Positions 1 through 64,000 of a stretch of 64,000 nucleotides of DNA are shown here, piece by piece; within the stretch, counting starts at the first letter, position 1; every line of letters begins with the position of its first letter. This DNA is from Tubulanus polymorphus. Taxonomy: Eukaryota; Animalia; Nemertea. The notes beneath the pieces are model-generated. The model worked only from the letters and a program-made list of their open reading frames with translations. It was not told the DNA's origin and did not search any database. The stretch covers positions 4,588,001-4,652,000 of the forward strand of contig NC_134035.1 in the NCBI RefSeq assembly GCF_964204645.1. The letters are read 5' to 3'. The position numbers and the translations under genes are program-made.

Positions 1-660
1 TGAAATATGAAAGAAAATTAATAAATCAGTAATCAACAGTAAGGCCTTCAGTAACATCTTTAATATTAATTTATTATAATCAAGGGGGTAAGACCCTCAG
101 TAATACCTTTCATATTTCTATACAAATTAATCAGTAATCAAGGGGATAAGACCCTCGGTAACATCTTTCATATTTCGCTTTTAGTTAATCAGTAATCAAG
201 GGGGTAAGACCCTCAGTAATACCTTTCATATTTCTATACAAATAAATCAGTAACCAAGGAGGTAAGACCCTCAGTAATACCTTTCATATGTCTATACAAA
301 TAAATCAGTAATCAAGGGGGTAAGACCCTCAGTAACACTGTTCATATTTCTATACAAATAAATCAGTAACCAAGGGGGTAAGATCCTCAGTAACATCTTT
401 CATATTTCGCTATAAATAAATCAGTAACCAAGGGGGTAAGATCCTCAGTAACATCTTTCATATTTCGCTATAAATTAATCAGTAATCAAGGGGTTAAGAC
501 CCTCGGTAACACCTTTCATATTTCTGTTCAAATTAACCAGTAATCAACAATAAGACAGTCAGTAAAATCTTTCACGTGTACGCATCAAAAAAACCAAATC
601 AGTATTTCTCGTTATAAGATAATAACAAATACTGAAAATCAGGAACAGTTAGCAGTTCTG
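1..660 (+). repeat. 58-bp tandem array (about 9 units) inside a dispersed element, copy 1 (truncated by the window edge)
   Basis: Unit aatcagtaatcaagggggtaagaccctcagtaatacctttcatatttctatacaaat, 58-bp period. The unique 3' flank gcatcaaaa...tatttctcg.tataa...aaatact...caggaacagt is shared with the copy at 50 kb. Confidence 0.9.
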
Positions 661-2724
661 TGCGAGCAACGGTTTCGTAATAGCTTCCATTATTGCTAGA
701 TACGCGAATACATTTTTATTTCATTCGAAAAAGTTGTTTCTGCAATTTACTTCACGATCAAAGCAGAAGATCATAATTTACGGTACTCTGGCCAAAAGAG
801 CCTATTTTCTAGTAAGAATAACGGATACCGACGCCATATAGAACCGCTCAAAATTTGAAATAAAACATACGCGGTTTGCATGCCTACGTTGCGTATGAAA
901 ATATTAACGGTTTGAATTAACCGATTTTCGAATTCAAATAAACAGTATAGATAATGAATGCTAATTTCTGAGACTAGATCACAAATTTCAGCGCAACGTT
1001 TAGAAAGGAATGATGTTGTTAGTACGGTTTCCGCGGAGGATTAGGTATATTTTTTTGTGCAGAAATATTACGCATTCAAACATAAGAAAAAATTTGCAAT
1101 AATGACATTTTATTCTTTTTCCTCAACCGATCTAACGGAAAAACACAGCCCTCCACCCCAGATATCTAACGCATTTCAGAACGAAAAAAAAAAGAAAATG
1201 GTGTCGTCACAAAATATTTTAAATTTTACCAGCTATATGTTTACTATATCGACCTACGCGTTGTGTGTATACGCCGCGTTTGTGTTGTTGAAATTAGGGT
1301 GGGTCCAAACTAACCAACCGTTACAAAACGCCTCGTCGCATCAGGCAACAACACGACGAGAATTTGGTCTGAAACGCTGTTTATGATATTCGAATAAATT
1401 TGATAGTATTGTAGTTTCTGCACACGTATAGTGTTACTATATCTGAAAATAATACATATATGTTGCTTTTGTAGTATTGTTTTGTTATTAAATCAATTTT
1501 GCGTCCAATGTAGCTTGTACCGAACTACATATATATGGCTGGCTATACGAAAATACCTTCATCCAAACAAGCCTTTGGTTGTTTTTCTTTCGCTATACGT
1601 TTTCACTGTCTTTTGTTATTCTAATAATTTCTCGAAATCTTAATTCGGAATTCGGAGTTTGATATTCTACGCTTCAAACACAATCTTCAATTTTACAAAC
1701 TGCTCATGATTTCAGCGTCCTTTGGACAAGAAATGAAGTCGGTCCCGATTAATTTCGAATGAAAAAATATTAGTTTTTTTACGCTAAATATCCATGCAGG
1801 CCTATAATCGCACAAAATGATATTGCAGTATCAAGCATTTTCGAATATACAAAATATGAATTTACTCTCAGTAGAATTTAAGTGATATTTTATTCGTTGA
1901 TCATTTCACTAATTTTGGCCGTAAAACATATGATGTATACTGGATTTAATAAACAAATCGTGAATTTCGAAAACAATAATTTGTGAAGAAGATTTGGCAA
2001 CGAATACAGTTTTAAATTGGCCACGATTTCTACAGAATTCAAAGCATAGAATATTTTATGCTTTCATTTCATTTTGGTATCTAATGCATATCATATATTT
2101 CATGGCTCTATTATCTTGCGATAAGAAAACATGATTTTGATGCTAGATAGTATCAAACCTTTTGGGGGTGGCTATAGATTTAGGATTTACGGGTCTTAAT
2201 ACCGGAATCATTGCAATATTTCAGCTGCTAACAATAATTTATGAATGATATTTCCTGTTAACAACCAAAGCCTTATTTTGTATCTGAAAATCCTACGCGT
2301 GACCGGGTGCAAATCGGCGCCGATTTCTAGGGATTTCATAATTAGAAGAACAACTGACTAATTCTCTTCTTGTGATTAGCGTATTGTTTTCACCGAATCG
2401 TCTAAACTAAATTTGAAAAAAAAGAAAATCTGCAACACTCACGCTGTGCTGAAATATTTATGAATATGTCTAAACGGTGAGGCTACTTCAATTTGATTAC
2501 TATACAATTTCAATATTGATGTCACCGAATGTTGACCTTTTGCCCGCGGTCCCGGGAGACCGGAACCGGAAATATACGGTGACGTAATTAAGCCGAAATT
2601 TTTTTAAAGTCGGAAGAATCATTCCGAAATATTTCTATTTTCACTTCGCGCGTACGCGTTGGTGCGTGGTACACGGGCTCGGATAGCTCCCCACCCCCCG
2701 ATGAAGCCCAGCGCCACACGACGC

Positions 2725-2849
2725 TGAAAAACACGGAAACAGGAGACAGAAACGTGTTTCGAGAAACGAGAAACACGCCTTTTCGGGAAACAATGTTTCC
2801 GCGATCAAACACGTTTGATTCCGCGTTTCTGCGTTTCCGTGTTTTCTGC
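2725..2849. repeat. Short inverted-repeat element (MITE-like)
   Basis: gaaaaacacggaaac ... gtttccgtgttttc arms with internal gaaac/gtttc subrepeats. Confidence 0.5.
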
Positions 2850-5800
2850 GTGCGTTGAGGGCTAAAACGGCGAGGCACAAATCTAGCTAATTAAAACGTA
2901 TACATTTTTGTCTGACTTACCCGACGCGCATCCGTCGACGTGAGATTTAAATCCACCATCCGTTTGGCGACGAATGCGCGGCGGGAAATCTGGTGCAATT
3001 ATATAAACGAAGACCAAGGGAACTTTATTGACAATAGATAAAGCTAAAACTGTGCTCATATTTGAAATCCATTGTCAATCTATAGCTATTTCATGGATTC
3101 TGAGTAGAGCGCCGTGCACAGTATAGTGAAATCGTTTCATTCGTTTGGACTCGACGGCACGGACGAACACGACAGAAATCGGTAGTAACCCGATTCGTGA
3201 CACGGACAAGCGTGCGAGTGCTGCTTCTGGCTACCGGAGGCAACCGTCGGGTATATGTTGATAACCGGAGGGGAGGAATAGGGAGGAGAATAACAGGCGC
3301 CCAATCCGTTTAGGGGATTTTGAGCAAAATACTTAACATATTGAATATGTAACAAATTACAATTTAACAAATTTTGTTTCCTCGATTTAAACAGAAAAAA
3401 TTAATATATTCCCTCTGAGTGTCCCTGAATTGTATAGATTACTATTCAAGACATTCATACCCGAGTCAAAAATTATTTTTAAAGATATTTTCGTGATTTC
3501 TAGCAACTTCCCTCGAGATATTCAACTTAATTCGTTCGACTCAGTTACCCCGAGGTATAAGTTTGATTTCAACATTTGTCTAGAAATATTCAACGCTTCG
3601 TGTGAACGCGCGATTTGAACGTGACGTCACTGAGTTATTAATAAATAATAATGTACGCGATGGATCAAGTTGCAGAACAGCCCCTCGCGCGCCTCCGACT
3701 CCATTGTAGCTCGGTATCGGAAAGTTGGAAACTTCTATCGGTAACTGATAAAATTTCGCCGGCGAATTGCTTAATCGAAGCGCGAGATAATGCAAAATCT
3801 AATACAATATTTCATTTCTAACGATCGGTAGCCCGGGCGCGCGCGCGAGCCGTTTGCCTGATTCGCTCTGCGAGGCCGCGTTGATTGGATAACCATCGAC
3901 CTGGCGGCATCGACCCGCGCGTCACGACGACCGCCGCCGTAATTTTCCAATTTCGCGTTCTTTCTCTCCGTTCGCCGTTCGAGTTTGTTTTAGAATCGAA
4001 CGCGGCGACAAAAAGAACCCGAATCACGCACAGAACGCACAGAACGCACAGAACGCAGAGACGAAACGTCGTTGTCGAAGTTTATAGATCGTCGCCGGTG
4101 TTTATGCAAAGAGTAATTATTCGCTAACGAGGTTTTGAGCGGTGTGACGATTGAATTCAACGATTGCGCCGACTCCGCCCGGAAAGGTCATTACGCGAGC
4201 AAAATCTAATTTTTAACTCGCGTCACTAAGACAAGTGGCTTTCTCGCTGTACAGCCAGTTAACCATAATGAGATAAGGGCCAAATGAACGGGCATTAAGC
4301 GATTTGTAATTGGCCATGTGTCACATATTTGCCTTGTAATCAATTTATCAAAGTCAGGCGGTCGTGTGGGCCTTGTAAAAAGCCCTCAAATGTTTTGAGG
4401 TGCCGTTTTCTAAATGAACTCTTTAAGATGTTAACTCACTCCCTTATCTCATGAAATCTTACGAAATGTTCTTGCATATTGGTCGGGCATAGGCAGGCAA
4501 GGGCAAGTTTGCTACTTGGAAATGCTGTATAACACCGAGGTAAAACTTCGCAATGAGTCGGCAAAAGAAGAGTAAAATATAATTAGTCCCACGATCGCTA
4601 AGTCGAAAAACTTGAAATATCGTAATATGAGAATTCATAAAAAATCCGAATTTTCGGTTTTCCCTGATTCCTGGTGATGGTCTTTAGTTTAAAACCCAAA
4701 ATTCGGATTTTCATAATGAATTTTGATATTACGATATTCGAAGTTTTTGTGTGATTGTGGGATTTATATGTTACTGTAAAATGCATCTTAACTATATCCA
4801 CAAATTCTTAATCGCTTTAATACGCTTCCGAATAATGTCTCAAAAATGCCCTTAAATGTGTCGCAAGACCTTTAAAAGTATTTAGACCTTGGATCCACCC
4901 CTGGCAGTCGACGAGACTTTAGACCTCCCCAAATAGACAGGATCCTTTTTCCGTTGCAGACGCTTCATGAGACGATATGAATATTGATAGCAATCTCTTA
5001 ACGTCGAGTGAAGTGTTTAGAAAAGCCGGTAGGATGGACTCTGCGGATCAGGTGAAATTAAAATCCATTACCATCAGGTAATTCTTGCCCCGCGACTATC
5101 AGAGAGAGCCTAAGCTCCGCTCGATTACAACGGGGATATATTTAATTTTGCACGGATCGGCTGCTGGGGAGGTTTTACTCGCACGCAAGCGGGTCGAGAC
5201 GAGAGGTGTTTCTCAGGGGCAACCGCTGTATCATCTCCCAGAAAGTAAACAATAACCCGACTGCTCGGTCACGCGATGTCTCAGCGCGTGCCGACACTTC
5301 TCATTTCCGCGTCTCGCAGACGAGAAATCGTTTTTTTTAAACAAATTTTTGATAAATTATAGATTCAGGTTCGTTGTCGACCACCGGTTTTTCCTATACG
5401 GGTTCAGACGCTGTAACAGCAGGAGTTCCTGAATCCAAAAGATCCCATTGTACTTTTGAATAAATGATTGATGTATAATTCATATGAAAAAATTCATTTT
5501 CGTGGTTATTTCATTATTTTCCTTCCCTATTTGCTCACGCAAGTCCAATTGTGTTTTCTATAAATCTATTCATATTTAATTCACTTTTTCGAATAAGCTT
5601 AGATAATATTCTCGAAGTTCACTTACTGCGTTCATATACTTATTACGGCGCAACTACTATTCCCAAAAAAATCTCCTTTTTTCGAAAATCAGGCGCTGAT
5701 TCAGAATCTAACGCGATTTTCAATCAATCTTCATTAAAGAATGGAGCAATATCTGTCGACGATACAAATCATGATGTTTTTATCTGATCGTTAGTTCGGT

Positions 5801-6524
5801 GACGGGAAAGTGACAAATGCCGTTAATCATCAAAAAAATCTTTAATCAGATAAAACCTGTGACGCTCTTTACATTTTGGCTTATTGTAACGATTAGGTTG
5901 ATAGTGGCAGTACGCACCAAGGGGGGGGGGTTCGAATCTGGGCCTCGTTCATAGACAGCTACGAATATGTCAATCTACGTAGTACATTTAACCAGTGCTT
6001 GTCGTCTGTCCTGCTGACGGCTCCGACAAATGTCATTCTATGGGCAATCAGACCGTATTTTACATTTCGCGTATCGTTCCGTATATAAATTGGTTGCCGG
6101 CGACAACTAAAGCGAAAGGTCATTTTCTAAAAGGCTCCCACACGCGACGCAGTTTGTGTCTTCCCGAGCCGGTCGGTAGCGAATAAGATTTAAAATACTA
6201 ACCTTTCATCCATCGTATTCTTACGCATCTAAGTTATTATAAGACAGGTTTTTTCGCTATACCGAGCCGAAACCTTTCACCTTGTCGCTCGTAGTTCGCA
6301 GCGTGTTTATTCATTGTCTGCCGAAGTCGTCTTTTTCGTTTCAATTTTACTTCTATCTGCCACGGGGCTCCTTCCGTTCAGCGACCAACACTGGCCCTAG
6401 TCAAACACACGACTGTTCATCATTATATATAAATGCTATTTCATCACGAATCAACTATTTTTACATGTAGCGTAATATGGGCGGTCAATCTGAAAAAAGG
6501 TCACCATGAATGTCGGACGCTATT

Positions 6525-6720
6525 GTGCTTTAGTTGATTTTGTCCGTGCCCTACTTTGTTTGTTTGAATGCTTTTTCAAGAATGTCTTTGTACAAGGCCG
6601 AGCCGATGGTGTCGTGATTAAGAAAGACTTCGTTGATTTTGGCTGTTCTCTATTTTTTCATTGGAATGCTATTTCAAAGAATTTCTTTGTACAAGGCCGG
6701 ACCGATGGTGTCGTGATGAA
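6525..6720. repeat. Local tandem duplication of about 100 bp
   Basis: gaatgct.tttcaa.gaat.tctttgtacaaggccg..ccgatggtgtcgtgat occurs twice. Confidence 0.8.
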
Positions 6721-9700
6721 AAGATTTCGTTTCGCGGCGGATTGCCTTGCACTGCGCTCGCTTGCTTGTCGTCTGTCGGCGGCGCGGAGTCGTGGCTGAG
6801 AGTTGAACATGTGGTTTTACCATATTCACTGAGTCACGACAATAATGGGACAGCTTACTAATGGAAGATCGTTGCTGTAGGGAGCGAATACAACCGCTAT
6901 TCTATATAACGAGCCGGGCTAATGGCACTAACTGACCGTCCTTGTACAATGGAGCGCTTATCCGCCGTTCCGAACACGGGATGATCGGCTGCGAATCTTG
7001 TTTATTCCATCATCGCCGCGCGCTTTTAAAAATGTCAGTTCGTGTAAAGCAAAATAGAATTGTCGCTCGTCAGATATTCTTTATTCTTCCAGCATCGTTT
7101 CGTCGATGGTTTTACTGCAAAATATCATTATTTTAAAAATCAGAGTTTTGCAACGTTCGCCCCGAGAACGTTGAAATCCCCTGACGACCTTATGCGTGGA
7201 CGTTGAAACGGAGTCCGTGATTCACCCCAGGGCGGTTTTGGAAGAAGCCATTTATCGGTTCAATTCTAGACTAATTTTCGATTTTCGCTTCCCGGGTTGA
7301 AACGAACGATAACTACAGTACGGAACAGACATCCTGGACGGCCATTCCTTGGGCATTTTGGTGAAAAGATGAAGAAGATTGTGATACCAAAATTTGTTCG
7401 ATATCAATTCTGAGAGAAACCGGCCACCAGGATCATGGTTCAAGGTTTATCCAAATGCGAGAAATCTGCTTACGATTTTAACAATCATATTCAATTGAAT
7501 TGATTTTGAATTGAATTTATTTTGCATTCAAAAATTACATTACAAAATAGAAAAATTGAGGGTTCCGTGTGAATTTTCTTACAATATACAGCAAAGAATA
7601 CAAAATCAAATTACATTGAAAATGGATTACACAGTTAAGCCAATTATCGTGTGTTTAAGCTTCTTTTTCGATTTGTTTATTTACTATTTTCATATCAATT
7701 TCGTCTTATCAACGAGCTCTCTGCCGAAGCTCTATAGATCGGTGAAAATACGGTGAAAAGATTTTTTAGCTAATCTAATATCAGATATCAGATATATTGT
7801 ATATGTATATATATGAACACACGAACGTCCTTGACAGAGAAGCGCATCCGCATACGAGACCAGATACAATTTCATCGGGACAAAAAAGCTTTTGTATTTC
7901 AAAATTCAACATCTAAGAATTAAGCCGGCGGCTACGGGTTTTTTTGTGTAGTATTTAGGATTTTTCCATGCCGCTGCGAGGTACCGCCGGCAGCCATCCC
8001 TCGGGCGGTTATCGTTTCAGCATCGCCAGCTCTCAGCAGTGGTCCGTCGCTGCCGAGTTTGTAGCAATACGGCAATTTCATCGGTCTCTTTGTCCATCTA
8101 TTTAGCGAAAAAATTCCCCTATCCGTTGTGTATACAGCCTGATTTAGAGCTTCAGAATTCGCATCAATTCGGAAGTTAATAGGCAAATCACCTTTCGTGG
8201 CATTCAGCCCGTTTATCATTGTCGTTTCAGACAATGTCCAAATCTTGAATACAAATTTTCTAATACGTAAATAATATACTTCAATAAATATGATATTCAT
8301 AATATTCTTTTGCCAGACGTATCGTCACGCGCATGCGTCGAAACGGCAATCGTTTGAATTCGAACTAATTTAAATAAAAGACTACATAGAATCGTCATTC
8401 CTTTCAATAATGAGAAACGATTGATATTCTAATGGGGCTCTTATGCGCTAAAGTACGATTTCCCCGCTTTCGTCTGAACGAAAAAAAACAAGGTACGAGC
8501 AGAGGGGCAAAAACGCTGAATTCGATTAAAATTTAGGACGAGACGACGTCGCTTTCGGCTGATCGTAACAAGATTTATCTGACGGCGACGACGGTCTGTG
8601 TAGCGATAAGTATGCAGAACGTAGCGCCGACCTCGGTGGTAAAAACCCCATTTGCCCAGTGGAGCAACGTCGGCTAACCATTGAGGCGTGAAGCCCATTC
8701 ATCAACGGGTAACATGTCTACGGCAATTACCTCGATTTACAACCGAAACATTCACAGATTATATCCCTGTGTCTCTTGCGCGGTATCAAACAAAACAAGA
8801 CTAGAAGGTCTCGAGACAAAAAGATATCGCAATACGCTGCTTGCTTCGCTAAGATTTTCTTAACGAAAGTATATATGCAGGAGTAATAGCAAAAAATAAT
8901 TTTCTTGTTTATTTTTTCTATCAGAGAAATCCGGCAAAATAATTGTGGGCGATATTCTCTGCGTTAACCGTTGTTTTGCTTCATTTTGATCACAAATTTT
9001 ACGATTTACGCCTTTCGTATATGTACGTATGTAGGCTACCGTCGACAATTCGTCAAGTTTAGCAAGAGTCGGAGGTTCATTTTATCAACAACTGAGATCT
9101 GGAATCTCATTTTTCATTGTTTTCTCGGTCATTAGGTGTCGTTCGGTTGTTGTAACGTCTGCCTGCGACGAATACACAAATCGGTGCGCGTCTGCGAGGT
9201 GTGAACTGGTGCGAAAAGTCAGATTAAATTCTACATGTTAATAACCTTCCGCGCTCGGTGATTAATTACCGTTTAGATAACGTGTCCCTACGCTACTGAT
9301 TTAAATCTACCCGCGTGAACTGAACGCTTCAGTTGGAAAACTACCGAAATTTCCTAATTTAAAGTGACATTTGACTACGGTATCAGTCGCCTTCCAGCCC
9401 TCATATCACAGGAATGATATGATATTTATTTTCCCCATGATTCAACATGTAACACAAATAAGCTTATATACTTTTGATAATACCAAACCGATGTTGGCAT
9501 TAGTCCACAGGGAGGGGGTGTCGATTTTCAAGAATGTTGAACTTAGCTTTAAGAAAGTGCGAGTACTCGCGTAGACCACTTTAGAAATTAGATACAAAAA
9601 GGAGCCTATTTCATCAATTTCAAGTGGGGATGAAATTTTTGCTTCTTTTCCCTACAATTTGGAATTGAATCAAGTTAATTTGGCAATGTGCGAAATAGTG

Positions 9701-12700
9701 ACATTTCTACTGGCGGCATTTTTTCCTATGTTGCAAACTGGTGGCATTTTTGCCGGTGGCATTATTTCCGTAACCAGTTTGGAAGCGCGTACATATTTTG
9801 AACGAAAACGAATGGAAGCGTTATCAATGAGTGAATCTTTTGAAATCGATGCTCAAATTCCCTCAAGGCCGGCGGCATCTGGGCGGAAATTCGTCAATCG
9901 TTCGAACCCCCCTTAATACAGGCCTGCATTGATTTTTAGATTTCATATTAAATTCAATTCATTTATTTTGGCCACAGCACATGTATATCTGACTGTGTAG
10001 CTAATGTCCTTCCTTGACAGTGGTTTCAAGTCACCTTACGTATACAGCACTATTCAATAGGTCATCACTAACGAGTCCAGGACTTAATCAAAGTAACTCG
10101 TACCTGTTTTAGGATGGGAGATGTTGGGTTTTCCTATCATATCGCCATTAGTCGCTCAAGCAGTTCGCCCACTTCTTCGTTCCCACAATCTCGACGGGTA
10201 ATGCGTCATGACGTCATGAATAGAAAGGTCGAGATCAATTCTTGGAATCTTCCACAAATCTCTGTCCCTAATGTGGGTCAGGTCCGATGCACGGGGTAGA
10301 GATCTATCGGGCATTTCTGGGGAATATCCTTTTTGAGTTTTCCATTGCCGAGATGTTTGGACATGACCATCTTGAGGGAATTCGCTTTGGTTTGGACACG
10401 ACTATTTTGAGGGAATCTGTTTTCGACGAATTAGGGCTTAGGATCCGTACAGGTCTTTCCTCGAGTTGGTCGTCTTCCGCGGACCAGAGAGATGGCAGGG
10501 GATATTCCAGATGGTATCCTTCAGCAGCGACCGAGAGAGACCGAGATCGGCAAATAACGAAGCAACACCTCGAAAAGTTCGATTCATGACTTTTAATCAA
10601 ATACAGACCCTGATACACGTAGTATACAAATGCAAGTCAAATTTTTTTACATGATTTTTAATCATCAGTTTTTTTAAAGTACAAAATTTTACAACCAGTA
10701 TATCTGACAGAGCATCTAAAACCCTTCAAGAACGGGGGGAGATATGTATCCATATTCGTTTCGTTTATATTAAGTTTTCGCCGACTTTTCGTGAAAATAA
10801 AAAAGCCAAACTGTTATTCTTTTTTTTACAATGAAACATTCCGAGTTATCATATGTAGGTAAATTGTTTTCGAAAGCGATACCGAAAATGTTCTCATAAG
10901 ATATTTCCTGATCCCACAAAATTCGAATGTGAATTTCCAAATCCAATCGTTAGATTCACCTTTTTGTTTGGCTGTTTTTTTTTTTTAGCTATACATACAT
11001 GTATTTATCATCTTCCAGTTGAAATTGGTTCAAATTTTCATTATTTTTCCATCTTATATTTTTTTCGTAACATTTCCACATAAATGCATAGTATATTAAA
11101 TACAATTTTCCATATAGAGAATGAGGTTTTCTTTTTACAATCAAAGGGAACAATAGTAAAGTAATTACCAGTTTTTCTTTTCGAGACAAACCCTTACCAA
11201 ACAATACATGGATTCATTTATAATTGAAGGTGTACAGTATAGAGTTAGATTCTAAAACGTAGAATCGAAGGCTTTAGGCAGATCGTCAAAAAACGCCGTA
11301 TCGTCGAAAGCTTTGCGCGTCGTCGGTGATCGGGAAAAAAAGACGAATAGAATTTTCTGAGCCTCTCCGACGCGAACTTTGAAAACAAAACGCCTTCGAA
11401 TACGGTATATCTCGTATACGATGTATGTAGACAATGAACTGCCTAAAGCCTGGAGGAAAATCGCTTTGAACCATACACAAGAGCACGGGAGGCTTATTCG
11501 ACAACGTAACCAAGCGTTCGAAAATGATCTCGATTCTCGGATGTTCATCTCGACGTTTCAATGCCATCAATTCATCGTCATCGAGTTGGCGATAACATTT
11601 ACCTTATTCAACCTAATTAATTCGTGCGATAATTATCACCTTCGTAAAATGCAACGAAAAACCGGCGAAAATTTCGACGGCGTTTCAGTCGCCGCATGAT
11701 TAAGAATTGTAGAATAAGCCACTATTTTAATGCGTAGAGTGGGCGGTAGGGCCTATATCGACGCTAAAGTAACAGTTTCGTTCGCCTACTACGCCCGCCC
11801 GTGCTACGCGCCTCTATTCAAATTTTACATTTCACATCATGGTTAATTTTCTAGACACGATGAAGAAAATAACGATATGAGACGAGAGAGGTTTCGACGA
11901 ACGTTCATTCTTCGATCTAAACTAAACATGGCAGTGATAAAGAGACAAAAACCCGGACAGCAAGGTTTATTTCATTACACATACATTCATTAACTACTAT
12001 AATGGCTATATAACACGGTCACTTGCTGCCCCTAAAGAAATGATATCAATTATTATTTCTATACTAGAATAAGAATGTCGCTGGAATCGCGACGAAAACC
12101 AGCGACGGACTAGAAGATTTTCTGCTGCATTCCCCTCTCTCCGCGCGATAAATAACGGATTCAAAGGTGACAGGACTAGATATGTGCGGCTCGATACTAA
12201 ATGCCCGATTATCAGTAATATATTTCCGAGGCCGAGTCCGCAGACGCGTTTTAAACCTAACCTAACCCCGAGCGAACTCGACAGAGTTGAATACCGCCGG
12301 GTGAAGTTTATAAACGCGTTTACGTGCAACAGACCCCTGGTTTATGATTGAATGTACCGGTTTCGTTTTTTTTTTTCGATTATTGGGAATTTTGCATAAA
12401 TTCTAACGTAGTTAAAATTTCGAAGGTATTTCCATCGGCTTTTTACAGAGAGAAATTTAGCCCACCCCGCCCGAGATCTAAAGCGAACTTTAATAATAAT
12501 AATAATAATCATATATAATTTATTTACACGGTAAAATTGGCGAGAAAAAAAAACAACAACGGCAAAATCTTGAAGAACAAACGAAATTTTTTTTTTGTCG
12601 AACGGTTTAGAAGAAAGTCGAAAATGCAGTAACTAAAAAACGTATAGAGCGGCAGCACCGGCCGAAAGGTACTCCGATTATCATTATTATCATCATATCA

Positions 12701-12984
12701 TATTCGCGATAATCGTAACATTGTCAAAAAAACGTTCCCAGTGGAGAACCGGGCAGGCGGCGCCCCTCGCGCCAATGAGAGAGCGAGCACGCGCGCTCGC
12801 GCCGGACTCCTCGTGGGGGACGGTTAAAATCTGTCTCCGTTAATAATAATAAAGAACACGACGTGAAATCAGTTCCAAAATGTTCGTTTAAATATCTTAC
12901 AATGACGCATTGAACAAACATATTTACATTATTATCATTATCGATATCAAACAAATCCTTCATTTCAGTAGAAATTGACGCCCG

Positions 12985-13034
<50 letters not shown>

Positions 13035-13811
13035 CAATAATAGGCCGCTAAAAGAAACGTAAAAACTGAACAAACACTTGTAACCAACTGAGAGGAAAGC
13101 TTAGTGGAACCACGTTATAACGAACTCGCGGATCTTTACAGAATATAAGCGCTAAAAATTTAATTATGTTTCTCGTCGTTAAGATATTAAGAACTATCGG
13201 TTTTAACTGATCCACATTTCTGATCCGCGAAATTCGTCGCAACGAGGTTCCGTTCCGGTATTTTTTTTCAATAGACTCGGACGACGTCGAAAACGTTTTC
13301 AATTCCGTTTTAAAATCGCATTCGAAAACTGATAATCATTCGTTCGATTCGAATTAAAAAATGACGATAACTTATATGTAACGCAATAAATTCGGTAAAA
13401 TACCAATCAATCGATTTAATAAAATTAGACGAATAAATTAAATTAAAATGGGCGCGCGCGCGCGCGTACGCGCGACGCGGACAAATTCTCGACTTGAGAA
13501 ACGAACATAGAAATGAAATGAAATGTAAGATGGCTCCAACCGGCCTTACGTGCATTGAAATGAATGAACTTTCTATTTACATCGATACATGTTTCATCGA
13601 CATTTTCCGTTAGTTCGATGATGATGATGATGATGATGCTGATGATGTTGATGTTATTGACGATCTTTCAATTAAAATGACGCTAAAAACCAACGTACGG
13701 AGAACAAGAAATTCTCGAGCATTTTTTGTTGAAATTTCTAAGCATGAAAAACAAAAAAGAAACGCTATCGACCGATCATGAGCATTGAAATAAAGACGAT
13801 GTTAATGACAA

Positions 13812-14138
13812 TGGTTCCCACAGATGCATGAATTAAAAATTCCCAAGTTTCTCCCGAGTGTTTCATGGACGATTTTTCAATTAACCCAATTAAAAATGGG
13901 GCCTTTGTAAAAATGAACAGATACGATCATACTGCAGTCAACTGGTTACTATTTGATAACGGTGATTTCAAAGAAAAATTGCCGAAGAAAGTTGCCCTCG
14001 TCAAATGCAATACGTGAAATGTAAATTAATTTCTCAAACATTACAATGACTTGAGGAAAATTTCTCAAATTCTTAAATATCTCCGAACTGGGAATTTTTT
14101 TAATAAGTTTTTCCCAATTTCCATGTACCGTGGGAACC
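13812..14138. mobile_element. MITE with GGTTCCCAC...GTGGGAACC termini; its right end plus flank is duplicated at about 14211-14320
   Basis: Terminal inverted repeat with internal ttccc subrepeats. Related elements lie at about 32730-32856 and 42338-42674. Confidence 0.6.
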
Positions 14139-17100
14139 AGAAACGTCATACAGAGTTTCACACTTTTTAATCAATTTCCCAAGCATTTCCCCGACCTGAC
14201 GAAAAATTTTCAAATTCATTTATATCTCCGAACTGGGAATATGACTTTTTAGATAAGTTTTTTCCCAATTTCCGTGTACTGTGGGATCCAAAAACGTCAT
14301 ACAGAGTTTAACGCATTTTAATGCCAACACGATGAAATATGAAACTTTCAACTACATGCACCGAAGTACTGAATTTAAATTTACCAGCAATGATTACCTC
14401 ACTCAACACTGTACTATGATAAATGGGAACCTATAATCGAGACGTACAAAATTGTACGTTGTTATATCGCGCATTGAACAGTCGTATTCAAATTACGACG
14501 AAATTACAGTTCATCATCTCTAACGCATAGTTTCCGACATCATCGTCGTTCTGACAATTCGTTGTTGTGTCTCGGGCCAGACACGCGAGATAGCAAACCC
14601 TGGCGTAAAAGGAAGCGCGACTAGTCGACGTTGATAGTTTTCAAGTGCGACACTAATTTTTCCGCTCTCTCTATCTATCTCGCTCAGTCTATCTTGTTAA
14701 GTATTAAGGCCTAAGTCGGACAATTAACAGTTTCCCTTCATTAAGATATCTACCCAAGGCATGAAATGGTGTTGTCTAGTTATGGGGGGAAATATTTTCG
14801 GATTAGAAAAGTTAACGTCGCCAAATTGTTCGGAGAATGATCTTTTCGTCGATAAGTCATCGGAGCATTTTTACGCAAAAAAAATAAATAAGAAACAAAT
14901 ATTGCCACAGAGTTGGCCTGTATTTCGCGGGAAGCGCAAACGTGTACATGGGCTGATATTGTCGTCACTTTACAGAAGCGAGAGGGAGAGAGGGGAGAGA
15001 GACAGCGAGCGAGAGAGAGAGAGGGGAGAGCCTCGCTGGGAACAAAACCATCTGTACAAGCTCTCAACTGGAGGTGTTTTTTCAAGATGCCTGAAGCTAC
15101 ATCAGTAAGAGACAAACTAGAGTGTCGCGCATCTTCAATCTTGACATCTCTCTCTCTTTCTCTCTATCGTTCTCTCCGCACTAACAGATGCCTGTAAATA
15201 TATATCCCGAAAGATTTTTTTCTTCCCTTTCCGGTCATCTTCATAAGAAATACAGACATACAGGGGCGATTGATAGGTTTTCGGATAAGAATCTAAACGC
15301 GCGAAGTCAACACGACCCCCCCACCCCAGGAAACCATAATTTCAAATGAGTCTTAAATAGTTTAAAAAGAAACTATACGCGGGCAAGTTTGTCTTAATGA
15401 ATGGTGGCAGAATCGCGGGCGGCAGCGTATCAATTTCCATACTAGTCGACGAAACTAGAGACCGAACGCAAATCGGTTTCCGATAGTTATACATGAACAA
15501 TATCCGATATTTATTAATTAACTCGATGGAGATGAGAGCAACTTTTACGAGAGCCGTTTTAATTTTTCCGGGCGCGGCGCGCGTACGCTTGTGTGCGTTC
15601 GTGTGCATATGCTTTAACGACTCAGACAAAATGATGGACGAAATAAGAAATCTGACAATTTTCAAAACTTGCATCGAATTTTCATACGCGCTTTCAATGT
15701 CATTTAGCGCGAATGGATAATATCGTCGCGGTTCCGCCATTTTTGTTTGTTTGTTTGTTTTCTTTTTTTACAATTCTGTTTTCTTTTTTTACAATTTCGC
15801 AATGGCGCGGTATACCTGACGACGCAACAAGAGGAGACAAATACGATCAATGACCCGATACACTCGGCATCCGAATTCAATACTCGCGCGCCTTCAACAA
15901 TTCATTTTATAGAAAATCCATCTGCGGTGAACGTTTACCGCGTCTAACACCAGATAGCGCCACAAGGCACCGACGAGACTGACTACGCGTTCGAGCTGCG
16001 TTCTACCGCCCTCGAAAAAAAAAATAATCCCGTTTTTTGCGAGGTCTTCATCGGTGGCGGTCACCGGCCGTAAAATGTCTCCTGAAATTGAATTCCATCA
16101 ACGCGAATGCAATTACGCCGATCTCAATTCGATTCATTATTTAAATTAAAACTTTCTAAATCCGACGACGAGATCGCGTCTCTTTCTCTTTCTCTCTCGC
16201 TCGCTATCTTCTCTCATTTCTGCCCCCTCTCGTCGCTAACTCGATTTCGTAACAAAAGTATAAATTCGAATCGATTAAATCGCAATCAAGTTTCAATCGA
16301 GTTAATCTCCGCGCATTGTTTCAGTTCGCGTGGATTATGCAACGGTTTACAAATCCCCGGATATTGGAATTACGCCGCGCTGCTTGACCCGTGACTTTTA
16401 CCGTCGTTCGAAATGCAACCAATATCTAAAACAAGAGAGAGAGAGAGAGAGACGTGCGCAGATGCGCGCACGCGGGGACGGGATTACAATCTCTCGACGA
16501 CGTTAAAACGCTGCATCCCCCCCACCGACGACGGACTCAATTTCTCGAATAATGCACTTCGCCAATGAGCGTACGTCGAAAGCCGCGCAGATCTTCTTGT
16601 CATTTCCATAAATCTTTGTTTAAAGAAAAACAACCATTTTCATTATCAAAACCATATCGCAATTCGCAAAAGATGGCGGCCGACGTGTATAGACGTTCGG
16701 CGTGTACATCTGCACCACGTCTACGAACGGAGGAAGGTTTACCCCGGCGGTTGCGAGATTAGTTCAGCCCGATTACTGATGTGCGCACTGTGAAAATTAA
16801 ATACTTAATCAGCCATGAATGCCAGATGACCGTCCAAACGATGACATATCGTGAAATATAGATAAGCAAGGCCTGCGGGTTTGCATCACTCATACACAGA
16901 CCGAGACACAGACACTGAGTGTGTAGAGATGAGGATAGACTATCATTTAATATGCTTGAATTAGTGAAGAATTAGTTATGCATTTCAGCGTACACCCGAC
17001 AACTAAAATCTTAACAAAACATACCTCATTATGTAGAAGTGTCTATCTTGAGATCAAATTAGAGATATTCACATATTTATAAGGACTAAGTCTTGCTTTG

Positions 17101-18417
17101 AATAAAACATTCAGCCAAATTTCGATATACCTTTTTTCAATGCTCACGACAGGTCAACGCGTTCAAATGCTTAATCCAGAAATATAGAACAGAAACTATG
17201 AAATTTGCAAGCTTAAAACTGAAGTTAAATCACCTAAAAAACATTCGATATTCTAGAACAGAAATTACAACATTTCGAACATCGTAAAGATGGAATTCAG
17301 TGACGGTATTTCTTGTTTTCCGTCGTCAAAACGAATTCAGCGTCGAATATGAGACAGAGAGATAAAATGCGATGACTGAAGCTCAAAGATGATACTGACT
17401 GACTAGAGACTAGTTGAAGAGGTGATAACTGCTGTCGCTGACGACCTTGGCATCGACGACCTCCGCATCGTCATCGGGGTTTTTTTTCGGTATGAAATTT
17501 TTTGATTTGGATTGAATTGAATTACGCGGCCGCCAATTATTTTTTCGAATTTCAAAGATTTAAGGGAAAAAAATAGCCCGATGCCGACGATGAAAACGCA
17601 GTTAAATCCTCATGACCAGAAATATTTAAAACGTAGCACATATCGCGATAAGACATCAATTAACGAGAATTAATCTAATTAACATAATAAATCAGCGAGA
17701 GACCATCGGAGCTAACTAGGCTTAAAATACCGCTAGACCGTTAGAATATTACGCATATATCATTTCAATAATATATCGATGTGTTACCTATTGCACAGTT
17801 CATCTCCGAAGGCTTTTTTTAAAAGCTTTTTTTTTTCAATATCGAACGTCGGCTTCGACTGCGTGAAAACCGTACGGTTATCCAGCGTACGAATACGAGC
17901 TCAGAGAGCTAAAAAATAGAATAACCAACGCGGCACGGCGAATGCCGTCAACAACCGAATATACCGGGGGCCTTGATTGTACAAACTACAATATTCTTAC
18001 ACCATGCGAAGTCTTGTCGCATTATTAACATCGTTTAAAAGATATGAAAAAATAGGAAAAAATTGGGAAGCCGATCATCGCGGTATAGAGGCAATTCCTA
18101 ACTTATCCCTAATGTAAGTACAGCGCTTCGAGACGTTAGTGGTTTTGTTTGTTTGCGAGCGAAAAAAAAAAAAAAGAAAAAAAGAAAATGGATAACGAAC
18201 AAATGCTGGGAAAAAAACATCGAACCATCATAGATTACACATTGTTATCATTATCATTTTACCATAATTATCAATAATCATCATCGAGAACACAGCTTGG
18301 AAATAGGGGGGTTGTATACAAAGGCTATATAAAAATGTAAAAAATTCGTTTTCGGTTTTTTTCATCGTCTGACTTCGTACGTACATTGATAAAACGCGGG
18401 GGGTGCCTGTACACGGT

Positions 18418-18458
18418 AGTGGGGATTCCCTACGACGACGTAGGGGGGAATCCCCGCT
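18418..18458. promoter_or_regulatory. Inverted pair of kappaB-like sites forming a GC-rich hairpin
   Basis: GGGGATTCCC (18421-18430) and GGGAATCCCC (18446-18455). Confidence 0.3.
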
Positions 18459-19298
18459 TCGGTTTCATCGACATTTATAACTAACACCATGAAATTGATT
18501 CGCACATGTTTATAATGGGCCTTTAATGTATAACTGGATTGTTGCGAGTGATAGAGAGGAGAGAGAGAAAGAAGAGAGAGAGGAGAGAGACAAAGGAAAA
18601 TCAATCGTTATAAGAAAAAAAAATGAAAAAAAATCGATCAGATTTTTCTTTTCGATCACAAATCGGTCTACGTTTTGAGTTCGATGATTAATGTCCGTTG
18701 ATATTCGGATTTTCAAATTTGAAAAGGAGGCGAGCAATGGAGGAAAGAATTTCAGTAATAGAGAAAGAGAGAGAGGAAAGAGGGGTAGAATTGTTAATAA
18801 AAATGAAAGGATCATTTGGAATGGTTTGTATAAGTACATAACTTGCTTTTTTCAGGTGACCATATAATGGCCAAACATAAAATAAACTTGACATTGCAAG
18901 GTCGCGTGGACGCCGCAAGGTCAGGTGACAAAAATGGTTTTGTTTAAATACACATCACTAGTCTATCTTACACGTACGAGTTGCCGACGGAAACCAGACA
19001 AAATTGCATAAATTATTATTATTACTATCTTAATATTATTACATTACTGTCGTCATAGTAACAAAATCATTGTTGCCGACGATGACGACGTAGCGGTTTT
19101 GTTTTCGCCGTTGAATCAAGATATCATTTTTTTATGCGATATGATATTTTGGCACCATTCCAATAGTCTGAACGAACTCTGTGACCCTGATTCTACCTAC
19201 GGACAAAATATTTACACGGTTTTTTACTACTGCGCAGAAGATTCATCATTTGGAATCATTTATGTTTTTTCAATACGCGCCATTTTCAGTGTGTGTGG

Positions 19299-19451
19299 GG
19301 ATTAAGTAATTACAAATCCGATGACTAGTCTGAAAAGATTACAGGGTAATCCCGTTTACACACCGAGCGAGCGAGTGAGAGTGGATTGGAATCCGGGTTA
19401 ATCCGGTTGGTAATCCGCGATTCACGGATTAGCACCACTCTGTCTTAATCC
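19299..19451. promoter_or_regulatory. Cluster of six TAATCC (K50 homeodomain, Otx/Pitx/Gsc-type) motifs
   Basis: TAATCC or GGATTA at 19299, 19347, 19399, 19411, 19426 and 19446. Confidence 0.35.
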
Positions 19452-19719
19452 ACGGAATTCAACTGAATTTTTTTTTACCGAGATCATGTGGATTGTTATC
19501 GAAGGGATAGTTTTAAAACATCAATATCTACGTCTCAGCAATGCCTGGCTCTGACAACTGCTTATAAATAAATAGTTAATTAATGGTAATCAAATAATAA
19601 TAAATAAATTAGATATAACCGGATGAATCGCATACGTTAAAACGTTCACCCATTGTAAATCCCGCTTTGCACATATATTAAATCGCTACTAATTATAGTT
19701 TTAAATATCATAGAATTTA

Positions 19720-20652
19720 AAATAAAAAACCAACATATGTCGAAATGGAATGTAATATCATATATCATATCGTATATCGTTTATCGTTGTACGAAAGAGA
19801 AAAAAAAAACGAATCGTCAGAGAAAAAACTATTTTTTCAAAAAAAACAACTGACAACTTTGCGGTCAGTTGAGGACACTGGCAACAATGTCACGATCGCC
19901 ATCGTACCTACGGTAACTAGATCTAAGCGACGACCGATCGGCGACCTCGTCTGTGTGTGTGTGACCATCGCCGGTCGACGATCCTGTGTTCAGTGCGCTG
20001 TGAGTTCAATGTGTGTCGTGCGACCGTCTCGCCGCGCGCGAGCGCGGTCGGTTATCGTAAATATATATTACTAAAATTACTACTCGGTGAACTCGAAGAC
20101 TTTTTCTCTCTAAGAAACGAAAACAAAAAAAAAGAAACACTTTGTTGCGCGCGTGATCTGACGATTTTTCCGGTTTCGAATCGGTCCTCTGATTTGGGCA
20201 GACGGGCGCCGCCTCCGATAGACGCGCGATACGAGGAGTGCTCCGATCGAATTGGCTCCAGTAACATCGGGCATCGTCTGCACTGCTCGTTTTTCTGCAC
20301 TAAATACATATACAACGAGATATACATATATATATATATATCATTGGTTGTTCATATTCGTAAATATAACACGCGTGTGCGCGCGCCACCGCTTAACGGC
20401 GTGCACGCCACCAAAAAAAAGTCATTCTACTTTTTTTCGTCTTTATTTTCACTTCGTGGCAAAATCCGACCAGGAATCGTCATCGTCATCGTCATCATCA
20501 TCGTCGTCGTTGTAGTTTCATAGTCTCTACTACGCTAGTATAGTTCCGTTTCGCTGACGCGTGCGCGCACGTCGTCGCGGTGTGCGCCACCGCCGAATGG
20601 CGTGTACGACGCGGTGTGCGTGCGTGCGCGTTTGGTGTGTATTTGTGTATAG
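19720..20652 (-). other. Probable Onecut 3' UTR (end uncertain)
   Basis: Follows the TAA. Minus-strand AATAAA at 20442-20447; a GATAAA variant near 19780 is followed by a U/GU-rich tract near 19720-19735. Confidence 0.5.
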
Positions 20653-20927
20653 TTACGTTTTCGGCATGCTCTCGCGATTGTTGTTGCCGTCCTCGTCCTT
20701 CCACTTATCCAAAGATCGTCTGCGGGCATTCATGAAGAAATTGGCCACCGTGGAAACCTCCAATCCCAGCTGTTGCGCTATCGTTGCCTGCATCTCCTTG
20801 GATGGGCGCTTCGTCTCTTTGAAAATTGCATGGAGTGTGCGTCGCTGAATATCGGTGAAAACGAGACGCGGTTTTTTCGGAGCTTTGTTTTCTTCGGCCT
20901 GACTTTCTTGCTCTTTCCTCTTGCAAG
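20653..20927 (-). CDS. Onecut: ONECUT/HNF6-family transcription factor, terminal coding exon (linker + homeodomain + C-terminus); CUT exon presumably upstream, outside the window
   Basis: Manual translation after acceptor ttttctccgttcgtgttttgcag (AG at 20928-20929, phase 1) gives (A)CKRKEQESQAEENKAPKKPRLVFTDIQRRTLHAIFKETKRPSKEMQATIAQQLGLEVSTVANFFMNARRRSLDKWKDEDGNNNRESMPKT*. It has the ONECUT-diagnostic F48/M50 homeodomain (NFFMNARRR) and the same phase-1 intron before ACKRKE as vertebrate ONECUT genes. Confidence 0.97.
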
Positions 20928-21168
20928 CTGCAAAACACGAACGGAGAAAACGACGTTAAATTTCCGGAAAAAAAAACAAACATATCGCATAATCAGGGTA
21001 CATCGACGTGTGAGTTTCGTAAATATATCACAAAAGCTGAAATGAACGATGAATGAATGAATCCTGAAACGAAATATGATCGATTAATAATTCAATGCTG
21101 CAAAGTTTTCATCGATGTGTTGTTGTTGGTAGCGAGCTATGAAGAGTTCGTCTAACTCTAACGTCCAG

Positions 21169-21278
21169 GACCCAGTTCCACAGTTGTGAGTTAGAGTTAA
21201 GTCTGAGTTATAAAGTTAGTTCATTTTCAATGAGTTAACCCAGAGTCAAATCTTAACTCAGAACTGTGGAACTGGGTC
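21169..21278. mobile_element. Palindromic PIF/Harbinger-like MITE (family A)
   Basis: TIR gacccagttccacagtt / aactgtggaactgggtc with a 3-bp TSD CAG (21166-21168, 21279-21281). It is inserted into the end of a family-B element. Confidence 0.75.
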
Positions 21279-21500
21279 CAGTTGAACAGTGGTAACTTAA
21301 AGTCAAACGATGAACTGAAATCATAAGACTGGTCTTAAGTTGTTAGATAGGCTATAGAGCAAAAATGAGCTTTGAGTCATATTGACTGGTTTTAAGTTGA
21401 AAGATTAGCTATAGTACCTAGATAAGCTTACACTGGTCTTAAGTAGTTGAATTGGCTTAGACTGGTTTTAAATCTAAGCGTCAACTGTGCAACTGGCTCC
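21279..21500. mobile_element. MITE family B (ccagttgaacag ... ctgtgcaactgg, internal taagactggtcttaag repeats)
   Basis: Inverted termini; related copies at about 30770-30885 and 63010-63262. Confidence 0.6.
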
Positions 21501-21597
21501 TGGGAGCTAGAACCACAAAAAAATTCAGTACAAGATTATATTGTGATTTGAGATGCTGAGTCAGGCATCAGCTAGTTTCAATCACGACAAACTTCTT

Positions 21598-21677
21598 CGT
21601 TCAGTAAACTGATCAGTGGAAACTTTTAGTTCAGTTAACCGATCAGTGGAAACTTTTAGTTCAGTTAACTGATCAGT
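21598..21677. repeat. 30-bp tandem repeat (about 2.7 units)
   Basis: Unit gttcagttaactgatcagtggaaactttta. Confidence 0.85.
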
Positions 21678-22274
21678 CCCGAGTTGAGAGATGTCATGTT
21701 TAGAAAACCCCACAAAATCAACTACATTATAATAAAAGCCAACCCCGACGAAAAAGAAAAAATTACATATTTTCTTCACGATGAAATTTTTCATCAAGAA
21801 TAGCTCTCTTGACATTTTTGCCAGTTAAAAAAAGAAAAAAAATTTCGCCTTAGCAAAATTTCCAGAACGTTCGTCGTCCGCGCGCGTCCATTTAAAATAA
21901 TGACGACGACGTCGGAGGCTGCAGCTACGCATTCGATATCGATCGACAGATTACTAATGATTGACTGAGCAGGAATTTCGTCCGTTGTTAATTGTATCGA
22001 TCGCGCGTCGAATCGCGTCTGATTTTTTGAAACCCAATCCATGAAAATAATTGAACACCGTCCGCGCCGCCCTTAATCTTGACACTAAACAGTATCCGAT
22101 ATGACACTGTTGACGTCGACGACGACGACGGAATTAAGGCCGCACAAATATCACCGCGCTAAATGCAAACTTAAAAACCGAATACCACCACCCACCCTCT
22201 CCCAGATCAAAACATATTGCAAATGTCATCTGCGAGTGTATCCGTAAATGCTATTTAGGGTTTCATCTAGCGAA

Positions 22275-22490
22275 GGCAGCTAAAATACCATAGTTGGCAC
22301 GTGATGATACCAGCTACCATAGTTCATATCTGGTGATGGCAGCTACCAGATACCTGCACCAGATGATGCCAGCTACCAGATACTTTGTACCTGATGATAC
22401 CAGCTACCAGACACTTAGCCCCTGATGATGCCAGCTACCAAATACTTTGTACCTGATGATGCCAGCTACCAGATACTCTGTGCCTGATGA
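22275..22490. repeat. 30-bp tandem repeat (about 7 units)
   Basis: Unit ctgatgatgccagctaccagatactttgta. Confidence 0.85.
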
Positions 22491-23394
22491 TGAAATTCTA
22501 AATGCATGTCTTAGCACAAATTTCTGTGCATCTATTGATAATGCGGCAGAAACCGAATAATTACCGATGACTGGCCTTACTCGACTCAGCACGCGCTGCC
22601 GTATTAAACGTCACGCTGTTATTTGGCCGAGATTTCTCATTTTTTCTCGCATCTTTCTTTCCCGCGGTGGTGTGCTTCGTCAGGTCGTCGTCGTCGGTTA
22701 TGATCTCTGTTAACAATGGGTGTGGTTCTCATTATTACTCAGTAAGACAAACATAATGTACAGAAAAACACACCCCTATCAACCTATCTATTCACTGTCG
22801 TTAGCCGGTGGATAAATGCGTAGTAAAGTAGCTTCATTTAGGATCAAATTTCGCGAAATATTCTTCTCTTTTTTGGTATGAAATCCAGGGCGACTTCTAT
22901 ATTTGAAGAATCAATTTGCAGAACTTATACCCGCGAAACCGACACCACTTCGACAATTGCGAGTTTAATTCGACTCGAAAGAGTTGACACCAGTTCATTT
23001 CCTATTACTTCAACTCGATAGAATCGAGTTCAACTCGTAACTGTCCATCCGAGAGCCGGAATAGAGAATCACGTCCGGTGCACCGTGAACTCTACCTCCT
23101 TCACCCGTGTAAGATAACCGTATGATTGAATGCAATTACACCGGGGCCGTGGAATCTTCGCTCGCAAATTGGATCGCGCCACTTAACATCCAAATCCAAT
23201 TAACAAATTCGCTAATAATCGGTTAACTAATTAAAGCGTTAATTGAAGCGGTGGACGGACGATTAATTAAATTCGTAAAGAGCCGCTCGATGACCTAGTT
23301 ATCTATCTATACACGCGTACATCTGCCCGACGGCGATCTAAACCTGACAACCCCGACGAGGAGACAGGCGCGCGGAGGTGGCGCAAAAATACGA

Positions 23395-23750
23395 GTTTCG
23401 AATTTCGATCGATCGAAAGTAAACCTAGAATTAACTGAAACTTCAATAGATTTCTTCGCTCGTCGAATAAACAGCAATTGTTTTTTGGCGGGATGGAAGT
23501 AAACCTGGAATCGACTGAACTTCTATAGACGTGAAATCCCACAATTGTTGAAAGACTAAAAAGATTCATCTAAAATGGAGGTTCATTCTGAAACGATATG
23601 TCAAAACTACTGGGCCTGGTTTCATAGACCGAGTACCGAAGAGTGAACCCCTGATTTCGCGGGAAGCAAGCAAACCTGGAATCAACTGAACCTCTATAAA
23701 TGTCGAATCCCACTGTTGAAAGACTAAAAAGATTATCAAAAATATTAGAA
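23395..23750. repeat. Three dispersed copies of aaacctggaatcgactgaacttctataga...
   Basis: Copies near 23421, 23501 and 23672; the last two extend to gttgaaagactaaaaagatt. Confidence 0.7.
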
Positions 23751-25075
23751 ACATTTTGCGTGGTTCAGTCTAAAATGATACGTCAAACTGCCTGAAATAT
23801 TTCGAACACTTCGAATAAACATTTTAGTCTTTCGACAATTGCTGGATTTTACACGTATCATTTCGTCGCGGATATTGTGATCTTACTGATTGAATAAACA
23901 GCAATCGTTGTCGCGGGATACAAGAAGCTTCGACGTACCACTGGAAAAATACCCCATTGAAATATAATAACTACTTAATCGATTTTCTGAATTCCGCAGA
24001 AATTATAATGAAAATTAAGCTGATTAAGCAGTTTATGACGATGATGGACAGATTCCGACCAGATGGACCGCACTTCAAACGGTACCCGGTTGAAAAACAC
24101 TCAGCGCGGCAAGCTCTCTTCATCGAGGCTCGCGCGAGCGAAGGGTCTCTCCGGTAAAATTGTACCCTTCACACTTCAGACAATCTGTTCTTCGCAGGGA
24201 ACCTGTTGTGTTGGAGTACAGCTCTCAAGCCATAGCACCGCGCTACGACGACGACCGACTCTCTACAGAAAATCTGCTGTTTTTCCCTGATTGTAACCAA
24301 CAAAACACTAAAGTGTTTCGGCAACGAGGACACTTTCTTCTACTTCTCTGACGACACACGCGGGCGTGACGACATTTATTTACATATTAACGCAGATGAA
24401 TTACGCGGCCAATGAAAGAAAGTTCATCCGTGTTCAAACGCGCGGTTCAGAAATATTCGAACCGTTCTATTCGTATTTGTTTACCTCAAAAGATTGCGAT
24501 TCTTTTCTTTTTTCGAGCTTTCGTTCGTCGCGTTTATCATATCGCATCATATCGAGATCTTAACAGAAAAACGCGCTACGACGACGCTATTAGATACTGA
24601 TGAACTGAAGGGCGCAGGGAAAAGAGAGGGCGTTTTATCAATTACTCATCGGGGGGGTAAGGGGGGTTACAGAATGAATGAACAATGACAATGAAAATAT
24701 GAGTATTCTTTTTAGTCCGCTCTATTTGTACTAATTCATTAAGCGCGCCCTTCTTTCTAACGAGAGAGAGAGAATGAGAGAGAAAGGGAGAGATCGTATT
24801 AATCGTGCATCGAGGTAATAATAACTAAAGCGGATCTGATTTAATATTTCATGTGTCGTTTGTGTAGCGAGCTGCACCGCGCCGCGCCGCGTCGTGCGGG
24901 AGTTCGGCGTAAAAAATAGCTCATTGTGCATGATAGTTATAATAAAGGTGTATCTCGGAGGGGAGCCGCTCATCGCAGCTGATGATCAAGAGAAGAATTT
25001 TCCGTACGATATTAAACCGTATATCGAAACGAAGGCTGAACAGCGTTTTTAAAGGGGTTAAAAACGAGAAAATAC

Positions 25076-25510
25076 TGGATCCAGTTCGACAGTTCCATTG
25101 ATTAGATTTGACTCGGAGAATACCTCATTGAAAATGAACCGATTACAACTCTTAACTACGGGCAACTCAAAACTGTAGAACTCACATTTTACACGAGAAA
25201 CTGGGCCCAGTTCCACAGTTGTTAGATTTAACTCCGGTTGAAATCAGTTCATTTCCTATGTTTTTAACTCTGGTCAACTTTAACTCACAACTGTGGGCCC
25301 AGTTAGAGTTAACTCTGATCTCGGGATCCAGTTCCGCGATTGTGACTTAAAATCAGTTCATTTTCGATGTTTAAACTCCAGGGCCCGGTTCCAGAGTTCC
25401 GAATTAAGATTTGACTCCGAGTTAACTCATTGAAAATGAACTAACTTCAACTCTAACTCACAACTGTGGAACTGGGTCCTGAGTCAAATTTAACTCAGAC
25501 CAGTGGAAGT
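25076..25510. mobile_element. Cluster of 3-4 adjacent or nested family-A MITE copies
   Basis: Repeated (gg)cccagttccacagtt, cattgaaaatgaac and aactgtggaactggg motifs. Confidence 0.7.
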
Positions 25511-27744
25511 GGCTCCAGCAATGTTGTTTCAACGAGGTTTAACTGTATTCTAAAGGGGTGAACTCTTTTATCAGATCGGAGAATCCAGTTTGCCTCCAAT
25601 CGTACTCTATCATTGGCCACATGACCTTTTGGAGAGTCTGAAACCTCAATTACGGCAAGGTGGTCTGATTCGGATTCTTGTGGAGACAACTGGAGATTTC
25701 GGATGCCATGAAATAATGCAGATAATGGCACTGCAAAATGTTACATTCAATATGAGAAACTGGCTCTGGCAAATCAAGGATTGACAGGTTTCGAGACGGT
25801 TATAAGAAGTGACCGAGTGATTGTCGGTCAGTTCGGGCAGATTTTTTTTTCATCGATGAGCTCTCCCGCCATTGCGAGCGAATGTCGCGTCGAGCCACAC
25901 CGGATATCGCTGAAACCAGGAAAAAAGAAAACATCCGAATAAATGGGGCTGCGCGACATGTCGGCTGAACGCCGGGACAAGACGAGTTCGATGTTCGCGC
26001 TGAAACTCCGGGTAAATGCCCAGATGACACGAGCACGAGGGACAAGACTCTGCCATTAAACCGTACACGGACCACCTGCACGTCGACAATCCGCGATCGC
26101 TGTTTAACGGTTGTCATAGCAATCGCGGCAACAATGAAAACATGACAACGACGACGACACATGTTATGTATCAGACAGGGATATACGGTACATCTTTTAC
26201 CTTCCGTCGTCGTCATGTCGCGGGCGATGGATGAAATCGGTAATTCACGTTCCTCCTTCCGACTATTAACGATAAAAATAACGCGCCGAGAATCTGACTT
26301 TTATGGATGTCAATCAATCTCGGAGAATCGCAGAGAACGGGTTGATTTAAATATAGCTTATGAATTTATAGCTATAGAAATAGACCCGTCTACCTGAATA
26401 ATCGTATCTAGTTTTCACCAGAAATGAGAGTACGTAATTCGACATCACAAAATGTAATGGTAGTTTAATCGAAAATGAACTAGAAATTAATGCGATTTTT
26501 AGAGCATTTCGATATATTTTGGCAGTAGTTGAGCTCTTAGAACCGAGTAAGAAACCACCTTCGAAAAGTAGTTGTAGTCATAGCCTTTTAGCATTTCTTT
26601 AAAGATTTTGGACGAGGGTCTGCAGTTTCATGAACAAGTTTACGCTTTAAACGGTGAAATTTGAATTACTGTCCTAACTGAAAAGATGAAGTACCCGAAA
26701 AAGCAACGAAACCAAAATTTTGAGTCAGACATTTTTCGAAATTCGTCCGCTCTTTCCGTGGTTTCTATGTCTGATTTCTATGATACGACATTAATGAGTT
26801 TACCCCGGGCAATAACTTCGAAAACGCTGAACCGGTTGTTTTTATCATTTTACAGCGAATAGCCGGGTCCCCCGGTGCTGTTTAATCACAGCTTCGGGCG
26901 GCGGGTTCGCGCGTGGCGCCCGCTGAGACAAGACCGACGCTTGTGCATGTAGCAAGCCGGCTAGCGAGTTCGCAGAGGGGGTAGTACGCGTTGAGGAGGA
27001 TTCAAAAAATTGACAACAATTCCTCCGGTCAAACAGAAGCCATTAATTAATGCGGCGACCGACGAAAAACAGTCGTCGCGTCGAAATCCGGAAGCTTAAC
27101 AAAACGTACAACGACGACGGCTTAACAGCTACGCAAACAAAACGCTAACTACATTAACGTCGCGCTAATCTCTATTTTAGTGAAAACCAAATCCCTCCGA
27201 GTGACAATTACCGACGAGTCGATGTTAGCGTTGAAGATGGTTTCGGTCGTCGTTGTCGTTTTCTAGCTCGGTGGATAGTGTGAGAACGTAAACAGCGGGT
27301 GCCAATGAACCACGCGACGACGGTTACCGGTGGTGCTCACGGACCCGAGACATCTCGCTGTCCATTACGCCGTCACCGCGATCGACGCATCTGATTAGTC
27401 GGTTCATTAATTGATTGTGTCGTTGCCGGAATTCGACACCGGTTTATATATACACGGTCGCTGGTCGCTTCACGCCGAGGGCGTTCAGGCGTATCGCCGA
27501 AACGGTCGCGCCGTCGATGAAATGAGAACCGTCCAGGTGGACTGGTCGGTTTACGGTGGTGATGTCCATTAGACACTAGATTGGTCTCCTCTGTCTCTCT
27601 CACTCTCTCATCACTCGCAGGTCTAGAAAGTGATGATTTTCACACTGGACACACTTGCGAAACCCGCATTGTCGTGTTTTATGTATATACATAGGATCAA
27701 TCAATACAGAATTGTGTAGATAAGATAATCTCAAGATCCATAAG

Positions 27745-28110
27745 TGAGGAGAGGATAGGAGAGAGAAATAGGGAGAGAGGAGAGAGGGAGGACAGAAAAG
27801 AATGATGGAGTGAGAGATGGAGAAAGGTGATGGGTGTGGAGGCAGGAGTGAGGAGAGAGAAGTGAGGGAGGAGAGAGAAGGGAGGGAGGAGAGAGAGGTT
27901 AGGGAGGAGAGAGAAGTGAAGGGAGTGAGGGAGAGGAGTGAGAGAGGGGAAAGAAGTGAAGGGAGTGCGGGAGGGAGGTGAGAGGTAGGGATGGAAAAGG
28001 ATGATGGAGTAAGCGAGGGAGAAAGGATAGGAGTGACTGGAGGATGGTGGAGAAGAGAGATCGAAAAGGATGATCGGGTGAGGGAAAAGAGGGAGAGAAC
28101 AGAGGTGGCA
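27745..28110. repeat. Long polypurine (GA-rich) low-complexity tract
   Basis: About 360 bp, nearly all G/A on the plus strand. Confidence 0.9.
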
Positions 28111-31100
28111 ATAAACCATTTTCAACTGTCGTCTGATCTGGATTCTGGATTCTGCGTTGATATTCTCAACGTTTCGCGCTAATACACGAGAAGCGAAGCG
28201 AGTGCTTCACTCGTATCGGTAATAATAACACGGCTTAAACAAAACCCTGTCCTACGAGAGAGAGAGAGAGAGAACGAGATACAGACACCTTTTACTGCGT
28301 CGTCATCATCCGTTCGTTCGGCTGTTCGCGAGGAAATACCTGCTAAATCGCTCATTTCCTGTTTTTCTTAACGCCGCGCTTTTGACTCATCAATGCGCCG
28401 GCTAGTCGAAAATAACACCGGGATATGCGCGCCGCGCCGGCGTGTATAGTTATAAGAGCGATTTTCATGGCGACGACTGCCATCTTCATCACGAAGAGAC
28501 TCGGACGTAGATGTTAATCCTCGGGGGCTTCCTAAACCGTTTAATAGATAGCCGACGATGCGAAATCGCCGGTTCCTCTAATTTCATCCCATGAACTCTG
28601 AAGGAAAGCTCGTCTTTCTCTCTCTCATGTCGCGGATTAACACATTTTTTCCATTAACTTTTTCATGCGAGATTTGCATAACCGGCCGGTTGAAATTAAA
28701 CCCTTCCGACATGGCCGTTCCGAGCCGACGCTTAAACCGGAGCGAACCCGCCGACTCGAGAAAGCATTGGCTCTCGAGATATTCGCGGAGCCACCCCGAA
28801 ACTAGATACATGCAAGAAGACATAAAAAATGGTATCATGCTATGATTGATATCGAAGGCGATTGAACCGATGATGATACTGGTTAATTCAAACACCACTG
28901 ATTTTAAGCCTTAATGATGAAGAACAGAAGAATATTCACATCGATTCACACAAACTACGACCAAAGTGCGGCGATTTTCAAACTCTCTTAGTTTCATTTC
29001 AAGCACGGCTTCACGCTTTAAGAACATAATAACAATGATAATAATAATCATAATTCACTTTTTATTAAACTTATTAGGATATACAAGTTAGATGTAATAG
29101 TGGTTATAGTGAATATCAGTTAGATGAAGGAAGCAGTGAAAGCCTAGAGGCTGTACAGGTCACCTGTTAAAAGAGTACAAGTACAATGACACTTCGAGGG
29201 ATATTCACATCAAAACAGCTGAAACAAGCGCCTCCGACGAGCTCATAAACGGACATCAAAAAAAAAAAGAAGAAACAACCAGTCATAATTCCTCGGTCAT
29301 CCCTCGAATCAAGGAATGCTCGAGACACGTCGGATGATCACCGAAAACCCGAGAGAAATAAAATACCGGACCGTCGAGGTCGATAAACACGTTCGCAGCC
29401 AGAGTCGAATGTAACTGTAATCCCATTTATGACCGGTTTCGTTGCTTGCATTATAACATACGCGCTCGGATTTACCTGCGCTGGAAATGCAGAGCGCGGG
29501 CCTCGACGAGCCGATTCCTAAATCGTCGTACGAGATTTAGCGTACACCTCGCTAAATGCCGGATAATAACCCGAGTATGCCTTCAAGTGCGAACTGCGAA
29601 AACTTTTTCTAACTGCGGACCAGAATACACGATATCTTTAATTGTAATATTTATCACCCAAAATTTGATAGTAATTTGACTCAAAAATAGTAGATTAATT
29701 GAAAATGAACTATAAATGAATCCGATTTTGAGAGAAGTTTGATATTCTTGGGCTAAGGTCATTGTCAGGTCTGTTACTGACGCTGATTATAATATTATGA
29801 TGAAGAAAACTACGAACACGACCGAAATATCTCACCAGATGGCGTTACGAACAAGTCTGGCATACTTGACAAGAATTCAATTTTGAATTTACATCCCTAG
29901 AAATTTAGATCGTTGCAAAGTCCATTTTGGTCGTAAAGCTTCTATTCGAATTCACAATAGCCGCAGTATGTCAGCATGAACTGGAACTTCCAGCAAAATA
30001 CATGCTTTTCATTTTCATCTTGCGAAATCTGGTTTAATGCGGAGAATGAATGTTGGAAATATGGACAAAGACATAACATCATCGCCAGATTCCCGATTTC
30101 TTTTTTTATGTGTTTCATCTAAAGATAGAAATGGCAGCCTCTAGACACCAGCAGATACCAGCAGACTGCTGCTGCCACTATAAAACAGTCTTCTCTCCTG
30201 ATGATTTCTGAGAGACATACATTTCTTTCTCCACCACCGTCGTCCGCCGTCACTGCTGCCGCTGCTGTACGGAATTGAAGAATTATGTTTGCGTTCGTCG
30301 ACGGTTAACGAGGAATTCACAATCGGCTCGGATCAACGGCAACACTGTCAGTTCCATGTAAAATATTGTCTGATAATTGCCAGCGGAAACCTCTCTCGGG
30401 ACACGTTCGCTCTCGAATTTTCAAACAGGACTGACTGACTGCCGAGCGGCTCCTCCGCTGCATAGCACTTACATACAGCAAACATATATACAAAATCTTA
30501 TAACGGTGCGTTCACTCGGGTTATCGGTCGGAGGAGAAGTCCTAGATTCATAGACGGGCTCGAGGAGAAAGTGTGGCTCCAAATAGTACGGAGACTACAA
30601 TTTGAGCCTTGCACGAACTAGATGATGGGCAACACTGACTCTGCCACAAGATGGCACCTCCGAGTCAGACACCTCTACACGGCTCCTCTGAGTCAGACAT
30701 GAACGAGTTCAGTTTCCTTTCAACTTTGAAACTTACACAAAACACACAAGTCTGCGGTTCAATCTTCTGGAGCCAAGTTACACAACCAGACTCAAGACCA
30801 ACACAGGCTAAGACCATCTTAGTTCTACAGCCTATCTAATAACTCAAGACTCGTCTCAAGATTTAAGACCACGGACTGTTGGCAACCCACTCAGATCTAT
30901 GCATAATTTCTATTCGTCTTTCATCGAATTCGAAAAAATTTGCAAAGATTCTAATAGATCTTAAAAGAAAAATGGATGCTAGCTTGCCGCAGTAGCATCG
31001 CCGTGTCCTTATTGCCCTTCAAGTGTTTACAGGTTCAGAATTATAAGCTGATACTGTTCGTATCACCTTGAAAGACATAGCCATAAAACTCCCGCTAAAT

Positions 31101-34100
31101 CGCGTCTCTACGGAGGCTAAGGAAAGGTCGAGTGGGGCCTGGGAAGCAGCTCGGCGCTCGCGCACGGGGAAACCCTGGTAGTAAATCCCACCACCTATTA
31201 TCAGATTGAACAAAACGAAGGATGAAACCTATTTTCAGATTCTCGCAATCCTGGACACGAGGTTAATGGGATGAGTCATATTACGAGACGCCGAACCGGC
31301 CGCCACTATTCGGCGGCCTCCGCGTAACGGTTACTTCATCTTTTCTTCATCTCTTTTTTCGTCGTCGTCGTCGTAAACGAAGCGGTTCGTTTGAACGAGC
31401 GACCGCCGAACGACGCCGAAGCGCCCGCGGGTAATTCATCCCGTACTGAACGGGGAACGACGACGCCTTTAACTGTAATTGAAATGGGTGTCAAGTTAGC
31501 CGCGGTGATTGTGTTCGTCGTGTCTCGCGATCCCGAGTCTTATATACGAACGCGCGCGCCGTAAGATTACGCCGGCGTCCGGGTATCCAGTGTCGTTCGG
31601 TTAATTTCGCCGATCCGGCCACCGGGGACCGGCGCCGCGCACGCCGGCTCGACCCGGCTTAAAAATTACGCCGTGCTCGGTACACGCACGTAAGGTACCG
31701 GCGTACCCGTCTCGGCTGACGCATACCTGGCCGCGAGATTAGGATTACGTTGATAACGTTCGGGATTTGATTCGGATGGTTATGAGGTCGTTGATGAAAT
31801 GGCAGCTGGCTGCTACTGCTACCGCTGCTGCGATGATCACAATGCCTTCGGAGAGAAGATGAGAAAAAGGGTCTACGGAAAGACAAGCCAGGTGTTTATA
31901 TTTCTGATCCTCCGTTAACGCCGACATATTACGCACGCGCTGAGACAACAGATACCGAGCGACTAAATAACCGTAATAAAACTATCAGGGAGATTATCTC
32001 TTAATCTATCTTAATCCCTTACACTCGGGTTGAGGTTATCCGAGCTATGATAATTCGACTTAAACCTCTATTATATACCTATGAACAGATACGTATTATT
32101 ATTTAGAACCGTGATGATGATGATGATGATGATAATGATGACGATGAAAGCACTCGCGCGACCTGTCGTTAAAAAGAAAACACGGGCTCCTTTTCGTTTA
32201 ATTTCGAATAAATGAAAAACACGAGCGCAAACAGCTACTGATATAAATAATTGCGTCTTTGAATACGGTGTTCGGCGTGTTGACTCAACTGAAAATTTTA
32301 CTTTCTCGTTCACAAAAAGCGGCCATTGTTGCGCGGTTGTCGACGAACAAATATGTACAGTTCGTAAGCAAACATGGCCGCCGCGCGCCGGCCGACGCCG
32401 TTTCCTTCGAAATCGAGAAACGTTTTTGTTTATTCGGCATGCTGTTACGCGCGCGCGCGCAATTCCACAGCGGTGGCGGCGGCGTCAGCGGCTTCGTCCG
32501 TCCGTCGTCCGCGTTTACGCCGACGTGTCGAACGAAAACGCAAATATTTAATTTGCATTAATCGTCGGAGAATATTCGAATGCGTTTCTAAGAGACCGCA
32601 CCGCGTCGCAGGGTACCGCGCCGCACCACACGATGGTGTGTTAAATGGCGCCATTAGAATGATATACCGTCATTTACCCCTTACACAACTTATCCCCGTT
32701 TTTATAGTTCCTAAAGTGCTAAATTCAGATAGGATTGCCAAATTCACCCATTTACAAATTCCCTGATTTAACAGGTTTTTGACAAATTTTGTAAAATTCC
32801 ATAAATTTTCCCAAATTTTTATTCCCCAAGTTTTCAGGTCCAGCAGCCAACCCCTGTGTTGTTTGTTTCCGATCTCTAATGATGGCAGTTTTAGTCCACA
32901 GCCCGAACTGGTTAGATTAACTAGCACATTTTCAGTAGGGGCGTGACGGGGGTACTTGTCATTCAACTGATGTCATAGTCAGTCATAGATACGCCATTAC
33001 TTTTTAAAAGCGACGAGCGCGGGGTTCTAGCTTCAACAGATGACTATAATACCTCAAATACGTATCGTAATCAACGCCGAACATGTATTTTCTTATTCTC
33101 ATCCTCTAGTCGGCCGCTAAGCCTCGGTCGTATCTGAAAACGGGGGCGAAAACAAATACGAAATCATGCGAGCGTCTCCGGAGCCATAACTCTCGCCGTT
33201 TCGACGTCGCGCGAATACCGCCGGGAACCACGCATCGGCGCCAGTTGCCAGGCAACTCGGCCATCCATCTTAGTTTCGGACGATTGTAACGTTTCGGGTC
33301 GCGTTCGAATCGCTGTGTAAACCGACGCGCCGCGCGAGTTGTGTGTGCTCAAGAGAAGTCGGCGTTTTCGCGCCGCGGTACCTGACTCGAATTCGAACGC
33401 CGACTTTTCCTTCGCCCGGAGCCGCCACCGCCACCGCCGCCGCAGTGGCCGCCGGCTGGTGCCGATCGCCCGGGAGATGAAAACGCGAATAAAACATACA
33501 TACACGACTTTACGCGGGCGTTTCGCTCGAACAATGTCTGTCGCTATTTTTCAAACGAAGTCGTCGACGATGATTATATCCCGGTGACGAGCGACGTTCG
33601 TTGAAGAGCTTTCGAAATTATCGACGCATTAATAAGTAAAGTAACGAGAGCGCGATCGACGCACAGGTGATGGGACAACGATGTCACACTTGACGGAGCG
33701 CCGCGGCGACACTTGAAAGCGAAAAAGCTTCTTCCGTGTCGCGCGGCGCTTACTGAAAATTTCATGACCAATTTGCTAGTTTGAAAAACGGTTTTTTTTT
33801 TAAACCGGACCAACGTTCAAGAGTCATCGTCGTAACGGTGGGCGTCGTTTTCGAGAGTAGCGAAGGAAAGGGAAAGGGCGAACTTTGAATAATAGAAGAA
33901 GTCCCACAATTCGAATTTAGTACGATAAAATTTATCGAAAACAAATCCCATTTCCACTGTTGACTTACAGTCATCATCAGTAGGACTAACTCAGGCGTTG
34001 ACTAAACAACCATCATCAGCCGACATCATCATTCCACCTGATGATGGCTGTTAGTTAGCATTCACGGAATAGCGTGTTTATTCGACTACTAAAATCGTGA

Positions 34101-34435
34101 ACTTAAATCGTCATCTTTATCGTGAACTCAAGTACAGTCATTTAACCTTTTGCGATTTTAACATTTCCAAACCTATTCCGGGACTGATCTTCAAATTTTC
34201 CATCGGGCCAAATATCCAAATCGCCTTAATGAGGAGCTCACTAAGGTAGAATTGAACATTTACGCGAAATAGACATTAACTATCTAGACCACACTTTTAA
34301 AATTCCGAAGCTTTTTCATGGCTTCGGACACAAAACTTGAACATCCATAAACTTTCAAAGTCTCGAAACAATGATCAGCAATTGCCATAACTTTTGCAGG
34401 ATTTTCTTGATAAATTAACCGAATTTTTGGGACCA

Positions 34436-34919
34436 GTACAAACCCTATCTCCCAGACCAACAAGGAGCCAGCAAATCATTTCCCATTACAAAATCTAAAC
34501 TAAAGTTTTGATTTTGAAAAAAAAAACCAAACGTGACATTTCGAAAGCAGAGGGTGGTACAAACCCTATCTCCCAGACCAACAAGGACCCCGCATATCAT
34601 TTGCCATTACAAAATCTAAACTAAAGTTTTGATTTTGAAAAAAAAACCAAACGTGACATTTCGAAAGCAGAGGATGGTACAAACCCTATCTCCTAGACCA
34701 ACAAGGACGCAGCAAATCATTTCCCATTACAAAATCTAAACTAAAGTTTTGATTTTGAAAAAAAAACCAAACGTGACATTTCGAAAGCAGAGGGTGGTAC
34801 AAACCCTATCTCCTAGACCAACAAGGACGCAGCAAATCATTTCCCATTACAAAATCTAAACTGAAGTTTTGATTTTGAAAAAAAAAACCAAACGTGACAT
34901 TTTGAAAGCGGAGGGTGGT
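34436..34919. repeat. 120-121-bp tandem repeat (4 near-identical units)
   Basis: gtacaaaccctatctcc... starts at 34436, 34557, 34677 and 34797. Confidence 0.95.
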
Positions 34920-36324
34920 TACCAGTTACAACTAAAAATACACACATGAATTTCATATTTCGTATTTTCTGGTGATGGTGGTGGATATCAAATATTCATT
35001 TCATATCGCTTTTTTTTTCAAATTATCGTCGATCATTGAACTGTCGTTTGATGATAGATTCATCGCTTCAAAGACGCGTAGATTTTGAACGCGAATCGCG
35101 TCGATAATTTTTGGGTGTCGACGTGCGCGAGCGCGCGGCGGCGGCGACGACCGGGCGTCATCGAAATTCAAGTTGGCCGTTCGTCGGTAATTGATCGCGC
35201 TTCGTAACCCTAGACGCCCGAAAAACTTTCCGCCCTGAATTTTTTTTTCTCGAAAAAAACTTTTTCCCCAGATCGGTTTGAACGATAATTACAATCGATC
35301 GCTCGGCGATATCTATAATAATAATATTATTATTACAAAACGGAACGTTTCAAATTTTTTTTGCGAATAAAAATGCTCGCGCTAAGAATACTCGCGCGCG
35401 CGTGCAAGCTATTAAACTATCAAATTCAAACCGAGCGAAATCGCTTTATCGCGAAAAAAGATCGAGTATAAGCATCGACGATACGATGGTAAAAAAAGGT
35501 TTCTATAACAGAAAAAAAATTCAAATTGTTTCAAAATACCCGATAACCATTAATATCAGTTAAAAAAAACAAACTATAAGTAAACGATTAGAAATACAAT
35601 ATCTAAGCTTTCGACTGCCGCGGATAATTTTCATGAAATGGCAAATTTTTTTTCGGGAAACGATTTTCCAACAATTTCAACGGTTCATTCAGTTCAGCGG
35701 CATCGGGATTAATTCGTCAGGGCGAACACGCGGCGGTGAAAGGGTTAATAAGTCCGGGTTGCCTCGATTAATAGTCGAACGAATTCGTCGTAGGAATTTG
35801 ATTAACCCCCTCCCCTCCGGTTAAACCGATCGATACGAATAAACAATTAAGAAGCTACTTTGACATTTTTCAAACGATAAAAGTTAATAATAATTTCTTT
35901 CTCGAGTTAATCATTTATATATGATAAACACGATGATTGGATATGTACGGCGTATGAGACGCGCTCGTGGTGTGCCTCCAGGCGACCGACGATGAATTCC
36001 GTATAATTAGAAAGAAAATTTCAAAGGCAGTTTTCACTTTTTCTATCAAGTCTCTTCGCGTTGAAACTGACGGGCACACCCTGTCGTCGTCGCCGCCGCC
36101 GCCGCTGCTGCCGTATGTTCATGTACGTAAACTTATACGGCGCATAGTTTCAGCAAGACTACACGCCCCTATATCATGACATGATGACATTTCGATTAAA
36201 ATCACCTTCAAATTTGCGCTAGTTCAAAATAACTTCACCCTAGAGTTTGTCTAACATATATGCAAATGCACTGATAACATATACAATGGTATTTCTATGA
36301 TATCTTAATCTATCTAAATGATAT

Positions 36325-36735
36325 TAGGGTTTTCCCTGTGGTAACTAAAGGTGCAAGTGCAAAGACATTTTATAAGGGATTTTCCACGGTATCTAAAGGT
36401 ATGAACGGAATGCAATGACATTTTACAAGGGTTTTTCTGCGGTACCTTTAGGTACTAATAGAACGCAATAACATTTTATAAGGGATTTTCCGTGGTATCT
36501 AAAATTACTAGTAGAATGAAATGACATTTTGTAAGGGTTTTTCCGTGGTATCTTTAGGTACTAATAGAATGCAATGACATTTTATTAGGGATTTTCCGCA
36601 GTATCTAAAAGTACCAGTAGAATGAAATGACATTTTATAAGGGTTTTTCCGTGGTATCTTTAGGTACTAGTAGAATGCAATGACATTTTATAAGGGTTTT
36701 TCCGCGGTATGGAACGGTACTAGCAGAATGCGACG
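36325..36735. repeat. 53-bp tandem repeat (about 7-8 units)
   Basis: Unit gacattttataagggtttttccgtggtatctttaggtactagtagaatgcaat. Confidence 0.9.
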
Positions 36736-36921
36736 TCATCTTATCAGGGTTTTTCTTTGAGGAGGTACTAATTGGGAAGCACTGATATCATTTTTCCCCA
36801 TTATGAGTTTTAGGATGTTGAGCTGGCGTCGCACTGTTGTGGGGTATTTATACCCAAATAAATAAGACCGCGGCAGAGAACGATAGCGAGTTAGTGTAAG
36901 TGATAGAGATGTGGTTTTTAC

Positions 36922-36960
36922 CTTGGAGAGCGGATTGCTGTAGGTGAGATTGAAGATCTT
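36922..36960 (-). CDS. Candidate 39-nt alternative cassette exon of Onecut, encoding EDLQSHLQQSALQ in the CUT-homeodomain linker
   Basis: Minus strand reads gtttcgtttgattttatgcttgcag|AAGATCTTCAATCTCACCTACAGCAATCCGCTCTCCAAG|gtaaaa. It has a long pyrimidine tract, a length divisible by 3, and is open in phase 1 (the phase of the Onecut intron). Confidence 0.6.
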
Positions 36961-37731
36961 CTGCAAGCATAAAATCAAACGAAACATCAAAACAGAGCAC
37001 AAACAAAGAAGACTATAAGTGACAAATAAAACGAAACAAATCAGAAAAAGCAGAGAGAGAGAGAGAGGGATAGAGACAAGGGTAATGGTATATACAATAG
37101 TAGCTTATTGCTTCTATTAAGAGATAGGAACATTTTATGAATGCAGCAATTAGGGCTAAGGTTTCGTTACGACATATAAGGAACTAGGACTCCGTGGTGC
37201 AACATACACAGAATACCGAAACAAGACAGAACACAAATCTTTTATAGCGGATTGTCTTAAATAGGCGACGCTTCGCATACGCAACCGAACAGGCACGAAT
37301 CGTCGAAACGAAAGACGCCTCGTCGCTGCCCGGCGTCCCGGCTGCGCTTTTTTTTTCGTATAACGTCGCCGGGAACGTATCTTTAAAACGGTTTATCTAC
37401 GATCATCGACACTACCTGCAGGGATAAACAAAAAATTACCTAACTACGCGCAATTCATTAAACATTCGAAAAACGCCCGAGGCGCACACACGCGCACACG
37501 AGGGTATTTTAATAACAAAATAGATCAATTTATTCGCCTCTTTCTGCATCGTTGCACACGCGGCCACACAGCCGCTGAAGAGCACTAAAATGCCAGGAAT
37601 GCCGAGACGCGAAATACCGAGAACGAGTCGTACACGGCAGGATGTTCAGTCGCATGAAGCCGAAACATCGTGGCCATCTGCCTGACGAGGACGACTACAG
37701 CACGAAGCTAAAATGACGTGGCTGTCCAACT

Positions 37732-37843
37732 GGACCCAGTTCCACAATAGTATGAGTTATGATTCGACTGAGAGTTAACTCATTGAAAATGATTTGATTT
37801 TAACTCATGAGTTAACTCTTAACTCACAACCGTGGAACTGAGC
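37732..37843. mobile_element. Family-A MITE copy
   Basis: ggacccagttccacaa ... ccgtggaactgagcc with a central cattgaaaatga. Confidence 0.7.
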
Positions 37844-38489
37844 CCCCGATGATGGCTACTAGTACGAGGCTTGATGAAGATTCGTAAATTCATTTTTAGT
37901 GCAGGAATTATCAACTATTCATCAATCAATTAATTATAAATTAATCATGAATGCTATAAATGGTGTTTGATGGTTCCATACACCAGTTATATATAAACCA
38001 AGTTATATAAAACTGACTGACTGACCGTGGTGGTGAGAAGTTTTCCTTTCACTCGACAAACGCTATCATTCATCAATTCTATCGAATACGACCGCGGTAT
38101 TATTCATCGCGACCGTCGAGAGATGAGATTTTAGATTTCACTAGATTTCTATTGAACGACCGATTGCGCGTTGCGAGACACGATGATCGATATTTCTCCC
38201 TATAGGTTAATTAGAACAATAATATCTACGTTGAACACGATTGAACGCGAATGCAACGCGGCTTTTTCTTCGTCGTTCCCCCGGGCGTCGGCGGTCAGTC
38301 AAACGGTCAGTCAGTCAGCCGCTATCGGTCGGGTCCATCGTTTCGGATAATGCGGCAATCATTTCCACTTGCAGTGACTGATTTTCAATTTCGAATCGCT
38401 CGGCCGCGACAGTTTTCATGGCAAATGGGACCTAACGATACACCATCGTCGTCAACAGATGGCGCCGTAAATCTAGGAAATACAATCCA

Positions 38490-38749
38490 CAATAACGCTA
38501 GTGCCACCTAGTGGAACCTTGATTGAACATGATAGACTTACAATCACACTAATGCCACCTATTGAATCCTCAATCGCCACAGTAACCTTATTTATAACAA
38601 TATAACTAGCACCACCTTGTGGATACTCAATTGCCACAGTAACCTTACTTACAATATAACTAGCACCACCTTGTGGATCCTCAATCGCCACATTCACAAT
38701 CACACTAGGGCTACCTGGTGGATCTTCAATAGCCACACCAGCCTTATAC
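38490..38749. repeat. 54-bp minisatellite with CTCF-like motifs, left part (about 5 units)
   Basis: Units ctag(t/c)(g/a)ccacct(a/t/g)gtggatc.tcaat.gccaca..., the same family as 41332-41550. Confidence 0.9.
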
Positions 38750-41331
38750 GAATACGAATACGAATATTTATTACACTCCAACCATTTCCATGGTATATGG
38801 AGGAAAAGAAACAGTATTTACAATTATTTACAAAAACAGTAGATAAAAGCACTTTGAAACATAACAAACGTTATTTACAACATACTATTTACACACACTA
38901 CCGGAGGGATCTATATACATCCAGACCTAATTTGATAAATTTAGCAAGTTTAAAAGTTGGATTTTTTAAAACATCAAGATTCCGAAAGGTATTTGAATTT
39001 AGGTAGCTTTCACGGAATACGGTAAGTAATTTACAGTCAAAAATGAAATGTAGTTCGTCGCCTAAAACGTTACAGGTGGGGCATAATCTATCGGTTCTCG
39101 GTAGATGGAGATTTGACAATTTATTTACAGGTAGGAGATAAGACCCAATCCTGAACTGGAATAAGCTGGTCACTAAGTCGTCATCAAGCCGATTTATATA
39201 GTTTTCAAATTTGATATCCTTCTTATATTGTCTAAAATTAATGTATAACGGGTTATTATTTAGCCTAAATTCTGTCTCTTGCACATGCTGATCACGGAGT
39301 AAACGGTGTAATTGTTTTGGAGAAGTCCTAGAGTTTACCATAGATTGTTGTGTCCATATATACGAAAGGCCACAGTCATCAAAAGTCTTCTTAATAAATA
39401 ACAGCCAGGGGCTCTTAAACCTATCATTCAGATATAAATTATAAGATATCTTATAGAGAATTGAACTAAGTTTACTTTGTTTGCACTCTATCGTTTTGAC
39501 CCAAAAATTAATCATTCTACGCTTTACGCTTATATACATAGGATAACGTCCTAACTCCGCTAATACTTGAAGGTTATGGGAATATTTTGTAACTTTCATG
39601 ATAATTTTACAAAATAAACAGTGGAGGTTTTCTAATAAGTCAAGGTTTTCATATCCCCAGATTTCGCAACCGTACAACGCGATAGGAGCGACGCACATGT
39701 CAAATAGTTTAAACATTACATCTACTGGAAGTTTCAAACGTCTGCCCTTTTGAATAATAGAATACATAGCTTTCATAGCTTTATCATAGAGAAATTTTTT
39801 TGCTTTAGCGAAACTACCGTTCCAATTGAATTTCACTCCGAGATACACATAATCCTCAACTAACTCTAACTCCTGATTACCGAACATGAATTTCGAAATA
39901 CGCTTAATCCTACTTTTACTTCGAGCGAAGACTAATATTTTAGTTTTATCAACATTCACCGTGAGGCCGTTGTCGGCGCAATATTCAAATAATGTATCCA
40001 AATGTGACTGGAGAGATTCCTCATCTTCAGCAAGAATGACTGTGTCATCCGCATAAAGGATAATGAATAAGTTAAGTAAAGTCCCTAGTTCTGGGTCACA
40101 ATTCACATTAAGCTTTTCAATATACGACAAAGTTGGTTTACCGCGCGTAGCAAAAAAGTCTTCAATATCGTTTAAGAATAAGGAAAATAGGATAGGTGAT
40201 AAATTTTCACCTTGTCTTAAACCTCTATCAGCAGCAAAATACTGTGATGTGTTTCCGTTAAATTGAACACATGATTTCACCGAATTATAGATATTTTTAA
40301 CTACGTTCAAAAAATTCCCCGTAATGCTACTCTCTATCAATTTTCTCCATAATGTAACCCGGCAAACCGAGTCGAAAGCCTTCTTAAAATCTACAAAGGC
40401 GCAAAAAAGTCTTCTTCCTTGACATAAGTACAATTCGACGATTGTTTTCAACGCGTAAATATGGTCAGTAGTAGAATATTTTGGTCTAAATCCGGCCTGT
40501 GCTTCACTAATTATATTGTTTGAATCGAGAAAAGTTGACAGCCTTTGGTTAAGGATACTTGTGAATAATTTACCAAGACAGCTAACTAGTGTTATACCTC
40601 TATAATTATCAGGATTAGTGGGATCGCCTTTCTTTTTAAAAACAGGTTTAATTATCCCTATAGACCACGTCTCCGGAACATGTCCAGTCTTAAGAACTAA
40701 ATTAAACAGGTTTCGTAATATATTAACTAAGCACGGATACCGACTAAATTTTAATAACTCATTAATGATTCCATCTATACCAGGTGCCTTATTGTTCTTA
40801 AGCAATGAGATAGCTTTCATTACTTCATCAGCTGTTATGTCGCAGTTTAAAATATGGTTGTCATATACAGGAGGATCATCATTCTGTTGTTCAATATTAT
40901 CGTTCCCTTCGTTTACACCATTTAAGTCATTTAATTGCATAAAGTGTTCAAGAAAAATATCAATATCAATATTAGCGTCCTTAGTTTTTGCATAAGTTGC
41001 AGAATTAAGCATAGCCCAATACTTTTTCGGGTTATTGACTTCACAATCTCGTAGTTCTTTAATAAAAGTTTCCTTCTGTTTTCTCTTACTTTCCCGGATG
41101 ATTTTTTTATATTTCTTTGACGAGTTCTTGAAAGCATCAAAGTTAGAAGGGGTGGGGCAGCCTCTATATCTGTTTTTATTATAATTATAATCTTTACGCG
41201 CATCCCTACAGCTACGATTGAACCACTTGTTATGAACCGGGCTTCTACGTCTTCTATTTTTCCTATTGAGCACTAAGTTACATTCTTCGGCACTTAACAC
41301 CAGGGAAGATACAAATCTATCAGTGAGTTTG
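38750..41331 (-). mobile_element. 5'-truncated non-LTR retrotransposon (LINE, RTE-X-like), recent insertion
   Basis: Uninterrupted RT-coding frame. The 3' end is AATAAA followed by a (TATTCG)3 tail. It is flanked by a TTATAC duplication (38744-38749 and 41332-41337). The endonuclease domain is absent. Clade assignment is inferred from the C-terminal motifs. Confidence 0.9.
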
Positions 41332-41339
41332 TTATACAT
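38898..41339 (-). CDS. Reverse transcriptase ORF2 fragment of the LINE (RT domain + C-terminal Cys/His motif, no endonuclease)
   Basis: Motifs KAPGIDGI, NYRGITLVSCLGKLF, QAGFRP, FVDFKKAFDSV, GLRQGENLSPILF, LYADD (40044-40055), YLGV, and C-terminal CPTC..DELHFIFDC. The N-terminal AIEDPPGG repeats in the track ORF come from the flanking minisatellite. Confidence 0.92.
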   Translation of the reverse strand: MYNKLTDRFVSSLVLSAEECNLVLNRKNRRRRSPVHNKWFNRSCRDARKDYNYNKNRYRGCPTPSNFDAFKNSSKKYKKIIRESKRKQKETFIKELRDCEVNNPKKYWAMLNSATYAKTKDANIDIDIFLEHFMQLNDLNGVNEGNDNIEQQNDDPPVYDNHILNCDITADEVMKAISLLKNNKAPGIDGIINELLKFSRYPCLVNILRNLFNLVLKTGHVPETWSIGIIKPVFKKKGDPTNPDNYRGITLVSCLGKLFTSILNQRLSTFLDSNNIISEAQAGFRPKYSTTDHIYALKTIVELYLCQGRRLFCAFVDFKKAFDSVCRVTLWRKLIESSITGNFLNVVKNIYNSVKSCVQFNGNTSQYFAADRGLRQGENLSPILFSLFLNDIEDFFATRGKPTLSYIEKLNVNCDPELGTLLNLFIILYADDTVILAEDEESLQSHLDTLFEYCADNGLTVNVDKTKILVFARSKSRIKRISKFMFGNQELELVEDYVYLGVKFNWNGSFAKAKKFLYDKAMKAMYSIIQKGRRLKLPVDVMFKLFDMCVAPIALYGCEIWGYENLDLLENLHCLFCKIIMKVTKYSHNLQVLAELGRYPMYISVKRRMINFWVKTIECKQSKLSSILYKISYNLYLNDRFKSPWLLFIKKTFDDCGLSYIWTQQSMVNSRTSPKQLHRLLRDQHVQETEFRLNNNPLYINFRQYKKDIKFENYINRLDDDLVTSLFQFRIGSYLLPVNKLSNLHLPRTDRLCPTCNVLGDELHFIFDCKLLTVFRESYLNSNTFRNLDVLKNPTFKLAKFIKLGLDVYRSLR

Positions 41340-41550
41340 AATTGCACTAGTGCCACCTGGTGGATCTTCAATAGCCACAGTTACCTTATCAACTATATAA
41401 CTAGCACCACCTGGTGGATCTTCAATAGCCACACCAGCCTTATACATAATCGCACTAGTGCCATCTGGTGGATCTTCAATCGCCACAATTATCTTATCAA
41501 CTGCACAACTAGCACCACCTGGTGGATCTTCAATAGCCACACCAGCCTTA
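41332..41550. repeat. 54-bp minisatellite with CTCF-like motifs, right part (4 units, alternating A/B variants)
   Basis: ctag...ccacctggtgg cores at 41347, 41401, 41455 and 41509, an exact 54-bp period. Confidence 0.9.
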
Positions 41551-42337
41551 CATCATCATCGTTTATTTCTCGAAGTCAAAACATGCAAAAGCCAGCAACA
41601 CGTCATCATTCAAACGAACTATAATTCTCTAAATAAAAACGGTGACGTGGTCGGTCGCTGGATGGCATCATACGACGATGACAATAATAAAAATCATAAT
41701 AACGCGCACGGCCACGTTCGTCTGCCGCTGCCGCCAGTTTACGAATTCGCCTGCGGGTCTCAATTTGTGTCACCGACAACGAGACCCGCCTTTAACGATA
41801 AAAACGCGCTGATATTCGACGCGGAAAATGTCAGAGCGCGTTCTCCGAACAACGGCGGCGAGTTTATTTATATACAATCGTATTTACACGGCGCTCTCGG
41901 TGATGATGGACCACGCGATGGGTGTAGCCTTTATCGCGCCGATGATGTCGCCTGTACCGTCGTATTAAAAGCTTCTATATATAGGAATCAGGGACGATCG
42001 CTCCGTTTTTCAAAGGCCACGCGAGAACCAATACCGTCACGCCAAATCAGCATTTTCCATTTCACGCGACATACCGGCGCTGCTGACCTTCGAGTATTTT
42101 CGTACATACTTCAACTTCGAGTAATTTTGTGATAACAAACGCACGCTTCGATTTAATAATAATACACTTTTATGCGACATACCTCGCTACGAATTTCAGG
42201 ACGAAAGATTTTTATTGAATGTTAAAAAACTTCTCTTAATTTGCATGGTCATTAGTTCTTTAGTTTATATTAGTTTCATTGGTTTATGTTTATGCTAAAG
42301 AACCGAGCACTCAAGGTTACAATTAAGTAACCTCTTA

Positions 42338-42542
42338 CAGAGTGGCAATCTCAACAAATTTCCCTCAATTTTCCCTGATTATTTTGTAGCTTCTTTTTTA
42401 TTTACTGTCCAGGTTCCTGTCATCAATGCTTGCTTTCTTACAAATATCATGTAAAGTATCACGTAAAATTGAATTTTTGATGACGAAATTAATCATAACA
42501 ATGACAATAATAATAATAATAATAACAATAATAATAACAATG

Positions 42543-42593
<51 letters not shown>

Positions 42594-42674
42594 GTAACTT
42601 ACACAATTCCCGACTTTTAAAAGAATAGAAATTCCCTGACGTTTCCCTGATTTCGATGTAAGTGGCGCCACCCT
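42338..42674. mobile_element. MITE of the ttccctga family carrying an internal (TAA)n microsatellite
   Basis: cagagtggc ... gccaccct termini; subterminal ttccctga repeats; (AAT)n at about 42497-42595. Confidence 0.55.
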
Positions 42675-43282
42675 ACCTCAGTCGTACCCACCTCGAAGCA
42701 CAATTTTCAAACATTTTACGGCAACGAAGCCCAACGGTTCATTGGTCTTTTAAATAAAAGAATCGGCAGAAGTTTCGTAATCTATAAAATCTGAAGTGAT
42801 ATAAACTCGACTGAGCGAATATTTTGAAAGGATAAATATACGCCTTGAAGAGACGAGTTCAATACTAAAAACATCGACCGCCGGCGAACGGGCAAAAAGT
42901 TAAGAAGATTTTCACGCAAACGGCGATTGATTTCTCAGAATTAAAAGGTTTACGCACCCTGGCATTTCAAGTTGTAAAACTTTCGCCGAAGTTTTCAAAT
43001 GTACTTTGCTTTGGGTATATTTTTCATCCACGTCGCGTTTAGTTTCATCGATTCAGTAATTGCATAGTTCAGATTATATATAGAATTGGGTCTTGCGCAA
43101 TACCACATACCAGGGAGGGGTACATATAGGTATTCAGCACTCTGGGCTGGTGCATATTACACAGAATATTTAACTATGAACGACCCAATTCTACAGTTCT
43201 AAGTTTGCAGTAGAGTTAGATTTTACTCTGAACCTAGTTCCACAATTGCGTGGATTTATTTTGAATCCGGATCCGTTATCAT

Positions 43283-43580
43283 ACCATCATTCTAGTGATC
43301 ACAATTTCATTCTAGCGATCACAATATCATTCTAGTGATCATACTATTGTTCCAGTGATCTTACTATTGTTCTAGTGATCATATTATTGTTCTAGTAATC
43401 ATACTATTGCTCTAGTGATCACAATATTGCTCTAGTGGTCACAATATTGTTCTAGTGATTATACTATCGCTCTAATGATCATACTATTGTTCTAGTGATC
43501 AAACTATTGCTCTAGTGATCAAACTACTGTGATCATACTATCACTAGTGATCATTCTATCATTCTAGTGATCATACTATC
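43283..43580. repeat. 20-bp minisatellite
   Basis: Unit tctagtgatcatactattgt. Confidence 0.9.
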
Positions 43581-44266
43581 AGAAGACAGTTTTTTGGTAA
43601 ACACTATTTTGATAAAACACTATTTATATTTTGTCTTCAATATCATTCTATCCGAAAGAACAACGTCGATCTGTTTTTGAAAGCCGTTGAGTTCAGGGTT
43701 TCTTTTTTTGCGGCTTCCGTCTGATAATGACAAGTACCGAGCGGCGCCGTTGTACCGCGATCTTTCACCGACGTCGTCGATTTTACGGTCGAGGAGGCGC
43801 CGCGAAAAAAAATCACCGCTCGCCATTCACGGGCGGAGTCGACGCGATTTTACACCGGCGCACGCCGGGACAATACGCGGGTATCAACGCCGCATGGCTC
43901 CGTGTACGCGTATCGGGCGTCTTTATAAAAACACAACACGCGCGATTAACGAAGCTTCGCGCGCTTCACCGCGTCCCGGCGACTCGCTACATCAACCCGG
44001 CGAAACAAAACCCGGTCGGAGTCGTCATTAAAATACAAAACGGGGGAGAGAGACGGAGAGAGAAAATACGGGCGTTCGTTCCTTCGTTCATTTGCTCATT
44101 AGTCGATGATGAACGCATCATTAGAGAGATGGTGCAGATGTATTCTTTACATACAGTGCTGAATAAACGCGCATATCGCGTTACGCTCGCTCGCAGAACG
44201 ACGTTTCCATTACAAAACAAAATCGTAATCGAATTCGGTTAGAGGTACGAGGCATTGTCTGTTTAA

Positions 44267-44379
44267 GCCAGACATGCCAGGCATAGGTCGTACATGCCGG
44301 GGTATAGGTCAGACATGCCGGGCATAGGTCGTACATGCCGGGGTATAGGTCAGACATGCCGGGCATAGGTCAGACATGC
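44267..44379. repeat. Alternating 20/21-bp minisatellite (41-bp dimer)
   Basis: gtcagacatgccgggcatag / gtcgtacatgccggggtatag. Confidence 0.9.
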
Positions 44380-45284
44380 GTAGACCTCATGACTGGGAGG
44401 GCTACATACGTTCGCGTTTCTGCGACGCGACCATCTCTACCAGTCGCAACCGACTGTGACCGACGCGCACTAGTCGCACGACATCACTGACAGCATAGCG
44501 GTCGACCTAGGCGACCCTTCACCACCGGTTACGTCGTGGCAGGTGAATCCGCACCCGCTCAGCTCGGCGATGAAATTCAACACCTAAATGTTAAGTTGAT
44601 GTAAAAACATTAAACATTCGACCCTAAGCCGTCTTCTTCGCCGGTCGATCGATAGCGAACGACGAACACAATGAACGTAGCAATTATCCATTTAAGACGC
44701 GATAACTCGCGATCTGAGCGAGTTCTACGCCCATTCACCGCCTCGGCTACGCCGTTATTATTATCACAGTCCGGGTATTCGGATGAACGGACCCGGACCC
44801 CGAAGACTAACAAAACAAGTCGTCGGTTTATTCGTTGCTATTGACGATGCGCGCGGCGGCGGTATTTAGCATAACGAAGAGCGAAGGGTCGCGCAGGTGA
44901 AACGGTGACGTACCGTTGCGGGTCTCGACCCTAGATAAACACAGGGGGGATAAACGCAATCTCTTCCACCCAGGCGCAGCGCGACGACGACGGTGTTTAT
45001 CCCCGATGCGGATTTCTGCGAGAAGCGTCGTCGTCGTCGTGCGACTTTAAACGGTATATTGTATCTACACGATGACGACCGCCTGCAGGTATTCATCGGT
45101 TAAAACCCATCGGAGACTCTGAGATCATACCATAGAACTCACATCAGACTTATATACAGAGGCGAATAGAGAATAAATTCTATACAATACAATGCATTCA
45201 TAAATCGTCATATGAATAATTATAGATATCTACATCACCGGCTTGAAAAGTTAAAATCTTAAAATCGATACCACATCTTCCTGA

Positions 45285-45394
<110 letters not shown>

Positions 45395-46877
45395 ATATTA
45401 TTATATGTCAAGATTGATTTTAGCATTAATAGTTTTCGTTTCATGTGTCCATAGTCTACCCGGGTTTATGATAATCTCGTATTCTAGATTCGGTCTTAAA
45501 GATCAGTATTAGTTCGGTTTGTAAGGGATTTCAGCTGATTAAACAATGCCATCGAATCATCATTATTGTTCGATCGTATGGGGGGGCTGTTAAACGAATG
45601 AACAGTAGCCAGACAGCTAGACAGACAGACAGCCCCTCGGGTCATTCTAACAAACAATTTATTCCGTGTCAACATCATTAACGAACACTTTTTAATGAAG
45701 ACATTTTCATCGCCCAATGCTAAATATACAAGGTATAGTCGAGGCTCGGGGATCGAATACCAGCCAGTCTAAGCTCATCCCAGTTAAAACCACAGTTTCG
45801 TGACAGACGGCTATAGTTTTTTTTTTTGGACAGAAGCGACAGCGGGTCGTGGCAGCCGGGATTCGAAGAATCTAAATGCGAATCGAAAATAATCACACGA
45901 AAACTGAAAATCGTATCGACAAATTGCGATGAACCGTTCTACATAGATTTCAATAAAGAAACAGACGACGATCCTTTGATATCGGGGAAGATTATTAGAA
46001 ATATAAATGAACAAATTCTCAAACGCCGATAATTCGATATTACGATGAAAGCCTCTAGTTGTTCGTTTGTTTGTTTTTACGCCGAGAAAATCCCGATTTT
46101 AATAACGATAAAAACGCGCCGAGTTTATTTTTTTCCTTCGATCGTTCGCGATGATATTTGATGAATCGGCGTTAAATCGTCCGATAAATGCGGAACGATC
46201 AGATTTCAAACGCTTTATCCGAACTTGATTACGGTAACTATCGACGATTAGTAATCGAAATAACGTATTATTATAGATAGTAAAACTCTCACGCGCATGT
46301 GCCGCGGCGTTTCGATTTTTAATTGATTAACGAACGACGCTAATTGGTAATCAATTCGCGGGTCATCGGCGGTTTTCGCAATCGGTAATCGCTAGCATTT
46401 CCTGCAGCGCGTTGAATTTCAAGTGGCAAAACATACGAATCTATTAATCGAAATTGATTTATGTTCGATGTAACACTCGCGGTTACTTTTTGTCGATAAA
46501 ATCCAACTTCGAAATCTGATTTGAGGATATCCTTTTTTTTCTTGACACATTTTTCACTTTTCGGCCTCGTTTCAACGACCAGCATCAACTGAAACCCTGA
46601 GGCTTGGTTTTAAAATCATTTCTTTTCGCCAGGTCCGGTCCCAGTTTAAAAGACTGTTTTTTTTTTACTTCAAACCTCGTGCCTAATTTTAGGACCAGCC
46701 TCTCTTTAACCCCTCCGATTTCATAAGAACAGTTGCGGCTTTCACCCCAGGCCCGTACAGAAGTTTTATCTTATGAAAAATAACATATAATATATATACA
46801 AAAATATGTTACGCAATAATGAAGTCCTAATTATCAGTAGCGAATAATAGCAGCAACAAATACAATATCACATAGCC

Positions 46878-46948
<71 letters not shown>

Positions 46949-47482
46949 GTATATACATGCGACATATTTGTTTAGACGAAGTTAGAAAAAAAAAATCCGG
47001 GCTTAAAGCGCACGTTACATGTTACACGGTTTCGTATTAATTATTTAAAAATCGCAGACATATCGCTCACGGTTATTCGAAATATATTCATCAAACGTAT
47101 TAACGCTCTCTATCTCTCTCTGCAAACCGAATTCTTATAACACGATATCGTTAATGACACGAGAAAAGTTCGGCGTTCGCCCGGTGGTGAAAACGACGCG
47201 CCAGACAATTTCATCTCGAATAACTGTGAAAATCTTGCGTTTTCCTTTTTTTTCCCATTCGCGTAAACATTCGTTCGAAAATAAAAATAGAAAAAAAATA
47301 ACGCAGACTATTTAGGCGTGACTTCGATATTTTTTTCTGAAATGTAAATTTTCGATATCGCGAGAAACGAAGCCGTTTGATGCTTAACGATTCGGTAAAG
47401 TCGAATTTTTTTTCTCGAAATGCGAATCATCTGAAAATTTTATATAGAAAAAAACTGCTCGATTGCCTCCCATTATTACAAG

Positions 47483-47700
47483 CCCCGGACTCAGATTATT
47501 GCTCCCCCCAGACTCAGATTATTGCGCGCCCCGGACTCAGATTATTGTGCGCCCCGGACTCAGATTATTGCATGCCCCGGACTCAGATTATCATGAGCCC
47601 CAGACTCAGATTATTGCGTGCCTAGGACTCAGATTATCATGAGCCCCAGACTCAGATTATTATGTGCCCCTGGACTCGGAAGATTGCGTGCCCCGAACTC
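47483..47700. repeat. 23-bp minisatellite (about 9-10 units)
   Basis: Unit ccccggactcagattattgcgtg. Confidence 0.9.
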
Positions 47701-48344
47701 CGCTTGCCACAGAACCTATTTATTGCCTATGATTGTCGCGTGCCACCCTCCCCGACTTAAAACATTTTTCTACAGAAATAAATGACATAACCATCTGACT
47801 GCCCCGGAATTCGTCGATCGACACCCAGTCTACTGCGTATTAAAAAAAAAAATTCATTCATTTACAACATTAGATCTATCATGTGCTCTAAACGTCAAAT
47901 CCAACAGCGATACATAAAACACAGTTTTTCAAGAGTCCTCACTCATTCATATACGTAAAGTACTTCTGCGCTGTTTTCGAGAGTTCAAACCAAACAAAGT
48001 TCTCCGTCATTGTGTCACCCGGCCGTGACGTTTAAAACAAAAGCATTTGAATTTTATGAGCATCCGTTTCGAAAAAATTCGCTTTTAAAGTTTCGAATTT
48101 CATCGTCGAATTCGCGCACAGCGTAAACAAGTGAACTGAGCCGGAGTTTGAGTCGCACGACTCCGCGCCGGAATCGGAGTCGTTAGAACGCGAGGCTTCG
48201 AGAGTCATTGACTGACAGGTATTTCATCTCAAATTTTCCCTGCAGTACGAGAAATTGTTGACGTCCTTAACAGTGAACTGAACTTTTACATGAGAAAAAT
48301 GTTTAAATTCTGAAATGAGTAGAGCCGCATTGAAAAATCCCTGT

Positions 48345-48615
48345 AAGAACCTATCGAACCTATAGAGGCCTTCCCAAACCCTTCCCCTAGAACCTATTGA
48401 TAGAGGCTGTAGTCTCAGAACCTTCTCAACCCTTGCCCTAGAACCGATTGATAGAGGCTGTACTTTCAGAACCTCCTTAACCCCTCCCTAGAACCTATCC
48501 ATAGAGGCTGTGCTTTCAGAACCTCCACAGCCCTTCCCCTAGAACCTATCTATAGTGGCTGTAGTCCCAATGCTTCCGCATCCCTACCCCTTAGAACCTA
48601 TCAATAGAGGCTGTG
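48345..48615. repeat. About 51-bp tandem repeat (about 5 units)
   Basis: Unit cccttcccctagaacctattgatagaggctgtagtctcagaaccttctcaa. Confidence 0.85.
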
Positions 48616-50049
48616 GTTAAGCATGGCAAAAACAAAGGGAGTGGGAAATCTCGATGAATAGTCTGTAAAACTTCCTTCGCGTTCCTCACCTGACTAAATA
48701 CATGTTACCCGGAGGGGAATACTGCAAAGGGTCAAATTCACGATGGCTACGGACAGCGGTAAAAGGAAGCTAGGGAATTCGTCGTAACAATAGTCGTTTG
48801 TTCGACGTTTTAAGCAAACTTCCTCAGTGTGCGCGCATGGCGTGTGCGCGAAGAAAGACGAGTAATTCTCTATTAAGACGCGCGGATATTTCGAGGTATC
48901 AAAGGTCTTCGTAATGTCCGACGATAATACCGGGAGGTCTCTAAACGCTCGCATTGTGACGAGATGATTCGGCTGGCGCTCGCCGATCGCATAAACGACT
49001 CTACCGATTGTTAATTGTTAATTAAGATTTCTAATGGAACGCGTCACCGTACTTCTCGCCGAACAAAGACTTCGCGTCCGGATTAACCGTGAAATATTCG
49101 CTTTGACATTTCCGTCTTGTCTCTTCCCTGAATGGACGACCGACGTTTCAATCTAAACAAATTTAATATGACGCATGCGCGAGGGCCTCGTGCACTTTTA
49201 ACGATGAAAATATCTATGACAATGAAAAAAAAACCAAATTTAACCCTTACATCACCGGCAATCATCAAACTAACTTCAAATTAAATCAACAATCAGTGCA
49301 AATGGATGCAGGTAATTGACAATAAACTAAAAATATAAAAATGATACCAATCATTTCAATTATAGATTCTGACTGCATAATGAGCAGTTTAGGGGAAATA
49401 CATGAGACTTTTCAAGTTGTTTTTTTGCACAGTGCGTTCAAGGCTCGAATAGAATCATTCCTGAATTGAGTTCTAATCTGTCAGTAGTAGTAAATAAGTC
49501 TATCGGCTATTTACGCCGATTTTGAGTAAAATCCGTTTTCGCGATGTTGACCTTGAGAATTATTGAACCCGACGAAGAAGAAGACACCAGTTGCGACGGC
49601 GAACACACGTGGAATGCGCGGGATATTGAATTCTAATAACCGTATTTACGAAGCCGAACCCCCTACTTAAGGAAACCACTGGTAGTATCCGAAATCTATT
49701 AGCTCGTGTGTTCATATTGATAAACTATACCAGACATTAGTAATCGATACCAATAAAGAGAGGCAGAACCTCTGTTAAACAAGCCGGATAAAAATGAATC
49801 TGTGAACAAACAGCGATTACCCATAACTCGCCTTCAGTCTCGCCGGCCCGCCTGCCCGGTCGGTCGTTAATTTGATTAGAGAAATGAAAGAAACGTTTAA
49901 GACTCCGGATCGACTACGAAACTAGTTTAACCGTTAAACTGCCGCCATTTAAGTGTTATTATCGTAGCATTGTGACAAGACATGCTTTGAAACCTGTATA
50001 GGACTGCTAGGCATCTAGGAGTAACCTCGGGCGAGTGAGTTCAATTCAA

Positions 50050-50710
50050 CAGGGCCGTCAACCTCTGAAAGGCATTTTTTTCCAGTAAAATTTCACTGAG
50101 ATATGAAAATGTTCAAATTAATCAGTAATCAAGGGGGTAAGATCCTCAGTAATACCTTTCATATTTCTGTTCAAATTAATCAGTAATCAAGGGGTAAGAT
50201 CCTCAGTAACATCTTTCATATTTCTGTTCAAATTAATCATTTATCAAGGGGGTAAGATCCTCAGTAACATCTTTCATATTTCAGTTCAAATTAATCATTT
50301 ATCAAGGGGGTAAGATCCTCAGTAACATCTTTCATATTTCTGTTCAAATTAATCAGTAATCAAGGGGTAAGATCTTCAGTAACACCTTTCATATTTCTGT
50401 TCAAATCAATCATTTATCAAGGGGGTAAGATCCTCAGTAATACCTTTCATATTTCTGTTCAAATTAATCAGTAATCAAGGGGGTAAGATCCACGGTAACA
50501 CCTTTCATATTTCTGTTCAAATTAATCATTTATCAAGGAGGTAAGACCCTCAGTAACATCTTTCATATTTCTGTTCAAATTAATCAGTAATCAAGGAGGT
50601 AAGACCCTCAGTAACACCTTTCATATTTCTCTATGCATCAAACAAATCAAATCGGTATTTCTCGCTATAAAATAGTAACAAATACTCAGGAACAGTCGAC
50701 TGAGCTCTGA
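50050..50710 (+). repeat. 57-58-bp tandem array (about 9 units) inside a dispersed element, copy 2
   Basis: Same unit, and the same 5' (tga.atatgaaa) and 3' flanks, as 1-660. Confidence 0.9.
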
Positions 50711-51342
50711 TTCAATGAGAAACATTGGAGGGTGCTTGGAGCAATAATGTAGAGACATCGGGAGTGAACATCAGTATCAGAACTCTCTATAAGGGGTAGC
50801 TTTACCTTAAAATAACGAACTTAAAATGATAAAATCAGATGAATAACTTTAACCTCATGATTGTAACAAGTGAGTGCTGTACGATGTATTGAAACAAAAT
50901 GATTACACAATAGACTAGGTGGGGAACGTGACGGTAACGCGCGTGTCCGCCGGCGTTCCAAGGGTTGCCTCGGATCTAGGGTCCAAAATACGAGCGATAA
51001 TTTTAGAAACGTTTCGTTCAACGTCACGGCGAATTCTGCGCGACTTCTGCGTGACGTCAGCGAGAAAACAAAAATAACTCGGTAAACATGAATAAACGTA
51101 AGAGGACTGACGTAATGAAAAAACAATCGGTCAAACCCCCCACCTTTTCCAGGATTCACTACCGATCATTCTTCAGAGAAAACAAATATTTCAAATTCCA
51201 ATTTCTCAATTTCAATTTCAATAGATCTATTATATGCACTGATTATACAGTCAAACACCGTTAAGTTAGATATCAATCACCAGATAAGTCGCCACATAAC
51301 TTAAAAAGTCGTATCCCTATTTTCGAGCACCATTTGGTATGT

Positions 51343-51940
51343 CCAATTCAATTTACCACGCGTATAAGTCATCATCGGATAAGTCATGGACATCATTCTG
51401 CTATGACTTATATCAAATTTTGTTAACGATTTCATCAGTTCTGGCCGCAATTTCTACTGAATTTTCGGGGAGAAAAAAATGTGTGCGTTTTTGCACCACT
51501 CTCGTACTGGTCGAAAATTCATCGTCGCCCAAAAATATCTCGCTCGCGTATTTTCGCGAAGAGCGTATTCATCATTATTAAAATTATTATCATCATTATC
51601 ATTATCATTATTATTATTACATCCTTATTTTCGAATGCCAATTCAATTTACCAAGCGTCACTAATCATTGGCTAAGTCATCGACATCCTAACGATCCTTG
51701 CTATGACTTCTGTAAGTTCAGATTTGTATCGGATTTCATAAATATTTTATCAGTTCTGGCTTCAATTTCTACCGGATTCGTCAAAATTCTTATGGAGAAA
51801 AAATGTGCGCATTTTTCCACTATTCGAAAATTTTTTAATGCGCAAAAATATCTCGCTGCCGTATTTTCGCGAAGAGCATATTCATCATTATCATTATTAT
51901 TACTATTATCATTATGATTACTATTATCATTATGATAATA
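51343..51940. repeat. Diverged tandem duplication of about 300 bp
   Basis: ccaattcaatttacca...caaaaatatctcgct..cgtattttcgcgaagagc.tattcatcattat occurs twice, each copy ending in an (ATT/ATC)n tail. Confidence 0.8.
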
Positions 51941-54060
51941 TCGTAATTATCATGATCTATAAAACGGTCCAATTAATTTCCGCCGACGTGCGAAAGAAAG
52001 GCCGTCAGCCGGCCGGCGGACGGTAGGCCCCCTAATTACGCCGAGTCGAGGGAAGAGACGTTTTAAACTAGCGTGGCAATTAATTGCAATGCCAGTCGAA
52101 GTCGTCGAATGATGGTGAATCGGTGATCTCTAACCATCACCGGCGCTACCGTATAATTACTATAATCAGCCGACATTACCAGATGACATGTGGTTATGAA
52201 GGAATGCACCTCTCAGGAGCGCGAGACGATAAATGGACGAGTTCTACTTATTAATCCTATAATACGTAATTTGCCCGTGTATTCCGCATAAAGTCCGTAT
52301 TCCGTAAGTCTTCGCCCGGAATGTTCAATTTTTTCGATCGAATCGTCTCTAATTATGCGAACTAATTAATACCTACCTGGAACGATATTTCGCTAAAATT
52401 CGGTCAAATGCGTGCGAACAGGGATAAGTTTGATCGAGGGGGCCGAATTTATCGCGGTCGTCTTCGGGTGAAAAAAAAGAGTTTTCACGCCGCGTTTCCA
52501 CGTAACAAGCTGAATAAAACATCTAGATACAAACGAACGAACGAACGGACGAACGAACGGGAATGAAAAATATAGATTCGAAAAACGAAGCGATGATATT
52601 TTAAAAAATTTAACGCTATTTAAAGAAAAAATGTTCTTTTTATTAAAACGTATAAAAATGAGTGAGAGAGAAAAGAAGAGAGCGAGCGAGCGAGAGAGAA
52701 AAGAGATGTTAAAAAACGACGAAATATTTTTCGAAAAAATTGACGCCATATTATTAAACAGCTTTCGCATATAATGATTCGCAATCGTACATTATTAAAT
52801 ATATATATATATATATATTCATAAAATGCTGCTTCGCAAAAAACAACGAAATAAACGAAAAAACCGCGAAACGTACGACAACACGGAAAAAAAAACGAAA
52901 AATATTTTTGAAAGAACGAAAAAATCTAATCGAAAAATCGGAAGAAAAAAGACTGACTGACGAAACAATATAATGTGCGCGCCACGATCGACCAACCCCT
53001 TAACAGAGGACACGTAACCCCATCTATATTCAACAAACAGAAACGATGATGTACTATACTATATATGTATATAAAATATATATATATATATACCGACCTT
53101 TTTTTATATATATATATTCGCGGAACAAAAGTTATCAGTAAAATTATTATCATATATATATATATTTGAATATATATTATATAACGAATAAAGATTTGAT
53201 CTCGTTTTTTCTTATGTGGATACCGGCGGATGGCGAGGTGACAGGTGGTCGTCATTTTTTTTTAAAATTTCGTTCCAATAAGAATCGAGGGACAGAATCG
53301 ATAACCGATTCCTGCGATTCACAGACGACGCACCTATCAACCCGTCGATCGGCCGATATCGTCAATTGTTTTGTAAGTGTACCTTCATATTTCGTCCGTT
53401 GTTGATAAGGAAATAATTGTATTTTCTTTTCTATTTTTTTCGGCTAGAGATAACGGGCCTATTTATATTACTGTATACGATTTTTACGACCAAAGGAAAA
53501 AAAAATTCGAAAAAATTTTGAAAGTTTTTTCGGAACAGTAGAATATAAGCGTACTTTTCGTTATAAATCCTGATTAAAATTTTGACCCCCAAATTATCCA
53601 AATCATATATACATATATGTATATGTATACTTATATATATTTTCGTGAGTCTTTTCAGCATACTTTCTTCTGTTTCAGAGACAGGGGGACATACTTTCTA
53701 GAAAAAAAAGCGGTTCCCGACGAATTAGCGATAATTTCACGTAGATAATTTATCAAAAATACGACAAGCGGGCTTCGTATCGGGGTCCTGTACGCCTGTT
53801 CAAGGGGGGTGTCTTCGAATGCCAGCACCATGCATACAATAACATGGAGAAAAGATTGTATATAAAACCAAATAATTCGATGATGAATTGAAAACTGAGA
53901 GAGCGAGAAACGTATGCAATGATTGTATTTAGAGAGGAGAAATACTCACGTCACCGGTGCCTTTCCTTTTTAATGTGTGTGCGAGAGTTTCAAAAAATAT
54001 AAAGAGAAGGACCTAAGCATATGATGAGCACACCTTCGGGAAAAATTATATTATTATAGT

Positions 54061-54094
<34 letters not shown>

Positions 54095-55933
54095 ACGTCA
54101 AAAAATATATAATAATATATATATATATATATAATAAAATGATGATATCGACCTGCTTTGAAACGACGTACATATTCGAATATATATATATATATACGAA
54201 CATCTGTCTATTTTGACTGGCGATATATTTCTCTAATACAAAACCAGGTACACATAAAATATTTGAATTTCATGTTAATGCATAATTGAGACAATTAGCA
54301 GTCTGGTTGAATATCATCACGATAAACCCACTAATATCAATTCACAAAATTGTTATCGTTTTTTTTTTTTCTTTCTTACGTTTCCGGCAGAATCCTTCGA
54401 CCCATCTTACGAGTTTATCGAGAAAAACAACAACGATATCATTTGTCCAGATCGATATATCGTGGGTTACTACTCATAACGATTTTCATATACTACATCT
54501 TCATATTAGGATATATCGATAATTTATGTTTATCGAAATAGACAGAGTATATATAATCGAAATATGTACATAATCTCATCACTTTATTCATATTAATTAC
54601 CATCATCAGATCATACACGAATATAGATTAACGAACACGTTTTCTCGTTTAAGTATCTGCGTTTGATAACTTTTGCCCACGAATGATATAATAAAAAAGG
54701 ACGAAAAATCAAAGAACGAAAAGGTAGTAATAATAATCGTGATATATATAATATCTATATATGTATATTGTATAACAGGTCAAAAATGTACTACACAACT
54801 TTGCAAAGTATTCAAAGGACAACATCGAAATCGGTTGCTGTCTCTTCCGACCGGCCGGACTCGACGGGTCGCGGCCGCCGCTGCAAGCGTAACCGAGCGC
54901 GATTAGCGTAAAAACTGCCCGAGGCGCCGCTATCCATCACCCGCACGTTCGGCAGTCGATCTGAAATCTTGAGAAAGTTACCAAAAAAAAGAGAAAAAGA
55001 GAATTCTCGAAGGAAGTTCGCTGCGGTCGGTCGGTCGTATATCGGGATATCTGAAAGCAAAGATAGCACACACACATCGCATATTTCTACTACGGCGATA
55101 ACGTATTCCACCCACCCCCGAGAAACATCGATTTATTCTTCCCTTATTAATTAATATCTCCTTTAATTAACGAGCAGCGCGGCGTTTCTATTAAAATATA
55201 CGTCGACTTCAAAACTGAGATTTTCAACGATGCAAATTTCGACTCTCATCTCGGACTGGAGTCGGACGCAAATTAAAACATTCGACGTAAAAAGCGGACG
55301 AGCCGCGGACCGTCGTCGTCGGTGAAAAAGCTAAAGAACGTACTCGAGGACTTCGACGCGCGGATGCGCAACATCTACAAGGACGTATATACGTACTTCA
55401 TTATTTTCGAGTGTAAATTTGATGCATAAATATAACAGCTCCGACAACGGAGCGATGAACGCCATGAGAGAGAGAGAGAGCAACTCGTCTTTTGAGTCCT
55501 CGGTAAACAGAAGCGCTCGGCGACTACGGGTACGAAGAGGAATTTCGGCCGTCGACGACGACGTAACGTTTTTAATCAACCGTCATGACTAGCCCGTCGA
55601 TGGAGCTAATTACCGAAAGAAACAGCGCGACGACGACGACGAGATAAACTGTTTGACGAAGTGGTGCTCGAACGGACACGAAATTAAGACGAAATACGCG
55701 TTTAATATTCGACATATACTACTGCTACTACTACTACTCGACAACTTGAATAAATTCCGAAACATTTTGACACGTGGCGATGACGATGATGATGACACTG
55801 ATGAACGTACTTAGAATATCAACTCAGTTACGAAAATATCGACTCAGTTTCGAGAATCTAGTCGTAACTCGTAAATCGCAGTTCATTCTCATTCTCAGCT
55901 CATCACCTGTTTCAGTATAAAGCGAAAGGACAC

Positions 55934-56200
55934 CTCCCTCTCCCCTGCCCCTCTCTCCCTCTTTCTCTTTCCTCTGCCCCCCTCAATCCCTTCCCCCTCT
56001 TTCTCTTTCCTCTGCCCCCTCTCTTTCCTTTCTCCCTCTTTCTCTTTCCTCTGCCCCCTCTCTCTCCACTCTCCCTCATACTCTTTTTCTCCCTGTCTCC
56101 CTCTCCCCTCTCTCTCTCTCTTCTCTCCTTTCCCTCTCCCCTCTCTCTCTCTTCTCTCCTTTATCTCTCCCTCTCCCCCTCTCTCTCTCTTCTCTCTTGG
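55934..56200. repeat. Long polypyrimidine (CT-rich) low-complexity tract
   Basis: About 265 bp, nearly all C/T on the plus strand. Confidence 0.9.
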
Positions 56201-58884
56201 TCTCATTGTACCGCTATAATAAACGAATCCATTAAACGTGTGAATACTAACTATTCTTAATAAACAATCGAGACTATTGAATAACTGTGCGCTCGCTCTC
56301 GCTCGGCGCTGCTATTCTCAATTTTAATAGGCGCTTTGTCCAATTCTTCTTGTCAATGTTGCTTTCATTTGTAATTCAATCTAAGAAGCAGCGGCGGTAC
56401 CCAGCGTGCCGTGTGTTGTGTGTATGTGTGCGCGCCGCCAGCTATTTTCACGCCCAGTCCAACAACCAAACAAACATCATCGGTAAACATCGGTGTCTGT
56501 TCAAACTCTTCACTTTCAAAACGTCTACGACTCCATTCATTTCTTGTCCACTATACGAAGATGTAACATATGTGTCTCGTAACGAAGGCCACGAGATGAC
56601 CAAGCGACTATTGTCAAACTATTGTCCGACGCCCGATAATGGAAAGGGTTTAAATAAATGCCAGCTGTGACTGCGGTTTAAGTACGGGGAAACAGGTGAA
56701 GACTATGCCATCGTATGATTCGATATGAACATTTTTGTGACATCGCGTAGGACATTTTCGGCCACCAAGTGTACCGGATACTAGATATACTTCTACTATT
56801 CCTGGTACTAGCTTGCTAGGTTACAGGGCCTACATAGTTAGCTATGAACAGGCTGAGGGTCCCCACCTCCCTGATATCATATACTAACAATAACCTAAGA
56901 ATTGAATGGTAACCTAAGAATTAAACATAACATTGTAAATTTAAACCTAGACTCTTCGCATTCAGCCTTTATCAATCCTAACATGCCAATTTTCTTTAAT
57001 ATCGCCAAACTTATATATCGTGGACTTGCAAATATCACTTAAAGAATATTGTATCATACCGAATATGCTAATATCATATTTCTATCATTCTATTCTAATC
57101 TCATATTAGCACTTGGCACGGATTGTAGGAAAAATGCCACTGCAAAAAATATCACAGGTCAAAATGAAACCAGGAACAAACGTCACCAATGATCAATAAT
57201 GAGGTTTTTAATCGTTGCTTTTCAGTTGTGGTTTCATGAATAAACTTATTGATATCATTATAATAATAATAATAATTATTATTATCATTATTATCAGATA
57301 CACGATTCTAGAACGCCTAATGCAAGAGTTGACCAAGAACGAAGACAATTTTTCCTTCCTTGTGCGATCGAGGAACCGGTAGCGATTACGTAACAATTCT
57401 CAAACAATTGCCGAGAGTCGCTTCTCAGAAATAACGACAGGATCGAAAACATCATGAATTTTTCAAGCGTGCGCGCGTGTTCTTCGATTCAAAGTGTAGC
57501 CATCTGCGCGAACGAACGCGAAATTATTATTATTACTATTATTAATACAAAAGGACGGACGAAATGAGGACGAAATTGAGTCCCGCGGTAACAATAGGTC
57601 GAACATCGGGTCCATTCCCACACACAGACAGGGAGAGTGAGAAAGAGAGAGGGGAGAGAGAGAGAGAAGAGTATAACTGGCGCAACGGCGCAGTTGTTAT
57701 GATTGGGTAAATATCGCCGCCAACGTGTCAATCTATAGAACAATCGTTCTGAATCTAAAATGGCCAATTTGCAATTTGTACACATGAATCAACATCGCGC
57801 GAAACGAAGTCAAACAAAACCGCGACCAGGGACGCCGCGTTATAGCCTATTAAATATACATGATCGTAGAACACCTCACGCTGTCTAACGTAGGCGTTGA
57901 CCAACTTCTATTTTTTGAAGCTTTATCAAACCATGAAATTGTTTCCGCTGATTGAAGGTGTCTACATCATTAGTAAATTGCCTGTTCGCGATTGTTTCGT
58001 TAATTTTTCGCGTCGGCTGCCAATTTCTACCAATTTCTACGAACTGTGACGTAAGATGATTTTGTAAATAGGCATGAAGTCAATCGTTTCATATTTTGAA
58101 AGCTGTTCGTTTCAAAAGCAATCCGTCTCTCCTTTCATCACCGGTTTTCAAATGGGAGATTTTGTAGAATTTTTATTTGTGGCAAATTTTTAGACCATAG
58201 GTTTAACGCCTTGAATACTTCCGTATCCACGTTCTACGAGTGGATAAATATCAAATTTGGTAACTTTCATTAAAGTTAGTTTTCTCTTTCCTTGTTATTA
58301 TTCCATGTACAAATTTCATACATCATCTTTTTTATGTACAAAAATTTCGTATCATCCGCAATTTACGATTTCATGATGAATTAACATTGAATTGAATTGA
58401 ATTACGATCGAAACGCCGGATTTGAAGGCGAGTTTTTCCATAGGCCGGCCGATCGGAGTGATATCGCAGGTGAATGATTCATTCCGCTATTCAACAATCA
58501 ACAATAGCGCGTTGCATATACGCATAGAAAATACGTTTTCAGAGAGACCTGTTCGAAAACTGTGCCACCTCCGCCGCCGTCGTCATCACCGTCGACGATG
58601 ATGAGAGCGGATGAATTTCAAATGCGGGCACAAATCAGCAGCGAGCTCCTCTCATAAAACACTCTCACTGTCTCCTCGCACACTCTCACTCTCACATTCT
58701 CCTTCTCTTCCTCTAGTTCTCTCCTCTCTTCCCTCTCTCTCTCTATCATACAAGCGTAACACATATGCATCGAAGTCGGGTATCGTCGAGTGGTGCTTGT
58801 TACCATTTTTCATTCACTCCGGTTCAAATCGTCCGCATCCGTACGCGAAAACAATGAATCGAATCGAATAATGAAAATGAACAC

Positions 58885-58929
<45 letters not shown>

Positions 58930-58997
58930 TATAAAGAGAGCGGAAATTTTTTCGAACCCGCGTACATTGCGACCCGGGTTCGACGAGCTAGGTGTAG

Positions 58998-59094
58998 GCC
59001 CGGTTCCACAGTTATGAGTTAGAGTTAACTCTCAGTTAATGTTAGTTCATTTTCGATGAGTCAAATCTGAACTCCGAACTGTGGAACTGGACCC
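58998..59094. mobile_element. Family-A MITE copy
   Basis: gcccggttccacagtt ... aactgtggaactggacc. Confidence 0.75.
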
Positions 59095-59627
59095 AGTAGT
59101 ATAACTGAGTTATGTAGTTAAAGAGATATAAATCGCAACGACCGATTTCCACCGCGACATATGTTGATGGCGTCGGCCGCCGCCATCGTCAGTATCGTTG
59201 GAAAGAGTCATCATCATCATTTTAATTGGTCGTTGGTGGTCGCGTCCGAGTGCCATATTTTCAAGTGCAATCATCCCATTTTGTGGGAGACAGCAGCCCG
59301 GGCTCATACGTATGTAGACATACAAGTGCACGCGCAGATGTTACGAAATTAACGCGACTTATTACGATAAGGAGGATACCGCGCTCGCCGGAAAAATATC
59401 AGCATTTAGGAAATTGAGAAATTGAAAAAAATCGACAGTTCACTTATCCGTGAATTCTCAATCTTTATCTCCGCACAAAATACTGAATATCTAATATTAT
59501 GCTTGATGAGAATTTAATGTAAAATACCTACTTTACTCTATTAGCTCGACTATGACAGCTCGAACAGGACATTCTTAATCTCCGTACAAAATACTGAATA
59601 TCTAATAAGATAAAATCCCACTATTTA

Positions 59628-59924
59628 CAGATTAAAAGAATTTAAAAACCAGAATTTATTTATTCAATCAAAAATATATAAAAGACACGACGTTTCAATC
59701 TCACCCTAGAGATCATCGTCAGGTGTGAGAAATAGACTAAAAAACAGGGGTATATATATACAGAGGAGGACAGGTTAATTGAGTAAATTGGTGAGTGAGT
59801 AAATAATTAGTGTTTGGCAAGGCATGAAGTAATATACTTAGAAAGAAGGGAATTTTTTTTTAATTCTTTTAATCTGAGATTTCTTATTATCCGTTCACCA
59901 CGTTTGAGTGTGGTCATCGTTCTA
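59628..59924 (-). mobile_element. Penelope-like element pLTR remnant
   Basis: Inverted repeat cagattaaaagaatt (59628-59642) / aattcttttaatctg (59862-59876); hammerhead core; flanking duplication atactgaatatctaa (59591-59605, 59924-59938). Confidence 0.6.
59685..59726 (-). ncRNA. Minimal type-I hammerhead ribozyme motif (Penelope-type), possibly degenerate
   Basis: Minus strand ACAC-CUGACGA-U-GAUCUC-uagggu-GAGAUU-GAAA-CG-UC-GUGU: conserved core, 6-bp stem II, 4-bp stem I, and a palindromic ACGU in place of stem III. Confidence 0.6.
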
Positions 59925-61179
59925 TACTGAATATCTAAATATTATGCTTCATGAGAATGTGGAATACCTATCTTAAATATTGGCAAGACAAATATGCGAT
60001 ACGTTAAAACCGAAAATTCATAAAGACTATGAATTTTTGATCGAACGCGTGGAAAACGACTCTTACTGACTCGGTTAGCAGCACGGATGAGGGGTAACCA
60101 CTCGAGGAGGTGCTACATCTCCCGCGTATCAATTTACGGCAGAATTTTTTTCAGAATTTTAAATCAACAGCATGTATGCTCGCTCGTACGGGGGTGGGGT
60201 AAAGGTGTAATGGCGCCGGAGACAACAGCGTCGTCGTTAACGGGCGTCTAAATAATTAAATTTCCACGAGGAACGAAATAAACAAAACCCGCGCGACGAG
60301 GACTCGACGGACGAACTCTTGATCCAGGCGTCGAAAACGCTCGAAATACCGTTCAACGATCGTTGAGTTTAGAACCGACGTCGCGTGAAGTATCGACTCG
60401 AAGTCGAGTTTGAGTTTCATCTAAAAAAAAAATTGGTCCCTATCAATAAATGAACAGGTAGCCTGACTGTATGACCGGCTATTTACATGATTTCACACTG
60501 CCGCTGGTAAGAACAAAACTTGAGAGTAATTTGTGATCAAAAACCGTTGTTTATTTGAAAATGAACTAGAAATTATTCTGATTTCGAAAGTGTTTTGAGA
60601 TTTTTTTTTTAGCTCAGGGCTCCTCACTTCAGCACTAACACAGCTTTAAAGCTTGCTTGTTGTCCCTTTCCATATTGTAAATCAACTGTTTTACATATTT
60701 AGTTGATTATTTAAAAAAAATTTGTGGAGAAAATAAATAATCATATCATATCAATCATGATTTCTAATTTAAACAAAATTTAAGTAACTTCGGATGAGAT
60801 GGAAAAAAACAGTCGGGGGTCAAACGAAGAATGGACATCAATGAAGACGTGGAATGTGAAGATCGTGGAATGTGAAGGTCGGAGGGACTGAAGATCGGTC
60901 GTGTTATGATATACAGTCAGTCGTAACTACAACATTTTTCCATTCGCATTTCATCGTCGTTCTGCCGACGACGCATTAGGCTCAGACCGAAAACTACAAG
61001 TTAATCCCCGCGTTCGCGAATACGACCCGACGACCGACCGACGCTACACACAACCCTCGTCGTACCCTCGTTCCTCGCGCCTCTAATCTCCATCATATCA
61101 ACGTCGGACGATAAAACGTTCCCTCGCGAACAATTACTTGCGGCGTTTCATGGTTTTTTCTATCTTCTTTACGTATATC

Positions 61180-61329
61180 TGTTATGCGTATAGGACAAGC
61201 TGGACTAGTTCTACTGGTCAGCGCACTCGCCTTCTACGTACAAGACCCGGGTACAAGACCCGGGTACGATCCCCGTTCGATCCCCGGTGAATGGGCGTAA
61301 TTTCACTGTCACTTCTCTTAATCGTTACA
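61180..61329 (+). mobile_element. tRNA-containing solo LTR (Helenus-like TRIM) or tRNA-derived SINE fragment
   Basis: Termini TGTTA...TTACA. A-box-like tagttctactggtc; B-box-like gttcgatcccc with local duplications. Flanks tatc/catc form an imperfect 4-bp TSD. Confidence 0.55.
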
Positions 61330-61806
61330 CATCCGCACTCGATCGATCGAGTCAACATGTAAAAAATAAAGTCATAAAAATAAGTCGTTCATCGCTTCAT
61401 CAGCATTTCCGCGGCGAGATTTCCGAATTCATTACATAAAAGGTCGACCTCCAGATCCGAGAGACCCGTTACCTCGAACGGCCTCCGATTCGACTCGTAC
61501 CGGGTTCGACGGCGATCAAAATGAGTTCGCTCGTGATTAGAAACCGTAATCGGAGCCCGAGATCATCGTCGATATATCATCATTCGACTACGCTCATAGA
61601 AGTTTGATCGTTTTTCTATCGGCTGTTATCCGAGGCCCATTAACTCGCGCTACCGAGTTAGGGCCCGACTCCGCAATCACTCTCTCTCTCTCACTCTCTC
61701 TCTCTCTCGTTCTGTGCGTTCGAAACGGTTCATTAATATCGCACCCAAAGACATCAGCCGTCATAGTCGCAATCGGTATAAAGGACTTTCTGTCGAGACT
61801 AACATA

Positions 61807-61969
61807 GGGGTCATTCATTTATTACGTACGCATTAAGGGAGGGGGTAGGGCTCAGTGCAATTGCTTACTGTAATGCTTAATGTATAAGAAAAAATGGCCG
61901 ATTTTGCGTACAGAGGGGGAGGGTTGAAAAATTCAAAATTTTATGCATACGTAATAAATGAATGATCCC
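61807..61969. mobile_element. PIF/Harbinger-like MITE
   Basis: 22-bp TIR ggggtcattcatttattacgta / tacgtaataaatgaatgatccc with a 3-bp TSD ATA (61804-61806, 61970-61972). Confidence 0.85.
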
Positions 61970-62268
61970 ATAGCGCGCGCCGCGTTCGTACCTCAGCAGG
62001 GCTAGGTATACATTTTTCAGAGGTTGAGAACGAGAGAGAAGGGATGAATGCATGGTCGTGCGGGGAGGTCAAAGAAAGGCAATGAGGAAAGTAGAGTGTA
62101 GGGTATACAGAGGAAACTGAGAGCGAGTGGAAAAGTGGGGAGATGGAGGAGAAAGGATGAAGGGAGTGAGGGGGAGAGGGGAGGTAGGGAGAGAGCTAGG
62201 ACAGCGCGACTGTCATTCTTTCGCATAATTATCAAGTAAATGAATATGGACATAATCGGGTTTCACAC

Positions 62269-62310
<42 letters not shown>

Positions 62311-64000
62311 CGGCACACGATGAGGATGAGGACAAGGTGAGACGAGGTGAGGCGAGGCACGCCGTCGCTGATAATAATAAACCCCTCGTCGACGATTCCA
62401 CAATTCCACGACGACGACGGAAACGCAGAAGAAAAAAAACACGTCGCATCCGTAATTGGACATTTAATAGCGATCTACCGCTGCGTTAAAACGATTAATT
62501 GTCGCCGTGGAAACAACGCCTATAACAATGCCGGGCCCCGTGTGTGTGCGCGCGCCCGCGTACAATCGGTAGAGACGTATGTAAAGACGATGGCTCCGCG
62601 CGGCACCGGTGGGTGTCTTTATTTGATCGCCATATTTCGCGATCAACGTCGTCATAAATTAATGACGTGTTTTTTTTTTGCGACGACAAAATTTTCTGGA
62701 TATCGTTTTGTTTTCGAGTTAATCGGGAAACGTCGATTCATATAAAATCAACGCGACAGACACGTTTGTGATTTCATGTGAAAGCGAAATATTTTACGAG
62801 CTCCTAAACAAACGACAATATAAAATACTTAAAACTTGCCGATCTTAGAAAACTGGGGACTGAGGTTACGTTTTCTTAATTCATCTTCATAATCTCGGGG
62901 TAGGGTGTCAAGATATGAATTACTGCATAGTCTGGTGTACACTCAATTGACTTTGAATTAAGCCCCGGGTTAAAGTTAACAAAAGGGGTTCGGTAAAGTT
63001 GCAAAGTATGGCTTAGATTTACGACCAGTGTAAGCTCATTTTGGTTCCATAGACAATCTAACAACTTAAGACTAGAGTAAGCTTATTTTAGTTCTAACCG
63101 ATCTAACAACTTAAGACCAGTGTAAGCTCATTTTGGTTCTATAACCAATCTAACAACCTAAGACCAATCTAAGACCATCTTAGTTCTGTCGGCAATCTAA
63201 CAACTCAAGACCAGCGTTAAGATTAAGAACCCCTTTTAGACTTTAAAGAGAAACTGCGCAATTGAGAAGTTAGATTCGGAACCCGATAACCCGTCAGCAT
63301 CAGTGAGCATTCTATAAGTTTCAGCCTTTGTCGTTCTTCGGGGTCGGGCATCGGCGCATTATACCCGTAAGAATAAACGAACTTATATATTACCGGACTA
63401 GTATATGACAAGGTATTAGATCATATTACCGACACGCGTCGATAATACGGTTCAATACGGCTCGATAAAATCATTAGAAATCTATTATCCTCGTGCTACC
63501 ATCAAACACCGAGCTGGTCGCGCCGTTCGATAATTCTATTAACACCATCATCATCACAGATATACAACATTAATGGTCGAATGGCCACGGATGACGACGA
63601 CGCCGCCGCGCGAAATACCTACGCACACGCCTCGGCGAGGGCGGCCACTGTAAAGATTTGTTTTTATTCGAATAAAAAAAGAATATACTCAGCTGGAGAA
63701 TCGTATCGACCGAATTGAATACACATTCTTTTTCATAACTCGGCTTCAGAGGAAATTCTCCGGTGCATTCGTTAGAAATAACCCGAAGCGAGGCGGTTAC
63801 AATACTATCAATTCAATGAGATGATAATAGTAGAGTCTTTAGTTGACGTTGAAGTGAAACCCAAGAACGAACTCATTGTTTCCGAATAACTTCTGTCTTT
63901 CAAGCAAGCAGGGGCTACAGTTGGTCGAAAGTTGGTTAAAAGTAACCGGCGGATAAATACATTATAGTAACGATGAACTTTTAATCGTCACTATGTCAAC

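Follow-up and report, generated by a model that had tools for sequence, protein, structure and literature searches.

A 39-nucleotide exon in the Onecut gene of the nemertean Tubulanus polymorphus, most likely one module of an adjustable spacer between the CUT domain and the homeodomain

Introduction

Throughout the animals, neurons are among the cell types that Onecut factors specify, and the two DNA-binding domains of these proteins act together. The ONECUT class is characterized by one CUT domain and, C-terminal to it, a homeodomain that carries Phe48 and Met50. Which arrangements of binding sites can be bound should depend on how long the tether between the two domains is. In the rat, the Onecut1 isoform HNF-6 beta carries a 26-residue linker insert, and this insert alters its DNA-binding preference relative to that of HNF-6alpha. 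Within the very long intron that separates the CUT and homeodomain exons of the nemertean Tubulanus polymorphus lies a 39-nt stretch with the outward appearance of an exon. Is this stretch a genuine coding exon of Onecut, and if so, what might it contribute to the linker between the two domains? A preliminary description, made from the 64,000-nt stretch of DNA analyzed here (the window, C11:4588001-4652000), had proposed that it is an in-frame cassette exon that lengthens the linker and that its splicing could be neural. Positions without a contig prefix are those of the window.

Results

Onecut is a single gene in the T. polymorphus genome and is encoded on the minus strand, with the window inside its CUT-homeodomain intron. 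The CUT exon is absent from the window; a Pfam CUT search of the whole genome placed it at C11:4721514-4721741 on the minus strand, 69.5 kb from the window end. In a word-indexed protein search, the CUT exon was 100% identical to XP_074660456.1, a 520-residue RefSeq protein of T. polymorphus named "one cut domain family member 2-like." The open frame of the CUT exon terminates in LRLA, followed by G/gtaagc, so that the intron is in phase 1; both the LRLA end and the intron phase, which had been assumed in the preliminary description, are therefore the real ones. The coding part of the last exon occupies positions 20653 to 20927 on the minus strand. This exon starts at 20927 after ttttgcag, opens with ACKRKE, continues into the homeodomain, and ends with the stop codon TAA at 20655 to 20653. 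Pfam domains in XP_074660456.1 are CUT at residues 304 to 379 (116.7 bits), then Homeodomain at residues 447 to 500. Translation of 20653 to 20927 gives the recognition helix NFFMNARRR with Phe48 and Met50, both of which are invariant in the Onecut protein alignment. With a CUT domain, a homeodomain, and the Phe48/Met50 pair, the gene belongs to the ONECUT class. Elsewhere in the genome, three CUT domains lie in tandem at C2:2384405-2386890, which is probably a Cux gene, and a single weaker CUT match lies at C10:534651-534851.

The CUT exon and the homeodomain exon lie 112,576 nt (112.6 kb) apart, and three small linker exons split this distance into segments of 46.8, 21.1, 28.5, and 16.0 kb. 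Exon 2 (48 nt, C11:4674684-4674731) encodes VDATVKSEGGSGISYQ, and exon 3 (54 nt, C11:4653503-4653556), which sits 1.5 kb past the window end, encodes GRYPCSGEQYTSMRLSGA; both are on the minus strand, in phase 1-1, with canonical splice sites. The 39-nt stretch is exon 4 of 5 (positions 36922 to 36960, minus strand, phase 1-1) and encodes EDLQSHLQQSALQ, an exact tblastn match to residues 417 to 429 of XP_074660456.1. It is separated from the homeodomain exon by an intron of 15,994 nt (20928 to 36921, minus strand) and from exon 3 by one of 28,542 nt, whose in-window part runs from 36961 to 64000 on the minus strand and contains a reverse-transcriptase retroelement. All five Onecut exons lie on C11, their splice sites are canonical, and their phases agree; each exon was matched singly to XP_074660456.1.

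XP_074660456.1 contains 47 additional residues exactly between LRLA and ACKRKE, the final 13 from the 39-nt exon and the other 34 from exons 2 and 3. A protein in which precisely these 13 residues precede ACKRKE thus bears out the central proposal, namely that an in-frame exon extends the linker between CUT domain and homeodomain in an invertebrate Onecut. The predicted junction sequence LRLA-EDLQSHLQQSALQ-ACKRKE held on its ACKRKE side but had to be revised on the other: two linker exons precede exon 4 in the annotated mRNA, so that its upstream partner is exon 3 and not the CUT exon, and the junction reads ...RLSGA-EDLQ... instead of LRLA-EDLQ. Because exons 2, 3, and 4 are all in phase 1-1, with a carried-over G before and a G at the end, any subset of them keeps the frame.

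In minus-strand order, the exon consists of an acceptor (...tgcttgcag), a 39-nt body running from 36960 to 36922, and a donor (CAAG/gtaaaa), and it is in frame and without stops inside the intron between the CUT and homeodomain exons. The phase-1 G of the preceding exon and the body together give the stop-free peptide, and the trailing G completes the Ala codon of ACKRKE at 20927. The 3' splice region (36961 to 37012, minus strand) contains the acceptor AG at 36962 to 36961, an AG-free zone of 50 nt, and two UGC motifs at 36969 to 36967 and 36965 to 36963. A (TC)n tract, read directly from the sequence, lies at 37052 to 37069 (minus strand), about 91 to 108 nt 5' of the acceptor; it is outside the AG-free zone, with an AG at about -53 in between. 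The 5' splice site, CAAG/gtaaaaacc (36913 to 36921, minus strand), is without the consensus G at +5. The acceptor, the stop-free body in phase 1, and the donor are all present at the place originally described, as are the roughly 50 nt without AG, the two UGC motifs before the acceptor AG, and the (TC)n tract farther upstream. On a rough splice-site matrix, the acceptor of exon 4 scored 7.3, compared to 9.4 for exon 2, 8.7 for exon 3, and 9.7 for the homeodomain exon, and the donor of exon 4 scored 7.4; by this measure, both splice sites of exon 4 are the weakest among the exons of the Onecut linker region. The pair of UGC motifs near the AG is found in exon 4, while exons 2 and 3 have none. 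In the CUT-homeodomain intron as a whole, 1.3% of all AG and 2.4% of the pyrimidine-rich YAG sites have two TGC no more than 18 nt away.

Exon 4 and its flanks are single copy in the 268-Mb genome. On this ground, an origin of the exon as a piece of a repeat or transposon was rejected, despite the presence of a reverse-transcriptase element and tandem repeats close by. The retroelement in this Onecut intron comprises an 884-codon open frame at 38901 to 41552 on the minus strand with a Pfam reverse-transcriptase domain (126.7 bits), and it is flanked by 54-nt tandem repeats at 38555 to 38692 and 41332 to 41550, whose 54/108-nt units translate into VAIEDPPGGAS-like sequence. A 53-nt tandem repeat (36358 to 36755, 7.5 copies, 80% matches) begins 167 nt downstream of the exon 4 donor in the gene sense, and no GCAUG motif was seen between this repeat and exon 4.

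How far the splice signals by themselves identify an exon was assessed by scoring every symmetric stop-free AG..GT stretch of 21 to 150 nt with a rough splice-site matrix. In the 43 kb of intron within the window, the 39-nt exon ranked first of 1795 such stretches. Over the whole CUT-homeodomain intron it ranked 10th of 4841, with exons 2 and 3 in ranks 1 and 2; the nine higher candidates on the gene strand correspond to exons 2 and 3, variants with other ends included, and to three further places. The opposite strand, used as a control, gave five candidates that scored as high as the 39-nt exon. Given this rank and these five equals, the splice signals alone are not beyond chance for so long an intron, and the status of the stretch as an exon rests on the RefSeq model, the sequence signals by themselves being insufficient. 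Two unannotated symmetric stop-free stretches in the same intron, of 24 nt (C11:4701695-4701718) and 27 nt (C11:4694421-4694447) on the minus strand, took ranks 3 and 4; since equally high scores occur on the opposite strand, both may be due to chance.

Exon 4 is included in the RefSeq model of XP_074660456.1, and as an exon already annotated there it is not a new discovery. A search of sequencing runs with the homeodomain exon and its downstream flank as the query returned four runs from the assembly's own study and one from 2015. In the region from 19800 to 21299, contigs of two assembly-study runs extend from 20886 to 21074, and so pass from the exon into the intron with no loose end at the 20927 acceptor, which indicates that the four assembly-study runs behave as DNA. 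None of the homeodomain-exon words was present in the 2015 run. A search of the protein database with the linker plus the homeodomain for Tubulanus transcript fragments or other isoforms found none; the best match had 89% identity and was confined to the homeodomain. A very high-copy short repeat is located at 21165 to 21281, about 240 nt upstream of the homeodomain exon acceptor, where depth, summed over contigs, climbs from about 28 to >100,000 in each of the four runs and many loose ends occur at the borders.

Onecut proteins of other animals were compared at the same position. Insert length ranged from 0 to 82 residues among 47 Onecut proteins from molluscs, a brachiopod, chelicerates, insects, and vertebrates, and the insert was always located between the invariant LRLA and xCKRK. 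Every insert starts with G, V, A, D, or E, as the carried-over G predicts, and the intron position therefore appears to be shared. Several species, molluscs and chelicerates included, have more than one linker form, and linker cassettes at the LRLA/xCKRK intron are widespread in protostome annotations. In the nemertean Lineus longissimus, where the Onecut gene spans 102 kb, eight annotated isoforms (X1-X8, XP_064635267-XP_064635275) draw in varying combinations on five linker modules, which are 6 to 22 residues long. A comparison of the 13-residue peptide of exon 4 with other Onecut linkers returned nothing significant, and the best matches fell outside linker regions. This lack of a linker match fits an independent origin of exon 4, without proving one.

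The final 15 intron bases before the Tubulanus homeodomain exon (20928 to 20943, minus strand) read RSCFA in frame, and Lineus isoforms X1, X3, and X4 have coding sequence for LKSCFP at this position. Tubulanus cannot use an upstream acceptor of this kind, because its homeodomain exon is preceded by an AG-free zone of 107 nt. The RSCFA stretch may be a conserved 3' end of the intron or the relic of an alternative acceptor.

The likely conformation of the linker was modeled with AlphaFold2 for residues 304 to 512, with use of the Onecut protein alignment. The CUT domain and the homeodomain fold in the model, and the linker between them (model residues 85 to 142) has pLDDT values of <50 and is predicted to be disordered. 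A helix at model residues 114 to 126 coincides exactly with the 13 residues of exon 4; with a pLDDT of about 35, it is only a hint.

Discussion

Taken together, the gene anatomy and the RefSeq protein lead us to regard the 39-nt stretch, with good though not complete confidence, as a genuine coding exon, the fourth of five in Onecut, and most likely as one module of an adjustable spacer between the CUT domain and the homeodomain. In the gene model, three symmetric exons of 48, 54, and 39 nt, lying 16 to 47 kb apart, add 47 residues between LRLA and ACKRKE, and each of them can be skipped without a change of frame. Comparison with Lineus, molluscs, rat HNF-6 beta, and skate Onecut1 suggests that exon 4 would serve as one flexible spacer module that lengthens the tether, and the freedom of the two domains to reach their respective half-sites would then vary with spacer length. 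The same comparisons suggest that exon 4 may be skipped in some transcripts and that the length of the spacer may affect DNA binding.

Might the exon instead be a chance pseudo-exon, an artefact of prediction that is absent from real mRNA? Plain chance in a very long intron was dropped as the main reading once XP_074660456.1 showed the same 13 residues, and we now consider it very improbable. The scan speaks for it, with nine symmetric stop-free candidates above exon 4 on the gene strand and five as good on the other, as do the absence of a match to the 13 residues in other linkers and the absence of junction reads in the DNA-like sequencing runs. Against this, we infer that the RefSeq model was built on spliced reads. 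The linker has no detectable homologue to steer an alignment of proteins, and a model free of transcripts could have linked the CUT exon straight to the homeodomain exon in frame. A predictor working from sequence would have had no reason to take rank 10 and pass over ranks 3 to 9, and the choice of exactly this candidate plus the top two is hard to explain in the absence of spliced reads. A different question is whether a genuine exon 4 is constitutive, with all three linker exons always included and a single fixed long-linker Onecut that undergoes no isoform switch. RefSeq gives one Tubulanus product, with all three linker exons and no isoform label, which counts against alternative use, and the same annotation pipeline arrived at eight isoforms for Lineus. 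However, low expression of the gene may leave too few reads for alternative models, the UGC motifs and long AG-free zone are typical of regulated exons (PMC8797185), and relatives combine linker cassettes. The frame-neutral phase of the linker exons, the splice sites of exon 4 as the weakest of the set, and the isoforms of Lineus and other protostomes were counted for alternative use. On balance, a constitutive exon seems to us somewhat unlikely, and the prospect that exon 4 is used alternatively is a little better than even.

The neural proposal goes further: exon 4 would be a cassette included specifically in neurons, and its inclusion would require the eMIC domain of Srrm234. In the fly, eMIC-dependent exons are short (median of 31 nt), with long AG-free zones, UGC near the 3' splice site, and UCUC-rich tracts (PMC8797185). 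Exon 4 fits this code in its length of 39 nt, its two UGC motifs no more than 9 nt from the AG, and its 50-nt AG-free zone; a UCUC tract lies farther upstream. The genome also encodes an SRRM_C/eMIC-like domain in two neighboring exons (C2:27842320-27844731, minus strand) that contain the motifs KRRIT and ARKRPIPYYRPSP. The two pieces score 23.2 and 20.4 bits over profile positions 9 to 55 and 55 to 67, each alone under the 27-bit Pfam cut-off, and the locus is probably the Srrm234 orthologue. The details of the splice region are less favorable, however. The (TC)n tract, which the code would place between the branch point and the UGC, lies beyond the AG at about -53, and the AG-free zone is undistinctive, at 50 nt versus 87 nt for exon 3 and 107 nt for the homeodomain exon. 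One of the UGC motifs is merely part of a UGCAG acceptor, as it is in the homeodomain exon that is common to every linker form, and the subthreshold scores of the single SRRM_C matches weigh on the same side. The neural reading draws on cis features and genome content, and we regard it as coherent but unproven, and as unlikely. More speculative still, and in our estimation quite unlikely as a whole, is a scheme in which the CUT-homeodomain intron would have housed combinable spacer exons since early in bilaterian evolution, with exon 4 switched on in Tubulanus neurons by the eMIC domain of Srrm234 and with spacer length tuning the choice of paired half-sites in each cell type.

In the gene model of this nemertean, the tether is assembled from three tiny frame-neutral exons scattered over 113 kb. 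With exon 4 already present in RefSeq, little is gained for this exon itself. What may merit further attention is the wider picture in protostomes, where combinable linker modules share a single conserved intron. Such modules were not described in the literature searched, where the linker was treated only for rat and skate, and a 2023 review of CUT homeobox genes (PMC10515288) does not mention Onecut linker isoforms.

Several known systems offer points of comparison. Lineus, the nearest annotated relative, belongs to the same phylum and has its short linker modules at the same insertion site. Among them is a 13-residue module that, as exon 4 does, begins with E and can lie directly before ACKRKE. 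The modules of Lineus are without significant similarity to those of Tubulanus, and their annotated combinatorial use contrasts with the one Tubulanus model. Exon 4 resembles the neural microexons that depend on eMIC (Srrm234, SRRM3/4) in being short and in having UGC beside the acceptor and a long stretch free of AG (PMC8797185); UCUC motifs also occur upstream, beyond an AG. At 39 nt, it exceeds the classic microexon limit of 27 nt. The insert of rat HNF-6 beta, a precedent that is cited in a preprint on the little skate (10.1101/2025.07.30.667746), is 26 residues long versus 13 for exon 4, and it is encoded by the only linker exon in rat, whereas exon 4 is one of three in Tubulanus and is known here from a gene model. 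In the little skate, the Onecut1 isoform LSOC1X2 includes a 144-nt spacer exon that encodes 48 residues in the same intron; RNA-seq shows both forms, and inclusion of the exon is developmentally regulated (10.1101/2025.07.30.667746). The skate spacer is also disordered, its exon appears to be in the same phase, judging from the reported exon-start triplets, and its 48 residues compare with 47 in Tubulanus when all three exons are included. The two differ in that the skate adds this length with one exon proven by RNA-seq, while Tubulanus does so with three exons known from a gene model.
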